From: Sminthopsis crassicaudata
Taxonomy: Eukaryota
Length of the DNA: 64,000 bases
NCBI RefSeq assembly: GCF_048593235.1
Contig: NC_133621.1
Coordinates: 304,987,146-305,051,145 of the forward strand
Direction of reading: 5' to 3'
Position numbers and translations under genes: made by a program. Positions 1-64,000 of the stretch are shown piece by piece. Numbering within the stretch: the first letter of the stretch is position 1; each line of letters starts with the position of its first letter. Below the pieces are notes generated by a model. The model was not told the origin of the DNA, made no database searches, and saw nothing but the letters and a program-made list of their open reading frames with translations.

Positions 1-3000
1 CCTCACAGCTGGGGGCAGGTATTGGAGCTGGGGAGGCCTTCTGATCCAGGGGGAGGACAGGTCTTTGACCAGCTCTGTCGTATGAGGGGCTGGGCCTTAG
101 GTAATGTAGCAGGAAACATTATCCCTGAAGAGGGTGGAGGTAAAGAGATGGTAAAGGGGAGGGGGGAATAATACAGGGAAAAGGGGAGAGCAGCAATGGG
201 CTGAGGGTAAGGGAAGGAGGCCCCCAGAGCTGAGACACAGTTTTTAATTGCCTGAGTCCTGGGAGGAGCGCACCTCCTTCTTGCTGGCTTATCCTAGACA
301 AGGAATTTCCAAGTGTCTCTCAGGAAAGGAAGGGTTGGACTCGCTGGCCTTAAGTCAGTGCTCCCACGGCATTTCCCAATGCCCTAAGGGAGCCAAGGGT
401 GCCCCCACATCCCACCTGATACCTCCACGGTCCCCCAGGGTACAGTGGGCTGAGGCACGCCAGACCTACTTCAGCACAGGAAAGAATAAGGCTTCCTTGG
501 AGGCCATCGAGAAGGCAGCCTTCTTCGTGACCCTGGATGAAGAGTCCCATGGCTATGACCCTGATGATGAGGCCAGCCTCAGCCTCTATGGGAAGGCTCT
601 GCTTCATGGCAACTGTTATAACAGGTACTGATCCCCCGTTCCAGCCTCCTGCCTTCCCCTTTGCAGTTCCCCCCCTTCCAGTGCCTGCTCCCTCCACCCT
701 GGCTTCCATCGCCGCCTCCTGCCACTCAGCCTGCTCTGTGTCCCCCTGTCCTTTTTTGACATCAGGTGGTTTGATAAGTCCTTCACCCTCGTTGCTTTCA
801 AGAATGGCAAACTGGGCCTCAATACTGAGCATGCCTGGGCAGACGCTCCCATTGTTGGGCACCTCTGGGAGGTAAGGAGGCCCCGGGCCCCGGGCGGTGA
901 CGGGGAAAGGGCTGCTTCACTTGTATCGCTTAGACCACCCTCTTCTGCAGTTTGTGTTAGCCACCGATGCCTTCCACCTGGACTACAATGAGTCTGGTCA
1001 TTGCCAGGGTAAACCTAATCATTCCCTGGCCCCACCTCAGAGGCTGCAGTGGGAAATCCCCGAGGAGGTAGGTGGGAGACCCGGGGGAAGGGGAGTGCTC
1101 TGGATGGGAGCTGAAGGCCCTTTCCCGGCACCGTTCTCACCAATCGGGGAATGGGGCCTGTGGCCAGGCCAGAAGCTGGGAGCACCGAGGGCCGGGTCCT
1201 GGCCTCCTGTGGGATGCGCGTGGGTCGAGTGGGGGCTGATCTTCTGCCTCCACACAGTGCCAGAAGATCATCGAGAACTCGTACGAGGTGGCCAAGGCTC
1301 TGGCGGATGATGTGGAGTTGTACTGCTTCCAGTTCTTGCCCTTTGGCAAGGGCCTCATCAAGAAGTGCCGTTCCAGCCCTGATGCCTTCGTGCAGATCGC
1401 CCTGCAGCTGGCCCATTTCCGGGTAAGAGCCCTCCCTGCTTCCCAAGACCACCGGCGGTGGGGGGATCGTCCAGGGGAGGGGAGCTGGACGCTGCCCTGA
1501 GAAGGGCCCCGACATTTATGCTCCCTTCAGGACAAAGGCAATTTCTGTCTGACCTACGAGGCTTCGATGACACGGATGTTCCGGGATGGCAGGACAGAAA
1601 CCGTGCGATCCTGTACCTCTGAGGCCACGGCCTTCGTCCGGGCCATGACGGACTCTGGGTACATGGTGAGTGCCGGCCTGGGTGAGGGCTGGGGGCTGCG
1701 GCCTTCCTGGAGGCCTAACCGGCCCCTCTTCCTGTGCGCCCCCGCAGAAGCCAGACCTCCAGGATCTCTTCCGCAAAGCTGCCGAAAAGCACCAACACTT
1801 GTATCGCCTGGCCATGACTGGGGCTGGCATTGACCGGCACCTGTTCTGCCTGTATGTAGTTTCCAAGTACCTGGGCCTCCACTCCCCTTTCCTGGCCCAG
1901 GTGAGTGACCACTGCCAGGCTCTTGGGGAGGCGCCTTGGAGCTTCAGCTTGCCCAGTCCACCTCCACTGTCCCTTCCCTCTGCCTCAGGTCCTCTCGGAG
2001 CCATGGAGACTCTCCACCAGCCAGACGGCCCAGTTCCAAATCCGCATGTTTGACCCAGAGAAGTACCCCAACCACTTGGCAGCTGGAGGGGGCTTTGGCC
2101 CAGTGAGTGACCCACAGGGATCAGGGGAGGGGGTGCGTGCTGTGCCTGCAGGGCTGCTGACAGCAGCAGCAGTCAGCCATTCCCAGGATACAGGCCCCTT
2201 TCTGCTCCAAGCCGGCACCACCTAGGCCCTGCCCTGCCAGCGGGCCCTCCTCTCCCCTTTCCTAGGCCGAAAAGCTCTTGGGGTTTAGATGTGACATGCA
2301 GGGGCGCCGCCTCCTAAAGGTTCCTCTTAAAATGTGACGTGGTCTCAGAAGGGCGGGATCAGAGAGACTGGTTCTCTTCCATCACTGTTGTCAAATTAGT
2401 AGCTCCTTCCTGGGAAGCAGGATGGCTGAGTGTTGACAGCTTGAGGCCCCTGCCCCTCTGGGAGGGGGGGGGGGGCTTGTCCCATGGCAAGAGTCAGGGC
2501 ACGACTGGCTGTCTCTTGATGCTGGGCTGAGCCTGCGGTGTTCGGCCGAGCGAGGCCGGGCCAGGGGCCGGCCCAAATTCCAGCCCCCAGGTTCTCACTT
2601 CCTGCACTCCTCCTTCCCCTCGGTGCCTGCAGGTAGCTGATGATGGGTATGGGGTTTCTTACATGATTGCTGGTGAAAACACCATCTTCTTCCACATCTC
2701 CAGCAAGTTCTCAAGTTCAGAAACGGTGAGTTCAGTGCCGAGCCTGGCACGTGGCAGCTGGGGGTGTGGGCCGGGGATGCCCGGCCTGGAGCAGCGGTGG
2801 GCCCCGGTGTCCGTGGGGATCAGGAACAGGTTGCGAGGGCTGGTGGGCTTGGGGCAGTGCGGGAGCCAGGCCCATCTGGCAGCTGGGGGGTCACGGGGCA
2901 TTATGGGAGCGCAGACATAACCCTGCCGCGGGGGCGGGGAATGCCCGGGGTGGCCTCGCAGTGACCGGGAGCTCTGCCCGCAGAATGCCCAGCGCTTCGG

Positions 3001-3073
3001 GAATCATATCCACCAAGCTCTCGAGGACATCGCCGCTCTTTTTGAGCTTCCTGCCCCTAAGCCAGAGAGCTGA
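1..3073 (+). CDS. CPT1B: Carnitine O-palmitoyltransferase 1, muscle isoform; 3' part (last 10 coding exons, 5' part outside window)
   Basis: GT-AG exons: 1-18 (partial, LTAGG), 439-624, 766-871, 951-1067, 1258-1422, 1531-1665, 1748-1900, 1989-2102, 2633-2725, 2984-3073 (TGA 3071-3073). Phases join in frame. Translation has the catalytic [10 protein letters not shown], plus [47 protein letters not shown] and [16 protein letters not shown], matching CPT1B as I recall it. Confidence 0.97.
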
Positions 3074-3301
3074 GACTGGAGAAGGTGGCCAGCTGCCCTT
3101 CCCCCGCCCCTGTCCCAGTGGCAGGAAGGGAGGGGCCTGTGGCTGGCTCCAGGGAGAGGCGGGCAGCCGGAGCCCATGAGCCCGCCTCGGAGAGCAAGGC
3201 CCCTCCACCACCTGGCCAGACACTGTCCCCTGACAATAGAGGCGCAGGGAGCGGGGGTGATGGGGGTGGGAACAGAATTTGTATTTTTTTCAGTAGATGT
3301 T

Positions 3302-3307
3302 AATAAA
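3302..3307 (+). terminator. Polyadenylation signal of CPT1B (second AATAAA at 3527-3532)
   Basis: AATAAA 229 nt after the stop codon. Confidence 0.7.
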
Positions 3308-3699
3308 GATAAGACTCTTTGTGGAATTCTGTCCTAACCATTAGGTAACAAGACTTTGGTTTCTGTATAGTGTGTGAGCTGAGCACCTAGGGGGCCAGCC
3401 CCCACGAGACACAGTGGGAGGGGGATGGTGGGGCCGAGCGAGGTGAGACGAGGGCTCGTGGCCGTCCCTGGACTGGTCCCCAGACTGAGTGTGTGCTGCG
3501 GTGCTCGTGCCCAGGGTTACACTTTCAATAAACACTCATGTTACAGAACACTCGCCTGTCTCGTCTCCGTGTGTTCCCGCTCTGCCCGCCCCTCCCCCCA
3601 CACGTGACTGAGGACCCGGGTGGGAAATAGGAAGCGCTGGGCCTGAGGGAAGGTCCAAGCGGCTCGGAGAGACCTCAGCCCAGGCGTTTATTAGGCACC

Positions 3700-4700
3700 A
3701 TGGAGTACTAACCTAACCGGGGGTGCTTAAATCTGCAGACAGCCCACGGGGCAGAGTTAAGGAGTTTAGCCGCGGAGGGAGCCCGGGGGAGGCCACGGGA
3801 AGGCCCCAGTGTCGGAGGCCGCCTGCAGGATGCGCAGGAGAGCGGGGAGGGGGGCGAGACGCCGGAATGGCCGCTCCCACTTGTGGAGGCCTGCGCCAGG
3901 AAGCCTGCGGTCACACTAGTTCTCCCCCCGGGGGGACCCCGCCCCCACCTTGCTCAGTCCCGTCCCCCTCCTTCGAGGTTCGCACTTCCCTCACACAAAC
4001 GACGAGGCCGAGGCAGATGGGTGAGTGACTCGCCCAGGGCACGCGGCCAGGGAGCGCGAGGTCAGGCCCGAACCTCGTGACTCCGGCCCCGGCTACAGCT
4101 GCCCCTTCTCCCCTCCCCCACCTGACGGACGAGGTAACGGGCTCGGAGCGGTGACGGGGCCCAAGCACGGGAGCCCGGCGCGGTACCAGCGCTCCAGCGC
4201 CCCTGGCTGGCCCGAGCATAAAGCCGAGCGGAGCACGCGGCCCGGGCCCCTATTGCTCGTAGGGGAAAGCTGAGGAGGGATCCGGGCCGCAAGGGGCTGT
4301 GGGCGCGCAAGAGCAAAGGGCCGTGGGCGTGGTCATTGCCCGGGGCGAGGCCGCAGCAGGTGTGGGCGGGGTTCTGGGCCTCGGGCGTCCTGAGCATGGA
4401 TGCGCCTGCGCAGAGGGCGACGCTGGAAGCGCAGCGAGTACGCCTTGCCAGGGGCGGGGCTGGGAGCGGCGACGGAGCAGGCGCGGATGGTTCTGCTCGT
4501 GGGGCGGGGCGGCGCGATTTCGGCGGGAGCCGAGCGGGTGGGTGGGGCGGGGCCGGACAGGGCGGGGCCGCTAGTAACGGCCGGGGCGGGGCCGCGGTGA
4601 GAAGAGTCCGGCGGGAGCCGCCCCATGAGCCCGCCCGGAGGCGGTGGTGAGAGGGGGAGCTGGGCCCGCCGGGGCGCGCCCCCCACCCCGGCCACGCCCT
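3700..4700. promoter_or_regulatory. CpG island, putative SYCE3 promoter and non-coding exon 1
   Basis: CpG-dense, with GGGGCGGGGC boxes (about 4545-4554 and 4583-4592), TAACGG at 4135 and 4575, and GGCGGGA at 4522 and 4610. Candidate donors GTGAGA at 4597 and 4647. Lies upstream of the first SYCE3 coding exon. Confidence 0.65.
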
Positions 4701-5414
4701 CTGATCCCTCGACGGGCGTGACCTTTGACCCGTCCCCAGTCCCCCCCAGACGACCCCCAACGCTCTTCAGACTATCCAGGGCCTCTCCTCAGACTTCCTC
4801 TTCACCCCTCCCGAACACCTCTAACCCCCACTAATGACCCGAGCCCCGCCCCCCGGCACACCCCAACGCCCCTCAGACCATCCGGGACCCCTCCTCAGAT
4901 GTCGCCCCCAAGACGCCCCCTCCCCCATAATGACCTGAGGACCGCCAGACCCCTCCCAACGCTCCTCAGACGGCCCGGGACCCCTCCTCAGACTTCCTCT
5001 TCGCTCTCCCCAGAGCCCCCCACAGAGAACCGCTGCCCTACCCCTCAAGGCCCACACCCAAAACCTCGCACCGCTCTTCAGTTACCTGCCCCCCCCCTCC
5101 CAAGAGCGGGCCTCCCCCCCACTTCTTCCCCCTGCTTCCCTCACAAGGAATTGCTCCCCTCTTGCCCCACCCATCCCAGATCCCCAGACCCTCTTCAGAT
5201 GCCCCCTGAAGGCACTGACTGCCCACCCCTCAGAACCCCCTCCCCCACAGAGAGCCGCTCCCCTAGGCTTGTCCCCTCAGGTTCCCCTCCCCCTCCCCGG
5301 GAGCTGCCCCTGGTCCCAGACCCCCTCTTGTGCCCCCCCCTTCCCTCCCATCTTCCAGTCCTGGGCGGGGCCCTTCCTTGGACCCCAGGGTGAATGTTCC
5401 TGTCCCACCCCCAG

Positions 5415-8400
5415 ATGGCTGAGTCCGATCCTGGGGACAGAAACTATGACAACATGCTGAAGATGCTGTCGGACCTGAACAAGGACCTGGAGAAGCTGCT
5501 GGAGGAGATGGAGAAGATATCCGGTATGGGGGCAGCTGGGAGCGCCTCCCCCCCCTCTCCCCTCCCCCTTCCCCTCCCCCTCCCCTTTCCCCTCCCCCTC
5601 CCTCCCACTTCTGCCCGGGCTCCCTCTCCCCCGTGGGGATTACTGACCCACTGACCGCTCTGGGTGGAATCACTTACTGGGTGTAGATGCTCACTGAGCT
5701 TGAATCTTTTAAAGGAAACCGCGGGGGCGGAGAGCGGGGCGGGCCGCTGGGTGCCCCAGGCTTCCCGGGGGAGCCGGGACGAGTGGCAGTCACAGCTGCT
5801 GTGAGGGCAGGGGGCCGGCGGAGGGCGCGAGGGCCGCAGCCCTTGGCCTGGTTGGTGGGGGGAGGGAGCCCAGGAGGAGCCCCCCAGCGTCCGCACAAAA
5901 AAGCCCTGGAGGCCTTCCTGACCACTGCGCTTCCCCCCTTCAGTCCCATCCCTGGAGCCAGCCCCAGCCCAGCAAACCCCCCGCAGGGGTGGGGAGAGCA
6001 CGGACCCCTGGGGGCCGCTCACGTTTCTGAGTTCAGACCCCGGGCAAGGCTCTGTAGCCAACTCCTCCAGCGTCTTTGGCAAGGAAACCCAAAGGGGGCA
6101 CCCCACCGGCACTGTGCTAAGTGCTCCAGGATTTTGTCCTTCACCACCCCGGGAGATAGGGGCGGTTATCACCCCCGTTTTACAGATGAGGAACTGAGGC
6201 AATCGGCAGTGACATCCCCCAGCTAGGAGGCTCCGCCCTCAGCAGCAGCCGGGATTGTGGTGCATAAAAGCCGCAGCTGGAAGGTGGAGGGGCTGCAGGA
6301 GGAGGGGGACGTGGCGGGAGTACTCTGCTCCGTCCCCTGGGAGGTTCTTAGGACAAAGTGAGGTCTCAGCATTCTGACCCACAGGGGGCTTTCCTGAGCC
6401 GGCCCCCCCACCCCGGAACTCTCTCCGGGGGGCTTTGGTCACTAATTTCCTTTCCGGCCAGACCGTCTTCAAAGGCTTTGGGCCAGCGGCCCGAAACTGT
6501 TCTTTCCTCCCTTCTCCCCGTCCTTCCTTCCGCAGCCGTGCCCATTCCCTCCTCTAGATCAGCCTCGGCTTTGCCGCCTTGCCCCCGCCTTCCCGTTGGC
6601 TGGCCAGCCTCGCCAGCCTCGCCAGCCGCTCTTCCCCGACCTCCTAAGGGGAGGGCTTACCCAGGGCTTCTCTTCCTCCTCACATTCTGCCCTCCGAGGT
6701 CTCCCTGGCCTTCATGGCGGAAGCTGACTCTCCAGCCAGCTCCACCCAGAAGCCCCCTGGGCTCCTCCCGGGGTCATTATCTGGCGGTCCCACGGGCACC
6801 TTGAATGCCCCAAATGGAGCCTGCTAACGCCTTCTCTTCCCGCCTGTGCCGGCACCCGCGCTCCCGCGCTCTTCACTTAGGACTTGATTCTCCTGGCTAT
6901 CCCACCGTGAGGACGGGGCATTAGCAGCTCCTTCCCCGGTTCAGGGGCCTCTTCACTGCCCCGCCCGACTCCCACCAGGAAGACTCCAAGCGCCATCGAA
7001 ACTCCTTTTGAGCCAGACCCTCTCCCCTGGGGAGCAGCAGCGTTAGAGAAAGGAAGTGAAAAAACAGCCCTCTGCACCCTCTGAAGATTAGGGCCCGCGT
7101 GAAAGGGGAGGAAAGGACTCCCGCCACCAAGGCTTTTCACCTCCCTAGAAAAGACCCCACCTCCAGGAAGCCCGAAGCAGCCTCGGCTTTCCCTCCTTAA
7201 CTCATCTGGGACATGAGGGGACGGTTTCTGAACTAGACTTTCCATGGCACACTGTGTGGGACAGTAAGCTGTGCTGGCACTTTTATCAGACCATCTTCTC
7301 TGCACCTGGGACTGGGTATATCCCAACTCCCTTTCTCACCCCCAAACATCTGGTGCTTCTGTGATCTCTAATGTAGTTTAGGGTTTGCTACAGTGGCGGG
7401 GAGGCTCTCCACCCACACCTCCTCCTCGGGGGTCCACATCCTGCCATAAATCTTCCAAAGGGTTCCTTCCAGAATTCCAGAGTTCTTGCTTCTAGACTTC
7501 TGACATACTGGGGGTTCCAGGGGTCGCCTCAGTCTCTCTACAGTTCGTTTTCTCAGTCATAAATCAATGTGATACTATCATTTACACCCCTTCCCCTGTG
7601 TAATGCTTCACTGGGAATGTCTGGCTTCCTTGTGCCCACCGTTTCCACCATTGCCAATGCCCTTTGCGGGAGGGAGGGGCTTGCAGGGGCCAGAGACCAC
7701 GAGTCCCTCCCCGTTCAGCATTACTGACAGAATATTAGACACGAGAATGAGCTGGGATTTCAAGACCCAGCTTTAGAGAATCCAATCCAGTTGATCCAAC
7801 TCCAGGTCTGTTAAAGGTATGGACTTTAATCTAGTGGCCATAGAGTATGGAGGACACAGGTGTCCCGTTTGTCTTCCTGCCACCTGGGGTCTCGGAGTTG
7901 GCTCTGGAGCCCGGAGATGGGCCTGGGCAGCCCGAGGCTTTGAGGGTGGAAAATGGTCAAGGGGAAGAAGAAGGCCTGACCAGACTGCAGAGCCCAAGGT
8001 TGGCTTAGCTGCTCCCACCAATGGTCCGGTTTAAAGGGTGGAGCGGGACGGGGCAAGGCAGACTGGCAGCTGGCTAGGGAAGAGAAGGGCGGCCCTGCGG
8101 AGTGCCCGTCTCAGCCTGGAGCGAGTGCTCCTGTTTTGTTCCCTGCCTCGCATCCTCCATGGCAGCAGCAAACAAATCTCCATCTGGCCAAGTCTAAAAA
8201 GCTCACGTCTCATTCTGGATTCTGTGACGCGAGTAATCCTAGCTCGGGATTGGGTTAGAGTCTAAAGCCTTTCAAAGTTGCTTTTCTCTTATGTTGCTGG
8301 CATTGTATGGATTGTTCTCTTACGTTTGCTTTATTCACTCTAACTCGGTTCATAGAAATCTAACTAGTTTTCTTTGAACTTGTCCATTTTCTTATTTCTT

Positions 8401-10880
8401 GTGGCACATTCTATACTATTCACAATTTCAGAATTCATTTAGCTGTTTCCAGGAGGAGCTCATCCCTTAGTTTCCAGTAAGGCCTGCTATAAATATTTTT
8501 GTTCACGAGTCCCTTTCATCTTCCTTGGATCTTATTAGGCTAAATACCTAGCAATAATAATGTAGGGTCAGAGGATATGCAGAATTCATTGACCTTGAGG
8601 AACAGTTCCAAATTTCTAGAATGGTTAAACCGATTCATAGATCCACAACAATGCATATATGTCTTTTTCCTACAGCCCTTCCCACATTTGTCATTTTCCT
8701 CTCATCTTTGTGAAACTAATGGGTATGAAGCAGAATTTGGGTTTTTTAATCTGAATTTTTCTGTAAGTGATTTGGAACATTTTTTGGATGGCTAATCATA
8801 GCTTGAACTTTCTTATCTTGAAAAACTACTTGTTGATATCCATGATCAGTTTTTTCTATTGAGGAATGGCTTTTAGTTTCACAAAAAAAAAAAAAATTGA
8901 TTAAGTCTCTTTTATGTCTTAGAAATTATACTTTTTTTTGCTGAGGCAGGTGAAGTTAAGGTTAATTCCACAACTAGGAAGCGTCTGAGATCAGATTTGA
9001 ACTCAGATCCTCCTGACTTCAGGGCTGGTGCTCTGCCCATTATGCCATCTAGCTGCCCCAGAAATTATACTTTTATCAGAGAAACTTGCCACTGATGTTT
9101 TCCCGGCTATCTGTTGCCCTTCTAATTTTAATTACATTAAATTTATTTGTGCAAAAACTTATTAATTTTATATCATCAAAATTATCCATTTTATTTGCTA
9201 TAACCCTATCACTTATTTAGTCATGAATTCTTTCCCTCTCCATTTGATTCTAGAGAGAATTTCCTTCTCCTCCATTTTGCTTCTGATTTCACCTTGTACG
9301 TCTTTTAAGTCCTGTATCCAGCTAGAGGTTATTTTTGGGTGTCTCACTGCTAGCACAGTTCTGGGCAGCTCACCCTAATTCTGACTCAGGTCTCTGACTC
9401 AAACATTCCCAGCCTTCAGTTCTTCCCACTTCATTTCTGCCAAAAACTCCTCTGAAGTTTTCTTTATAAAGGCTCCATTAATAGGTTCTGGTAAATATGA
9501 TCAAGCGCTTGTTCACCTCTTTCCCTCCTCCCTCCCAAGCCTGTGTTCCTCCCATCTTAGAATGTAGCCACTTCAGGAGGTTTTCCTAAGTGGGACAGAG
9601 CTGGTCCCCCCCCCCCTGGCGCTTTCAGTCAGATTCAGCTGGCCCACAAGCAGACGTCCTGCAGGTCCTGTGTATTCAAGTCAGTTGGTTGCTATTTACT
9701 GAGCAGCAATGTGGTACTTGTGCATTCTGCAGGTGAGCTCCCCCACCCAGCAGTGGTCCCCCCCTCTCTATGACCCATGGAGCAATAGGGGGTGGTTGTC
9801 ATAGTCGGGTATTTCTGGCCCTTCTTATATAGAAGAGAAGAAGGGTCTGTAATTCCCTGTACATCCATGAGGAAGAACTGAAATAGAACAACGGGACCCG
9901 TTATATCAGAGAAATGTAATATGGATAAAATTGAAAAGGGACAAATGAGTCAATTTAGTAGATTCAAAATAGTTTCCTAAACCTGGCATGTGGGGGGACA
10001 TAACTGAACAATATTTGGTATGGAAAAAGATCTGAGGATCATAGTGAAGCAGAAGCTTATTTGAAGACTATTAATGGTGGAAGTTGGGGGGGAGGCACTT
10101 GGGCTCAGCATGAGGCCATGTCCTTTCTAGCACGAAACCATAGAGAAATGAGAGGGGCAGTCCTCTGTGTGGCCCTAGACCTCCTAGGTCACAGTCGTAG
10201 GAGAGGTGGCAGAGCCTTTGTCAGGGAGGGCAGGAGACGTGGTCAGCCAGATGCCTTCTGCAGGGCCCCATCCCCAGGAATGGCATGGCAGGTGGTATCT
10301 GTGCTCTAGCTAGTCACCCGCCAGCTGGTGCATATCCTCAACTTCCCAGTGAGTAATTAGTATGGATAGCACTTTCTGCAAAATGCCCAGTGCACTTTGC
10401 AATTTCTGGCTCCAGGACATAGCCACTAGACTTTGGATTCAAATCCTGCTTCAGATAGTTAATCATTCAGTGATTCTGGGCAGGTTGTCGAGTGCCTAAG
10501 GTTCTCATCTGTAAAACGAGGGGCTCGAGCTGGATGGCCTCAAAGGCGGTCTCCAGTTCAGTTTTGACTTTCTGACTCGTTCATTCTCCTGTTGCGGAAA
10601 CAGTCGGGCACCTTCCCTGAGGCTCCCGGCTCTGCCAGCTCTGGGCAGACAACTTGGAAGCCGGATCCCGCCAGCCCTCCCGGGGGCCGCCCCCTCCTAA
10701 TAGCCCTGTCTGGTCATTGCAGTTCAGGCGACCTGGATGGCCTATGACATGGTGGTGATGCGCACCAACCCTGCCTTGGCGGACTCCATGCGGCGACTGG
10801 AAGATGCCTTCTTGAACTGCAAGGAGGAGATGGAGAAGAACTGGCAAGAACTGCTTAACGAAACCAAGCCCAAGCAATAG
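5415..10880 (+). CDS. SYCE3: Synaptonemal complex central element protein 3 (88 aa)
   Basis: Exons 5415-5523 (ccag|ATG ... TCC G|gtatgg) and 10723-10880 (tgcag|TT CAG ... CAA TAG), 267 nt in total: MAESDPGDRNYDNMLKMLSDLNKDLEKLLEEMEKISVQATWMAYDMVVMRTNPALADSMRRLEDAFLNCKEEMEKNWQELLNETKPKQ. Confidence 0.97.
8280..9330 (-). mobile_element. Old, degraded L1 fragments interrupted by a SINE (SYCE3 intron)
   Basis: AT-rich L1-like motifs such as ctgctataaatatttttgt and ctagcaataataatgtagggtcagaggatatgca; boundaries approximate. Confidence 0.5.
8936..9059 (-). mobile_element. WSINE1-like tRNA/CORE SINE with target-site duplication
   Basis: Reverse strand reads GGGGCAGCTAGATGGC...GTTCAAAT. TSD agaaattatactttt at 8921-8935 and 9060-9074. 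Confidence 0.8.
10380..10560 (+). mobile_element. MIR/CORE-SINE fragment
   Basis: ggattcaaatcctgcttcag...ctgggcagg...ctcatctgtaaaacgaggg CORE motif. Confidence 0.6.
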
Positions 10881-11126
10881 GCCATTCCCTCCAGGCCCCC
10901 TCCCTGCACCTCCGGGACCCAGACACCTCGAGAGGAGAATTGGGCCCTAGTTGGCTGAGAAGTAGACACCCCAATATATAGATGTACATACATAAGTGCT
11001 CACTGCCCAATGAAGGTATTTTCAAGCACACATCAGACTCTGGCTCTCTTTTGCGCGTTTGTCACCTAAGATACGCCCTGTCTTACATATAAAAACAGGA
11101 GATACTCATGCTTTCAGCAGCTGGGG

Positions 11127-11132
11127 TTTATT
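11127..11132 (-). terminator. Polyadenylation signal of KLHDC7B
   Basis: tttatt on + (AATAAA on -), about 530 nt past the KLHDC7B stop. Confidence 0.6.
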
Positions 11133-11659
11133 TGTGCCGGGGCCAGGCGGAGGAGGACGACAGACAGGCAGAAAGGGCCTGGGATGGGGGAGCAGGTTCC
11201 TTGGTTCAGTGACTGTTCTGCAGCCCGGCTCCCCTTTCAGATCCATCACCCCTTGGGTTTTGAAGATAGGCCAGAAGTGAAAACCAGACATGGGGGGGAG
11301 ACCCCACAAAACTGACTCCAAAGGGAAGCCCAAATGGGGACTCCCATGGAGACCAGGCCTGCCCTCAGGCTGCAGGATTGCCTCCTCCCTTCCCCTATTC
11401 TGGGAGCTGCTGCTTATCCAAGAAATTGAGGGCTCTCGAGGAGCAGAGACAACTTGTGTCAATGGATTCAAACCCAGCCTCCTTCCCCGGAGTCCCCCCG
11501 TGTGGCCCTGGCACCCGAGACACCTAGGAGGAGACAGCAGGTGGGGGGCATTTCAGGATGTTTGAGGAGGAAGGAGATTTCTAAGCACTCTTGGGGGGGG
11601 GGGTGTCTCAGGTCCTCACAGGGCTCGCCACCCAGTGCCAGCAGGTTTTTCTAGGAAGC

Positions 11660-14600
11660 TTACAGTGGGGTCTGTAGTGGGGACAGGGCGGGGAGTGTCA
11701 GGGTAAAGGGGCAGAGAACACCCTTCCCCCCCATAGGGAAGGGCTTCAGCTGGCGAGCCTCGAACTGCGCCGTTCCCTCGGACACAGTGAAGGTGGCCGT
11801 GACCTGCTGGTTGAGGCAGTAGATGGTGTTCCCCAGGACCGCACATCGGAGTGGGATGGGCTCTGGAAGGGGCAGGGGGGCGGCCTGGCTCCAGGACCCC
11901 GTGACCGTATTGTAGCGCATCACGGCGGCGCCGACCCCGCGTAACAGGTCAAAGCGGTACAGGAAGCCGCCCAGTGCCACCATGTCGCTGGAGCGCCGGT
12001 GGCTGGCACTGTAGGGGCACTCGGCCCAGCAGTCCCGCGGGGGACTGTACTTGAGCAAGCGGTAGAAGAGGTGGCCCCCCGTGACATAGATGTCCCCCCG
12101 GCAGGCCACGGCCTCGTGGGCCACGGGAAAGGTGCCCGCGGGGAGAGGGGCCCTCGAGGTCCAGTGGTCGGTGCGAGGGTCGTAGCACTCCATGCTATAG
12201 AGACACTCCCCTCCTATGGCGTAGAGAAGCCCCTCCAGGGCCACCAGCTTCAGCTGGGCCCGGGCCTGCAGCATGGGCCGGACTTGGGTCCAGATGTCGG
12301 TCAGCGGGTTGTAGCAGAAGACCTCGTTGGTACAGACGGCCCCAGGCCCCGAGCCCCTGATGCCCCCAGCCAGGAACAGGTAGTTGTGCATGGTGCACAG
12401 GCCACAGCCCCGGAGCGGGGCCTCCTCGGGCACCAGGGCCAGGGGCAGCCACGCGTTCCTGCCAGGCTCGAACATGTGCAGGTAAGTGCGGGCCACCGGC
12501 CCCGAGGGGGCGGCCGGCGGCTCCGTCGCTTGGGACCCCCCCGCCAAGCCCAGCCGGCTCCCCCCATAGGCGCTGGGCAGCACGAGCACCCCCAGCACGG
12601 CCTGGCCTCGGGTGCTCCGGAGAGCCAGAATCCGCTCACGGTCCCCCGCGCCCAGCTGCCGGTACAGCGGGGCGTCACCCAGCACCAGCAGGAAGTTGTC
12701 GCTCATGAGGGCATACACCTCCTCGGCCAGGGCCAGCTCGCCGTGCTGCTGGGCGAAGGCCAGGGCTTCCACGCAGCTGCCCAGGTCCAGGTGCCGCCGC
12801 AGGGCCGCCACGGTGCTGGAGAGGTCTTCCGGGGGGTGGCTGGGCTTGCGCTGCCCTTCCACCGTGCCCCAGGTTCCGGGACGCCGCAGGAAGGCCATCA
12901 GCTGGCTGTCCTGGAGTTGCCTTTCGGTGAGGGGGGCTACCAGCCCCACGGGGGTCTCCCTCTGAGAGGGGACTACTGGGCTCACCTTCTGGGCCAGGCT
13001 GTCGGCCATCTGGCAGATGCTGCGTTTCCGGGGGCGGGGTGCAGGCTGGCCATCGGGCACGGCCTCTCTGGGGGCCGCCGGCTCCGGCTTCCTTTCCGGG
13101 GGGTGGCCAGGGGCCTCCGGGGGAGCTGAGGGCCTCCGGGCAACACTTTGGAGCTCTGCTTTGGCCATCCTTTTCTCCTCCACTTGGGCCCCATTCAGGC
13201 CCCTGGGGTCGCTTGGAATGGGCGCTCCTGGGGTTTCCAACTTTTCTGAAGGTGGGGGAGCTCTAACCTTGGCCTGGGGCCCCTTAACCACTCCGTTTCC
13301 CCCTGGAGTCAGCTCCCCAGTCTTGCTGCCTGGGGAGGGCACAGCGGCAGGGCTGGTCCCAGGGGCCTCCCCCGGGGGCTTCTCTGGCCTGGGGAAGGGG
13401 TGGCTCCGCAAGACCATGGAAATGAGGTTTCCCCAGCTGCCACTGGCACCCTGGGGCAGAGCTCTGACCGACTGGCCACCCGGGGTTGGGTCTAGGGCTG
13501 GAGATACTGTCGGACTTTCAACCCCCGGAGGATTCTGGGTCACAGGTGGCAGATCCTTGAGCAATGAGGCTTGGGCAATGGGAGCTGAAGGAAGGAGTTC
13601 TGGGGGTGTAAGGGCTGAGGATGGGGATCCTGAGGGTGGAGTGGCTGAGATAGGAGACCCTGAAGGTGCAGGGATTGAGGTTAAAGATCCAGAGGATCCA
13701 GGAGTTAAAGATGGGGACCCTGAGGTTGCAGAAGCTGAAATTGGGGACCCAGAGAGTGGAGAGCTTGAGGTCAGGGACCCAGAGGGTGCAAGGGTTAAAG
13801 ATGGAGACCCTGAAGGTGCAGGGGTTAAAGATGGAGACCCAGAGGGGGCAGGGGTTAAAGATGGTGGCCCTGAGGGTGCAGGAGCTAAGGTTGGGGAACC
13901 TGAGGGTACAGGGGTTAAAGATAGAGACCCAGAGGGGGCAGGGGTTAAAGATGGTGGCCCTGAGGATGCAGGAGCTAAGGTTGGGGACCCTGAGGGTGCA
14001 GTGGCTGAGGTTGGGGACCCAGAGGGTGCAAGGGTTAAAGATGGAGATCCAGAGGGTGCAGGGGTTAAAGATGGAGACCCAGAGGAGGCAGGGGTTAAAG
14101 ATGTTGGCCCTGAGGGTGCAGGAGCTAAGGTTGGGGACCCTGAGAGTGCAGGGGTTAAAGATGGGGGCCCTGAGGGTGCAGGAGCTAAGGTTGGGGGCCC
14201 TGAGGGTGCAGGGGTTAAAGATGGGGGCCCTGAGGGTGCAGGGGCTGAGGAAGATGACACCATGGATACAGGGGCTGAAGACAAGGACCCTGAAGATGTA
14301 GGAGCTGAGGTCAAGGACCCTGGAGGTACAGGGGATGAGGTTGGAGACGCTGTAGGTGTAGGGACTGAGGAGGGGGGTCCTTGGGATGCAGAGCCTACAG
14401 ATGGGGACACTTTGAGTTCAGGGACTGAGGATAGGAACTCTTTGGGTTCAGGAGCTTTGGACACAGACCCTTTGGGTGCAGGGGCTGGGGAGGTGGGTCT
14501 TTTGGGTTCATGGATTGAGGACGGGCCCCCTGTGGATGCAGGGGCCGAGGATGGGGACCCTGTGGATGTGGGGGCCGAGGATGGGGACCCTGTGGATGTG

Positions 14601-16456
14601 GGGGCAGAAGACGGGGACCCTGTGGATGTGGGGGCCGAGGACGGGGACCCGGTGGATGCAGAGGCTGGGGAGGTGGGCCCTTTGGGTACAGGAACTGAGG
14701 ATGGGGACTCTTTGGGTGAAGGAGCTGACAGGGGGGCTTTGGACAGAGACACTGTGGGTACAGGGGTTGAGGTCAAGGACCCTGAGGGTGCTGGGGCTAA
14801 GACTGGAGGCCCTTTAAGTACAGGAGCTGAGGCTAGAGAGCCTGTCAGCGCAGGGGCTGAGGTCAGAGACTCTGTGGGTGCAGGGACTGAGGCTGGAGAT
14901 TGCATGGGAGGAGGTGCTCCAGGGGCAGTGACTGAAGTTAGAGACCCTAGGGCCCTGCGGGCTCTGGGAGAAGGACCTGAGGAAGAGGATGAGCTCAACC
15001 CTGGACCCTTCTGGATAATGGGGGCGTTTTCTTGAGCCTGGATATCCCCGGCTCCTCCCTCAGTGCATGTAGGAGTATTCTCAGGCCCCTTCTTGGCCCT
15101 ACTCCCCGGCTCTGATGCAACTAGAGGCACTGAACCTGGGGAAGTGCTAGGAAGCTGGGGGTCCCGGGCTGGGCTGGCGCCCTCTGGGGAGGCAGGGGTC
15201 GGGACTGGCCCCTTCCTCCTTTCCTCGGGATCTGAAGAGACCTGGCTGGGAGCTGGGACGGCCTCTGGGGTCTCCTTCCTGATGGGCAGTGGGGACCCTT
15301 GGCCATAGCCCTCCAGCTGCCGGATCAGGGCGTTGGGGGGCCGGCTAAAACTGCTGGTTATCAGGAGTTCTCTCTCCTTCCAGGGCCACCTCTCCTCCGG
15401 GTCTGGGGCCACTGCTTGGGCGGGGGCACCCCATGCTGGAAGCTCCGTCCCCCCAGGGCTGGGCTCTCCACCTCCTGACTCACTGTCTGCTCCCCCTTGA
15501 GCAGCAGTTGGGGCTAACCCGGCTCCTGAGGAAAGGAAGAGGTGCCCTTCCCCCCCACCGCTCCTCCAGGCCGTATCTCGGGGGCTCCCAGATGGTGGGG
15601 CCCATTTCTGGTCAGGCGCAGGGCCAGCGGGAGCTTCTTCTGGAGCCGAGAATCTGGTGCCCGGGGCCTGGGGCAGGAGCCCACCGAGCAGTGGGTCCCC
15701 AGCAGCCAGGGAGCTTCCCGCATCAATGGCATCCCACACACTCACCACCGTACCCAGGCTGAAGGGATCCGGCCCCGGCCCTCGAACTCGGCTCCTGATC
15801 CTGGGACTGGGCGCCCCCTCCTGCCGCTGGCCCGAGGGCCCTCGTCCATCGTCTGGCTTCTCTCCAGGCGGGGCCGCTACCAGGAGGCTGGGCCGCCCCG
15901 GGCCCCCGAGTCCCCCCTCACTCCAGGGGTCCGGGTGCCTTGGAGTGAAATGGATCAGGAGGGGGCCTGGCCCTGGTGGAGCTCCAGCTCTGCTCTGCGG
16001 GCGAAGGGGCGCCTGGGAGCCATCTCCAGGCTGCTTTGGGGGGGCCACCCTGGAAGTTATCTTGGGTGCTCTGACCTGGGGAGCGGCCCGTGGGGCCAGG
16101 CCTCCGTCTGGGCTCCCGGGAGACTCGGGGTCTTTGGGGCCTCTGCCGGGCCGCTCCCTGGGGCTGGGCGCCGGGGGGCCTGATGGAGTCTCGGGGGCCT
16201 TGGTCTCCTGGTCCTCGGAACTGAGCCTGGCCTTTGGGGCGGGGGTCTGGACCGTCTTTCCGTCCTGGGGACTCTGAGTCGGGCCAGCCTCCAGGCTCCG
16301 CTTGTCCACGTCCTTGTCTTGCTCGGACCCGGATCCTAACCAGTGCAGGGCCAAGGCGGTGGCGGCCACCACGGCCAGCGCCAGCAGGGCCTGGGCCAGA
16401 GTCAGGGCCACCGAGTCCTCCCCATCGCCATCCGCCTCGGAGAAGCTCAGGGCCAT
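11660..16456 (-). CDS. KLHDC7B: Kelch domain-containing protein 7B, single coding exon, 1598 aa
   Basis: Uninterrupted ORF with good Kozak context (gagATGG). N-terminal hydrophobic LALAVVAATALALHWLGSG matches the long human isoform as I recall it. C-terminal BACK-like (LRRHLDLGSCVEALAFAQQHG) and kelch repeats (NYLFLAGG, LYAIGGECLYSMECYDP, IYVTGG). Syntenic position between SYCE3 and ODF3B. Confidence 0.95.
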   Translation of the reverse strand: MALSFSEADGDGEDSVALTLAQALLALAVVAATALALHWLGSGSEQDKDVDKRSLEAGPTQSPQDGKTVQTPAPKARLSSEDQETKAPETPSGPPAPSPRERPGRGPKDPESPGSPDGGLAPRAAPQVRAPKITSRVAPPKQPGDGSQAPLRPQSRAGAPPGPGPLLIHFTPRHPDPWSEGGLGGPGRPSLLVAAPPGEKPDDGRGPSGQRQEGAPSPRIRSRVRGPGPDPFSLGTVVSVWDAIDAGSSLAAGDPLLGGLLPQAPGTRFSAPEEAPAGPAPDQKWAPPSGSPRDTAWRSGGGEGHLFLSSGAGLAPTAAQGGADSESGGGEPSPGGTELPAWGAPAQAVAPDPEERWPWKERELLITSSFSRPPNALIRQLEGYGQGSPLPIRKETPEAVPAPSQVSSDPEERRKGPVPTPASPEGASPARDPQLPSTSPGSVPLVASEPGSRAKKGPENTPTCTEGGAGDIQAQENAPIIQKGPGLSSSSSSGPSPRARRALGSLTSVTAPGAPPPMQSPASVPAPTESLTSAPALTGSLASAPVLKGPPVLAPAPSGSLTSTPVPTVSLSKAPLSAPSPKESPSSVPVPKGPTSPASASTGSPSSAPTSTGSPSSAPTSTGSPSSAPTSTGSPSSAPASTGGPSSIHEPKRPTSPAPAPKGSVSKAPEPKEFLSSVPELKVSPSVGSASQGPPSSVPTPTASPTSSPVPPGSLTSAPTSSGSLSSAPVSMVSSSSAPAPSGPPSLTPAPSGPPTLAPAPSGPPSLTPALSGSPTLAPAPSGPTSLTPASSGSPSLTPAPSGSPSLTLAPSGSPTSATAPSGSPTLAPASSGPPSLTPAPSGSLSLTPVPSGSPTLAPAPSGPPSLTPAPSGSPSLTPAPSGSPSLTLAPSGSLTSSSPLSGSPISASATSGSPSLTPGSSGSLTSIPAPSGSPISATPPSGSPSSALTPPELLPSAPIAQASLLKDLPPVTQNPPGVESPTVSPALDPTPGGQSVRALPQGASGSWGNLISMVLRSHPFPRPEKPPGEAPGTSPAAVPSPGSKTGELTPGGNGVVKGPQAKVRAPPPSEKLETPGAPIPSDPRGLNGAQVEEKRMAKAELQSVARRPSAPPEAPGHPPERKPEPAAPREAVPDGQPAPRPRKRSICQMADSLAQKVSPVVPSQRETPVGLVAPLTERQLQDSQLMAFLRRPGTWGTVEGQRKPSHPPEDLSSTVAALRRHLDLGSCVEALAFAQQHGELALAEEVYALMSDNFLLVLGDAPLYRQLGAGDRERILALRSTRGQAVLGVLVLPSAYGGSRLGLAGGSQATEPPAAPSGPVARTYLHMFEPGRNAWLPLALVPEEAPLRGCGLCTMHNYLFLAGGIRGSGPGAVCTNEVFCYNPLTDIWTQVRPMLQARAQLKLVALEGLLYAIGGECLYSMECYDPRTDHWTSRAPLPAGTFPVAHEAVACRGDIYVTGGHLFYRLLKYSPPRDCWAECPYSASHRRSSDMVALGGFLYRFDLLRGVGAAVMRYNTVTGSWSQAAPLPLPEPIPLRCAVLGNTIYCLNQQVTATFTVSEGTAQFEARQLKPFPMGGKGVLCPFTLTLPALSPLQTPL
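13600..14890 (-). repeat. Coding 30-bp minisatellite (10-aa unit, about 43 copies) inside KLHDC7B
   Basis: + strand unit about GGGGTTAAAGATGGAGACCCAGAGGGTGCA; protein units SGSPSLTPAP and TGSPSSAPTS. Homogeneous sub-arrays at about 13780-14260 and 14521-14670. Confidence 0.93.
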
Positions 16457-17544
16457 CTCGCTGGGCTTAGGCCGCGGCCCCAGCAGCCTGGGAGCCCTAA
16501 AGGTGAGGGAAGCAGGGGAGCGCGGGCGGCTCAGCGGCTGTCTCCCTTATCTGTGTCTCAGACCAGCTCGGCCCGTGTGATCACAGGTGGTCTGGCAGCA
16601 GGCCCGGAGTCCCCACCAGCCCCTCCCACTGTTAAGGTGGCCCAGGGGGCAGGGAAAGGGGGGGATGACCAAGGAGGCACCGGAGACCTTGAGGGGGCTC
16701 GTGATTGGGCGGGCGCAGAGATATTTGGGATCTAGGATATGATGGGAAGTGAGGCGTGGGAAGCTTTAAGGAGAATGGGGGCACATGGGAAAGGGCTTGG
16801 GGAGGAAACTGTTAAGTTCCTGGGAGACATTATCTTAAGCTATACGATGCAGGCAGAAACCCGAGTTATCAGAAACCCGAGTCTGTGTTCCACTGGGGCA
16901 GGGGAGGGGGGCCTGGAAGGAGGAACACAAGGTCCATGCTCCCCCAGCCTCCACTTACATCATCTGAGAGCTTCTGCCTCTCACTCGGGTGCCCTGAACC
17001 CCGTTCCCCTCATGAGGATCTTATCGCCCCCCCTATCCTGCCCGGCGCGGCCGCCACGTGGTTGGAGCCACATGGCGAGAGCAAGGATGTGGGCCCACCA
17101 ACACTATCCCAACAGGGCACCCAACCCAGATGGGTTCTGGGCCTGGAGAAGGGAGAACGGGCAGGGGCAGCGGGCATCAGGGCCGGCTTCCAGGAAGATG
17201 CCCGGTCCTCCGGCCTCTGAGTTGGCAATCCCCCCTTCACTTGGCTCTCCGGCCCCCTACTCCTTCTGTCCTTCCCGCCCCCATCACCACACGGCACAGG
17301 CTACATGAGCACATTGCTGGGGCTTATTCCCAAAGGGAAGTCTGGAAACAGAGCATCAGGGGAATGTCATTCTCTGTCCCAGGTCCTGAACTTTAGCCGG
17401 ACCGCTGCTGCCTCCCCTGGATCCTGCTGGCCCAGGACCCTGAACCTGACTTCAGAGTAGCAGGGCCCTTCTGACTGCCAGCTCTGGGTCCGCCTGAGCC
17501 ATTACCATGGGGGGAGTCGCTCTGGGGAAGGGGCCCATATTCCT

Positions 17545-17695
17545 TTTTTTTTTTTTTTTCCCCCCCGAGGCTGGGGTTAATGACTTGCCCAGGTTCACAC
17601 AGCCCGGAAGTGTTAAGTGTCTGAGATCAGATTTGAACTCGGGTCCTCCTGAATTCAAGGCTGGTGCTCTATCCACTGCGCCACCTAGCTGTCCC
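17545..17695 (-). mobile_element. Young full-length WSINE1-type SINE
   Basis: T-run then SINE body (reverse: GGGACAGCTAGGTGGCGCAGTGGATAGAGCACC...GAGTTCAAATC). Perfect 17-bp TSD aaggggcccatattcct at 17528-17544 and 17696-17712. Confidence 0.92.
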
Positions 17696-18269
17696 AAGGG
17701 GCCCATATTCCTGGCCATCACCAGACCCAGTGCTGACCAGCTGCCACCTGTGGCCATAAGCCAGCAGCCCCAGGAACAGCGGGGACCCCTTCCTACCAGC
17801 ACTCAGCTCCCGGCCCAACCCCAGCAGACCCCCAGCTTCGCAGCGCCCTCTGGGAACGCAGCTACCGAGGGCCAGGAAGAGCCTGGCCAAGCTCATCAGC
17901 CCCGTCCGGTGGTCCAGCCTGAGAAACGGGTGGGATCATGAGGGAAAGGACATTCTGGAGCCCAGAAGGCTCAGGGGACCTTTGCATCTGGCTTGCTGTT
18001 GAAGCGGAGCTCCTGGAGAGAGGGGGATGGTGTTACTGTACCCTCTGTATCCCTAGCACTAGGTATATAGTAAGCACTTAACAAACGTATCCTTCATTCA
18101 TTCATTCATCTTTTCCTCTGATGCCTGAGGCAGGTGTGAATGGGGAAGAACAATCAGGAAGCTCTTGGTTGGCTAAGAGGAACCGGGGTAATTCATCAAA
18201 CCAAAGATCTTGGGTCAGATTTGCGGGGGGAGTACACGTTCTGGAGGACCTTATTTTCTCTCTCTCTCT

Positions 18270-18650
18270 TTCTTTTTATTACAGCTTTTTATTTTCAAAA
18301 CATATGCATGGATAATTTTCAATATTCACCCTTGCAAAACCTGGTGTTCCAAATTTTATCCTCCTTTCCCCCTATCTTGTCTCCTAGATGGCAAGTGATC
18401 CAATATATTAAAACATATGCAATTTTTCTATACATATTTCCCCAGTGATTATGCTGCACAAGAAAAATCAGATCAAAAAGGAAAAAAAAACGAGAAAGAA
18501 AACAAAATGCAAACAAACAACTACAAAAAGGGTGAAAATACTATGTTGTGAGCCACCCTCAGTTCCCACAGAACTCTTTCTGGGTACAGATGGCTCTCTC
18601 CCCATCACAAGACCATTGCAACTGGCCTGGCACTGTGAAGAGCCATGAAA
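18270..18650 (-). mobile_element. L1 3' end fragment
   Basis: Marsupial L1 3' UTR motif (acatatgcatggataattttc...cctagatggcaagtgatcc) shared with other copies in the window. Confidence 0.75.
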
Positions 18651-18799
18651 GACCTTATTCTCAAAGCCAAGAGACCTAGGAAGCAGGAGAAACCCAGAAA
18701 TACAGAGAAGGGAGGAGAGAGAGAGATCCAGAGGGGGATAGACAGAGGGGATCCAACGAGAATGACGCGAACAACAAATGTCGAAGAATCAGGGAGGGG

Positions 18800-20060
18800 G
18801 GGGTAGCCATGACCTCACGAGTTTATGACCTTCCAGCTGCATCCTTTCTGAGTTTGAAGAGCATCTGGATGCTGTGGTAGATAAAGCACTGATGTCTTGA
18901 ATACAGGAAGACCCATGTTCACATCCAGCTCCAGATAATTGCTAATCAGGTAACCTGAGGCAAGGCAAGTAGCTTCTGTTTGCCTCAGTTTCTTTAACTG
19001 TAGCACCTACCTCACAGGATTGTTGTGAGGACTGAGATCCTATTCGTAAATCATGGCGGACTTTAGCTGTTATTAATACTACTACTGCTCTACTGCCTTA
19101 CTTTCACCCAGAAGAGGTGTTCATGGCAGTTGGAGGCTGCAGCTGGGGGAGAAGGAACAGACAGGGCAGAGGCCAGTCTAGGAGAAGGGGAAGGATGGGG
19201 GACTAGGGATATGTTTTCTGCTGAGACTGGGGGAATCAGGATGTCATGGCCCTGACAGCAAAAGCCCCAGGAGGAGCTAGCTGAAAAAGGGTGTTGCCCC
19301 CGGAGCTGGTGACTATGAAGAGAAGAAGGCTCAGTATCCTCTGATCCCCCCCCAGTAGCCAGTAGGGCAGGGCTAAGGCACATTGGAATCCCCAGGGCTT
19401 CAGTGCCTTCCCCAGTTTAAGCCGAACCCTTCCCCTCCCTTACTCCCTTCTCTGGCCCGCTGCCTGTCCTCTGTTATCACCAGGACAATCTGGTAACCCT
19501 ACACAGGGCAGCCTCTTCTTCCAGAAAGCCTGCCAGCCTGGGGAAACCATCTGAGCCAAGAGCTGCCCCCTCCACCGCCTCCACCCCTCACCTCTCTGGG
19601 TTCTGGGATGGTAACTCTACCTGCTTTGGGGTGGCTAACCAGACCAAGCCCAGCTGGGGATTTCCGCAGCGGGGACCACGCGCTTCAAGATCTGACTCCC
19701 CATACCTTCTGCCTCCTACCTGACTTAAAAGAAAAGATCTCATATTAAGAACAGAGACTCAGCCTCTCAGCCTGCTGTGATCTGGGAAGTTCTCCCCCCC
19801 CCCCAGCTTCCCTAACTATAAAATGAAGGGGTTGAACTAGATAATCTCTAAGGACCCATCTGGCCATGGATCTATGATCGGGAAACGCTCACCCCCCCCC
19901 ACATGTAAAAGGAGAACTGAGAGGTAGGTGAGGTCCCTCACCACTATGGCAGCTACTTAACTGCCCATGAAATCTTAAAAAAGTCCCTTCTCCTCTCTAG
20001 ACCTCAGTTTCCCTAACTGTAAAAGCAGGTAAGTGGGGAAGGAGTAAGGGCTTCTCTAAC
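18800..20060. mobile_element. MIR/CORE-SINE fragments (about 18800-19085 and 19790-20060)
   Basis: CORE motifs gcctcagtttctttaactgtagc and cttccctaactataaaatgaagggg. Confidence 0.55.
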
Positions 20061-20859
20061 ATCTCTAGCTCCGACATCTGATACAACTTCAAAGTCATAA
20101 TCGTTGGAGACAAAGCAATCCTCATGGAATCTTCAATGGAATTGGAAGGAGAGAGAGAGAAGGGTGATGAAATTTGGGGGTCTGGAGAATGTCCAATACA
20201 CAGGACAGAGCCCAGCCTAAGAGGACATCTCTTCTCCCACCTCCAATTTAGAACTGGAAGAACACAAGAAGCTCCAGAACCCAGATGTCCAAGGAATCCC
20301 AAGACTCAAGGTGGAGGATGGGTATTTTTTTGGGGGGGGAGAGGAGTGTAATGAAGAGTAGAGAGGGCTAGTCAGAGTGTGACCCAAAAGGGGCAGGATA
20401 AAGAGAAGAGCATTTAAAAATATTAGAAAGAACAGAAGGCAGTTCAAATAAGCAGTCCTACCATATTGAATTTAATTTGTATTTATCCTTTGAAATTACC
20501 TTTCATTTATACTATATATCTGGCATGTATATAATTTTTCATACACTGTCTCCCCATTAGAGCTCCTCAAGAGCAAGGATTTTTTTTTTCCTTTTTTAGG
20601 ATCCAGCACTTAGGACGACGTCTGCCATGTACTAGGTGTTTAATAAATGCTGATTGACTTTTGAATGTCTGATTATAATAGAAGTTCTTTATATATGAAA
20701 ATGCTCGAGTTTGTTGAATTTTGCAAACTCATAAATAGGAAAAAACTTTCAAAATAAAATTTAATATAAAATTAGAATGTAAAATTATTAATTTTTTAAA
20801 TTTATTTTTTCCACAACAGGTGGAATTTTCTTTTTCTGTTTCTATGTGTATACATATGC

Positions 20860-21290
20860 ACATATTGTTCATTTTCAGTAATATTCAGCTCTTCATGACT
20901 CCATTTAAGGTTTTCTTGGCAAAGATATTGGAGTGATTTGCATTTAGTTCTCCTGCTCATTTTACAAATGACAAAATTGGAACAAAAAAAACGTAAGTGA
21001 TTTGTCCAGAATCACACAGCTAGTGTCTGAGGTCATATTTGAACTCAGGAAAATGTGTCTTCCTGAGATCAGGCTCGGAGATCTATCCACTGTATCGCTT
21101 AGCTACCCTATATACACATTTGTTGTTGTTGAGTCACTTTTCAATGGTGGCCACCTCTTTGTGAACCCCTTTGGGGTTTTCTTGGCAAAGGCACTAGATA
21201 AGGAACTGAGACAGATGGGGTTAAGTGACTGGCCCAAGGTGACACAGTGAGTGAGTGTCTGAGGTTTGAACTCATTTCTATTACAGGAAA
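20860..21290. mobile_element. Two Mar1-like CORE SINEs
   Basis: ggttttcttggcaaag...ggagtgatttg heads followed by CORE (aagtgact..ccaaggtgacacag). Confidence 0.65.
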
Positions 21291-21329
21291 TGACTTATAG
21301 TACTCTATATAAATGTATGGAAATGCCCA

Positions 21330-23070
21330 TTTTACTAAGTGTTTAAATTCAAAGTGAAATTATATTGGGGTTTTTTCCTAAAGAACTGATCAGATTTGAG
21401 GGAAGGGGGCAGGGAGAAGAGAACAGATGATTCCAAATTGCAATTCTGGATGGCTGGAAAGATGGTGCTGTCCGCCACACAGATGAGGAAATTTGGAGGC
21501 AAGTTATTTTTAGGAGAGTCCAGTTTGGAATACGTCGAGTCGGAGGTACCAGTGAACTTCCAGGCAGAGATGCTCATGGTGTAGTTAGTGTTGTGTGAAT
21601 GCAGCTCAGTAAAAGAAGGATCGAGCTCCTTTGCCAAGAAAGGGCATATCTCCTCCTTTCCTCTGAGGCTTTTAAAAGGAAGAGAAGGTCTGAAATAAGC
21701 AATTTGGGAAGAGGAATAGAGCAAGAATCTCTCCAGAACAGAAGATACCAATGAAGATCCAGCTGAGTTAGACTCTGTAGATAGATGCTCCAGTTAGCCA
21801 CAGTTCTGTGATTCCTCCAGGGGATTCAGCAGCATGGGGGGGGCGGGACTAACAGAGTTAGGTTTGGGGCAAGGACAAAGGAACACAGAATTCAATGTAT
21901 AGTTTTATCTGATCATAATAATCATTTATGTACTGCTTAGCTTAAGGTTTATAAAACATTTCATATATGTTATTATTATTACTTATTGTATTTGATCCAC
22001 CAAATAACTGAGCGAGATGATATTTCCTGCTCCCTATTCTCCCTTTCTCAACATTTCTCAAGCCCTTGATGTCAAAGTCTATTCTCTGCTCCTTTACTCC
22101 ACTCTTTAATGGAGAGACCTCCACTGTTTAATGAACAGCTCGGTCTCTTCCAGCAGATCACTCTCTTGGGTATCCCCCTCTCTAATTTAAATCTAACCTA
22201 TCGCTTACAGACATACCCAGATGGTTCTCCCTCATCCTTAAAAACAAAACACAATCCTGACTGACTCTTCTATCCCCTCAAATATTATCTTCTATCTCTC
22301 TTCCTTTTCTGTGCTATCCTCTTAGAAAAAGCATCCTCCTTGCCTCTGATTGTCTTTGAATGAATTTGTAATCAATCGGAGAACTCCTTCCTTGTAATCT
22401 GGCTTCCAATTTCATACCAAAACTGAAACCGATTTCTCCAAATAAACCATAAAACAGATAATATCCCTCTCTTAATCCTTTTCCTCCTTGACTCTGCTAC
22501 ATTTGGTCACCCTCTCCAGGATACCCTCTCCTTCTTGGATTTCATTCCACTGCTTTCTTCTGGTTTTCCTCCTACCTTCCCAATCAGCCTCCAATGGTCC
22601 CCTTGGCAGGACCCACCCCTAACCCTCAAATACATCTGTATCAGTTCTGTGCCCTCTTCTCTCCTTTTCTCTTGATAGCCTCATTAGCTCACAGAGGTTT
22701 AACTATCATCTCGATGAAGATGATTCCCTGATCCATACATCCAGCTCTTGTCTCTCTCCTAAGCTCCAACTGCCTGTTGGATATTTCAACCTGGATGACG
22801 AGAGACATCTCAAACTCATTATGTCCAAAAGAATTCATTGGCTTCCTCTTTCCCCTCCCAATCCTTCCTTCTTCCAGACTTCCCTGTTTTTGTCCCGGGG
22901 ATTACCCTCTTTTTAGTGTTCCATATTCACACAGTTTCATCTTTAATTCTCCTTTCTCAGCCCCTCATATATCCAAGCAGTTTGTGAAGTTTTTCATTCT
23001 ACCCCCTTTTCTCATAACCTTCCCCTTCTCTCTACTCACATCATTGTTCTCTGTTGCCATCTGCTGGATT
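21330..23070. mobile_element. Degraded L2 (LINE2) fragments in both orientations
   Basis: L2-typical purine-rich (21380-21800) and pyrimidine-rich (21990-23070) tracts, e.g. catccagctcttgtctctctcctaagctcc...caacctggatg. Confidence 0.55.
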
Positions 23071-23920
23071 GTTGTTCATCCTTCCTTTTCAAAGACCACA
23101 ATCACAGACATCATAGTGTGGGGTTGGAGGATGGGATGTTCAGCTGTGGCTTATGGGTCCAATACAAGTTTGGAAGGCTCTACCACAGGTTGGTCACAAG
23201 TGGTCCATTCTTGGGTCCAGCGAGAAGACAACACAATGCCCTGAGCATTGGTCGCTTGCCACAGGACTTCAATAGAGCTCACATATGAAACCTGACTCTA
23301 ATCTCTCAAGCCCAGGCCCTTAAAAGACTTCACTCAACCCTTTCTACCATAGCCAAGCCACAAGATTCAGACTGAAATTAAACCTGGCTTTTCAACTCCT
23401 ATTGTCTGAAACTCTCACCTGAATGAAGTCTCCAAGTTCCTTTTCACTTCTCTCATTTGCTTGGGTCACTAAATTAGGTCTCCTTCAAATCCTTCCTGAA
23501 ATTCCTCTTAGCAACATGGCGAAGGGGCAAGGGTGAAAAGATCCCTTTCGATCCCCTCTCCTGTGATGCCTTTTGCTGCCATGCAAATCAGTTCAGGAGC
23601 CATCCTCCTGTCCCATCATTTTATAGATATGGGATCTGCAGCCCAGGGAAGCTGAGTCATGTGCCAAATGTACCCATTAGAGATGGGATCCTAGCCAGCT
23701 GTAGCACATGTCACAAGGAAGTATATCCAGTGAACTTTACTGAGACAAACATTTCTTGAATACTCAAACATACAGGTCCTTATTTTTATTTATGAAACTA
23801 AATTAAAATTCAACCAAATTGTAAGAAAGATTAACAACTATATTTTAAAATTTGAGTTTAAAAACTGAGACAAGAAATATAAAAATTTTCTTTAGCTTGT
23901 GCCTGAGCACCCATAATATA

Positions 23921-23923
<3 letters not shown>

Positions 23924-23975
<52 letters not shown>
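23924..23975. repeat. (TA)n microsatellite
   Basis: Direct reading. Confidence 0.95.
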
Positions 23976-23976
<1 letters not shown>

Positions 23977-24327
23977 TGTTCCCTTTTCTGCCAGAAAAAA
24001 ATGTTTCCCAGCTTTCCTCTTTTTGTATTCCCAGGGATTAGTGGTGACTGGCACATCATAAGCACTTAATAAATGTCTGTTAACTGACTTTTGACAACCC
24101 TGACTTTGCTGTGAGTCCATTGTTTATGTAGAATAGGTCCAAGGTGAATGGGAGTGTTACAAAGTAGACACTTAATAATCTTATTGATCAACTCATAGTC
24201 CCATCAAAGGAGTCTAAGGGTGAATCTAAGGGGCTATTTGAAGGCTTTATGTTTATGAATTTATGCAGAAAAATTTAAATATATATATTTTATATAAAAA
24301 TTTTAAATTTATATATATTTGTATATA

Positions 24328-24329
<2 letters not shown>

Positions 24330-24372
<43 letters not shown>

Positions 24373-24392
24373 TATACATGTGTGTGTGTGTA
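24330..24392. repeat. Compound (TA)n/(CA)n/(TG)n microsatellite
   Basis: Direct reading; flanked by an inverted repeat (see findings). Confidence 0.9.
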
Positions 24393-25145
24393 TCAATTTA
24401 AATTTTTTTCTGCATTTATGCACAGGCCCCTGTGGGGCATGGATTTTCTGAAGAGGGTAAAAATTGGCTGCTTTCCTCTAAAATTAATTTTGGGATAGGG
24501 ACATGAGTTAAAAAAATAAACTGATACTTTGGAGTCAAATCATCAGGCTCAAACTTAATACAAATGCAACAAATGCAAACAAATGCAAATGCAAACAAAA
24601 ACATAATGATACTATAGAGCAATGTTACCTGAGAGCATATGAGAAGACAGGCAGTGCTGATGATTTCAATGTCACCTGCAAATAAGCAGCAGTCATCAAG
24701 ATCATGTTACTACTATTAAGTCCGAGCAACATTAATAGCCGTGCAATATTACTGTAAGCATTGGGCAGAATGCATTAATAATCTATGATATTCTCAAACA
24801 ATGCTTTTGGAATGATAATAATAATAATAATGCTTTTGGAAAGAAATTCCATAGCAAATAGCAAATGATAGACTGGAAGGATATAAAATATGGAAAGCAC
24901 TTAAAAATGAGACTCAATATAGCAGCAAAACAAATTCAGCTGAAAAGGAAATAGTCTTCATTTTGACATTTCCCCGATATTAATATTCCTATATGTGACT
25001 TTACTACTTTCAACATGTGGTATATACATATGGAAACAGTAATATGAGATAGGTAAATATCTCTGTTGTAGCTTAGAAAGTGGACTCATTTGTGTGAGAC
25101 CTAAGTAAAAGTCCAGCCAAGGAGTTTGAATAAAAATATTGTATT

Positions 25146-25730
25146 GCATTTTTTAAATTTTTATTAATTTTTATAATTATAACATTTTTTGACAGTACAT
25201 ATGCATAGGTTTTTTTTTTTTTTTACAACATTATCCCTTGTACTCCCTTCTGTTCCTAATTTTTCCCCTCCCGTCCACCCCCTCCCCTAGATGGCAGGCA
25301 TTCCCATATATATTAAATATCTTATAGTATATCCTAGGTACAATATATATGTGCAGAACCGAATTTTGTTGTTGTTGTTGTTGCAAAGGAAGAATTGTAT
25401 TCGAAAGGCAAAAATAATCTGGGAAGAAAAATAATAATAATAATAATGCTCACAGTTGACACTCATTTCTCAGTGTTCCTTCTCTGCGTGTAGCTGATTC
25501 TGTCCATCATTGATCAATTGGAATTGGATTAGCTCTTCTCTATGTTGAAGATATCCACTTCCATCAGAATACATCCTCATACAGTATCATTGTTGAAGTG
25601 TATAATGATCCCCTAGTTCTGCTCGTTTCACTCAGCATCAGTTCATGTCAGTCTCTCCAAGCCTCTCTGTATTCCTCCTGTTGGTCATTTCTTACAGAAC
25701 AATAATATTCCATAACATTCATATATATGG
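25146..25730 (-). mobile_element. Young 5'-truncated L1 (3' UTR plus end of ORF2) nested in an older L1 end
   Basis: Near-identical to the copies at 44823-45390 and 47069-47387. TSD tattgtatt at 25137-25145 and 25731-25739. Confidence 0.85.
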
Positions 25731-25919
25731 TATTGTATTTAACTTATACTTGAACATATTTAATGTGTATTGGTCAACCTGCCATCTGGGGGAGAGAGTG
25801 GGGGGAAAGAGGGGAAAAGTTGGAACAAAAGGTTTTGCAGTTGGCAATGTTATAAAATTACCCATGCATATATCTGGTAAATAAAAAGCTATAATAAAAA
25901 ATAAATTACAAAAAGAATA
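25731..25919 (+). mobile_element. Older L1 3' terminus with A-rich tail
   Basis: cctgccatctgggggagagagtggggggaaag...cccatgcatatatctgg...aataaaaaataaa. Confidence 0.75.
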
Positions 25920-28347
25920 AAAATATGGAAAACACTTAAAAAAGGAGACAACATATCAGCAAAATAAATTCAGCTGAAAAGGGAATAGTCTTCATTTTGA
26001 CATTTCCCCACTATTAATATTCCTATATGTAACTTTACTACTTCCAGCTACTTCTTCTAGCTTAGAATGTGAACTCATTCATGTGAGACCCAAGTAAAAA
26101 TCCAGCCAAGGAGTTCGAATTAATTTAGAATGAGTTAATGTCAGATTTAGCCATCAGATGGCACTCTACTCCAGCTGTTCCTCTAGGTCTGCAAAATTTG
26201 GTTACAGACCCATTACAGTTACTTTCTATCTGACTTTCCCTGCCGGAACATGCAGAATTCCCTATCCTGGGTTCCCAGATTCCAATCTAGTCTAGTAAAT
26301 GAAATATTGATCAAATATTAAAACATGAAATCTACTATTTAGATCTCAGTTCACTAGGTCCATCTTATTTATTTTCCAGAAATTCATTCACCTACTTAGC
26401 ATATTGTGGTCACATTATTTTTAATAATATGACAAAGTACAAATGATAGTTCTTCCAGTCATTGCACTTCCTCCAAGGGGTTCTACACAAATGTTATAAC
26501 TTCCTGACTGTACATTACCAAATCTCATGAAGAGAAATGGGAGAGAGAGCTTTCATTCCCCTTTTTTTCAATTTCTTGGATTCTAGGAAACTGGAGAAAA
26601 AAGAAAATTCCCTTTGGTGGAACAGCCCCCAGATCTATAGTAGCTCCAGAAGATGATTCTGGGTGATATTCCATCTGCTCAAACCACTCATTATTCATGC
26701 CCCTTGCCCTTTGGCACTAGCTTTTCCCTTTTTGGAATCTGCACCAAAGGTTAAAAAATACAAAAGAAATAGAAAACCAAAGTACAAATGGTGCTCTTTT
26801 ATTCTCTCCCCCATTCTGTTTTCCTTCTATAGAAAAACAAGGATGAAATAGGTGCAAGAGAAGAAATGGATCATCCTTTTCCTCCACCAAAAAAAGGGGG
26901 GGGAATTCAAAGAGGTCAAGAAAAAAACAAACTGGCCTTCTCAGGGACCAGACAGAGGTCCAGCACTCAATATGCCCTCCCTACAGAGCCAGCATCCATC
27001 CCTCTTGCTGGCCAGGGTCCGACAGATGAGTGATGAGCACTATGTGCCTTTTCCCTGCCCAAGAAACCACCTTCCATGAGTAGACCTACATCTGTCAATG
27101 GCCTGCCTGAGCCTTGAGGTCACAATGGAGTTGATGTGGTCAAGGGTCATAGGTTTGAACCCCAACTCTGCCACTTACTTTGTGATCTTCTTCTATAGAA
27201 GGTGGATGACAGTGCTTTCAGGATTCCTACCTCCCCTTCTCCCTCCCCAGTGAGAGAAGTAATGGAAGCAGGAGCTATTAGTAGAATAAGAAAAGCTCCT
27301 TTCAGCAAGAACGAGGGGCAGCTTCGGAACACCAGAGTGCACAAGCTACTGGACCTGGAATCGGAAAGATGAGTTCTAATCCAGCCACAACAGTAATTTC
27401 AACCCTGGGCAAGTTAATTAACCTGTCTCGAGTTTTTTATCTGTAAAATGGGGGGAGAGGAGTAAAGTGGGAGAATAATAGTTGTGAAGATGAAATATCT
27501 ATGAAGTTTTGGGCACAGAGTATTTAATAAATGCGTATTCTCTTCTAAAGATAGTTCATTACATTTCTATCTTTGTGTCCACAGTATTTGATGCATACTG
27601 GGAGTTTAGGAGATGTTTGTCTGTTGGGATTATTGGTACAAGCCAGGTATAATTTTGCAATCTCGTGTCTCTAGTTTAGCACAGTGCCTGGCCCATAGGA
27701 AGCATTTCACAAATGCCTCTTGGTTGATTTGAATCAGTGATTCAGGAAGAATCTATAAAGAACTAAACTCTAACTTGACAAATCTGCTTCCTAAGGGAAG
27801 GAAAAAGAGAGCCTGATGTTCCTGTCCTATAACCAAAGCATAGATGTCAGAGAAGTAGCAGGAGCCCCTGGAAACCAGAAGTTTCCAGTCTAATGTGGGG
27901 AGGGCAAATGTCAGGGAGGTATGAAAGATCAGAGGGAAGAACAGGGGTGACCTGGGAAGGCCTCAGGCCCCTTGAGATGAAATAAAGAGAATGTCATTAC
28001 AGCACACCCGAGCAAAGCCAGTGTTCTCAGTCAGCAATCCTGCACTTACTTCTAGATTATATTGATCTTCTACAAATTGGGGCTAAATCTGCCATTTCGC
28101 CCTCTCTGTTACAGTTCCACCCTGAGTCCCATCCAGGTACCAGATGCCTCAGTAAGGCTGAGCCATGGTTTCTATTGTAGAGTTCTCCACTCTCATGGGG
28201 CAGCAGGGTTAGTGAGAAAGGTTCTGGATTCAGAAGAGATCCCCATTCAAAGTTCACCACTGCCTAGTTTTATAAACTTGGCCAAGTCCTTTTCTCCTGC
28301 TGAGTCTGTTTCCACAACCCCAAAACAAGGAGGTTGGCAGTGATGAT

Positions 28348-28700
28348 TTCTAAGGTCCCTCCGGGCTCTGACATCCCCTCTTCTAAGCTCCCTTCCAGCC
28401 CTGACATCCCCTGTTCTAAGGCCCCTCCCAGCTTTGACATCCCCTGTTCTAAGGCCCCTCTCAGCTCTGACATTATCTATTCTAAGCTCCCTCCCAGCTT
28501 TGTCATTCTCTGTTCTAAGGCCCCTCCCAGCTCTGGGATTATCTGTTCTGAGGTCTCTCCCAGCTAACTTTCATTGTTCTAGGCCATTTCCAGCTGTGAC
28601 CTTCACTGTTCTAAGTTCTCCCAGTTCTGCCTTTCATAGTTCTAAGACCCCTCCCCAACTCTGATATTCTCTGTTCTAAGGTTCCTCTCAGCTGACTCAG
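28348..28700 (+). repeat. 33-bp minisatellite, about 11 units, derived from a MIR 3' tail
   Basis: Unit about TTCTAAGGCCCCTCCCAGCTCTGACATCCCCTG; TTCTA recurs at about 33-nt spacing from 28348 to about 28674. Confidence 0.85.
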
Positions 28701-28834
28701 AGAACACTGGTGATGCGGGGAGCAATCATTGAGGGTCAGTCTGCTCCTTGCCTCTGCTTGGGGCAGGCTTGTGAAGGAATTAAAGCACAAATTAAAGGGA
28801 TAAGATTAATTAATTACTTGATAATTAAAGGGAT

Positions 28835-29365
28835 AAGACAGAGTTCTCAGACTTACAAGGACTTTCATGATGCTGAGTGAAATGAGCAGGACCAGGAGAT
28901 CACTATGCACTTCAACAGTGAGACTACATGATGATCCGTTCTGATGGACGAGGCCCTCTCCAACAATGAGAGGAACCAAATCAGTTTCAATAGAGCAGAG
29001 ATGAACTGAACCAGCTACACCCAGTGAAAGAACTCTGGGAGATGAGTGTGGACCACAGCACAGCATCTGCACTCTCAGTTGTTGTTTGCTTGCTTTTTTG
29101 TTTTTTTTCCCAGGTTACTTTTACCTTCTTTCTAAATCCGATTTGTCTTATGCAGCTACTGTATAAATATGCATACATATATTGCATTTAATATACATAC
29201 ATATATTGCATTTAACATATACTTTAACATATGGAACATGTTTGGGACTGCCTGCCATCTAGGGGGAGGGGCTGGAGGGAAGGAGATGAAAAGTTGGAAC
29301 AAAGGTTTTGCAAGGGTCAATGCTGACAAATTATCCAGGCGTATGTTTGTAAATAAAAAGGTATC
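28835..29365 (+). mobile_element. L1 3' fragment (ORF2 end and 3' UTR)
   Basis: catgatgctgagtgaaatgagcaggaccaggaga...ctgccatctagggggagggg...aataaaaag. Confidence 0.8.
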
Positions 29366-29499
29366 TATAGAAAGAGAGAGATCCAGCTCTCCTCCGCAGA
29401 GCTGGGATTGGAACCCAAATGTCCAGCCCCCCAAGCCTGGGCTCCGATCAGCTCCAGCAAAAGCTATGGGGAAACAGGAGTTGGGGTGGGTGGCGGCGG

Positions 29500-33775
<4,276 letters not shown>

Positions 33776-34055
33776 CTCCTGGGAGGCCAGGCCCACGAGA
33801 AGGGACGGAGACCCCTCCCGGTCCCCGCCTCTGTCCATTTGTCCAGCCGCTCCCACCCCCCTGAGCGTCCGCGTGTGCGGCCGCAGCCGCGCTTCCCTTC
33901 CGCGCCGCTTAAGGCAGGCCCCTGGAGGGCCGCAGAGTATTCTCCGTGGCAGGGTCAGAGGCTGGGCCGCAGAGCCCCGAGCACCCTGGCTGCTGGAGCT
34001 CCCGCCCTGAGCTCCAGTGAGTCTGTCTGTCTGTGAGCCTGTGGCCCTGTGTGGA

Positions 34056-34061
34056 AATAAA
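34056..34061 (+). terminator. Polyadenylation signal of ODF3B
   Basis: AATAAA 280 nt after the stop, followed by U/GU-rich sequence. Confidence 0.75.
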
Positions 34062-34959
34062 CCTTGACCTCTGCGTGCTGCTCCTTTGTCCCCTCACCTG
34101 AGCTAAGGGAACCGGGGGCATGAGAAAGATAGACGAAGAGTCACCCAATGGCTCTTCGATCCTATTTCGGGCGCCCACAAGCAATCCCCCCTGCAAACCG
34201 GAGAGTCCAGCTAGGAGGATCTGGGGTGGGGGGAGAAAGAAAAACATTTCCTTGCTCCCTTTCCCCAGTGGGTCCCTCCGTCCAGCCTTCCCCCAGACAG
34301 ACATTTAGGTTTAATTATTTGAGAAAAGTCCCTGTTTAGAATATAATCCCACTGGTTTTTCTAGTCGCCACATCACTGACAAGTTTTATCCCCACTAAAC
34401 CTCTCAGATCTTTTTCTCCCCCAAATGCTTTTAACTATACCTCTCCCAAGTCATGTTTGTGCAGTGTGTGCTGAGTCACTCTGGATGGCCTCCCCTACAT
34501 CATGCTCTTACAGAAACAAGAACTCTTGTAAATAAAAAGCTTTAATAAAAAAGTAACCTCATTGAGAGGTTTTATTAATTTTTACATTAATAAAAAGAAA
34601 GAACTCCCAGCCAATCACATATCCTGTAGAAAAGGATGAATAAAGTATAATGTTTGGCCACTAAGAACAACATGACTACCTGTCCATGAGTAATCTATTT
34701 CTAAAATTTCATCAAAGCTCTAGTCTATGCCTCTGGCTTGGCAACATAATCTACCATTTGTTTTTTAAATGTTTATTAATAATATTAATATTAATACATT
34801 TTATTAATAATATTACATTAATATAATGTAAGTTTCTTACATTGTCAAAAGTTAAACCAAGTAGCCTTCCCATTCCTCTCCCAGAGTCATCCCAGAGTTA
34901 TTTTTGTAACTAGCATTTACATACTCCTTTTATATGTTCAAAGTGTTTTAGAAATGACA

Positions 34960-36530
34960 AATGGTATTTTTAAGAGGAAAAAAGTCAGCAGATTGATGTA
35001 CAGGGGGAAATTTAAAAAAAATATGTCATGTATAACATCTATGGACCTCTCAGTTCTACATAGAATTATGTTGGAGGTGGCCTCTCCATTTGAGTCCTGT
35101 TCTTGAGCTCTATAATTTTGTTAATTTATTTTTGGTTGTTTTGGGTTGTCACTGTTCTTTACATTTAGTTTGCTGCAGTTAACCGTGTAGATTGTTTTCT
35201 TGGCTCTGCTGACTTCCCTCTGCATCAATTCATATAGATCTTCCCCTGCTTCTTTGAATTCATGACAATTTCTTATAAAAGAATAGTACTCTTATATTCA
35301 TATACCACAATTTGTTGAACCACTCCCCCATTCGATGGGCATCAACCAGATTTCCAATTCTTTACTATCACAAAAAAAGGGTTGCTATAAATATTTTAGT
35401 ATATACAGGAATTTTCTTTCTATCAATGGCTTCCTTAAGCTATTAGCTCAGTAAAGGAACTTCTGGTTCATAGATATTTTAGTTACTTTGCTTTCCAAAA
35501 TGATTTTACCATTTCATAGCTCCACCAGCAATGCATTAGTATACCTATCCTATTATACCTCTCCTACCACCCCTCCAACATTAAGGGTTGCCATTTTGGG
35601 GATCATTTTTGCCAATTTGTGAGGTGTGAGATGAAACCTCAGGATGGCTTTGATTTGCATGTTTTATTATTGATTTGGAGCATTTTTTGGGGGGAAGTTC
35701 TCAATATAGAATGATTTATGAAATATGAAATTAATTTTGAGGCAAATATTAGGCCTTAAATATAAGTCCTACTACCCCTTATGTTCTTTTTTTTTATTTT
35801 ATTTATAATTTTTTACAGTATATATGCATGAGTAATTAATTTTTTTATAACATTATCCCTTATATTCATTTTTCCAAATTATCCCCTCTACTCCCTCCCC
35901 TTGATGACAGGTAATCCCATACATTTTGCATGCGTTACAATATAACCTAGATACAATATATGTGTGTAAATCCCATTTTCTTGTTGCACATTAAGTATTG
36001 TATTCCGAAGGTGTAAGTAACCTGGGTAGATAGACAGTAGTGCTAACAATTTACATTCACTTCCCAGTGTTCCTTCTCTGGGTGTAGTTGTTTCTGTCCA
36101 TCATTGATCCACTGGAAGTGAGTTGGATCTTCTTTATGTTGAAGATATCCATTTCCATCAGAATACATCTTCATACAACATTGAAGTGTACAGCAATCTT
36201 CTGGTTCTGCGCATTTCACTCAGCATCAGTTGATGAAAGTCTCTCCAAGCCTCTCTGTATTCCTCCTGTTGGTCATTTCTTACAGAGCAATAATATTCCA
36301 TAACCTTCATATACCATAATTTACCCAACCATTCTCCAATTGATGGACATCCATTCATCTTCCAGTTTCTAGCTACAACAAAAAGAGCTGCCACAAACAT
36401 TTTGGCACACACAGGTCCCTTTCCGCTTTTTATTTCTTTGGGATATAAGCCCAATAGCAGCAATGCTGGATCAAAGGGTATGCACAGTTTGATAACTTTT
36501 TGGGCATAATTCCAGATTGCTCAATTTGGA
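34960..36530 (-). mobile_element. Old L1 fragment (about 34960-35760) and a younger L1 3' end with ORF2 C-terminus (about 35785-36525)
   Basis: ORF 36158-36463 translates LLGLYPKEI...KMFVAALFVVARNWK...CPSIGEWLGKLWY, the L1 ORF2 C-terminal signature. Confidence 0.85.
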
Positions 36531-36564
36531 GCGTTTTTTATGCTATTATGAATACTTTGCAATT

Positions 36565-36705
36565 TTTTCCTCCTGAGGCAATTGGGGTTAAGTGACTTGC
36601 CCAAGATCACACAACCAGGAAGTTAAGTGTTGGAGATCAAATTTGAACTCTGGTCCTCCTGATTTCAGGGCTGGTGCGCTATCCATTGCGCCACTGAGCT
36701 GCCCC
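36565..36705 (-). mobile_element. WSINE1-type SINE
   Basis: Reverse reads GGGGCAGCTCAGTGGCGCAATGGATAGCGCACC. TSD actttgcaatt at 36554-36564 and 36706-36716. Confidence 0.88.
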
Positions 36706-36974
36706 ACTTTGCAATTCTTTTGAGAACTTTTTGTTCATATTCTTTGAGTGTGTTTGTGTGTGTGTGTGTGTCTCTGACTGTGCATGAAATCATATACCAA
36801 GCTTTTATCTCGCATTTATTTCTTTAGCATGGCCTATTATTTTATTGATCTGCAGAGCTTCAGCCAAGGGATTTTCTTTACCAACACAGGGCAACATTTC
36901 TCAGCAATATCTAATTTTAGAGAATTAGCTGTGGCATTTAGAGGTGAAATAATATAATAATAATTGATATTTTT

Positions 36975-37640
36975 GCAACTAGCATTTACAGACTCCTTTT
37001 ATATGTTCAAAGTGTTTTAGAAATATTTCACTTGATTCTCACTAAAAAAAAAAACCCTGGAGTAGGTGCTATTATCCCCATTTTGTAGGTGGGAAAACTA
37101 CAGCAGCAAAAGCTAAGTTATTTACCCATGGGTCACTCAGTAAGTATCTGAGGCAGGATTTGAATTCGAGTCTTCCTAACTTCTTGTCCAGTCCCTCTAG
37201 AAGCTTTGCCAGAGTCCTATAGCCAGTATGGAACAGAAGGGAGACTAATCCAGTCTTCCTGATGCCAGCTTTCTATCCACCATACATTGCTACCTTCCAT
37301 AATCTAACCATCAAATAAAAGATTTCTCAACTAATGATTTATCCTCCCCTCTCTACTATTAATTCATAGGATTCAATAATTCATTACTACTGGCCATATG
37401 GTTTATCAAGTTGCTGTTTGTTGTTCATTTCCAATCATGTCCCACTCTTCACTAGCCTATTTGGGGTTTTCATGGGAAGGATACTAGAGTGGCCATTTCT
37501 TTTTCTAGCTCATTTTACAGACGAGGAAACTGAAGCAAACAGTTAAGTGACTTGCCCAAGATCACACAGCTAGGAGGTGTCTGAGGCAGTAGTTGAATTC
37601 AGATCCTTCTGATTCCAGATCCAGTGCTCTCTATCCACCC
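36975..37640. mobile_element. MIR fragment (about 36975-37190) and Mar1-like SINE (about 37420-37640)
   Basis: gtaggtgctattatccccattttgtagg; ggggttttcatgggaaggatactagagtgg...cattttacagacgaggaaactga. Confidence 0.65.
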
Positions 37641-37806
37641 ACCTGCTCCATTAATTTAGTTTAATTTAAGTGGCACTGTATTAAACAAATCAACCATCAT
37701 TTATTAGGTGGCTGTGCTAAGTACCAAGCAGACAGAAGCAAAACCTTCATCCATTGTCAAAGAATTCACTCAGGGAGACAACTACAAACAGGACCCCGCT
37801 GGAAAT

Positions 37807-37810
<4 letters not shown>

Positions 37811-37851
<41 letters not shown>
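37811..37851. repeat. (CA)n microsatellite
   Basis: Direct reading; another (TG)n lies at about 36748-36772. Confidence 0.95.
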
Positions 37852-37852
<1 letters not shown>

Positions 37853-39722
37853 AGGGAGACAAAAGCCTTCCCAAAGCAAACTTCAGAATTGTGGAGCTTG
37901 GCTGTGTTCCCATTTCCCATCATCCTCTCTTAGCAACTGGTCCGAGGAGGAACAGAAAAGAAAGAATTGGATAGCTTTAAAGCCAGTGAAGAAACAAAAG
38001 GAAAGCAGCAGTAAAGTGGATGGGGTTGTATATGCTCTCCCACCATGACCCTACTTGGCTCTCCTGGTTTATTAGTCTTGTTCCCGGCAAGTGCACAAAA
38101 CAGCAACTGTCAGTCTCTCCTCCTCAGTCTTTAGCCCTGTTCTGCCTCTGCTCTAGGTCCATGATCAGTCTCACAGACAGTGGCCAGCTCTCATTGTTTG
38201 TCCTTTGTGAACCATGACATCAGGGGAGTGATGCTATGACATGCAAGTGACTTGGATTTCAGTGAGGGAGAGGTGTGCAAGGTCACCTGCCTCACTTTCC
38301 CCTGCAGAGCCATCTGGGGTTCAATGGTCAGAGATAGATCAGGATGACTGGAGATGTCTCCTTGGCCTTTTAAAGAAAGATCTACAACACAGTGCTCAAA
38401 CACCCAAGTCAAGGCTCTTTCTCCCTTTCCCAGAGCCAATTTTCCCAGTCCCAAAGGATTCTGGTTGGAAATTGCTAAGGAGCCACTAATACCCTTGATT
38501 CCTTTTCAAGGCCATTTCTGGAGGCTCCTGGAAGCCGGGTAATATTCCATTCAGCCCTATTAAATTGCAACACATTAGATTCAGCCTTGTGCTCTCATCT
38601 AGCAAGCTTTTTTGAGCTTCACCCGGCCTGGACACGGAAAGGATTGACAGATTGATAGTTCTTTCTCGATTCAACCATTCAATGAGTTACAAATCTTTCA
38701 CATTGTTCTATTGTCTCAGAGGTGTTGAATTCATGATTGCAAGTGGACTGCAAAATTTTCCTAGTTCTGGTTAAAAAAAAAAAAACAGATTAAAAGATAA
38801 TCGGGAAATGTTTAACAAAACAAAAACAATACAACAAAAATAATTCTCCTTTAGAATTTCCTACGCCAAAATGCAGCTTACTGTTCCTGAGCCCCTATCT
38901 CCTCAACTTTTCTATAGGAATAGTATGAGATACTCAATGTAAGGGGAGAAAAACTGCATTTATTAAGCACCTACTGTGTGCAAGGTGTTGTGCTAGTAAA
39001 CACTTCACAAATATCTCTATTGATTGGCTCCGATTTGAACTCAGGTCTTCCTGACTTCACCATTAGCACCCTAGCCACTATACCCACCTCAGCCAATGCT
39101 GGATGACAAATCTGAGGAAACTATATCTAGAGGTGTCCATCTACCACGCTGGCAATTCTATCCAAAAAAACGAAAAGGAAAAAAAGTGAATGCCTGGGTC
39201 TTTACAAAGCCATGCTAACTCTTGTTTATGACCTTTTCTTTTTCTAGAGAGTCATTAATCATCTCTTTAACAATCTTTTCCAGGAAATCAAGGCAACCTC
39301 CCTGAATTCTAGCATTCAGCCTCTTAGAAATGGGCATTTGCCAGACATTTTGCCCTTCTCCAGTCAGGCTGTACTCCTGTTCCCATTGATTTTTCACATA
39401 TCATTTAGATATGACTTAGAGCTCAACAGCCATGTTACTATTTCTTGAAGATGTCATTCATCTGGACCAGTAATTCTCAGTTCCCTAACCATCTTCTTTC
39501 CTGCCTTGGCCATCCCTGCCCTACCAACCAATTTTATTCTTATACCATTCTTTGGCCAAGAAAATAATCCAAGGTAGAAATGGGAGTTCTCCTTTCTTTG
39601 CACTGACAGTTATTGTTGTCTTAGCCATGACCCTCCTCTCTTCCCAGTATTAATGTTTGCTGTTTTTTTTGGTTGTCCTTAGCTTCCCCCTTAAGTCTCC
39701 AATTACTTCTCACACCATTCTT

Positions 39723-39909
39723 TTTTTTATTATTAATTTTATAATTATAAATTTTTGACAGTACATATGCATGAGTAATTTTTTTATAACATTATCCCTT
39801 GTATTAATTTTCCCAAATTATCCCCTCCCTCCCTCTACTCCCTCCCCTAGATGACAGGCAATCCCATATATTTTACATGTGTTACAGTATAACCTAGATA
39901 CAATATATG
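39723..39909 (-). mobile_element. 5'-truncated L1 3' end (187 bp)
   Basis: 16-bp TSD ttctcacaccattctt at 39707-39722 and 39910-39925. Confidence 0.88.
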
Positions 39910-39959
39910 TTCTCACACCATTCTTACAGGAGAGGAGAGGAAAAGAAGATAGAGAACTG

Positions 39960-41060
39960 ATAGAATACCAAGTATCCTATCTGAAACTAGACATCAGGTT
40001 TCATCATTTCTCTGGAATTGTGATGTTATTTTGATTAGAGTTCCTAAGTCTTTCAAAGTTAATTATCTTTACAATATGTTTGTCATTATATAAATTGTTC
40101 TCCTGATTCAGTTCATTTCACTTTGCATTGGTTTATATGTCTTCCCGGTTTTTCTAAAATTCATCCCTTCAACATTTCTTATAGAACAATAGTATTTCAT
40201 CCCATGTGCTTGTTAAGGTACTTCCTAAGTGATGGCCACTCCCTCAATTTCCACTTGGACACTTTTCCAACTCTTTTTAATGCTATAAATATTTTTGTAC
40301 ATATAGGTCCCTTTTCCTATTTGATTTAATAAGGGTATCACTGAATCAAAGGATATATATAGTTTAATAGATTTTGGAACAAGTTCCAAATTACTTTCCA
40401 GAATTATTTTCTGGATTAGTTCACAGGTCCACCCACAGTACACTAATATAAATTTTCCCCCCATATCCTCTCCAACATCTTACATTTCTGCCAATTTTGC
40501 CAATTTGAAGAATATAAAATCGGTATCTCCGAGATGGTTTCATTTGCACTTCTATGTTTATTAATGGTTTAGAGCAGTTTTTTTTTTTCACATGGCTAAT
40601 AATAGCTTTGTTTTTTCTTCTGAAAACTTCTATTCATATTCTATTCATAATGATTTGTTAATTGGGAAATGGGACTTATTCTTACACATTTGACTCAGTT
40701 TCCTACATATCTTAGAAATGAAATCTTTATCAGAGAAACTTTTTTGTTAGGACTCCCCCCCCCCAATTTCTTGCTTCTTTTTCTACTTTTAATTGTATTT
40801 GCTTTGTACAAAATCTTTTTCATTTTATGTAATCAAAATTGTCTATTTTGCCATCTATGAGCTTCTTATTTGGTCATGAACTCTTTCTCTATCATACATA
40901 TAGATCTGACAGGGTAATTTCTTCTTCTAATTTGCTAATTTATGTCTAAATCCTGTACCCATTTGGGGCTTATCTTGGTATATGTTGCAAGAAACTAGTT
41001 TCTATCAGGCTAATTTTCAGTTTTCTTAGCAGTGTTGGCCATAAAATGAGTTCTTACTCC
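39960..41060 (-). mobile_element. Old degraded L1 fragment
   Basis: tgctataaatatttttgtacatataggtccc...atcactgaatcaaagg L1 ORF2-end motifs. Confidence 0.65.
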
Positions 41061-41090
41061 AATAGTTGGGAACTTTGGGTCATATACCTT

Positions 41091-41224
41091 CTTTTTTCTT
41101 TCTTTTTAAGGCAATTAGGATTAAGTAACTTGTTTAGGGTCACACAGCTAATAAGTGTAAAGTGTCAGAGTCATATTTGAACTCAGGTCCAGTGCCCTGT
41201 GCCCTGAGCCATCTATCTGCCCCC
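41091..41224 (-). mobile_element. Degenerate WSINE/CORE SINE
   Basis: gtcacacagctaataagtgt...tttgaactcagg...ctgccccc. Confidence 0.65.
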
Positions 41225-42199
41225 ATATATCTTTTTAATTCCCCCTCACTTCTCTTTTCTCTCTTTTGAATAATGAGTACCCATCTAAGGCTGTATTCCA
41301 GGCAAGGGTTTTTTTTTTGGTTTTGTTTTTTTTTTTTAGTCTTAAAATTGCTTCCTTCCATTAATAACATCATTTGCTTCTGTTGGTCATCTGAACTTTG
41401 AACATTTCTATGTATAGACATTTTAATAAACCTTTATTCAATTTAATTAGTTTAAGTGTCTACCATATACAAGCTATTGTACTAAATATTAAGGATACAA
41501 AGATAATAAATGCAAGCATAAATAAATGGGAAGAATAAATGCAGCATAAATATGAGTTTGAGGTAGCTTAACACGTAAAAAACATGTCTCAAAGTCCTTT
41601 AAGTTTTACAAAAAATTTTCCTTACCCCAATCTTGTGAAGTTGGGTAGTGATAGTAGCGGTATGCCCAAATTACAGACAGGAAAACTGAGGCTCCAAGAA
41701 GTTCTATGATATTGTTTGAGGATTCCAACTGAAATAAATGGATCCCGAACTCACCACTCTAGCCACTCCCACCCAAATAGGAAACACCCAATGGGATGCT
41801 CTTTCTTAAGATCCTACTTCTTGAACAGGAAGCACCTCAAAGTTCACTCACCTGATTCACCTTTTCTTCTTTTATAAAGAAGGAAACAGCAATTTGCTGA
41901 GGATCACACTTGTGTTAAATAATAGATAACAAGACTTGAACTCAGGCTTTTTGATTCCAAAGCCAACAAGCTTCCTACAATGCTCAGCTGCCCCCACTTC
42001 CAGCATCCACTGGATATGTGCAATTAGATCATCAATCAATTAGAACAAAGGTCAGAGCAAATACTGAATTAGAAAAAAAGACAAAACTGAAGTAAAACTA
42101 AAAAGTAATATAGTGTTGCTGTTTCAATATCACTCAACCTGTTTGTTTTTTAACAAACTGTCAACCCTAAAAAGGGGGGAGGGGGGGGAAAAGGACTTT

Positions 42200-42960
42200 T
42201 TTCTTTTTATTAAAGTTTTTATTTACAAAACATTTGCATGGGTAATTTTTCAACATTGACCCTTGCAAAGTCTTTTGTTCCAAGTTATTCCCTCCTTCTC
42301 TCCATCCCCTCCCCTAGGTGGCAGGTAATCCAATATATGTTAAATATGTTAAAATATATGTTATATCCAATATATTTATACATATTTATACAGTTATATT
42401 GCTGCACAAGAAAATTGGATCAAGAAGGAAAAAAAACTGGGAAAGAAAACACAATGCAAGCAAACAACAACAGAGAGGGTGAGAATGCTATTTTGTGGTC
42501 CATGCTCAGTTTCCACGGCCCTCTCTCTGGGTGTATATGGCTTTCTTCAACACTCGAACAATTGGAACCAGTTTGAATCATCTCATTGTTGAGAAGAGCC
42601 ATGTCCATCAGAATTGATCATCACATAATCTTCTTGTTGCCATGTACAATGTCCTGCTCATTTCACTCAGCATCAGTTCATGTAAGTTTCTCCAAGCCTC
42701 TCTGTATTCATCCTGCTATCGTTTCTTACAGAACAATAATAATATTCCATAATATTCATATACCACAATTTATTCAGCCAATCTCTAATTGATGGACATC
42801 CTCGTAATTTCCAGTTTCTGGCCACCACAAAGAGAGCTGCCACAAACATTTTTGCACATGTGGGTCCCTTTCCCTTCTTTAAGATCTCTTTGGGATACAA
42901 ACCCAGTAGAAACACTGCTGGGTCAAAGGGGATGCACAGTTGGATAACTTTTTGAACATA
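42200..42960 (-). mobile_element. L1 3' end with ORF2 C-terminus
   Basis: ORF 42673-42915: FLLGLYPKEILKKGKGPTCAKMFVAALFVVARNWKLRGCPSI. Confidence 0.88.
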
Positions 42961-44822
42961 GTGATTTTTTTCCTTAGAAAAGTTTTGAACAGTACAAAAA
43001 ATTTAAACCCCTATTTTACCAGAATCCCTCCCCAATCCCTCTTAATTCTAGTGCCTCCCCTCTGTTATTTATATATTTAATCTGCATATAGCTGCCTTCT
43101 ATGTATTATATAGTCATTGTGTACAATATCAGCAACACTGCAACAACAATCCCTTGGTAAAGATTTAGCTACCCAGATTAATACACAATTCATAAGTCTC
43201 ATGTGGAACAGTGCTATTCATCTCCAGAGAGTGAACTGTTGAACTTAAGGCAGATTGAAAAAGATAATTTTCTTTATTTGTTTTCTTTTCCACACCAGGA
43301 CTAATTGGAGAAATGTTTCCAATGACTTCTTATGTATAATGGGTATTGTTTTCTTGCCTTTTCAGTGTGGGAAGGGGGGGGGAGAAAGAAAGAAAATTTA
43401 GAACTGAAAATTTTTAAAAAATTAATGAAAAATAATTGTAAATTACTAAGGACAGGAATTGCTCTTTAGCCCTTTTTTTGTATCTCTATTGCTTATATCA
43501 TAGTGTCTGGTACACAGCTGGCACTTAATAAATGTTTATTGATTATTAACAGTTAAAGGATACTAAATAAACCTAAAAATGCTTTGGCAAACAAATAGCC
43601 AAGTACACTGTTTAGAGTACAAGTTCATGTGCAAAACATTGTGTAAGAGAATGACAGAGTATAAACAAAATCACCTCAGAAAACACCCCAAAACAAAGGA
43701 ACAAACAAACCCATCCACAGAAAGCAGTGCAACAAAAACCAAATCCCCAAAGAGTCTCACGTAAGCTTGGGCTTGGCCAGGCCATCCAAAAGGATTCACT
43801 CTTCTCTTGCTGCTAGAATGAATGACCTTTGGGGTAGATCTAGTCAGTAACCGTCCAGTTAAGTGACTGAGGAAGTGAGACACTGAGTCGATCATTAAGT
43901 TAAACTAAGCACGGGGTTTATTGATCATTTACAGACTATGAGAACATACTCACCCAAAAAGGATATAAGCTCCCAGAACCTCCCTGTCAGCCCTGAAGCA
44001 GAGAAATGCAGCCAGACCAGAGTACCCAACAATAGACTAACTCTAGATGGCCCCAGATGCTAGAGGGATTGTAAACCAAAGGGGCCCCGTACCCCAATCT
44101 AATCACCAAGGAATACACCAGCCCTGATTCAGATAAGGCAAAACACCCTTTTGAGGGATGATTCTTTTCTTAGATAGCATTCTGTATCATCTGTGATCCT
44201 TTGAGCCTATAATCCATTACATAATTTAATAATATTATGTTATATTATTAATAAACTAATATGATATAATAATAAATCCAATAATATAAATATCTTAGTC
44301 ACTCAAGCTACTTCTGTCAGTAGGTCTCTTCCTGCTCCTCTGAGACTCATCATCCCTTCCAGCATCAGCGGGTCATATCAGCTTTGGAGCCTTCAAGGGT
44401 TCTCTATTGCCTTATGAGAAAAACTCAAGCTCCTCTTCCTCCTCTGCTTTCTAGCTCCGTAATATTTCTTTCCACACAATCTGATCCCAAAGAGCTCACT
44501 CTGCTTCTGAATCTTTGCTCAAGGTGTCCTTATGTCCAGAACTTCCCCTGTTGAATTCCAAGCCTTCCTTTAAACTCTCAAATCCCACCACCTCCGGGAA
44601 GCCCCCTTTGGTGCCTTTCTGGTTTGTAATGATGCTGAAACTTCAGACAAACATCCCTTTGCACTCCATGGATAGTCTTTATCTTGGGCTTTTTAGTCCT
44701 CTGGATTTGTGCCTCATTCTGTGAATTCCAGGCAGGGATGGTATTATACTAGGTAAATTGCTTCTCCCCGAACAGCCAGCCTGGTCTCTCCTAGAACCTC
44801 CAATTGTTAAGTTTTCAGTGTG

Positions 44823-45390
44823 TGGAATATTATTGTTCTGTAAGAAATGACCAACAGGAGGAATACAGAGAGGCTTGGAGAGACTTACAGGAACTGATGC
44901 TGAGTGAAATGAGTAGAACCAGGAGATCATTGTACACTTCAACAATGATACTGTATGAGGATGTATTGTGATGGAAGTGGGTATCTTCAACATAGAGAAG
45001 AGCTAATCCAATTCCAATTGATCAATGATGGACAGAATCAACTACACCCAGAAAAGGAACACTGGGAAATGAGTATAAACTGTGAGCACTGTTTTGTTTT
45101 TGTTTTTCTTCCCAGATTATTTTTACCTTCTGAATACAATTCTTCCTTTGCAACAACAACAACAACAAAATTCGGTTCTGCACATATATATTGTACCTAG
45201 AATATACTATAAGATATTTAATATGTATGGGAATGCCTGCCATCTAGGGGAGGGGGTGGAGGGAAGGAGGGGAGAAACTTGGAACAGAAGGGAGTACAAG
45301 GGATAATGTTGTAAAAAAAAATTACCTATGAATATGTACTGTCAAAGAAAATGTTATAATTATAAAAATTAATAAAAAAATTAAAAAAAA
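44823..45390 (+). mobile_element. Young 5'-truncated L1 (568 bp) with poly(A)
   Basis: 14-bp TSD aagttttcagtgtg at 44809-44822 and 45391-45404. Confidence 0.9.
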
Positions 45391-45497
45391 AAGTTTTCAG
45401 TGTGAACACTTACATCTGAGAATCAACAAAGGTTACAAATGAAGGCTTGCTTCATTGTTTTCTTGAACATCTAAAGAAAGTAATTTTAAAAATGTCA

Positions 45498-45605
45498 ACG
45501 GAACAGAAGGGAGTACAAGGGATAATGTAAAAAATTACCTATGCATATGTATTGTCAAAAAAAGTTATAATTATAAAATTAATTTTAAAAATCTATAGGA
45601 AGAAA
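45498..45605 (+). mobile_element. Very short L1 3' tip
   Basis: Same 3' terminus as the copy at 45290-45390; TSD aaaaatgtca at 45488-45497 and 45606-45615. Confidence 0.75.
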
Positions 45606-45639
45606 AAAAATGTCAGAAAGTCACAGGAACCTTGAAAGT

Positions 45640-48600
45640 GTGATATGGTTTATAGCAGCTCTCTTTGTGGTGGCAAAGAATCAGAAATTGAGGAGCTATC
45701 CATCAAATGGGGATGGCTGAACAAATTGTGGTATATGATTGTGAGGGAATATCATTGTGCTTTAAGAAATGATGAGCAGGATGCTTTCAGCAAAACCTAG
45801 AACTGATGCAACGTGAAGGGAACAGACCCAAGAGAACAGCAATGTTGTACCTACTATATGACTGTGTGAATGACCTAGCTATTCTCAATGATCCAAGATC
45901 ATTCAGAAGGACTTATGAGAAAAATGCAATCCACTTCCAGAGAGAACTGATGGAGTAAAACTTTCTTTTTCTTCCTTTTTTTTTTTTTTTTTTGATCTGT
46001 GTTCTCTTTTGTAACATGGCTTATACAGAAATATGCTTTGTATGACTGCATATGTATATAACATATCAAATTGTTTGACTTCTCAAAGAGGGGGAGGAGA
46101 GGAAGAAAAGGAATTTAAAAGTCAAAAACTATTTTTAAAATGAACTTTAAAATTGATTTTACATGTAATTGAAAAAATAAATAAAAAATATCCTTTTTTT
46201 GTTCACCACTGGTATTTTATTTTATTTTTATTATAGCTCTTTATATACAAAATATGCATGGATAATTTTTCAACATCGACCCTTGCAAAAACTTCTGTTT
46301 CAACTTTTCCCCTCCTTTCCTCTACTTCCTCCCCTAGATGACAGGTAGTCCCATACATAAACACATCCTTTAAAAAAAAAAAAAGGTGTGATATGTGGGG
46401 CAGCTAGATGGTGAAGTGGATAGAGCATTAGCCCTAGTCAGAAGGATCTGAGTTCAAATCCAGCCTCAGAAATGTTTAGTAGCTGTGTGACCCTAGGCAA
46501 GTCGTCACTTAACCCCAAATGTCTCATTTCTCCAAAAAGTATCATATGAGGACTTTTTTTCTTAGAGAAAGAACATTTTTTTTCCCTGTTGGTTGTTAAA
46601 AATTTACCAGCAGAGCTTTGTAACTATGCCCTAGAGCTATAAAATTGTACATACCTTTGATCCAGAAGTGTCATTACTGGGTCCATATCTTAAAGGAATC
46701 ATAAAAGAGGGGAAAGGATCCACATGTGGAAAAAATGTTTGTAGCAGCTCTTTTTTTAAATAATAGCTTTCTCTTTGTCAAAATACATGCAAAGAGAGTT
46801 TTTAATATTCACCCTTGCAAAAACTTGTGTTCCAAGTTTTTCTCCCTCCCTCCCCATCTCCCCTTTAGACAGAAAGTAATTCGATATAGGTTAAACATGT
46901 GCAACTCTTCTAAACACATTTACCATTCTGTAGCAGCCATTTCTGTCATGGCAAGGAACTGGAAAGTGAATGAATGAACCCTTTGGGGAATGACTGAACA
47001 AATTATGGTATATGAAGGTAATGGAATAATATTATTTTTCTATAAGAAATGATGAGCAGGATGATTTCTTTTTCTTTTTTTTTAATTTTATTTTGTTTTT
47101 TATTAATTTTTATAATTATAACATTTTCTTTGGCAGTACATATGCATAGGCATTTTTTTTTTTTACATTATCCCTTGTATTCCCTTCTGTTCCGAGTTTT
47201 TCCCCTCCTTCCCTCCACCCCCTCCCCTAAATGGCAGGCATTCCCATACATATTAAATATCTTATAGTATATGCTAGGTACAATATATATGTGCAGAACC
47301 GAATTGTTGTTGTTGCAAAGGAAGAATTGTATTCGCAAGGTAAAAATAATCTGGGAAGAAAAACAAAAACAAAACAAAACAAAAACAATGAGCAGGATGA
47401 TTTCAGAAAAATTTGGAAAGATATATAAACAAATGCTGAGTGAAGCGAGCATAACAAGAGAATATTGCACACAACAACAAGATTATGTGATAATCCACAG
47501 ATGGACTTGGCTCTTCTCAGTAATGCAGTAATTCAGAGCAATTCCAATAGACTTGGAATGGGAAAAGGTCATCCTCATCCAGAGAGAGAACTATGGAGAC
47601 TGAGTGTGGATCACAGCAAAGAATTTTCACCTTTTAAAAAAAGTTTGTTTGCTCTGTGCATACCCTTTGATCCAGCAATGTTTCTACTGGGCTTGTATCC
47701 CAGAGATCATAAAAGGGGGAAAAGGGATCCATGTGTGCAAAAATGTTTGTGGCAGCCTTTTCTGTAGTGGCGAGAAACTGGAAACTGAGTGGATGCCCAT
47801 TGGTTGGAGAATGGCTGAATAAATTGTGGCATATGAATGTCATGGAATATTATTGATAAGAAATGACCAGCAGAAGGATTTCAGAAAAGCCTGGAGAGAC
47901 TGACAGGAACTGATGCTGAGTGAAATGAGCAGAACCAGGAGATCATTGTACACAGCAACATCAATATTATTCAATGATCAATTCTGATGGATGTCCTCTT
48001 TCCAACAGCGAGGTGATTCAGGCCAGTTCCAATGATCTTATGATGAAGAGAGTCATATATACCCAGAGAGAGGATTGTGGGAACTGAGTGTGGATCACGA
48101 CATAACATTCTCACTCTTTTTATTGTTCACTTGCATTTGGTTTTTTTACTCATTTTCTTTCCTTTTTGATCTGATTTTTCTTGTGTAACAAGAGAATTGT
48201 ATAAATATGTTTACACAAATTGGATCTAACATATATTTTAACATGTACTATATATATATATACATATATATATATTGGAAGGAAAAGAAAATCTGAAACA
48301 TGCAAGGGTCAATATTGAAAAAATTATCTGTGCATATGTTTTGAAAATAAAAACCTTTAAAAAAAAGTTTGCTTTCTTTTTCTTTCTTGTGGCTTTTTCT
48401 CCTTTTGGTCTGTTTTTTTTTTTTTTCTTGTACAATATGACAAACATGGAAATATGGTTAAAAGAATTGCACATATCTAACCCGTATCAGATTGCTTGCT
48501 GTCTTGAAGAGAAGGGAGGTAAAGAGGGAGGGAGAAAAATTTGGAACACAAAACTTTACAAAAACTATCATTGCATGTATTTTGAAGAAAAAAAAAAAAA

Positions 48601-48700
48601 GCTCTTATCAAATTTTTAAAAATGAATGTTTAAAATTGTCTTTACGAATATTTGGGGAAAATACTATTGAAGAGTTATACATGGATACTTAGTTAATCAT
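45640..48700. mobile_element. Cluster of older L1 fragments (mostly +; a - 3' end at about 46205-46370) with a + WSINE1 at about 46398-46530
   Basis: Repeated ORF2-end motifs (gcagctctctttgtggtggcaaag, ctgatgctgagtgaaatgagcagaaccagg) and SINE head ggggcagctagatggtgaagtggatagagc. Confidence 0.75.
47069..47387 (-). mobile_element. Young 5'-truncated L1 3' UTR nested antisense in an older L1
   Basis: 17-bp TSD atgagcaggatgatttc at 47052-47068 and 47388-47404. Confidence 0.9.
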
Positions 48701-48748
48701 TATTGAATGAATGATTTTTTTTAAGATTGCCTCGTTAGTTACTGTCAA

Positions 48749-48884
48749 NNNNNNNNNNNNNNNNNNNNNNNNNNNNNNNNNNNNNNNNNNNNNNNNNNNN
48801 NNNNNNNNNNNNNNNNNNNNNNNNNNNNNNNNNNNNNNNNNNNNNNNNNNNNNNNNNNNNNNNNNNNNNNNNNNNNNNNNNNNN
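48749..48884. other. Assembly gap (136 N) just upstream of TYMP
   Basis: Run of N. Confidence 0.99.
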
Positions 48885-49492
48885 TGGGCTGGGCTGGTCC
48901 TAGTCCAGCACACACAGTTCATTGTTCAGTCTCTAAGGGAAGTCAGGATAATAAACCAAGATGTCAAAGCAACAATTCCTGCTCAGAGAAACCTTCCGGA
49001 GCTCCGCGCGGAGCAGACACGTTGGAATGTCACCAAGAACTATAGAATTCGCCGGCAAGAGACGAAGCTAGTCAAGCAAGGAGGGCTTCTTGGAGGAAGG
49101 GGGACAGCTGATGTGTCGGAGACCCCGCCCAGTTCTGGGAATTCGGGACTCTTTCCCTCCCCACCCACACTGGGGGCCCCAGGATTGGTCCAGACCAGGG
49201 CACGCCCCCTCTTATCTCCCTGAGACGGGGACCAGAGAGAAAGGGAGGAGAGAGGGGGTTGGCTGAAGAGGGAGGTAGAAAGAGACCAGGGGGAGGGGCC
49301 GAAGCCAGATCCCCAGGGAGAGAGTGTGAGAGGAGCCCAGGAGAGAGGCGGGGGCCGGGACCAGCCAGGACCCATAACTGCGGTTGAGAGGGCAGAGGTA
49401 AGAAGCCCTGAGCGGTCCCGGGAGGGGGCCAAGAAGCACCAGGGCAGAGGGTAGGGCTACACCTCCCGCTTTCCCTCCTAGCAGACCCCAGG

Positions 49493-52400
49493 ATGGCAGC
49501 GACGGACCGGACAGGGCCAGGTGAGGGGGGCTCGGAGACCGGGGGCCGGGACTGCCCGGGGACCCTCTGACCCGGCCCTCTCCTCACCCAGGCTCCAGCC
49601 CCCAGAACCCCCCCTCCATCCCGGAGCTGATTAGGAAGAAGCGAGACGGGGCTCGCCTGGAGGATGCTGACATTCGGAGCTTTATTCAGGGGGTGACAGA
49701 GGGGACAGTGGAGGAGGCGCAAATAGGTGACATACCTGCCCCAAGACCTGGAACCACCCCCCCGGGGACCCCAACTTCCCCAGTCCCTGGACAGAGTTCC
49801 CCCCACTTGGGCAGCCCTGTCAGGTTCTCCCTGTGCCCACAGGTGCCATGCTCATGGCTATCCGGTTACGGGGCATGGACCTGGGTGAGACAGAGATTCT
49901 GACGCGAGCCCTGGCCGAGTCCGGGCAGCAGCTTCAGTGGCCCGAGGCCTGGGGACGGCTGGTGGTGGACAAGCACTCAACTGGGGGCGTGGGGGACAAA
50001 GTCAGCCTGGTCTTGGCGCCTGCTCTGGCCGCCTGTGGCTGCAAGGTCAGCCCCCTGCCCCCTCTCCCAGGGGCCTCAAGGCCTGGGTGTAAGGGAGGGA
50101 TGGCTGGGAGACAGAGGGAAGAGGTGAATGCAGGTCCTCCCCGTTGGGCTCTTTCCCCGCTGTCCACTTCCACTCTTTGCTCAGAACTCAGAGCGGCCCT
50201 TAGGCAGACTGTCGGTTCAGAACAGACCCCGAATTGTTGGGGGGGGGCTGAACACTGAAGTCCGACGGAGAGAAAACAGGGAGGTTCCAGCCCTTGGCGC
50301 TGGGATGGGGCTGGGTCTCATCCACACAGGTGCCAATGATCAGTGGCCGGGGACTGGGACACACCGGGGGCACGCTGGACAAGCTGGAAGCCATCCCAGG
50401 CTTCTCGGTGGTACAAAGTCCAGAGCAGGTATTGGGCAAAGGACCCTGACTGGGGCCCCTCATGAACAGTCATCAGTGGGTGAGACAGTACTCACTGAAG
50501 GGCACCTGACTGCCGGGAGAAATCTGGTCCCAAATCCCTGGGGGTCATGGATCCATGGGGCATTACTGTTTGGGGGGCTTTGGTCACTAATGGGGATCCT
50601 CCCCACCTGGGAGATCAGATGCGGGAGCTGCTGGAGCGTGCAGGCTGCTGCATTGTGGGGCAGAGCCAGGAGCTGGTCCCTGCAGACAAAGTTCTCTATG
50701 CCATCCGGGATGTAACTGCCACAGTGGACAGCCTCCCCCTCATCACAGGTGACCTGCTCCCCACCCCTGCTGGAGGCTACTCTGACCCTGGTTAGGAACA
50801 GCCTATCCATTGGTGACTGGACCCATGCCATGTCTCCATGCCCCCTCCCCCCACTGGACAGGAGGTCCCGGTTCTAGCCCAAGCGCCCCCTCTCTGCCCC
50901 TCCAGCCTCCATCCTCAGTAAAAAGGCTGTGGAACAACTCTCAACCCTGGTGGTGGATGTGAAATTTGGAGAAGCAGCCATCTTCCCAAGCCAAGAAAAA
51001 GCTCGGGAGCTAGCCCATGCCCTGGTGAGTGAGTGTGACCGAGGCTCCTTCATGGCTCACTGTTCACCTGCAGAGTATTTCCTCCTTGAGAGCTTCCTGT
51101 GCCAATAAAATCACCAACTTAGGTCTTGGAGTCGGGGTGGGGGATATTGTGGGGGCCAGAGATCAGGGTCTAGGAGAGGTGAACCTTGAAAGTCAGAGTT
51201 TTATAACTTATTTATTATTACCTTCATAACTTCCAATTCAAACAATAAAAACCATCCATGTGTGAGAAAAATAATCCCTCCCCTTTTCCCCTTCACTTTT
51301 GTCTTCCTCTTCCCCTGCTCCCCTCACTCCTCCCTTTCCCCTACCTCTCCTACTCTGCTTTGTCCCTCCCCTATTCTACCTCTCCCTCCTTTATTCTACC
51401 TCTCCTCCTCTTCCCTTCTTCCCCCTTTCTCTCCTTATTTCCTTCCCCCCTCTCCTATCCCTTCCCTTTTTCTCCCTTCTCTTTCCCCCTCCCCCTTTCT
51501 CTTTCTCCCACCCCAAACATTCAGCAGCAGATAGGTAGAACTTGGCAGAAGGAAGAGCATTCCCAAAAATGGGACTGTGAGGGGGGCACCAAGGGGGAAA
51601 GAGGCAGGAACAGAAGGCGTGAAGGGCAGTGGAGGCAGATGGGGCTAGAAAGGCACCAGTGTGGAGGACCTTTAATACCAGCTGGAAATGTCTGGGCTCC
51701 ATGCAGTAGCACTAGGCAACCACTGCAGGCTCTGCAGCCCAATGACCCTGCTGAAGGAATGGATGACCACTTTTTGTCATACTTGGATGACTCTTCCCAG
51801 GTTGGCTGAGAGAAGAGATGAGAGGCAGAGAGCCTGCAATAAGAGAGGCAATAAGGGCCTGAATGAGGGGCAGTCAGTCAGTCAGTCATGACCCAGTAAC
51901 TGTGTCCTAGGCACTATGGCAACTCCTAGGGATACCAAAAAGGTTAAAACACAGTCACTGCCTTCAAAAGGAACTCCGAATCCCAGACACCACACCAATA
52001 ATTATGCACATACAATTATACAGATATAATATGTATGGATAATATAAATGAGAGTAAATGGGTTCCCCAGTTGGCACAAAGCACACATATCTCAGGACTT
52101 GGCGGCTGATCGAATGTAAAAGAGGGAGGAAGGGCCGGGGGAAGAGCCGGTTGCTGCAGTTGGAGGAGGCAGGACTGGAGGGAGGCTGAAGAGCAGAGCT
52201 CCGGGCTCCTTTGGCAATCTGATGGAAGTCTCCGTACTCGGTCTTAGAACGATTTTAAAAATTCATAATTGAAGGAAATGTTGCATTTCAGTAAAGGTTA
52301 GTGAGAAGAAAGGATGTAATTATTTTCCCATTTGTTTTTCATGAAATCAGTCCTCATGTGGGACCCAAGTTAAAATCCCCTGCTTTAGGGCATAGTGAGC

Positions 52401-55121
52401 TTGGGGTGCTAGTGGGAGCACAAGGTGGGCAGGTCCAGGTGGAGTTGTGCACTTTGTGATTGGGACTGGAGTTTTAGACTCAGGACTCATCTGGGCTAAT
52501 ATTAGCCACCAGAGAGTGGGTAAGTCAACAAGAAAGAGCGATTAAAGTGTGAAGAGAAGAGGGCTTAGAGCAACCTTGAATAGCAGCCAACTTTAAAGGC
52601 AGGGAGAAGGTGAGCCAGGAAAAGGAACTTGGGAATGAGTCAGGAAGGGAGGAGGAAACAACCTGAGGCAAGAGAGAGAATTCCAGAACAGATACTCAAA
52701 TGACTCATAAGCTACAGAGACAGCAACAAGGGGAGGCCTTTGAGAGACTTCTGCAGGATTAGGACTGTGCTGGGTGAGGATCCAGAGTGCACCTGGACTC
52801 GATGGGGAAAACTCCGTGCTTGTATATAAAGGAGAATTTCCTCTACAAGGGGGTAGCCACCCATTGCTTGGATACCTCCGGTGACAGGGAACTCACTACC
52901 TAATTTAGCAGGCAATGGAGCAGTAAATGTGACAGACAGAAGAGACAGACGATTGAGACTAGTAGTAAAGTCAGCCCAGGCCATGGGAAGCCCTAAACAT
53001 GCTGGTTGCAAACTGGAAGGAAAATGAGAGCGTCTTAGAATCTGAAATGAAGGGCCCTGAAAAGATCACCCATTTCTGTTTTCATGTTTGCCAAAAAGCA
53101 GACTTCATATCCAAAGGACTCTGAACCAAGGAGCCGGAACTGAGAAAATGAAATTGGTTGGGAAACCCTCCTGATCAATAAGTGGCTCAGAAATGGATGA
53201 AAAAAGGCTTCCAAACCAGAGACAAGCAGAATTTATAGTCGTGGGCCAGTTTGTCAAGATGAATTATCAAAGAGGAAGGGACCCTTGTACACAGTTGGGG
53301 TCTAATAAGCAAATTACCTGTGGGCCAGCCAGCACCAGTCCTTCGAAGACTCTGGCACCCTGCGCTGCAGCTCATGCCCTAGTATGACCGAGGGCTTCTG
53401 AAATCCGTTTCAGACTAGGGATCTGGTTATTCCCCAGATAAAAATAGCATGTTTTTAGTTTTGTTTGTTTTTTAAGTAATTAAGAAGGAAAAAACGACAT
53501 GAAGTCAGAAAAAAAAATAAATCAGAAATGTTCTCAGCAGGAATTTCCCAAGCTCCTCTTCCCCAACAGCATCCCCCAGCAAAGCATATATTACATGCTC
53601 TCTCCCTTCCCCTCCTCCAAAAGTCTAAGCTCTGCAAGGGGCAGAACTGGTCACACTTTTGGTATTGGGAGCTCCAGCCTGGCTTACAGTAGGCACTTAA
53701 TAGATGCTTATTGATCAATTGGTAGAGACAGGAGCCTAAGACCCGGTTGCCGTGGTATGAGGCGTGTCTTAGGAGGGCTGGCCCTATGGTGAGGGGGCTC
53801 GGGGGAGAGGAGCACGGAGATCTGTTAGGAAGCTGCTGACATTTATGAGAGGACACAGGACTCTGGGAGGGCAGCGTGAGGCAGGTGAGGGAAGGGAAGG
53901 ACGTGTGGGGGTAAGATCGGGACTCGGTGGGTGGTTGATGTGGCAGATGAAGGAGAGAGGAGGTTTCTAGCCCAGGAGGCCGCAGAGGAGGGTTGGGGAG
54001 GACGGACACAGGGAGGGGAGCACTCCGGGCAGCAGGCCCAGCAGAACAGGGAGTGGGCCGAGAATGACCCGGCCTGCTCTCTGCAGGTGGGCGTGGGGGC
54101 CCGCCTGGGGGTCCGGGTGGCGGCCGCGCTGACGACGATGGACAACCCTCTGGGCCGCTGCGTGGGCCACGGGCTCGAAGTGGAGGAGGCCTTGCGGTGT
54201 CTGGAGGGAGGAGGCCCCCCGGACTTACGGGACCTCGTCACCCAGTTAGGTGTGTGAAGGGAGGGGGAGGGGGGGAAGGGCTCCTCTGTCCCCGCTCACC
54301 GTCCTGCCTAACCCCGTCCCCAGGAGGATCCCTGCTGTGGCTGAACGGCCAGGCTCCAACCCTGACCCAGGGGACAGCCCGAGTGGGGGCCTCGCTGGAC
54401 GACGGCTCTGCCCTGCGCCAGTTCCGGGCCATGCTGGAGGCCCAGGGGGTGGCCCCCGCGCTGGCCCAGGCTCTGTGCTCGGGGTCTCCCGCCCAGCGCC
54501 GAGGCCTGCTCCCCACGGCCCCCACCCAGGAGGAGCTGAGAACAGCTTCAGAGGGTGAGGAGAAACCCGATTTCAAGGCCCGCCCCGGCCAGCACAAACC
54601 TTCCCCCTTACCTTTGTACGCGTCAGTCACCCCGTGCCCCATGCTCCCCTCCCCTCCCCCCACTAACCCTCCCCTCCCCCCAGGGACGGTGGAGAAGATC
54701 CAGGCCCTGCCCCTGGCCCAGGTTCTCCACGAGCTGGGGGCTGGCCGGACCCGGGCAGGAGAGCCCCTCCGCCACGACGTGGGGCTGGAGCTGCTGGTGA
54801 GCGTGGGACAGAGGGTCAGTGCAGGTGAGAGCGAAGACCGAGATCAGCACCAGACCCGCTCCCGGGCCTCCTTTAAGGGCTCCCGGCCGGTGGGGCGGGG
54901 ACAAGTACTCCGAGCCCCCTCCCACCGCGGCGGGCTCGCGGTGACGGCTCTCCCCGCCACTGCCAGGGACCGCCTGGATCCGCGTGCACCACCAGGGCCC
55001 CGGCCTGAGCCCGCGGCACTGCCAGAAGCTGCAGGAGGCGCTGACGCTGGGCAGCGGGGAGCCCTTCGTGCCCGAGCCCTGCTTTCGGGAGCTCATCCTG
55101 CCCCCCTCCGTGAGCGGCTGA
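49493..55121 (+). CDS. TYMP: Thymidine phosphorylase (467 aa)
   Basis: Exons 49493-49520, 49592-49726, 49843-50045, 50330-50428, 50619-50748, 50906-51024, 54087-54249, 54324-54554, 54684-54824 and 54967-55121 (TGA) total 1404 nt, in phase. Active-site motifs [35 protein letters not shown] and SILSKK are intact. A probable non-coding exon ends at 49397 (GAG|gtaaga). Confidence 0.95.
51290..51515 (+). repeat. CT-rich polypyrimidine low-complexity tract in a TYMP intron
   Basis: Direct reading. Confidence 0.8.
52400..53050 (-). mobile_element. Degraded L2 fragment in a TYMP intron
   Basis: Purine-rich L2-type text (gagaagagggcttagagcaaccttgaatagcagccaactttaaaggcaggg). Confidence 0.5.
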
Positions 55122-55234
55122 GCCCCGGCTTCCAGGCGCTTCCTTCGGGCGAGATCTGCGCGCGTCCCAACCCGGGGCGCTGTCCGCGTGCCTCCCGGGC
55201 CCCCTCGGTTGGGGAAGGGGGGGCGTCTTCTCGG

Positions 55235-55240
55235 AATAAA
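55235..55240 (+). terminator. Polyadenylation signal of TYMP
   Basis: AATAAA 114 nt after the stop. Confidence 0.8.
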
Positions 55241-55264
55241 GTGCCCGTTTCGGCTCGAACTCCG

Positions 55265-55830
55265 CTTGTCCGGGGGCGGGGCCCCTCCGGTCTGGTCTCT
55301 GGGTCCGTGCGCGCCGGGGGCGGGGCGATGACGTCACAGCCCCAAGTCCACGGGCATTCCGCGAGCCCGGCTGGTTCGCCGCTGGGGCTGGGGCCTGGGG
55401 GGCATTATGCGTAGGGTGGTGCGTGCACTTGGGGCGAAGAAAATGGGGGCTACGTGCGTATAGCGGGGACCACCGCCCTCGGCTGCGGAATTGGGAGTAA
55501 GAACGACAGACACTATGCGCCTCAGGGGCAGCAGGGGGCGCTCGCAAGCTTGGAAGGAGAGCCGGTCGTGCTCATGCGTGGTGTCTTCGGCCGTCGCCTC
55601 CCGGTTGCACTACATCCCTGCGCAGACTCAGCATAATTTCCTTTCCCCCGCTGGCCCCACCCCACACGCTGCGCATGCTCCATGGCCTCCAGTCCGAGGT
55701 GACTTCGTCACTTGCCGGCTGAACGCGAATTCGGACTTCATCGCGCGTGTATCCGTCTCGCGAGATCCCAAAAAAACTTCCGGATACGAGACCGGCGAGC
55801 CCGCGAACAGAGGTGAGCGCATGCGCCCCC
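55265..55830 (+). promoter_or_regulatory. SCO2 CpG-island promoter and non-coding exon 1 (donor at 55812/55813)
   Basis: GC boxes, CRE TGACGTCA 55329-55336, TCTCGCGAGA 55756-55765, ETS ACTTCCGG 55776-55783, NRF1 GCGCATGCGC 55817-55826. Donor GAG|gtgagc; acceptor ttgcag| at 56262. Confidence 0.75.
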
Positions 55831-56276
55831 CCCTCCCCACACAGCTACCCTCTGGGTGCTGGGCTCCGGACGAACCTCCGCGCGCGGTCCTGTGCACGCT
55901 GGCTCCAGCCCAGATCCCAAGTTCAGACTGCAGTGGTCAACACTGGCTAAGCGCCTGCTGTGTCCCGAGCCTGTGCTCTGTGCTAACAGTCTAATAAAGG
56001 GGAGACCAGATCCGAGGGCGGGGGTACCACCGGGGCAAAGACCCCGTGCTTCTCGGGGTCGGGCCGGCGCACAGCCCCCCGTGAGCGGGGCACCAAGGAG
56101 CGGCCCACGTGCGGCCAAGGCCGCCTCCGAACTCTCCGCTTGAGGAGTACCCCTTCATCCCCGGCTCCCCACTCTGCTCCCTCCCCCCTCTGTGCCCCCT
56201 ACCCCGTCCCCCACTGCCCTTTCACCTCTGCCCCCTCCCACCCTCTGCTCCCTGTGTTGCAGGGCTCCAGAGTGAG

Positions 56277-57026
56277 ATGTGGCACCTGCGGGCTCCCGGC
56301 CCCTGGCGCGTGGCCCTGGCCTCCCTGCGCCGGGCCGCCCGGCCCTACTCCAGCTCCCAGGAAGCGGGCGGCGGGCCCCCGAGGGCCCTGGGGCTGCGCA
56401 CGCGCCTGCTGGTGACAGGGCTCTTCGGGACCGGGCTGGCGGCGGCTTGGCTGGTGGCCCGGGCGGAGAAGGAGCGGCGGCAGCAGCGGCGGCGGATCGA
56501 GGCGCTGCGCAGCGCGGCCGTGGGCCAGGGGGACTTTGACTTGGTGGACCACACGGGCCGCCCCAGGCGCAAGGCCGACTTCGCGGGCCAGTGGGTGCTC
56601 CTGTACTTCGGCTTCACGCACTGCCCGGACATCTGCCCCGAGGAGCTGGAGAAGCTGGCCGCGGTGGTGCGCAGGCTCGAGGCCGAGCCCGGCCTGCCCC
56701 CCGTGCAGCCCCTCTTCGTCACCGTGGACCCCGAGCGGGACGACGTGGCCGCCGTGGGGAACTACGTGCGCGAGTTCCACCCGCGGCTGCTGGGGCTGAC
56801 CGGCACCCCGGAGCAGGTGAGCCGGGCCGGCCGCAACTACCGGGTCTACTACAGCGCGGGGCCTCCCGACGAGGATCAGGACTACATAGTGGACCACTCC
56901 ATCATCATCTACCTGCTCAATCCCGACGGCCTTTTCACCGACTACTACAACCGGAGCAAGACGGAGGAGCAGATCACAGACAGCGTGCGGCGCCACATGG
57001 CGGCCTTCCGCAGCATCATGGACTGA
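56277..57026 (+). CDS. SCO2: Cytochrome c oxidase assembly copper chaperone SCO2 (249 aa, single coding exon)
   Basis: ATG 56277 lies 14 nt after the acceptor. Arg-rich presequence, TM segment, [24 protein letters not shown] (CxxxC), FVTVDPERD and [18 protein letters not shown] (Cu-binding His). Confidence 0.97.
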
Positions 57027-57103
57027 GCCCTCCCGGCCCCTCGGAGTCATCCCCCCACGGCCCATGACAAACCCTGATGGGTGGGCTCTCTAGTGACCAG
57101 ATA

Positions 57104-57109
57104 TTTATT
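57104..57109 (-). terminator. Polyadenylation signal of NCAPH2
   Basis: tttatt on +, 315 nt beyond the NCAPH2 stop. Confidence 0.7.
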
Positions 57110-57153
57110 CTGTGTAACAACACTCTACAACAGTACTCGACAAGGGGGTGGGA

Positions 57154-57159
57154 AATAAA
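57154..57159 (+). terminator. Polyadenylation signal of SCO2
   Basis: AATAAA 128 nt after the stop. Confidence 0.8.
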
Positions 57160-57423
57160 GGTATTTCTTCTACAAACAACGTGTCTGAAGCGCCCTAGAG
57201 GTCTGGGTTAGGGCCCGGGCGCCCGGGTCTGGGGGCAGCAGGGATCCGGCCAGTATTCTGGCACCGGGGTGGGGAAGGGCACATCCCCAAAACCCAGCGT
57301 CCTCTGGGCACCTGCTTCAGGGTTGTCGAGGGAAGGCGGAGGGCAAACTTTGGACAGAACGTGGAAAAAACAGCTATAAGGGGACCCGTTCACAAACAGA
57401 CTCGGTCACACAAACATTCACAA

Positions 57424-60400
57424 TCAGGGGGTGGCCATGGAGGGGGCCGTGTAGGTCTGGAAGCGCTCGTGGGCTCGCTGGCGGGTGAGAAGCCGCAGGG
57501 ACATGGTATCCACAGCCTCGGCCAGCCCCGGCTTCTGGGCAATCTCCACGGTGTAGTCGTTGGCCTGGAGGGACAGGGGAGGGTGGGGGGAAGTTTCCTC
57601 CTCCTCTCCCTCTCGCGGTTCCGGGGGAGAAGCTTCAGTGGTGCCCGCCCGCCCTCGGCCAGCCCCGTTCGCCCCCACTCACCAGCTGCAGGGAAGCCAG
57701 CATAGAGCGGCACACCTCGAAGGCGGGCTTGCCGGCCACCAGCTTTGCAAAGGGACACCACTCGTTGAGCTGCTGAAAGCCCGCTACCACTTGGTCCCCG
57801 TAATTATGGATGTCGAAAGGTACGTGCTCCTCCTGGAAGAAGGGAGCGGGGGCTGTCTGCTGCCTGTCTGCCCCGCCCAGGGGTGAAGGGCCCCGCAGGT
57901 CCCAAGCTCCTGCTCACCTGTTCCTGGAGCAGGGGCCCGATGGTGTCCTCCCACTCCCGGATGCGCTGAGACAGCTCGGTCTCATGAACGTACTTCTGAG
58001 AGTTGGCAATAAATAATTCCTGGGAGAAGAAGAGGGGGCTCAGGACGGCTTTGGGCCAGCTGCCCCCCCACTGCCTCATCGGTCTGGCCCCCAAACAGAA
58101 CCTACCACGTTTCTCTGGACCAACTCCTCGTAGGTGAGCGCAGGGATGATCTCTGGCTCTAGGGGAGGGAAGCAGGGCCCCGAGAGTCAGCTCCGAGCTG
58201 GGACGCCCGGCCGTGGCCGCAGAACCCTCCCCACTCCCTCTCCCAGGCCTACCAGGAATATTCTCCAGCGGCTCCTCGTGCTCTGCATCCTCGAGTTCCA
58301 AGTAGCTGTCTGAGAGAAGAGGAAGCCGGGCCCATCAAGAGACCCGGCCAGCACCAGTGCCCCCTCCCCCGCATGCACCCCAGGGGTACCTCCTCCTCCA
58401 AGCTGCTCCAGGGAGTCCTCCACTCGCTCCTCTTCTAGGGCCCACAGCCCTTCCTGGTCCTTGGACAGCAGCTGCTCTGCTCCCTGGGCAGAAGCAGGGG
58501 GAGGTGAGCTACCCAGGGTCTGGACCTGGATCCTCCTGCCCTTCCCATAGGGGCCACTGCAGGGGAAACGGAGGCAGACCCACAGGCGCCGCCTCCTGGG
58601 ATCTGGCAGTGGCGTGGGAGCAATGGCCCGGCCCGGTGCCTGCTGAGCCCGCTGCCCTCACCTCTCCCTGCCGCAGCTTCCGAAGGGCATCCACCTGCTC
58701 CTTGATGTGCTTCCAGTAGAGGGCTTCTAGGTCTGCAGAGACATTGCCAGGGCTCTTGGTTCTGGCACCCTCGCCCCCGTCCCGGTCAGGCCTCCCACCC
58801 TTCTCCAGCCTCACCTGCAAATGTGGGGCCTCTGTGCCGAGGTTTCTGGGAGCTACGGCCGCTATCTGAGGGAGGAGGTCACACGAGCGTCACCGGAGCT
58901 CGGGCCTGTTATCCCATCGTCACCCCCTCCTTCCCCACCCTCCAAGCCTCCACCCCACTTGGGACTCAACTCACAAGCAGCCAGGTACCACTCATGAAAC
59001 CCCTGGAGTCTGGCGGAGATCTTCCGTTTGCGTTTGCCAGACGTGGTCTCCTCCAGCTGCTGCGGCAAAGAGTAAGGGCTACCTGGCGGACAAAGCCTGG
59101 AAGTGAGGCGAAGGGGTCCCGGCCCCGGGGACGAAGCAGACGCCCAGGAGAGATGGCGCTAGAGAGATGTGGGAGCCCCCAAGCCCAGCCCCTCTGGGCC
59201 CCGGGGATGGGCCCAGCACACCACAGTGCTCACCTCCAGCCCTAATCTCTTCTTACCTTTCTTGAAGGGCTTGCCCTCCACAGCTTCAAAGGGGTCCAGA
59301 CTCTGCCAGGGATCGGGAGGCTCCTGCAATGCAGGACACGGGATACTGAGTGAGGACCATGTGTTTGGGACCCCTGATAATCAAATACTGGCCTGCCCGC
59401 CCACAAAGATGCCAGGCCACTCTGAAAGGGATCCTTTCCCTTCCCCACCCCAACAGCTGGCAAAGTTAATGGCTCCCAGGAAGGGACAGGGAAGAGACCT
59501 CCGTGGCGCCTCCCTCAGCCCCAACGGCTCCTCTTGCCTTTGGGTGCCATGAGGGACGAGGGGTGGCAGCTGGGGTTTTGCCCCGCAGCGAGTATCTCCT
59601 TGGCTCCAGGACACCCTAGGAGAGAGAGTGGAAGCGATCAACCTCACTGCCCGTCGCACCTCCACCTGCCCCCAGAGGCTGGAGGGAACAAGCAGATGTT
59701 CTGCCCAGACCAGCCCGAGTGGCCGCCCTGCTTGGAGGGAGAAGGGCAGGGTCCCCAAGGATTTCTGGGGGCTGCTGGAAGCGGAGTTGAGCCCAGGAAA
59801 AGGCCCGTGATTATGCCGTACTTCGTGTATTTTCCAGCGGTCCCCCCAGACGTGGGGCTAAAATGTGCTCAAACACTTGGACCCAATGAGCCCAGAGACC
59901 ACCCTCACCCCCATTCACTCTTCTGTGATTCATCTGCCCACATGAGCCTCAAAGAGCCCATGTCCCTCTGACATCATCGGAGCAGTCTCCCCATCCCCCT
60001 GCACTCCCGCCCTACCTGCTGCTGCTCAGGGGACTTAGGAGAGGCCTCGGGGACCTCCGGGTGAAGGAGCGCGTCTCCTCCCACCTCTTCCTCACCTTCC
60101 GACAGTGCAGCCTCTGGAGGAGGGCAGGGAGAGGAGGATGAGACTGGCCACTTACGGGCCCAGGCAGGTGTCCGGGGAGCGGGGCTACCGGGCTCTCAAG
60201 CTCGGTGTAAAGCTGAGTCCAGATTCGCCTCCATTTAAATTGGAGGGAAGAAGACTCGGCTGCCTGGGGCTCGGGTTGCATGGGAGCTGGGGGGGGGGGG
60301 GGCGGAGGAAGGGAGCAGGGGAAGGGAATGAGCCTCAGCTCTACACCTGGCTTCTCATCTTCCTCCTGGGAGAAGTTGAGCACCGGAGCTGGGGACATGC

Positions 60401-63093
60401 AGACCGAGACGTCCATGGGCATCTCCTCGGGCCGCTCCGCGTCTGGGGAGAGGAGAATGAGAAGGGCCGAGCTCGTGCTGGGGACGCCAGCCGGCCACGC
60501 CGCCCAGCCCTTCACCCTTCTGCAGTTGGGCCTTCGCAGCAAAGAGCTCACTCCGGGAGAAGGGGGCTCAAGGCAGAGGGTGACAGGGTAGGTGGAGGCC
60601 CTGCCCTCGTGGGTGCTCATCTATAAAATGGGTCCAGCTCAAACTACATGCCCTGATGCAGGGCCTATCGTGCCTGGGGGGAGCTCGGCACAAGCAGCCA
60701 GTCCATCTCCCAGGCTGACCGCACCCTGCTGGGGGCTCCCCGGCCATCCCGGCCTGCTCCCAGGCTCCAGCTGCCCCCTCTGTGCCATGGCCGGGATGCC
60801 CGCTTCACCTCCTGATGACCCTGATATCGGCCAGAGGGGTGCCCTGACGCCAAGACCTCAGCCCTCGCTTCTCAGTGGCCACTGGGAGGTTCCTTAGCTC
60901 TGAGTAGAAGCTGTTCCCTGCCTCCTGGCTCCAGACAGTAAGCTCTGGAAGGTGGGGGCTGCCCAGCCCCCAGCATGGAGTCTGGCACCCAGTAGGTGCT
61001 TAATAAATGGTTACTGGATGGAGAGAATAATCACTGCCCCTTGGCTTTTACTGTCTAAGACTCTCGTGCAGAACAATTCCCCCAATGCGAACAATTGGGT
61101 CCTGAGCCTGGGCAAGGGGTCACCAACTCCCCTCCCCCCAGTCTCCTTCTGGCCGTGACCCTCACCGGGCTGGGTCCTTGGCATGGTCTGCTCCATTGGG
61201 GACAGGCCTCCTGGCTCCAGCAGGAATGCACCGCTGGCGTGAGGGATGGAGGTGTTCATCCTGAAATCCTTGCGACTGGCCAGGACCTCCCCTCGGCGGC
61301 TGTGCTGGCAGACAACATGCTCTGAGAAGAGGGGTGGAGACCCATGTCCCACCTCAGGGGGGCCGCAGGCTCAGGGAGGCAGAGGCCCATGCCCTGCCTC
61401 AGGAGGCTGCAGGCTCAGGGCAGACACAGAACAGGACCCCCAGAGAGGCAGCGGAGTACTGGGGGTGGGGGCTGGGGTCCTGTACCTGTAGAGTGGGTTG
61501 CTCTTCTTCTCTTCTTCGTCAGGGGGCACCAGGGCCATGGGCACCAGGGGAATGACAGGCACGGCCTGTTGGGGGCACACAGAGTCACCGGATGTTGGAG
61601 GAGGGCTCCCCCAGAGCCCGGCCACCTCCCAGGCCCTCCCTCCCCTTCCCATCACCACCGCCCCCAAGATCTGCCCAAAGGACCAGGAGCATCGGGGAGA
61701 AGGCGCCACTTACGGTGGGAGACTGGTCATCCTTCAGGTCTATGTTTGTGCGGGGGTCAGGAAAGTCATCGAGGGACAGAAACTGTGGGGAGACAGAGGC
61801 AACAGCTAGCAGGAGCCGCGGTGCCCAGGGAAGGCCCCAGAGGCGGGAGCCGAGGGCACGTGGGCCCCGGGGAGCCTCACCTCTTCCTCGGGCTCAGGGC
61901 GCGTGCTGCAGCTATTGTCACCATCCTGCCCGTCGGGCTGCGCCGACGCCAGCTGCTTATTTCGCCTGGGAGGAGAGAGGCAAGCGGGCATGGGTCAGCT
62001 CTTCCCTGGCCATCAAGGTCGTGCAGCTATCAGAGCAGCCGGGGAGCTCCGGGGGGGCCTCCTCCCCAAGTGGCTGCCCCGCTGAAGGTGCCCGGTCTCC
62101 GCCCAGCCACCTGTCCTTCCAGATTTCCTGTTTGCTCATTGTTACCAAACCCCAATGGGGCAGAGCAGAGAAGGATCACTGGGGGCGTCTGTGGCACACA
62201 GCAGGCCCAGGTTCTCACGCTCTGCTGCGTGTCCCACCGCCCTTACTTTTTTCCTGAGATGAAATCCAGAGCCTGGTAGACCAGTGAGTAGAGGTACTCC
62301 ACCTGCCAAAAGGGGGGCACGGGCTGAGGAGAGCGGCCAACGGCAGCCCCCGGGCTTCCCTCCCAGCCAACCCAGCATGATGGCCGAGCGGAGCCGGTCC
62401 CAGCGCATCAGGAACCGGCACGGGGATCTGAGAGCGTGTGTACATGTGTCTGTGCCCTAGGGACACTTCCCCGGGAGGGCCCGTTTTGAGAGCCCCCCCC
62501 CCCAAGCATGGCCGCAGCCAGTGTGCCCCAGGGAATGAGCCGTGGGCAGCCCACAGGGGTGACACGATGGGCCTTGGACAAGGAGCTGGAGCTGCTGCCC
62601 TGGTAGGGGGCAAGCAAGAGCGTGCCCCACGGGTGCTACTCTCAAGAGGAGAACTGAGGGTATGGAGGGAAGGGAAGGCCGCTCTCTCAAAGGCAGGAAA
62701 CATCCCCTGTGCCATCACCACAAAGGGCTACCACGACTGGGCTCCAAAAAGGAGCCCGAGGAAACAAGGCCCACAGGCCAGCCCCCCAAACAGAGGGAAC
62801 ACGGCATGCACACTGCCTCCCCGCGGCCCCCGGGGGTCACGGCGTGCACGCTCTGCCTCCCCGCGGCCCCCGGGGGTCACGGCGTGCACGCTCTGCCTCC
62901 CCGCGGCCCCCGGGGGTCACGGCGTGCACGCTCTGCCTCCCCGCGGCCCCCGGGGGTCACAGTGTGCCCAATCAGTGCTTGGAGTGCTCACCTTTTTACT
63001 GTAGACACAGGCAGACCCCTGGATCAGCAGTGCAGCCTCGATGAAGTTCATGGTGGTTTTACCTTCATCAAAAGAAATGCAGATCTGGTCCAG
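57424..63093 (-). CDS. NCAPH2: Condensin-2 complex subunit H2 (kleisin), exons 2-20; exon 1 lies beyond the window
   Basis: Exons 5' to 3': 62992-63093, 62247-62302, 61881-61965, 61714-61782, 61486-61565, 61166-61299, 60347-60442, 60016-60113, 59538-59615, 59257-59323, 58975-59082, 58815-58865, 58662-58732, 58390-58483, 58253-58309, 58106-58158, 57918-58019, 57683-57832, 57424-57564; 1692 nt, in phase. Motifs [61 protein letters not shown] and [19 protein letters not shown]. One GC donor (59537) and two weak GT donors (60346, 58389) lower confidence in the middle exons. Confidence 0.93.
62801..62960. repeat. 40-bp CpG-rich VNTR (3.5 perfect units plus a degenerate half) in NCAPH2 intron 2
   Basis: Unit CCGCGGCCCCCGGGGGTCACGGCGTGCACGCTCTGCCTCC at 62821, 62861, 62901 and 62941 (half). 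Confidence 0.95.
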
Positions 63094-64000
63094 CTTCAGG
63101 ACATATGGGGAGGAAAAAAGGGAAGTGAGCAGGGCCTATCCTGACCACGCTCAATCCCACCTCCAGGCCTTTGCCTTTCTACCACTGGGCATACCCCCTC
63201 AGCCCATCTCCTGCCGGAATCCCGCCCAGGCTGGTTGAGTTGGAATGCAGTAGGGAACAAATAAGAGATCAAGGTCTGAAGGCAGGTAACAGAGCCACGC
63301 CCTCGGGCAGGCCTTTCCGGGTGGTACTTATGAAGCCCTCTCCTCCATTCACAGCCCCTGCCTACAGTGGGTGCCTCAAGCCTTACATCAGAACCTTCCA
63401 GACTGTCCTGGCCAACCAAGCTACTCCTGACCTGTCCAAATAAGGACAATTATCAGCCCCAAGCCCCTCCTTGGTCTCCGTTTCAAGACCCAAATCTCTG
63501 TTTTTTAAAGATTCATGTTTCTTACATCCACCGACAACCACTCGCACAAAGTGATACCGTGAGCCAGCCAACCAACAAACGGCAAGGGGCCAAACTCTCC
63601 CTTCTTAAAGCATTATCTTCCGTTGGTTGGGCTCTTGGCTCACCACTTCCAAGGTCCTTCTGTGGCTCGTGATAAGAGCTGGAACTTAGCTGGCCCTTTC
63701 TTGCTAGCGTATCCTTACATGGGTGAACTTTTTTGATCCTCAAAACAGCCCTGGGAGGCAAGTGCTATCGTCCCGTTAACAAGACGAAGAAACGGAGGCA
63801 CAGAAACACGAAGTCGGCTCCTGCCGCCAAGGCCAATCTTCTACCCAGGGCCCAGAAATCCTGCAAAGCTCAAACTGGAGCCAGAGCCCACTGCTTCCTA
63901 GTGCTGACTTCTCTGAGACTCAGTTTCCCCTTCTCCCCTCTGCCTCCTGACCTTTAAAACTCAGCCCCAGTCCCCCTTCTGCAGGGGGATAAGCCCAGGA

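What the first reader, a model, noticed from the sequence alone, without database searches (positions are those of the whole stretch)
13600..14890. KLHDC7B carries a ~430-aa decapeptide Pro/Ser/Thr array encoded by a 30-bp coding VNTR
Seen: about 43 in-frame 10-aa units (SGSPSLTPAP, SGPPTLAPAP, TGSPSSAPTS), a homogeneous 5-unit block at 14521-14670, a ~16-unit block at about 13780-14260 with two alternating variants (higher-order structure), and degenerate flanks. This pattern indicates ongoing unequal crossover with the frame maintained. The protein is 1598 aa, longer than the roughly 1200-aa long human isoform I recall. Inference: a lineage-specific, probably length-polymorphic spacer dense in S/T-P sites (phospho-array if cytosolic, mucin-like if luminal) sets the distance between the membrane anchor and the kelch propeller. 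KLHDC7B is linked to hearing loss and tumours in humans.
Basis: partly seen in the sequence, partly recalled or inferred. Interest (0 to 1): 0.7.

Follow-up and report, generated by a model that had tools for sequence, protein, structure and literature searches.

The report
Coding 30-bp repeat in marsupial KLHDC7B
A marsupial's copy of the hearing gene KLHDC7B carries a real, in-frame run of about 44 ten-residue Pro/Ser/Thr-rich units in its floppy middle part; marsupials share the run, it still changes length, and it is a fairly ordinary coding minisatellite with no shown special function.

Summary
A single 1598-aa ORF (11660-16456, minus strand) is the KLHDC7B orthologue. It has a conserved N-terminal membrane anchor, a roughly 1170-aa low-confidence linker and a C-terminal helical bundle plus six-bladed Kelch propeller, and TYMP and SCO2 lie nearby. 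The linker holds about 44 decapeptide units (13574-14905): period 30 bp, no indels, one in-frame 12-bp phase shift, and multi-unit duplications at 95-97% identity.

The array is not species-specific. Wombat has the same unit and the same block order, and opossum has a degenerate version. Sixteen eutherian, amphibian and lungfish orthologues lack the unit. Elephant has an independent 20-aa array at the same site, and 34 of 58 mammalian orthologues show significant short repeats there.

Units resemble each other more within a species than between species. One other sample carries a 60-bp, two-unit, in-register deletion in the most homogeneous block. In-register turnover with the frame kept is therefore supported.

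The functional reading is not shown. N-part length varies threefold among mammals, constraint on the peptide is weak, and S/T-P density equals what the composition predicts. The flank charges predict a cytosolic array, which argues against a mucin. I obtained no RNA evidence. The total copy number is not confirmed by any spanning read.

The parts
11660..16456 (-). Single-exon ORF of 1598 aa: the KLHDC7B orthologue, long isoform
   Evidence: ORF list and translation. Best matches are proteins named KLHDC7B: wombat 91%, opossum 87% and eutherians 65-74% identity over aa 1130-1598, against 38-42% for KLHDC7A. It is colinear with the orthologues from the first Met to the stop.
16337..16411 (-). 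N-terminal hydrophobic signal-anchor helix, aa 16-40
   Evidence: It is the only segment with 19-residue Kyte-Doolittle hydropathy above 1.6 (maximum 2.16). The N flank has net charge -5 and the C flank -1. The core LALAVVAATALALHW is conserved in all mammals aligned. Phobius predicts a transmembrane helix at aa 26-47 of the mouse and human long isoforms (PMC12820229).
13574..14905 (-). Decapeptide array, about 44 units of 30 bp, aa 518-961 (S 28%, P 24%, A 12%, T 10%)
14714..14725 (-). The only register break in the array: 4 extra residues (12 bp, in frame) between the first 6 units and the other 38
   Evidence: Unit identity matrix and re-registered units.
14516..14665 (-). Homogeneous T-type block of 5 units (TGSPSSAPTS type). 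It lies inside a stretch of degenerate K-type units.
   Evidence: Units 80-100% identical at DNA level, two of them identical.
14553..14612 (-). 60 bp (2 units) missing from a contig of another sample (run X10): an in-register, in-frame length variant
   Evidence: A 1917-nt contig joins 14552 to 14613, with 29 letters shared at the joint. The joined form needs one 31-mer that is absent from the window. No X10 contig covers the skipped part.
13604..14233 (-). S-type block of 21 units (SGSPSLTPAP / SGPPTLAPAP type) with 2-unit and 8-unit higher-order duplications
   Evidence: The P[ST]L[TA]P variant occurs 11 times here, 0 times in wombat and once in opossum.
13415..13417 (-). Met1014 within the conserved motif WGNLISMVLRSHPFP. 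It corresponds to the start of the putative short isoform, 53 aa downstream of the array.
   Evidence: The motif was found in 58 of 66 mammalian orthologues. The protein from this Met is 594 aa in four of the five named primate models (the fifth, a truncated isoform model, 499) and 585 aa here. The two isoforms differ only in which Met is used (PMC12820229). The 594-aa length of the human short form is from memory.
11681..12823 (-). Folded module, aa 1212-1592: helical bundle plus six-bladed Kelch propeller
   Evidence: Pfam Kelch_1 at 1.5e-24. PDB sequence matches to the KEAP1 Kelch domain at 1e-31. In the AlphaFold2 model pLDDT is mostly 80-97 for model residues 210-590 and 32-61 (mostly under 50) before them. 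Foldseek matches the KEAP1 Kelch domain at 1e-20 with TM 0.78, and gives a 460-column match to BTB-BACK-Kelch KBTBD2.

Best explanation
The array is a genuine coding minisatellite inside the single coding exon of a marsupial KLHDC7B.

Shown:
- About 44 units of 30 bp encode an almost uncharged Ser/Pro/Ala/Thr-rich stretch of 444 aa.
- The stretch lies in a roughly 1170-aa linker that lacks a confident fold where modelled. The linker joins a conserved N-terminal membrane-anchor helix to a C-terminal helical-bundle plus Kelch-propeller module. The array ends 53 aa upstream of the Met used by the putative short isoform.
- The array dates back to the marsupial ancestor. It has since turned over by in-register unequal exchange or slippage. 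Different sub-blocks were amplified in different lineages: the S-type and T-type blocks here, the K-type 20-mer in wombat. A two-unit length variant exists within the same species label.

Inferred:
- The array is translated as part of the long isoform and faces the cytosol (N-out/C-in anchor).
- It acts only in bulk, as a flexible proline-rich tether.
- Its exact length and sequence are weakly constrained. Selection mainly removes frameshifts and stops, because the essential Kelch module lies downstream.
- The site is mutationally prone to such expansions across mammals.
For: Array and frame.

Orthology and architecture.

Marsupial-wide unit: 41, 28 and 12 matrix hits in the window, wombat and opossum, against 0-2 in 16 non-marsupial orthologues. 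Block order is colinear with wombat.

Concerted evolution: a unit's best match averages 7.9/10 within its own array and 6.7/10 in the other species, in both directions.

Recent multi-unit duplications at 95-97% identity.

60-bp in-register variant in run X10. A loose end at 13982 in the same run points to a different neighbouring unit in the S-type block.

Frame constraint: 0% indels, against 3-15% in three non-coding minisatellites of the same window.

Translation in this frame: in the young blocks and in the higher-order copies, pN/pS is 0.56-0.76 in the true frame and 0.86-1.59 in both shifted frames, in every comparison.

Weak constraint: pN/pS over all units is 0.85. The N-part ranges from about 300 to 1014 aa among mammals.

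Topology: flank charges -5 (N) and -1 (C), one hydrophobic segment.

Mouse data: long-isoform transcript in hair cells, protein at or near the plasma membrane, single exon (PMC12820229).
Against: - No RNA evidence for this species. The runs guessed to be RNA gave contigs with the same break points as the DNA runs and extend far beyond the ORF, so they are probably DNA.
- No contig spans the S-type block in any of the four runs, so the total unit number rests on the assembly alone.
- The pN/pS trend is consistent, but single comparisons are not significant (for example 13 of 77.7 synonymous sites changed against 18 of 162.3 non-synonymous sites).
- An open frame is not evidence in itself, because one antisense frame of the array also has no stop.
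- Topology rests on the charge-difference rule only.
- X10 differs from the window at about 1% of flanking sites, so it may be a divergent population or a mislabelled close relative rather than a within-population allele.
Confidence: 0.72

Rival explanations
1. The array is a tuned spacer whose length sets the distance between the membrane and the Kelch propeller, and it works as a proline-directed phosphorylation array.
For: The array lies between the anchor and the propeller. It has 38 S/T-P sites. The predicted topology is cytosolic. Large arrays arose independently at the same site in marsupials and in elephant. The mouse protein sits at the hair-cell plasma membrane, where structures of fixed spacing exist (PMC12820229).
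Against: The N-part varies threefold among mammals, and some bats, hedgehog and pika have almost no linker there. The S/T-P count equals the composition expectation of about 40. Constraint on the peptide is weak. A two-unit length variant is tolerated.
Confidence: 0.13
2. The anchor is type II (N-in/C-out), and the array is a luminal or extracellular mucin-like stalk with O-linked glycans.
For: 62% Pro/Ser/Thr in tandem units, a length variant, and an N-terminal anchor. These are the hallmarks of membrane mucin domains by established knowledge.
Against: The N flank is more acidic (-5) than the C flank (-1), which by the charge-difference rule puts the C-terminal side in the cytosol. The downstream module is a KEAP1/KBTBD-type helical bundle plus Kelch, a cytosolic architecture by established knowledge. 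Ser greatly outnumbers Thr (124 against 44).
Confidence: 0.08
3. The array is not part of the protein in this animal. Either only the short isoform from Met1014 is made, so the array is leader or upstream DNA, or an intron removes the array.
For: No RNA evidence here. An older opossum model (P0003) lacks 243 aa of the array present in the current NCBI model. One antisense frame is also open, so openness alone proves little.
Against: The ORF is unbroken from a conserved anchor (85% identity to wombat and opossum in aa 1-60) through the array to the Kelch module in three marsupials. The array has no indels. pN/pS is lowest in the annotated frame. The long-isoform transcript is expressed in mouse hair cells.
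Confidence: 0.05
4. The array is real, but its unit number in this assembly is wrong: collapsed or expanded in the S-type block.
For: No contig of four runs spans 13804-14212, and many 31-mers repeat there. Opossum models of different date differ by 243 aa in the array.
Against: All short contigs of X1 and X5 that were laid fit the window with no differences inside the array. The divergence between units (73-78% matches) is enough for long reads to assemble. Wombat has an array of similar size.
Confidence: 0.1

Closest known systems
Eutherian KLHDC7B long isoform (mouse, human; PMC12820229)
   Same: Single-exon gene, N-terminal transmembrane helix, long low-complexity linker, conserved MVLRSHPFP motif at the short-isoform Met, and a C-terminal Kelch module 65-74% identical.
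   Different: Eutherian proteins are 906-1395 aa and lack the xGSxxSAPxP decapeptide (0-2 matrix hits). The marsupial proteins are 1471-1598 aa because of the array.
Elephant KLHDC7B 20-residue Pro/Thr array (P0020, aa 556-726)
   Same: Tandem in-frame array in the same interval, ending 91 aa upstream of the conserved motif. It is Pro/Thr/Ala-rich and nearly perfect in periodicity.
   Different: The unit differs in length and sequence (best matrix score 3.3) and is absent from manatee, tenrec and aardvark. It is therefore an independent expansion, not a shared one.
Mucin-type PTS tandem-repeat domains (for example the MUC1 20-residue VNTR; established knowledge, not tested here)
   Same: Pro/Ser/Thr-rich tandem units encoded by a coding minisatellite, with copy-number variation and concerted evolution.
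   Different: This array is predicted to be cytosolic, it is Ser-dominated, and it is joined to a cytosolic-type Kelch module. Glycosylation is untested.
Other coding minisatellites noted in this genome by the scan (DNAAF3 81-bp array, RRBP1 decapeptide array)
   Same: In-frame tandem arrays that lengthen disordered parts of conserved proteins in the same animal (AI notes, unchecked).
   Different: Different genes, units and compositions. I did not examine them.

Membership tests
KLHDC7B orthologue | C-terminal six-bladed Kelch propeller preceded by a helical bundle, without a BTB domain | tested here: met
   Pfam finds Kelch_1 and Kelch_6 and no BTB. PDB sequence matches to the KEAP1 Kelch domain. 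AlphaFold2 model and Foldseek search.
KLHDC7B orthologue | Closer to proteins named KLHDC7B than to the paralogue KLHDC7A | tested here: met
   65-91% identity to KLHDC7B of 60 or more mammals, against 38-42% to KLHDC7A of birds, reptiles and amphibians.
KLHDC7B orthologue | Conserved neighbourhood (TYMP, SCO2 nearby, as on human 22q13.33; the human gene order is from memory) | tested here: met
   A PYNP_C domain at 54197-55414 and a SCO1/SenC domain at 56109-57026.
KLHDC7B orthologue | Single coding exon with an N-terminal transmembrane helix (long isoform) | tested here: met
   A continuous 4797-nt ORF colinear with the orthologues. One hydrophobic helix at aa 16-40. The mouse gene has a single exon.
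Coding minisatellite (VNTR) | Head-to-tail units of 10-100 bp, many copies | tested here: met
   30 bp in about 44 copies.
Coding minisatellite (VNTR) | Unit length a multiple of three, with the reading frame kept through the array | tested here: met
   No stop, no indel, and one 12-bp in-frame shift.
Coding minisatellite (VNTR) | Copy number varies among individuals | tested here: inconclusive
   One of four samples has a 60-bp in-register deletion. The evidence is assembled contigs, not reads, and that sample differs at about 1% of flanking sites. The S-type block is unresolved in all runs.
Mucin-type PTS domain | Pro/Thr/Ser-rich tandem repeats | tested here: met
   62% P+S+T.
Mucin-type PTS domain | Luminal or extracellular location | tested here: not met
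   The charge-difference rule predicts N-out/C-in, which places the array in the cytosol. This is a prediction only.
Mucin-type PTS domain | Dense O-GalNAc glycosylation | not testable with these tools
   Needs glycoproteomics.
BTB-BACK-Kelch (KLHL/KBTBD) CUL3 adaptors | N-terminal BTB domain that binds CUL3 | tested here: not met
   No BTB or BACK family in Pfam at E up to 0.1. Only the helical bundle and the propeller align to KBTBD2.

The most novel reading that the evidence does not exclude
The interval just upstream of the short-isoform Met of KLHDC7B is a recurrent site of independent in-frame tandem expansion in mammals: marsupials, elephant, and smaller arrays in a bat, tenrec, camel and primates. 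This could reflect selection rather than mutation bias. Under that reading, the length of the proline-rich tether between the hair-cell membrane and the Kelch module is adjusted lineage by lineage, for instance to the spacing of the outer-hair-cell lateral wall, whose pillar components are still unidentified.
Probability: 0.08. Interest if true: 0.6.

Novelty: new member of a known kind. Interest (0 to 1): 0.3.

Why it matters
KLHDC7B is needed for hair-cell survival and hearing in mice and is a strong human age-related hearing-loss locus, yet its molecular function is unknown (PMC12820229).

The linker of its long isoform tolerates threefold length changes, repeated independent tandem expansions and a two-unit variant. 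The anchor, the MVLRSHPFP motif and the Kelch module stay fixed. This tells experimenters which parts can probably be deleted or shortened in constructs, and which are the places to look for function.

For genome annotation, the array is a place where gene models and assemblies disagree: opossum models of 1228 and 1471 aa differ inside it. As biology, it is one more example of a coding minisatellite in a disordered region.

Tried and rejected
I could not fetch the opossum locus or name the source record, so every cross-species comparison is at protein level, with only three marsupial proteins.

2. RNA support. The runs guessed to be RNA behave like DNA: they show the same contig break points as X1 and extend 2.5 kb past the stop and 1.1 kb past the start. 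Expression and splicing stay untested.

3. pN/pS over all 43 units (0.85) did not separate the true frame from shifted or antisense frames. Only the young blocks and the higher-order copies show a consistent, weak signal.

4. Antisense ORF 13017-15035 (672 aa, plus strand). I rejected it as a gene. It is open because the repeat has no stop in that frame and the flanks are GC-rich. The sense frame is the one continuous with the conserved anchor and Kelch module.

5. Two strictly alternating unit variants. Overall, lag 2 is no better than lag 1 (0.793 against 0.796). Alternation holds only for the first four or five S-type units.

6. Homology of the elephant unit to the marsupial unit: no signal. 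Low complexity makes deeper claims unsafe.

7. A literature search for KLHDC7B with 'tandem repeat' gave nothing on this array.

8. I did not run the large representative protein search or a second word search. The orthologue set already answered the question about eutherians.

Unlabelled proteins from Logan assemblies entered only the bulk statistics, and I did not look them up.
Full report
**What is there**

Tandem Repeats Finder finds a 30-bp period at 13600-14728 (37.6 copies, 73% matches, 0% indels). It finds a further piece at 14793-14899 and a 120-bp period at 13620-14250. The region lies inside one 1598-aa ORF on the minus strand, 11660-16456.

Read in that frame, the array is aa 518-961 (window 13574-14905). 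It has six units, then a 4-residue (12-bp) in-frame shift of register at 14714-14725, then 38 units with no indel. The consensus unit is SGSPSSAPAP.

The composition is S 28%, P 24%, A 12%, T 10%, L 8%, G 8%. There are 17 charged residues, one aromatic residue and no Cys in 444 aa.

A position matrix of the unit gives 41 non-overlapping hits, against 0.2 in composition-preserving shuffles.

**Higher-order structure**

The structure is real but is not a simple alternation.
- A 2-unit dimer is duplicated at 96.7% identity (aa 742-761 vs 762-781).
- 4-unit segments 8 units apart are 95% identical (aa 772-811 vs 852-891).
- Mean unit identity at lag 8 is 88.7% within the block, against 77-84% at other lags.
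- Two adjacent T-type units are identical.

**The gene**

- Pfam finds Kelch repeats at the C-terminus.
- Over aa 1130-1598 the best matches are proteins named KLHDC7B: wombat 91%, opossum 87%, about 60 eutherians 65-74%. KLHDC7A proteins are 38-42% identical.
- Exons with thymidine-phosphorylase and SCO1/SenC domains lie at 54.2-57.0 kb. This fits the TYMP-SCO2 neighbourhood of human KLHDC7B; the human gene order is from memory.
- The ORF is colinear with the orthologues from the first Met to the stop. It is therefore a single coding exon, as in mouse (PMC12820229).

**Architecture**

The only strongly hydrophobic segment is aa 16-40. Its core LALAVVAATALALHW is conserved across mammals.

An AlphaFold2 model of aa 1003-1598, built with 32 orthologues and paralogues, is confident only for aa 1212-1592. 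That part is a helical bundle followed by a six-bladed propeller. The region before it has pLDDT of 32-61, mostly below 50, apart from two short helices. Foldseek matches the KEAP1 Kelch domain (E 1e-20, TM 0.78). It also gives a 460-column match, bundle included, to the BTB-BACK-Kelch protein KBTBD2. There is no BTB domain.

The array therefore sits in a linker of about 1170 aa between the anchor and the folded module. Only the last 200 aa or so of that linker were modelled. For the rest, including the array, disorder is inferred from composition.

The array ends 53 aa upstream of the conserved motif MVLRSHPFP. The Met of that motif (aa 1014) corresponds to the start of the putative short isoform. 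The protein from that Met is 594 aa in four of the five named primate models and 585 aa here. The paper states that the two isoforms differ only in the Met used. The array is thus specific to the long isoform.

**How old and how widespread**

*Wombat.* KLHDC7B (1555 aa) holds the same decapeptide (28 matrix hits) in the same block order. T-type units come first, then K-type units, then a short stretch recognisably colinear with the window (QG.., PGSLTSAP..), then S-type units.

*Opossum.* The 1471-aa protein has a degenerate version with 12 hits. The array therefore goes back to the common ancestor of the marsupials sampled.

*Turnover since then.*
- The S-type block has about 21 units here and about 7 in wombat.
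- A K-type 20-mer is homogenised in wombat and degenerate here.
- The P[ST]L[TA]P variant occurs 11, 0 and 1 times in the window, wombat and opossum.
- A unit's best match averages 7.9/10 within its own array and 6.7/10 in the other species, in both directions.

This is the pattern of concerted evolution.

*Outside marsupials.* Sixteen eutherian, amphibian and lungfish orthologues give 0-2 matrix hits, close to shuffle expectation. Eutherians do not have this unit.

*The site itself is repeat-prone.*
- Elephant has about 8.5 copies of an unrelated 20-residue Pro/Thr unit in the same interval.
- A bat (12-aa period), tenrec (22 aa), camel and several primates have short arrays there.
- In 34 of 58 mammalian orthologues the best tandem score in the linker exceeds all 60 shuffles. 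In the 22 strongest cases listed, the repeat ends 30-250 residues upstream of the MVLRSHPFP motif.

*Length variation.* All length variation among mammalian KLHDC7B proteins is in the N-part, about 300 to 1014 aa. The part after the motif is 580-613 aa in all but five models, which are shorter.

**Is it still changing**

Contigs of four public runs of the same species label, from four studies, were laid on 12900-15600. X1 and X5 fit without differences inside the array.

In X10 a 1917-nt contig joins 14552 directly to 14613. That skips 60 bp, exactly two units of the homogeneous block, with 29 letters shared at the joint. The joined form needs one 31-mer that the window lacks, and no X10 contig covers the skipped part. 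This is an in-register, in-frame length variant of the kind unequal exchange or slippage makes.

A loose end at 13982 in the same run suggests a different unit neighbour in the S-type block as well.

Caveats:
- These are assembled contigs, not reads.
- X10 differs from the window at about 1% of flanking sites.
- No run resolves 13804-14212, so the total copy number rests on the assembly.

**Is it translated, and how constrained**

Openness alone is weak evidence, because one antisense frame of the array is also free of stops. Better evidence comes from four results:
- The frame is continuous with a conserved anchor and a conserved Kelch module in three marsupials.
- There are no indels across 38 units at 73% matches, whereas the three non-coding minisatellites of this window have 3-15% indels.
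- In the young blocks and between the higher-order copies, pN/pS is 0.56-0.76 in the annotated frame and 0.86-1.59 in both shifted frames, in every comparison.
- The long-isoform transcript is expressed in mouse hair cells.

The constraint is weak. Over all units pN/pS is 0.85. Single comparisons are not significant.

No RNA evidence for this species was obtained. The runs guessed to be RNA behave like DNA.

**Topology and the two functional readings**

The flank before the helix has net charge -5 and the flank after it -1. By the charge-difference rule, the C-terminal side, and with it the array and the Kelch module, should face the cytosol. This fits the KEAP1/KBTBD-like module. The mouse protein is seen at or near the hair-cell plasma membrane, which does not settle orientation.

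The mucin-like reading is therefore the less likely one.

The phospho-array reading is possible but has no specific support. The 38 S/T-P sites equal the roughly 40 expected from the composition alone.

The idea that the array sets a distance is weakened by the threefold range of N-part length among mammals and by the tolerated two-unit variant. As a rough estimate from the standard polymer scaling for unfolded chains (inference), the array adds under 10 nm to the mean end-to-end distance of the linker.

**Verdict**

This is a real coding minisatellite in a known gene. It is ancestral to marsupials, evolves in concert and probably varies in length. It lies in a disordered tether whose length and sequence are loosely constrained. 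The site is a recurrent place of in-frame expansion in mammals.

The paper library holds nothing on this array. The phenomenon is a familiar one, so it counts as a new member of a known kind and is of modest interest.

Another note of this scan calls the genome a dasyurid. I did not verify that. The identities to wombat (91%) and opossum (87%) are compatible with it.

**Limits**

- Only three marsupial proteins were available, and no marsupial DNA other than the window.

Noticed in passing
window 54197-55414 (+) and 56109-57026 (+): ORF pieces with a pyrimidine-nucleoside-phosphorylase C-terminal domain (TYMP-like) and a SCO1/SenC domain (SCO2-like). I used them only as synteny support.
   Followed up: partly
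window 13017-15035 (+): A 672-aa antisense ORF across the array (unit DGDPEGAGVK type). It is open because that frame of the repeat has no stop. I judged it spurious.
   Followed up: partly
window 13586-14905: CpG observed/expected is 0.10 in the array, against 0.40 in the 5' part of the ORF and 0.59 in the Kelch part. GC is 59% against 68-69%. GC skew is strong (+0.43 to +0.49 on the plus strand).
   Followed up: no
window 28348-28693: Non-coding minisatellite: 33-bp unit, 10.6 copies, with 66- and 99-bp higher-order periods and 3% indels.
   Followed up: no
window 32457-33359: Purine-rich degenerate repeats (periods 58, 107 and 206 bp; 6-15% indels). They create spurious ORFs of up to 352 aa on the minus strand with no Pfam match.
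   Followed up: partly
window 62813-62967: A 40-bp GC-rich unit, 3.9 copies, 98% identical.
   Followed up: no
window 30436-30790 and 48749-48884: Runs of N (355 and 136 bases). I left them as they are.
   Followed up: no
P0020 (elephant KLHDC7B) aa 556-726: A near-perfect 20-residue Pro/Thr array of about 8.5 copies. It is absent from manatee, tenrec and aardvark orthologues, so it is an independent expansion at the same site.
   Followed up: partly
P0003 vs P0004 (opossum KLHDC7B models): The 1228-aa model is identical to the 1471-aa NCBI model except that it lacks 243 aa inside the array. The cause is either an older collapsed assembly or a predicted intron in the repeat.
   Followed up: partly
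P0068, P0071, P0072 (salamander orthologues): The salamander orthologues are 2339-2379 aa, with long N-parts and no tandem periodicity. The N-part can also grow without repeats.
   Followed up: no
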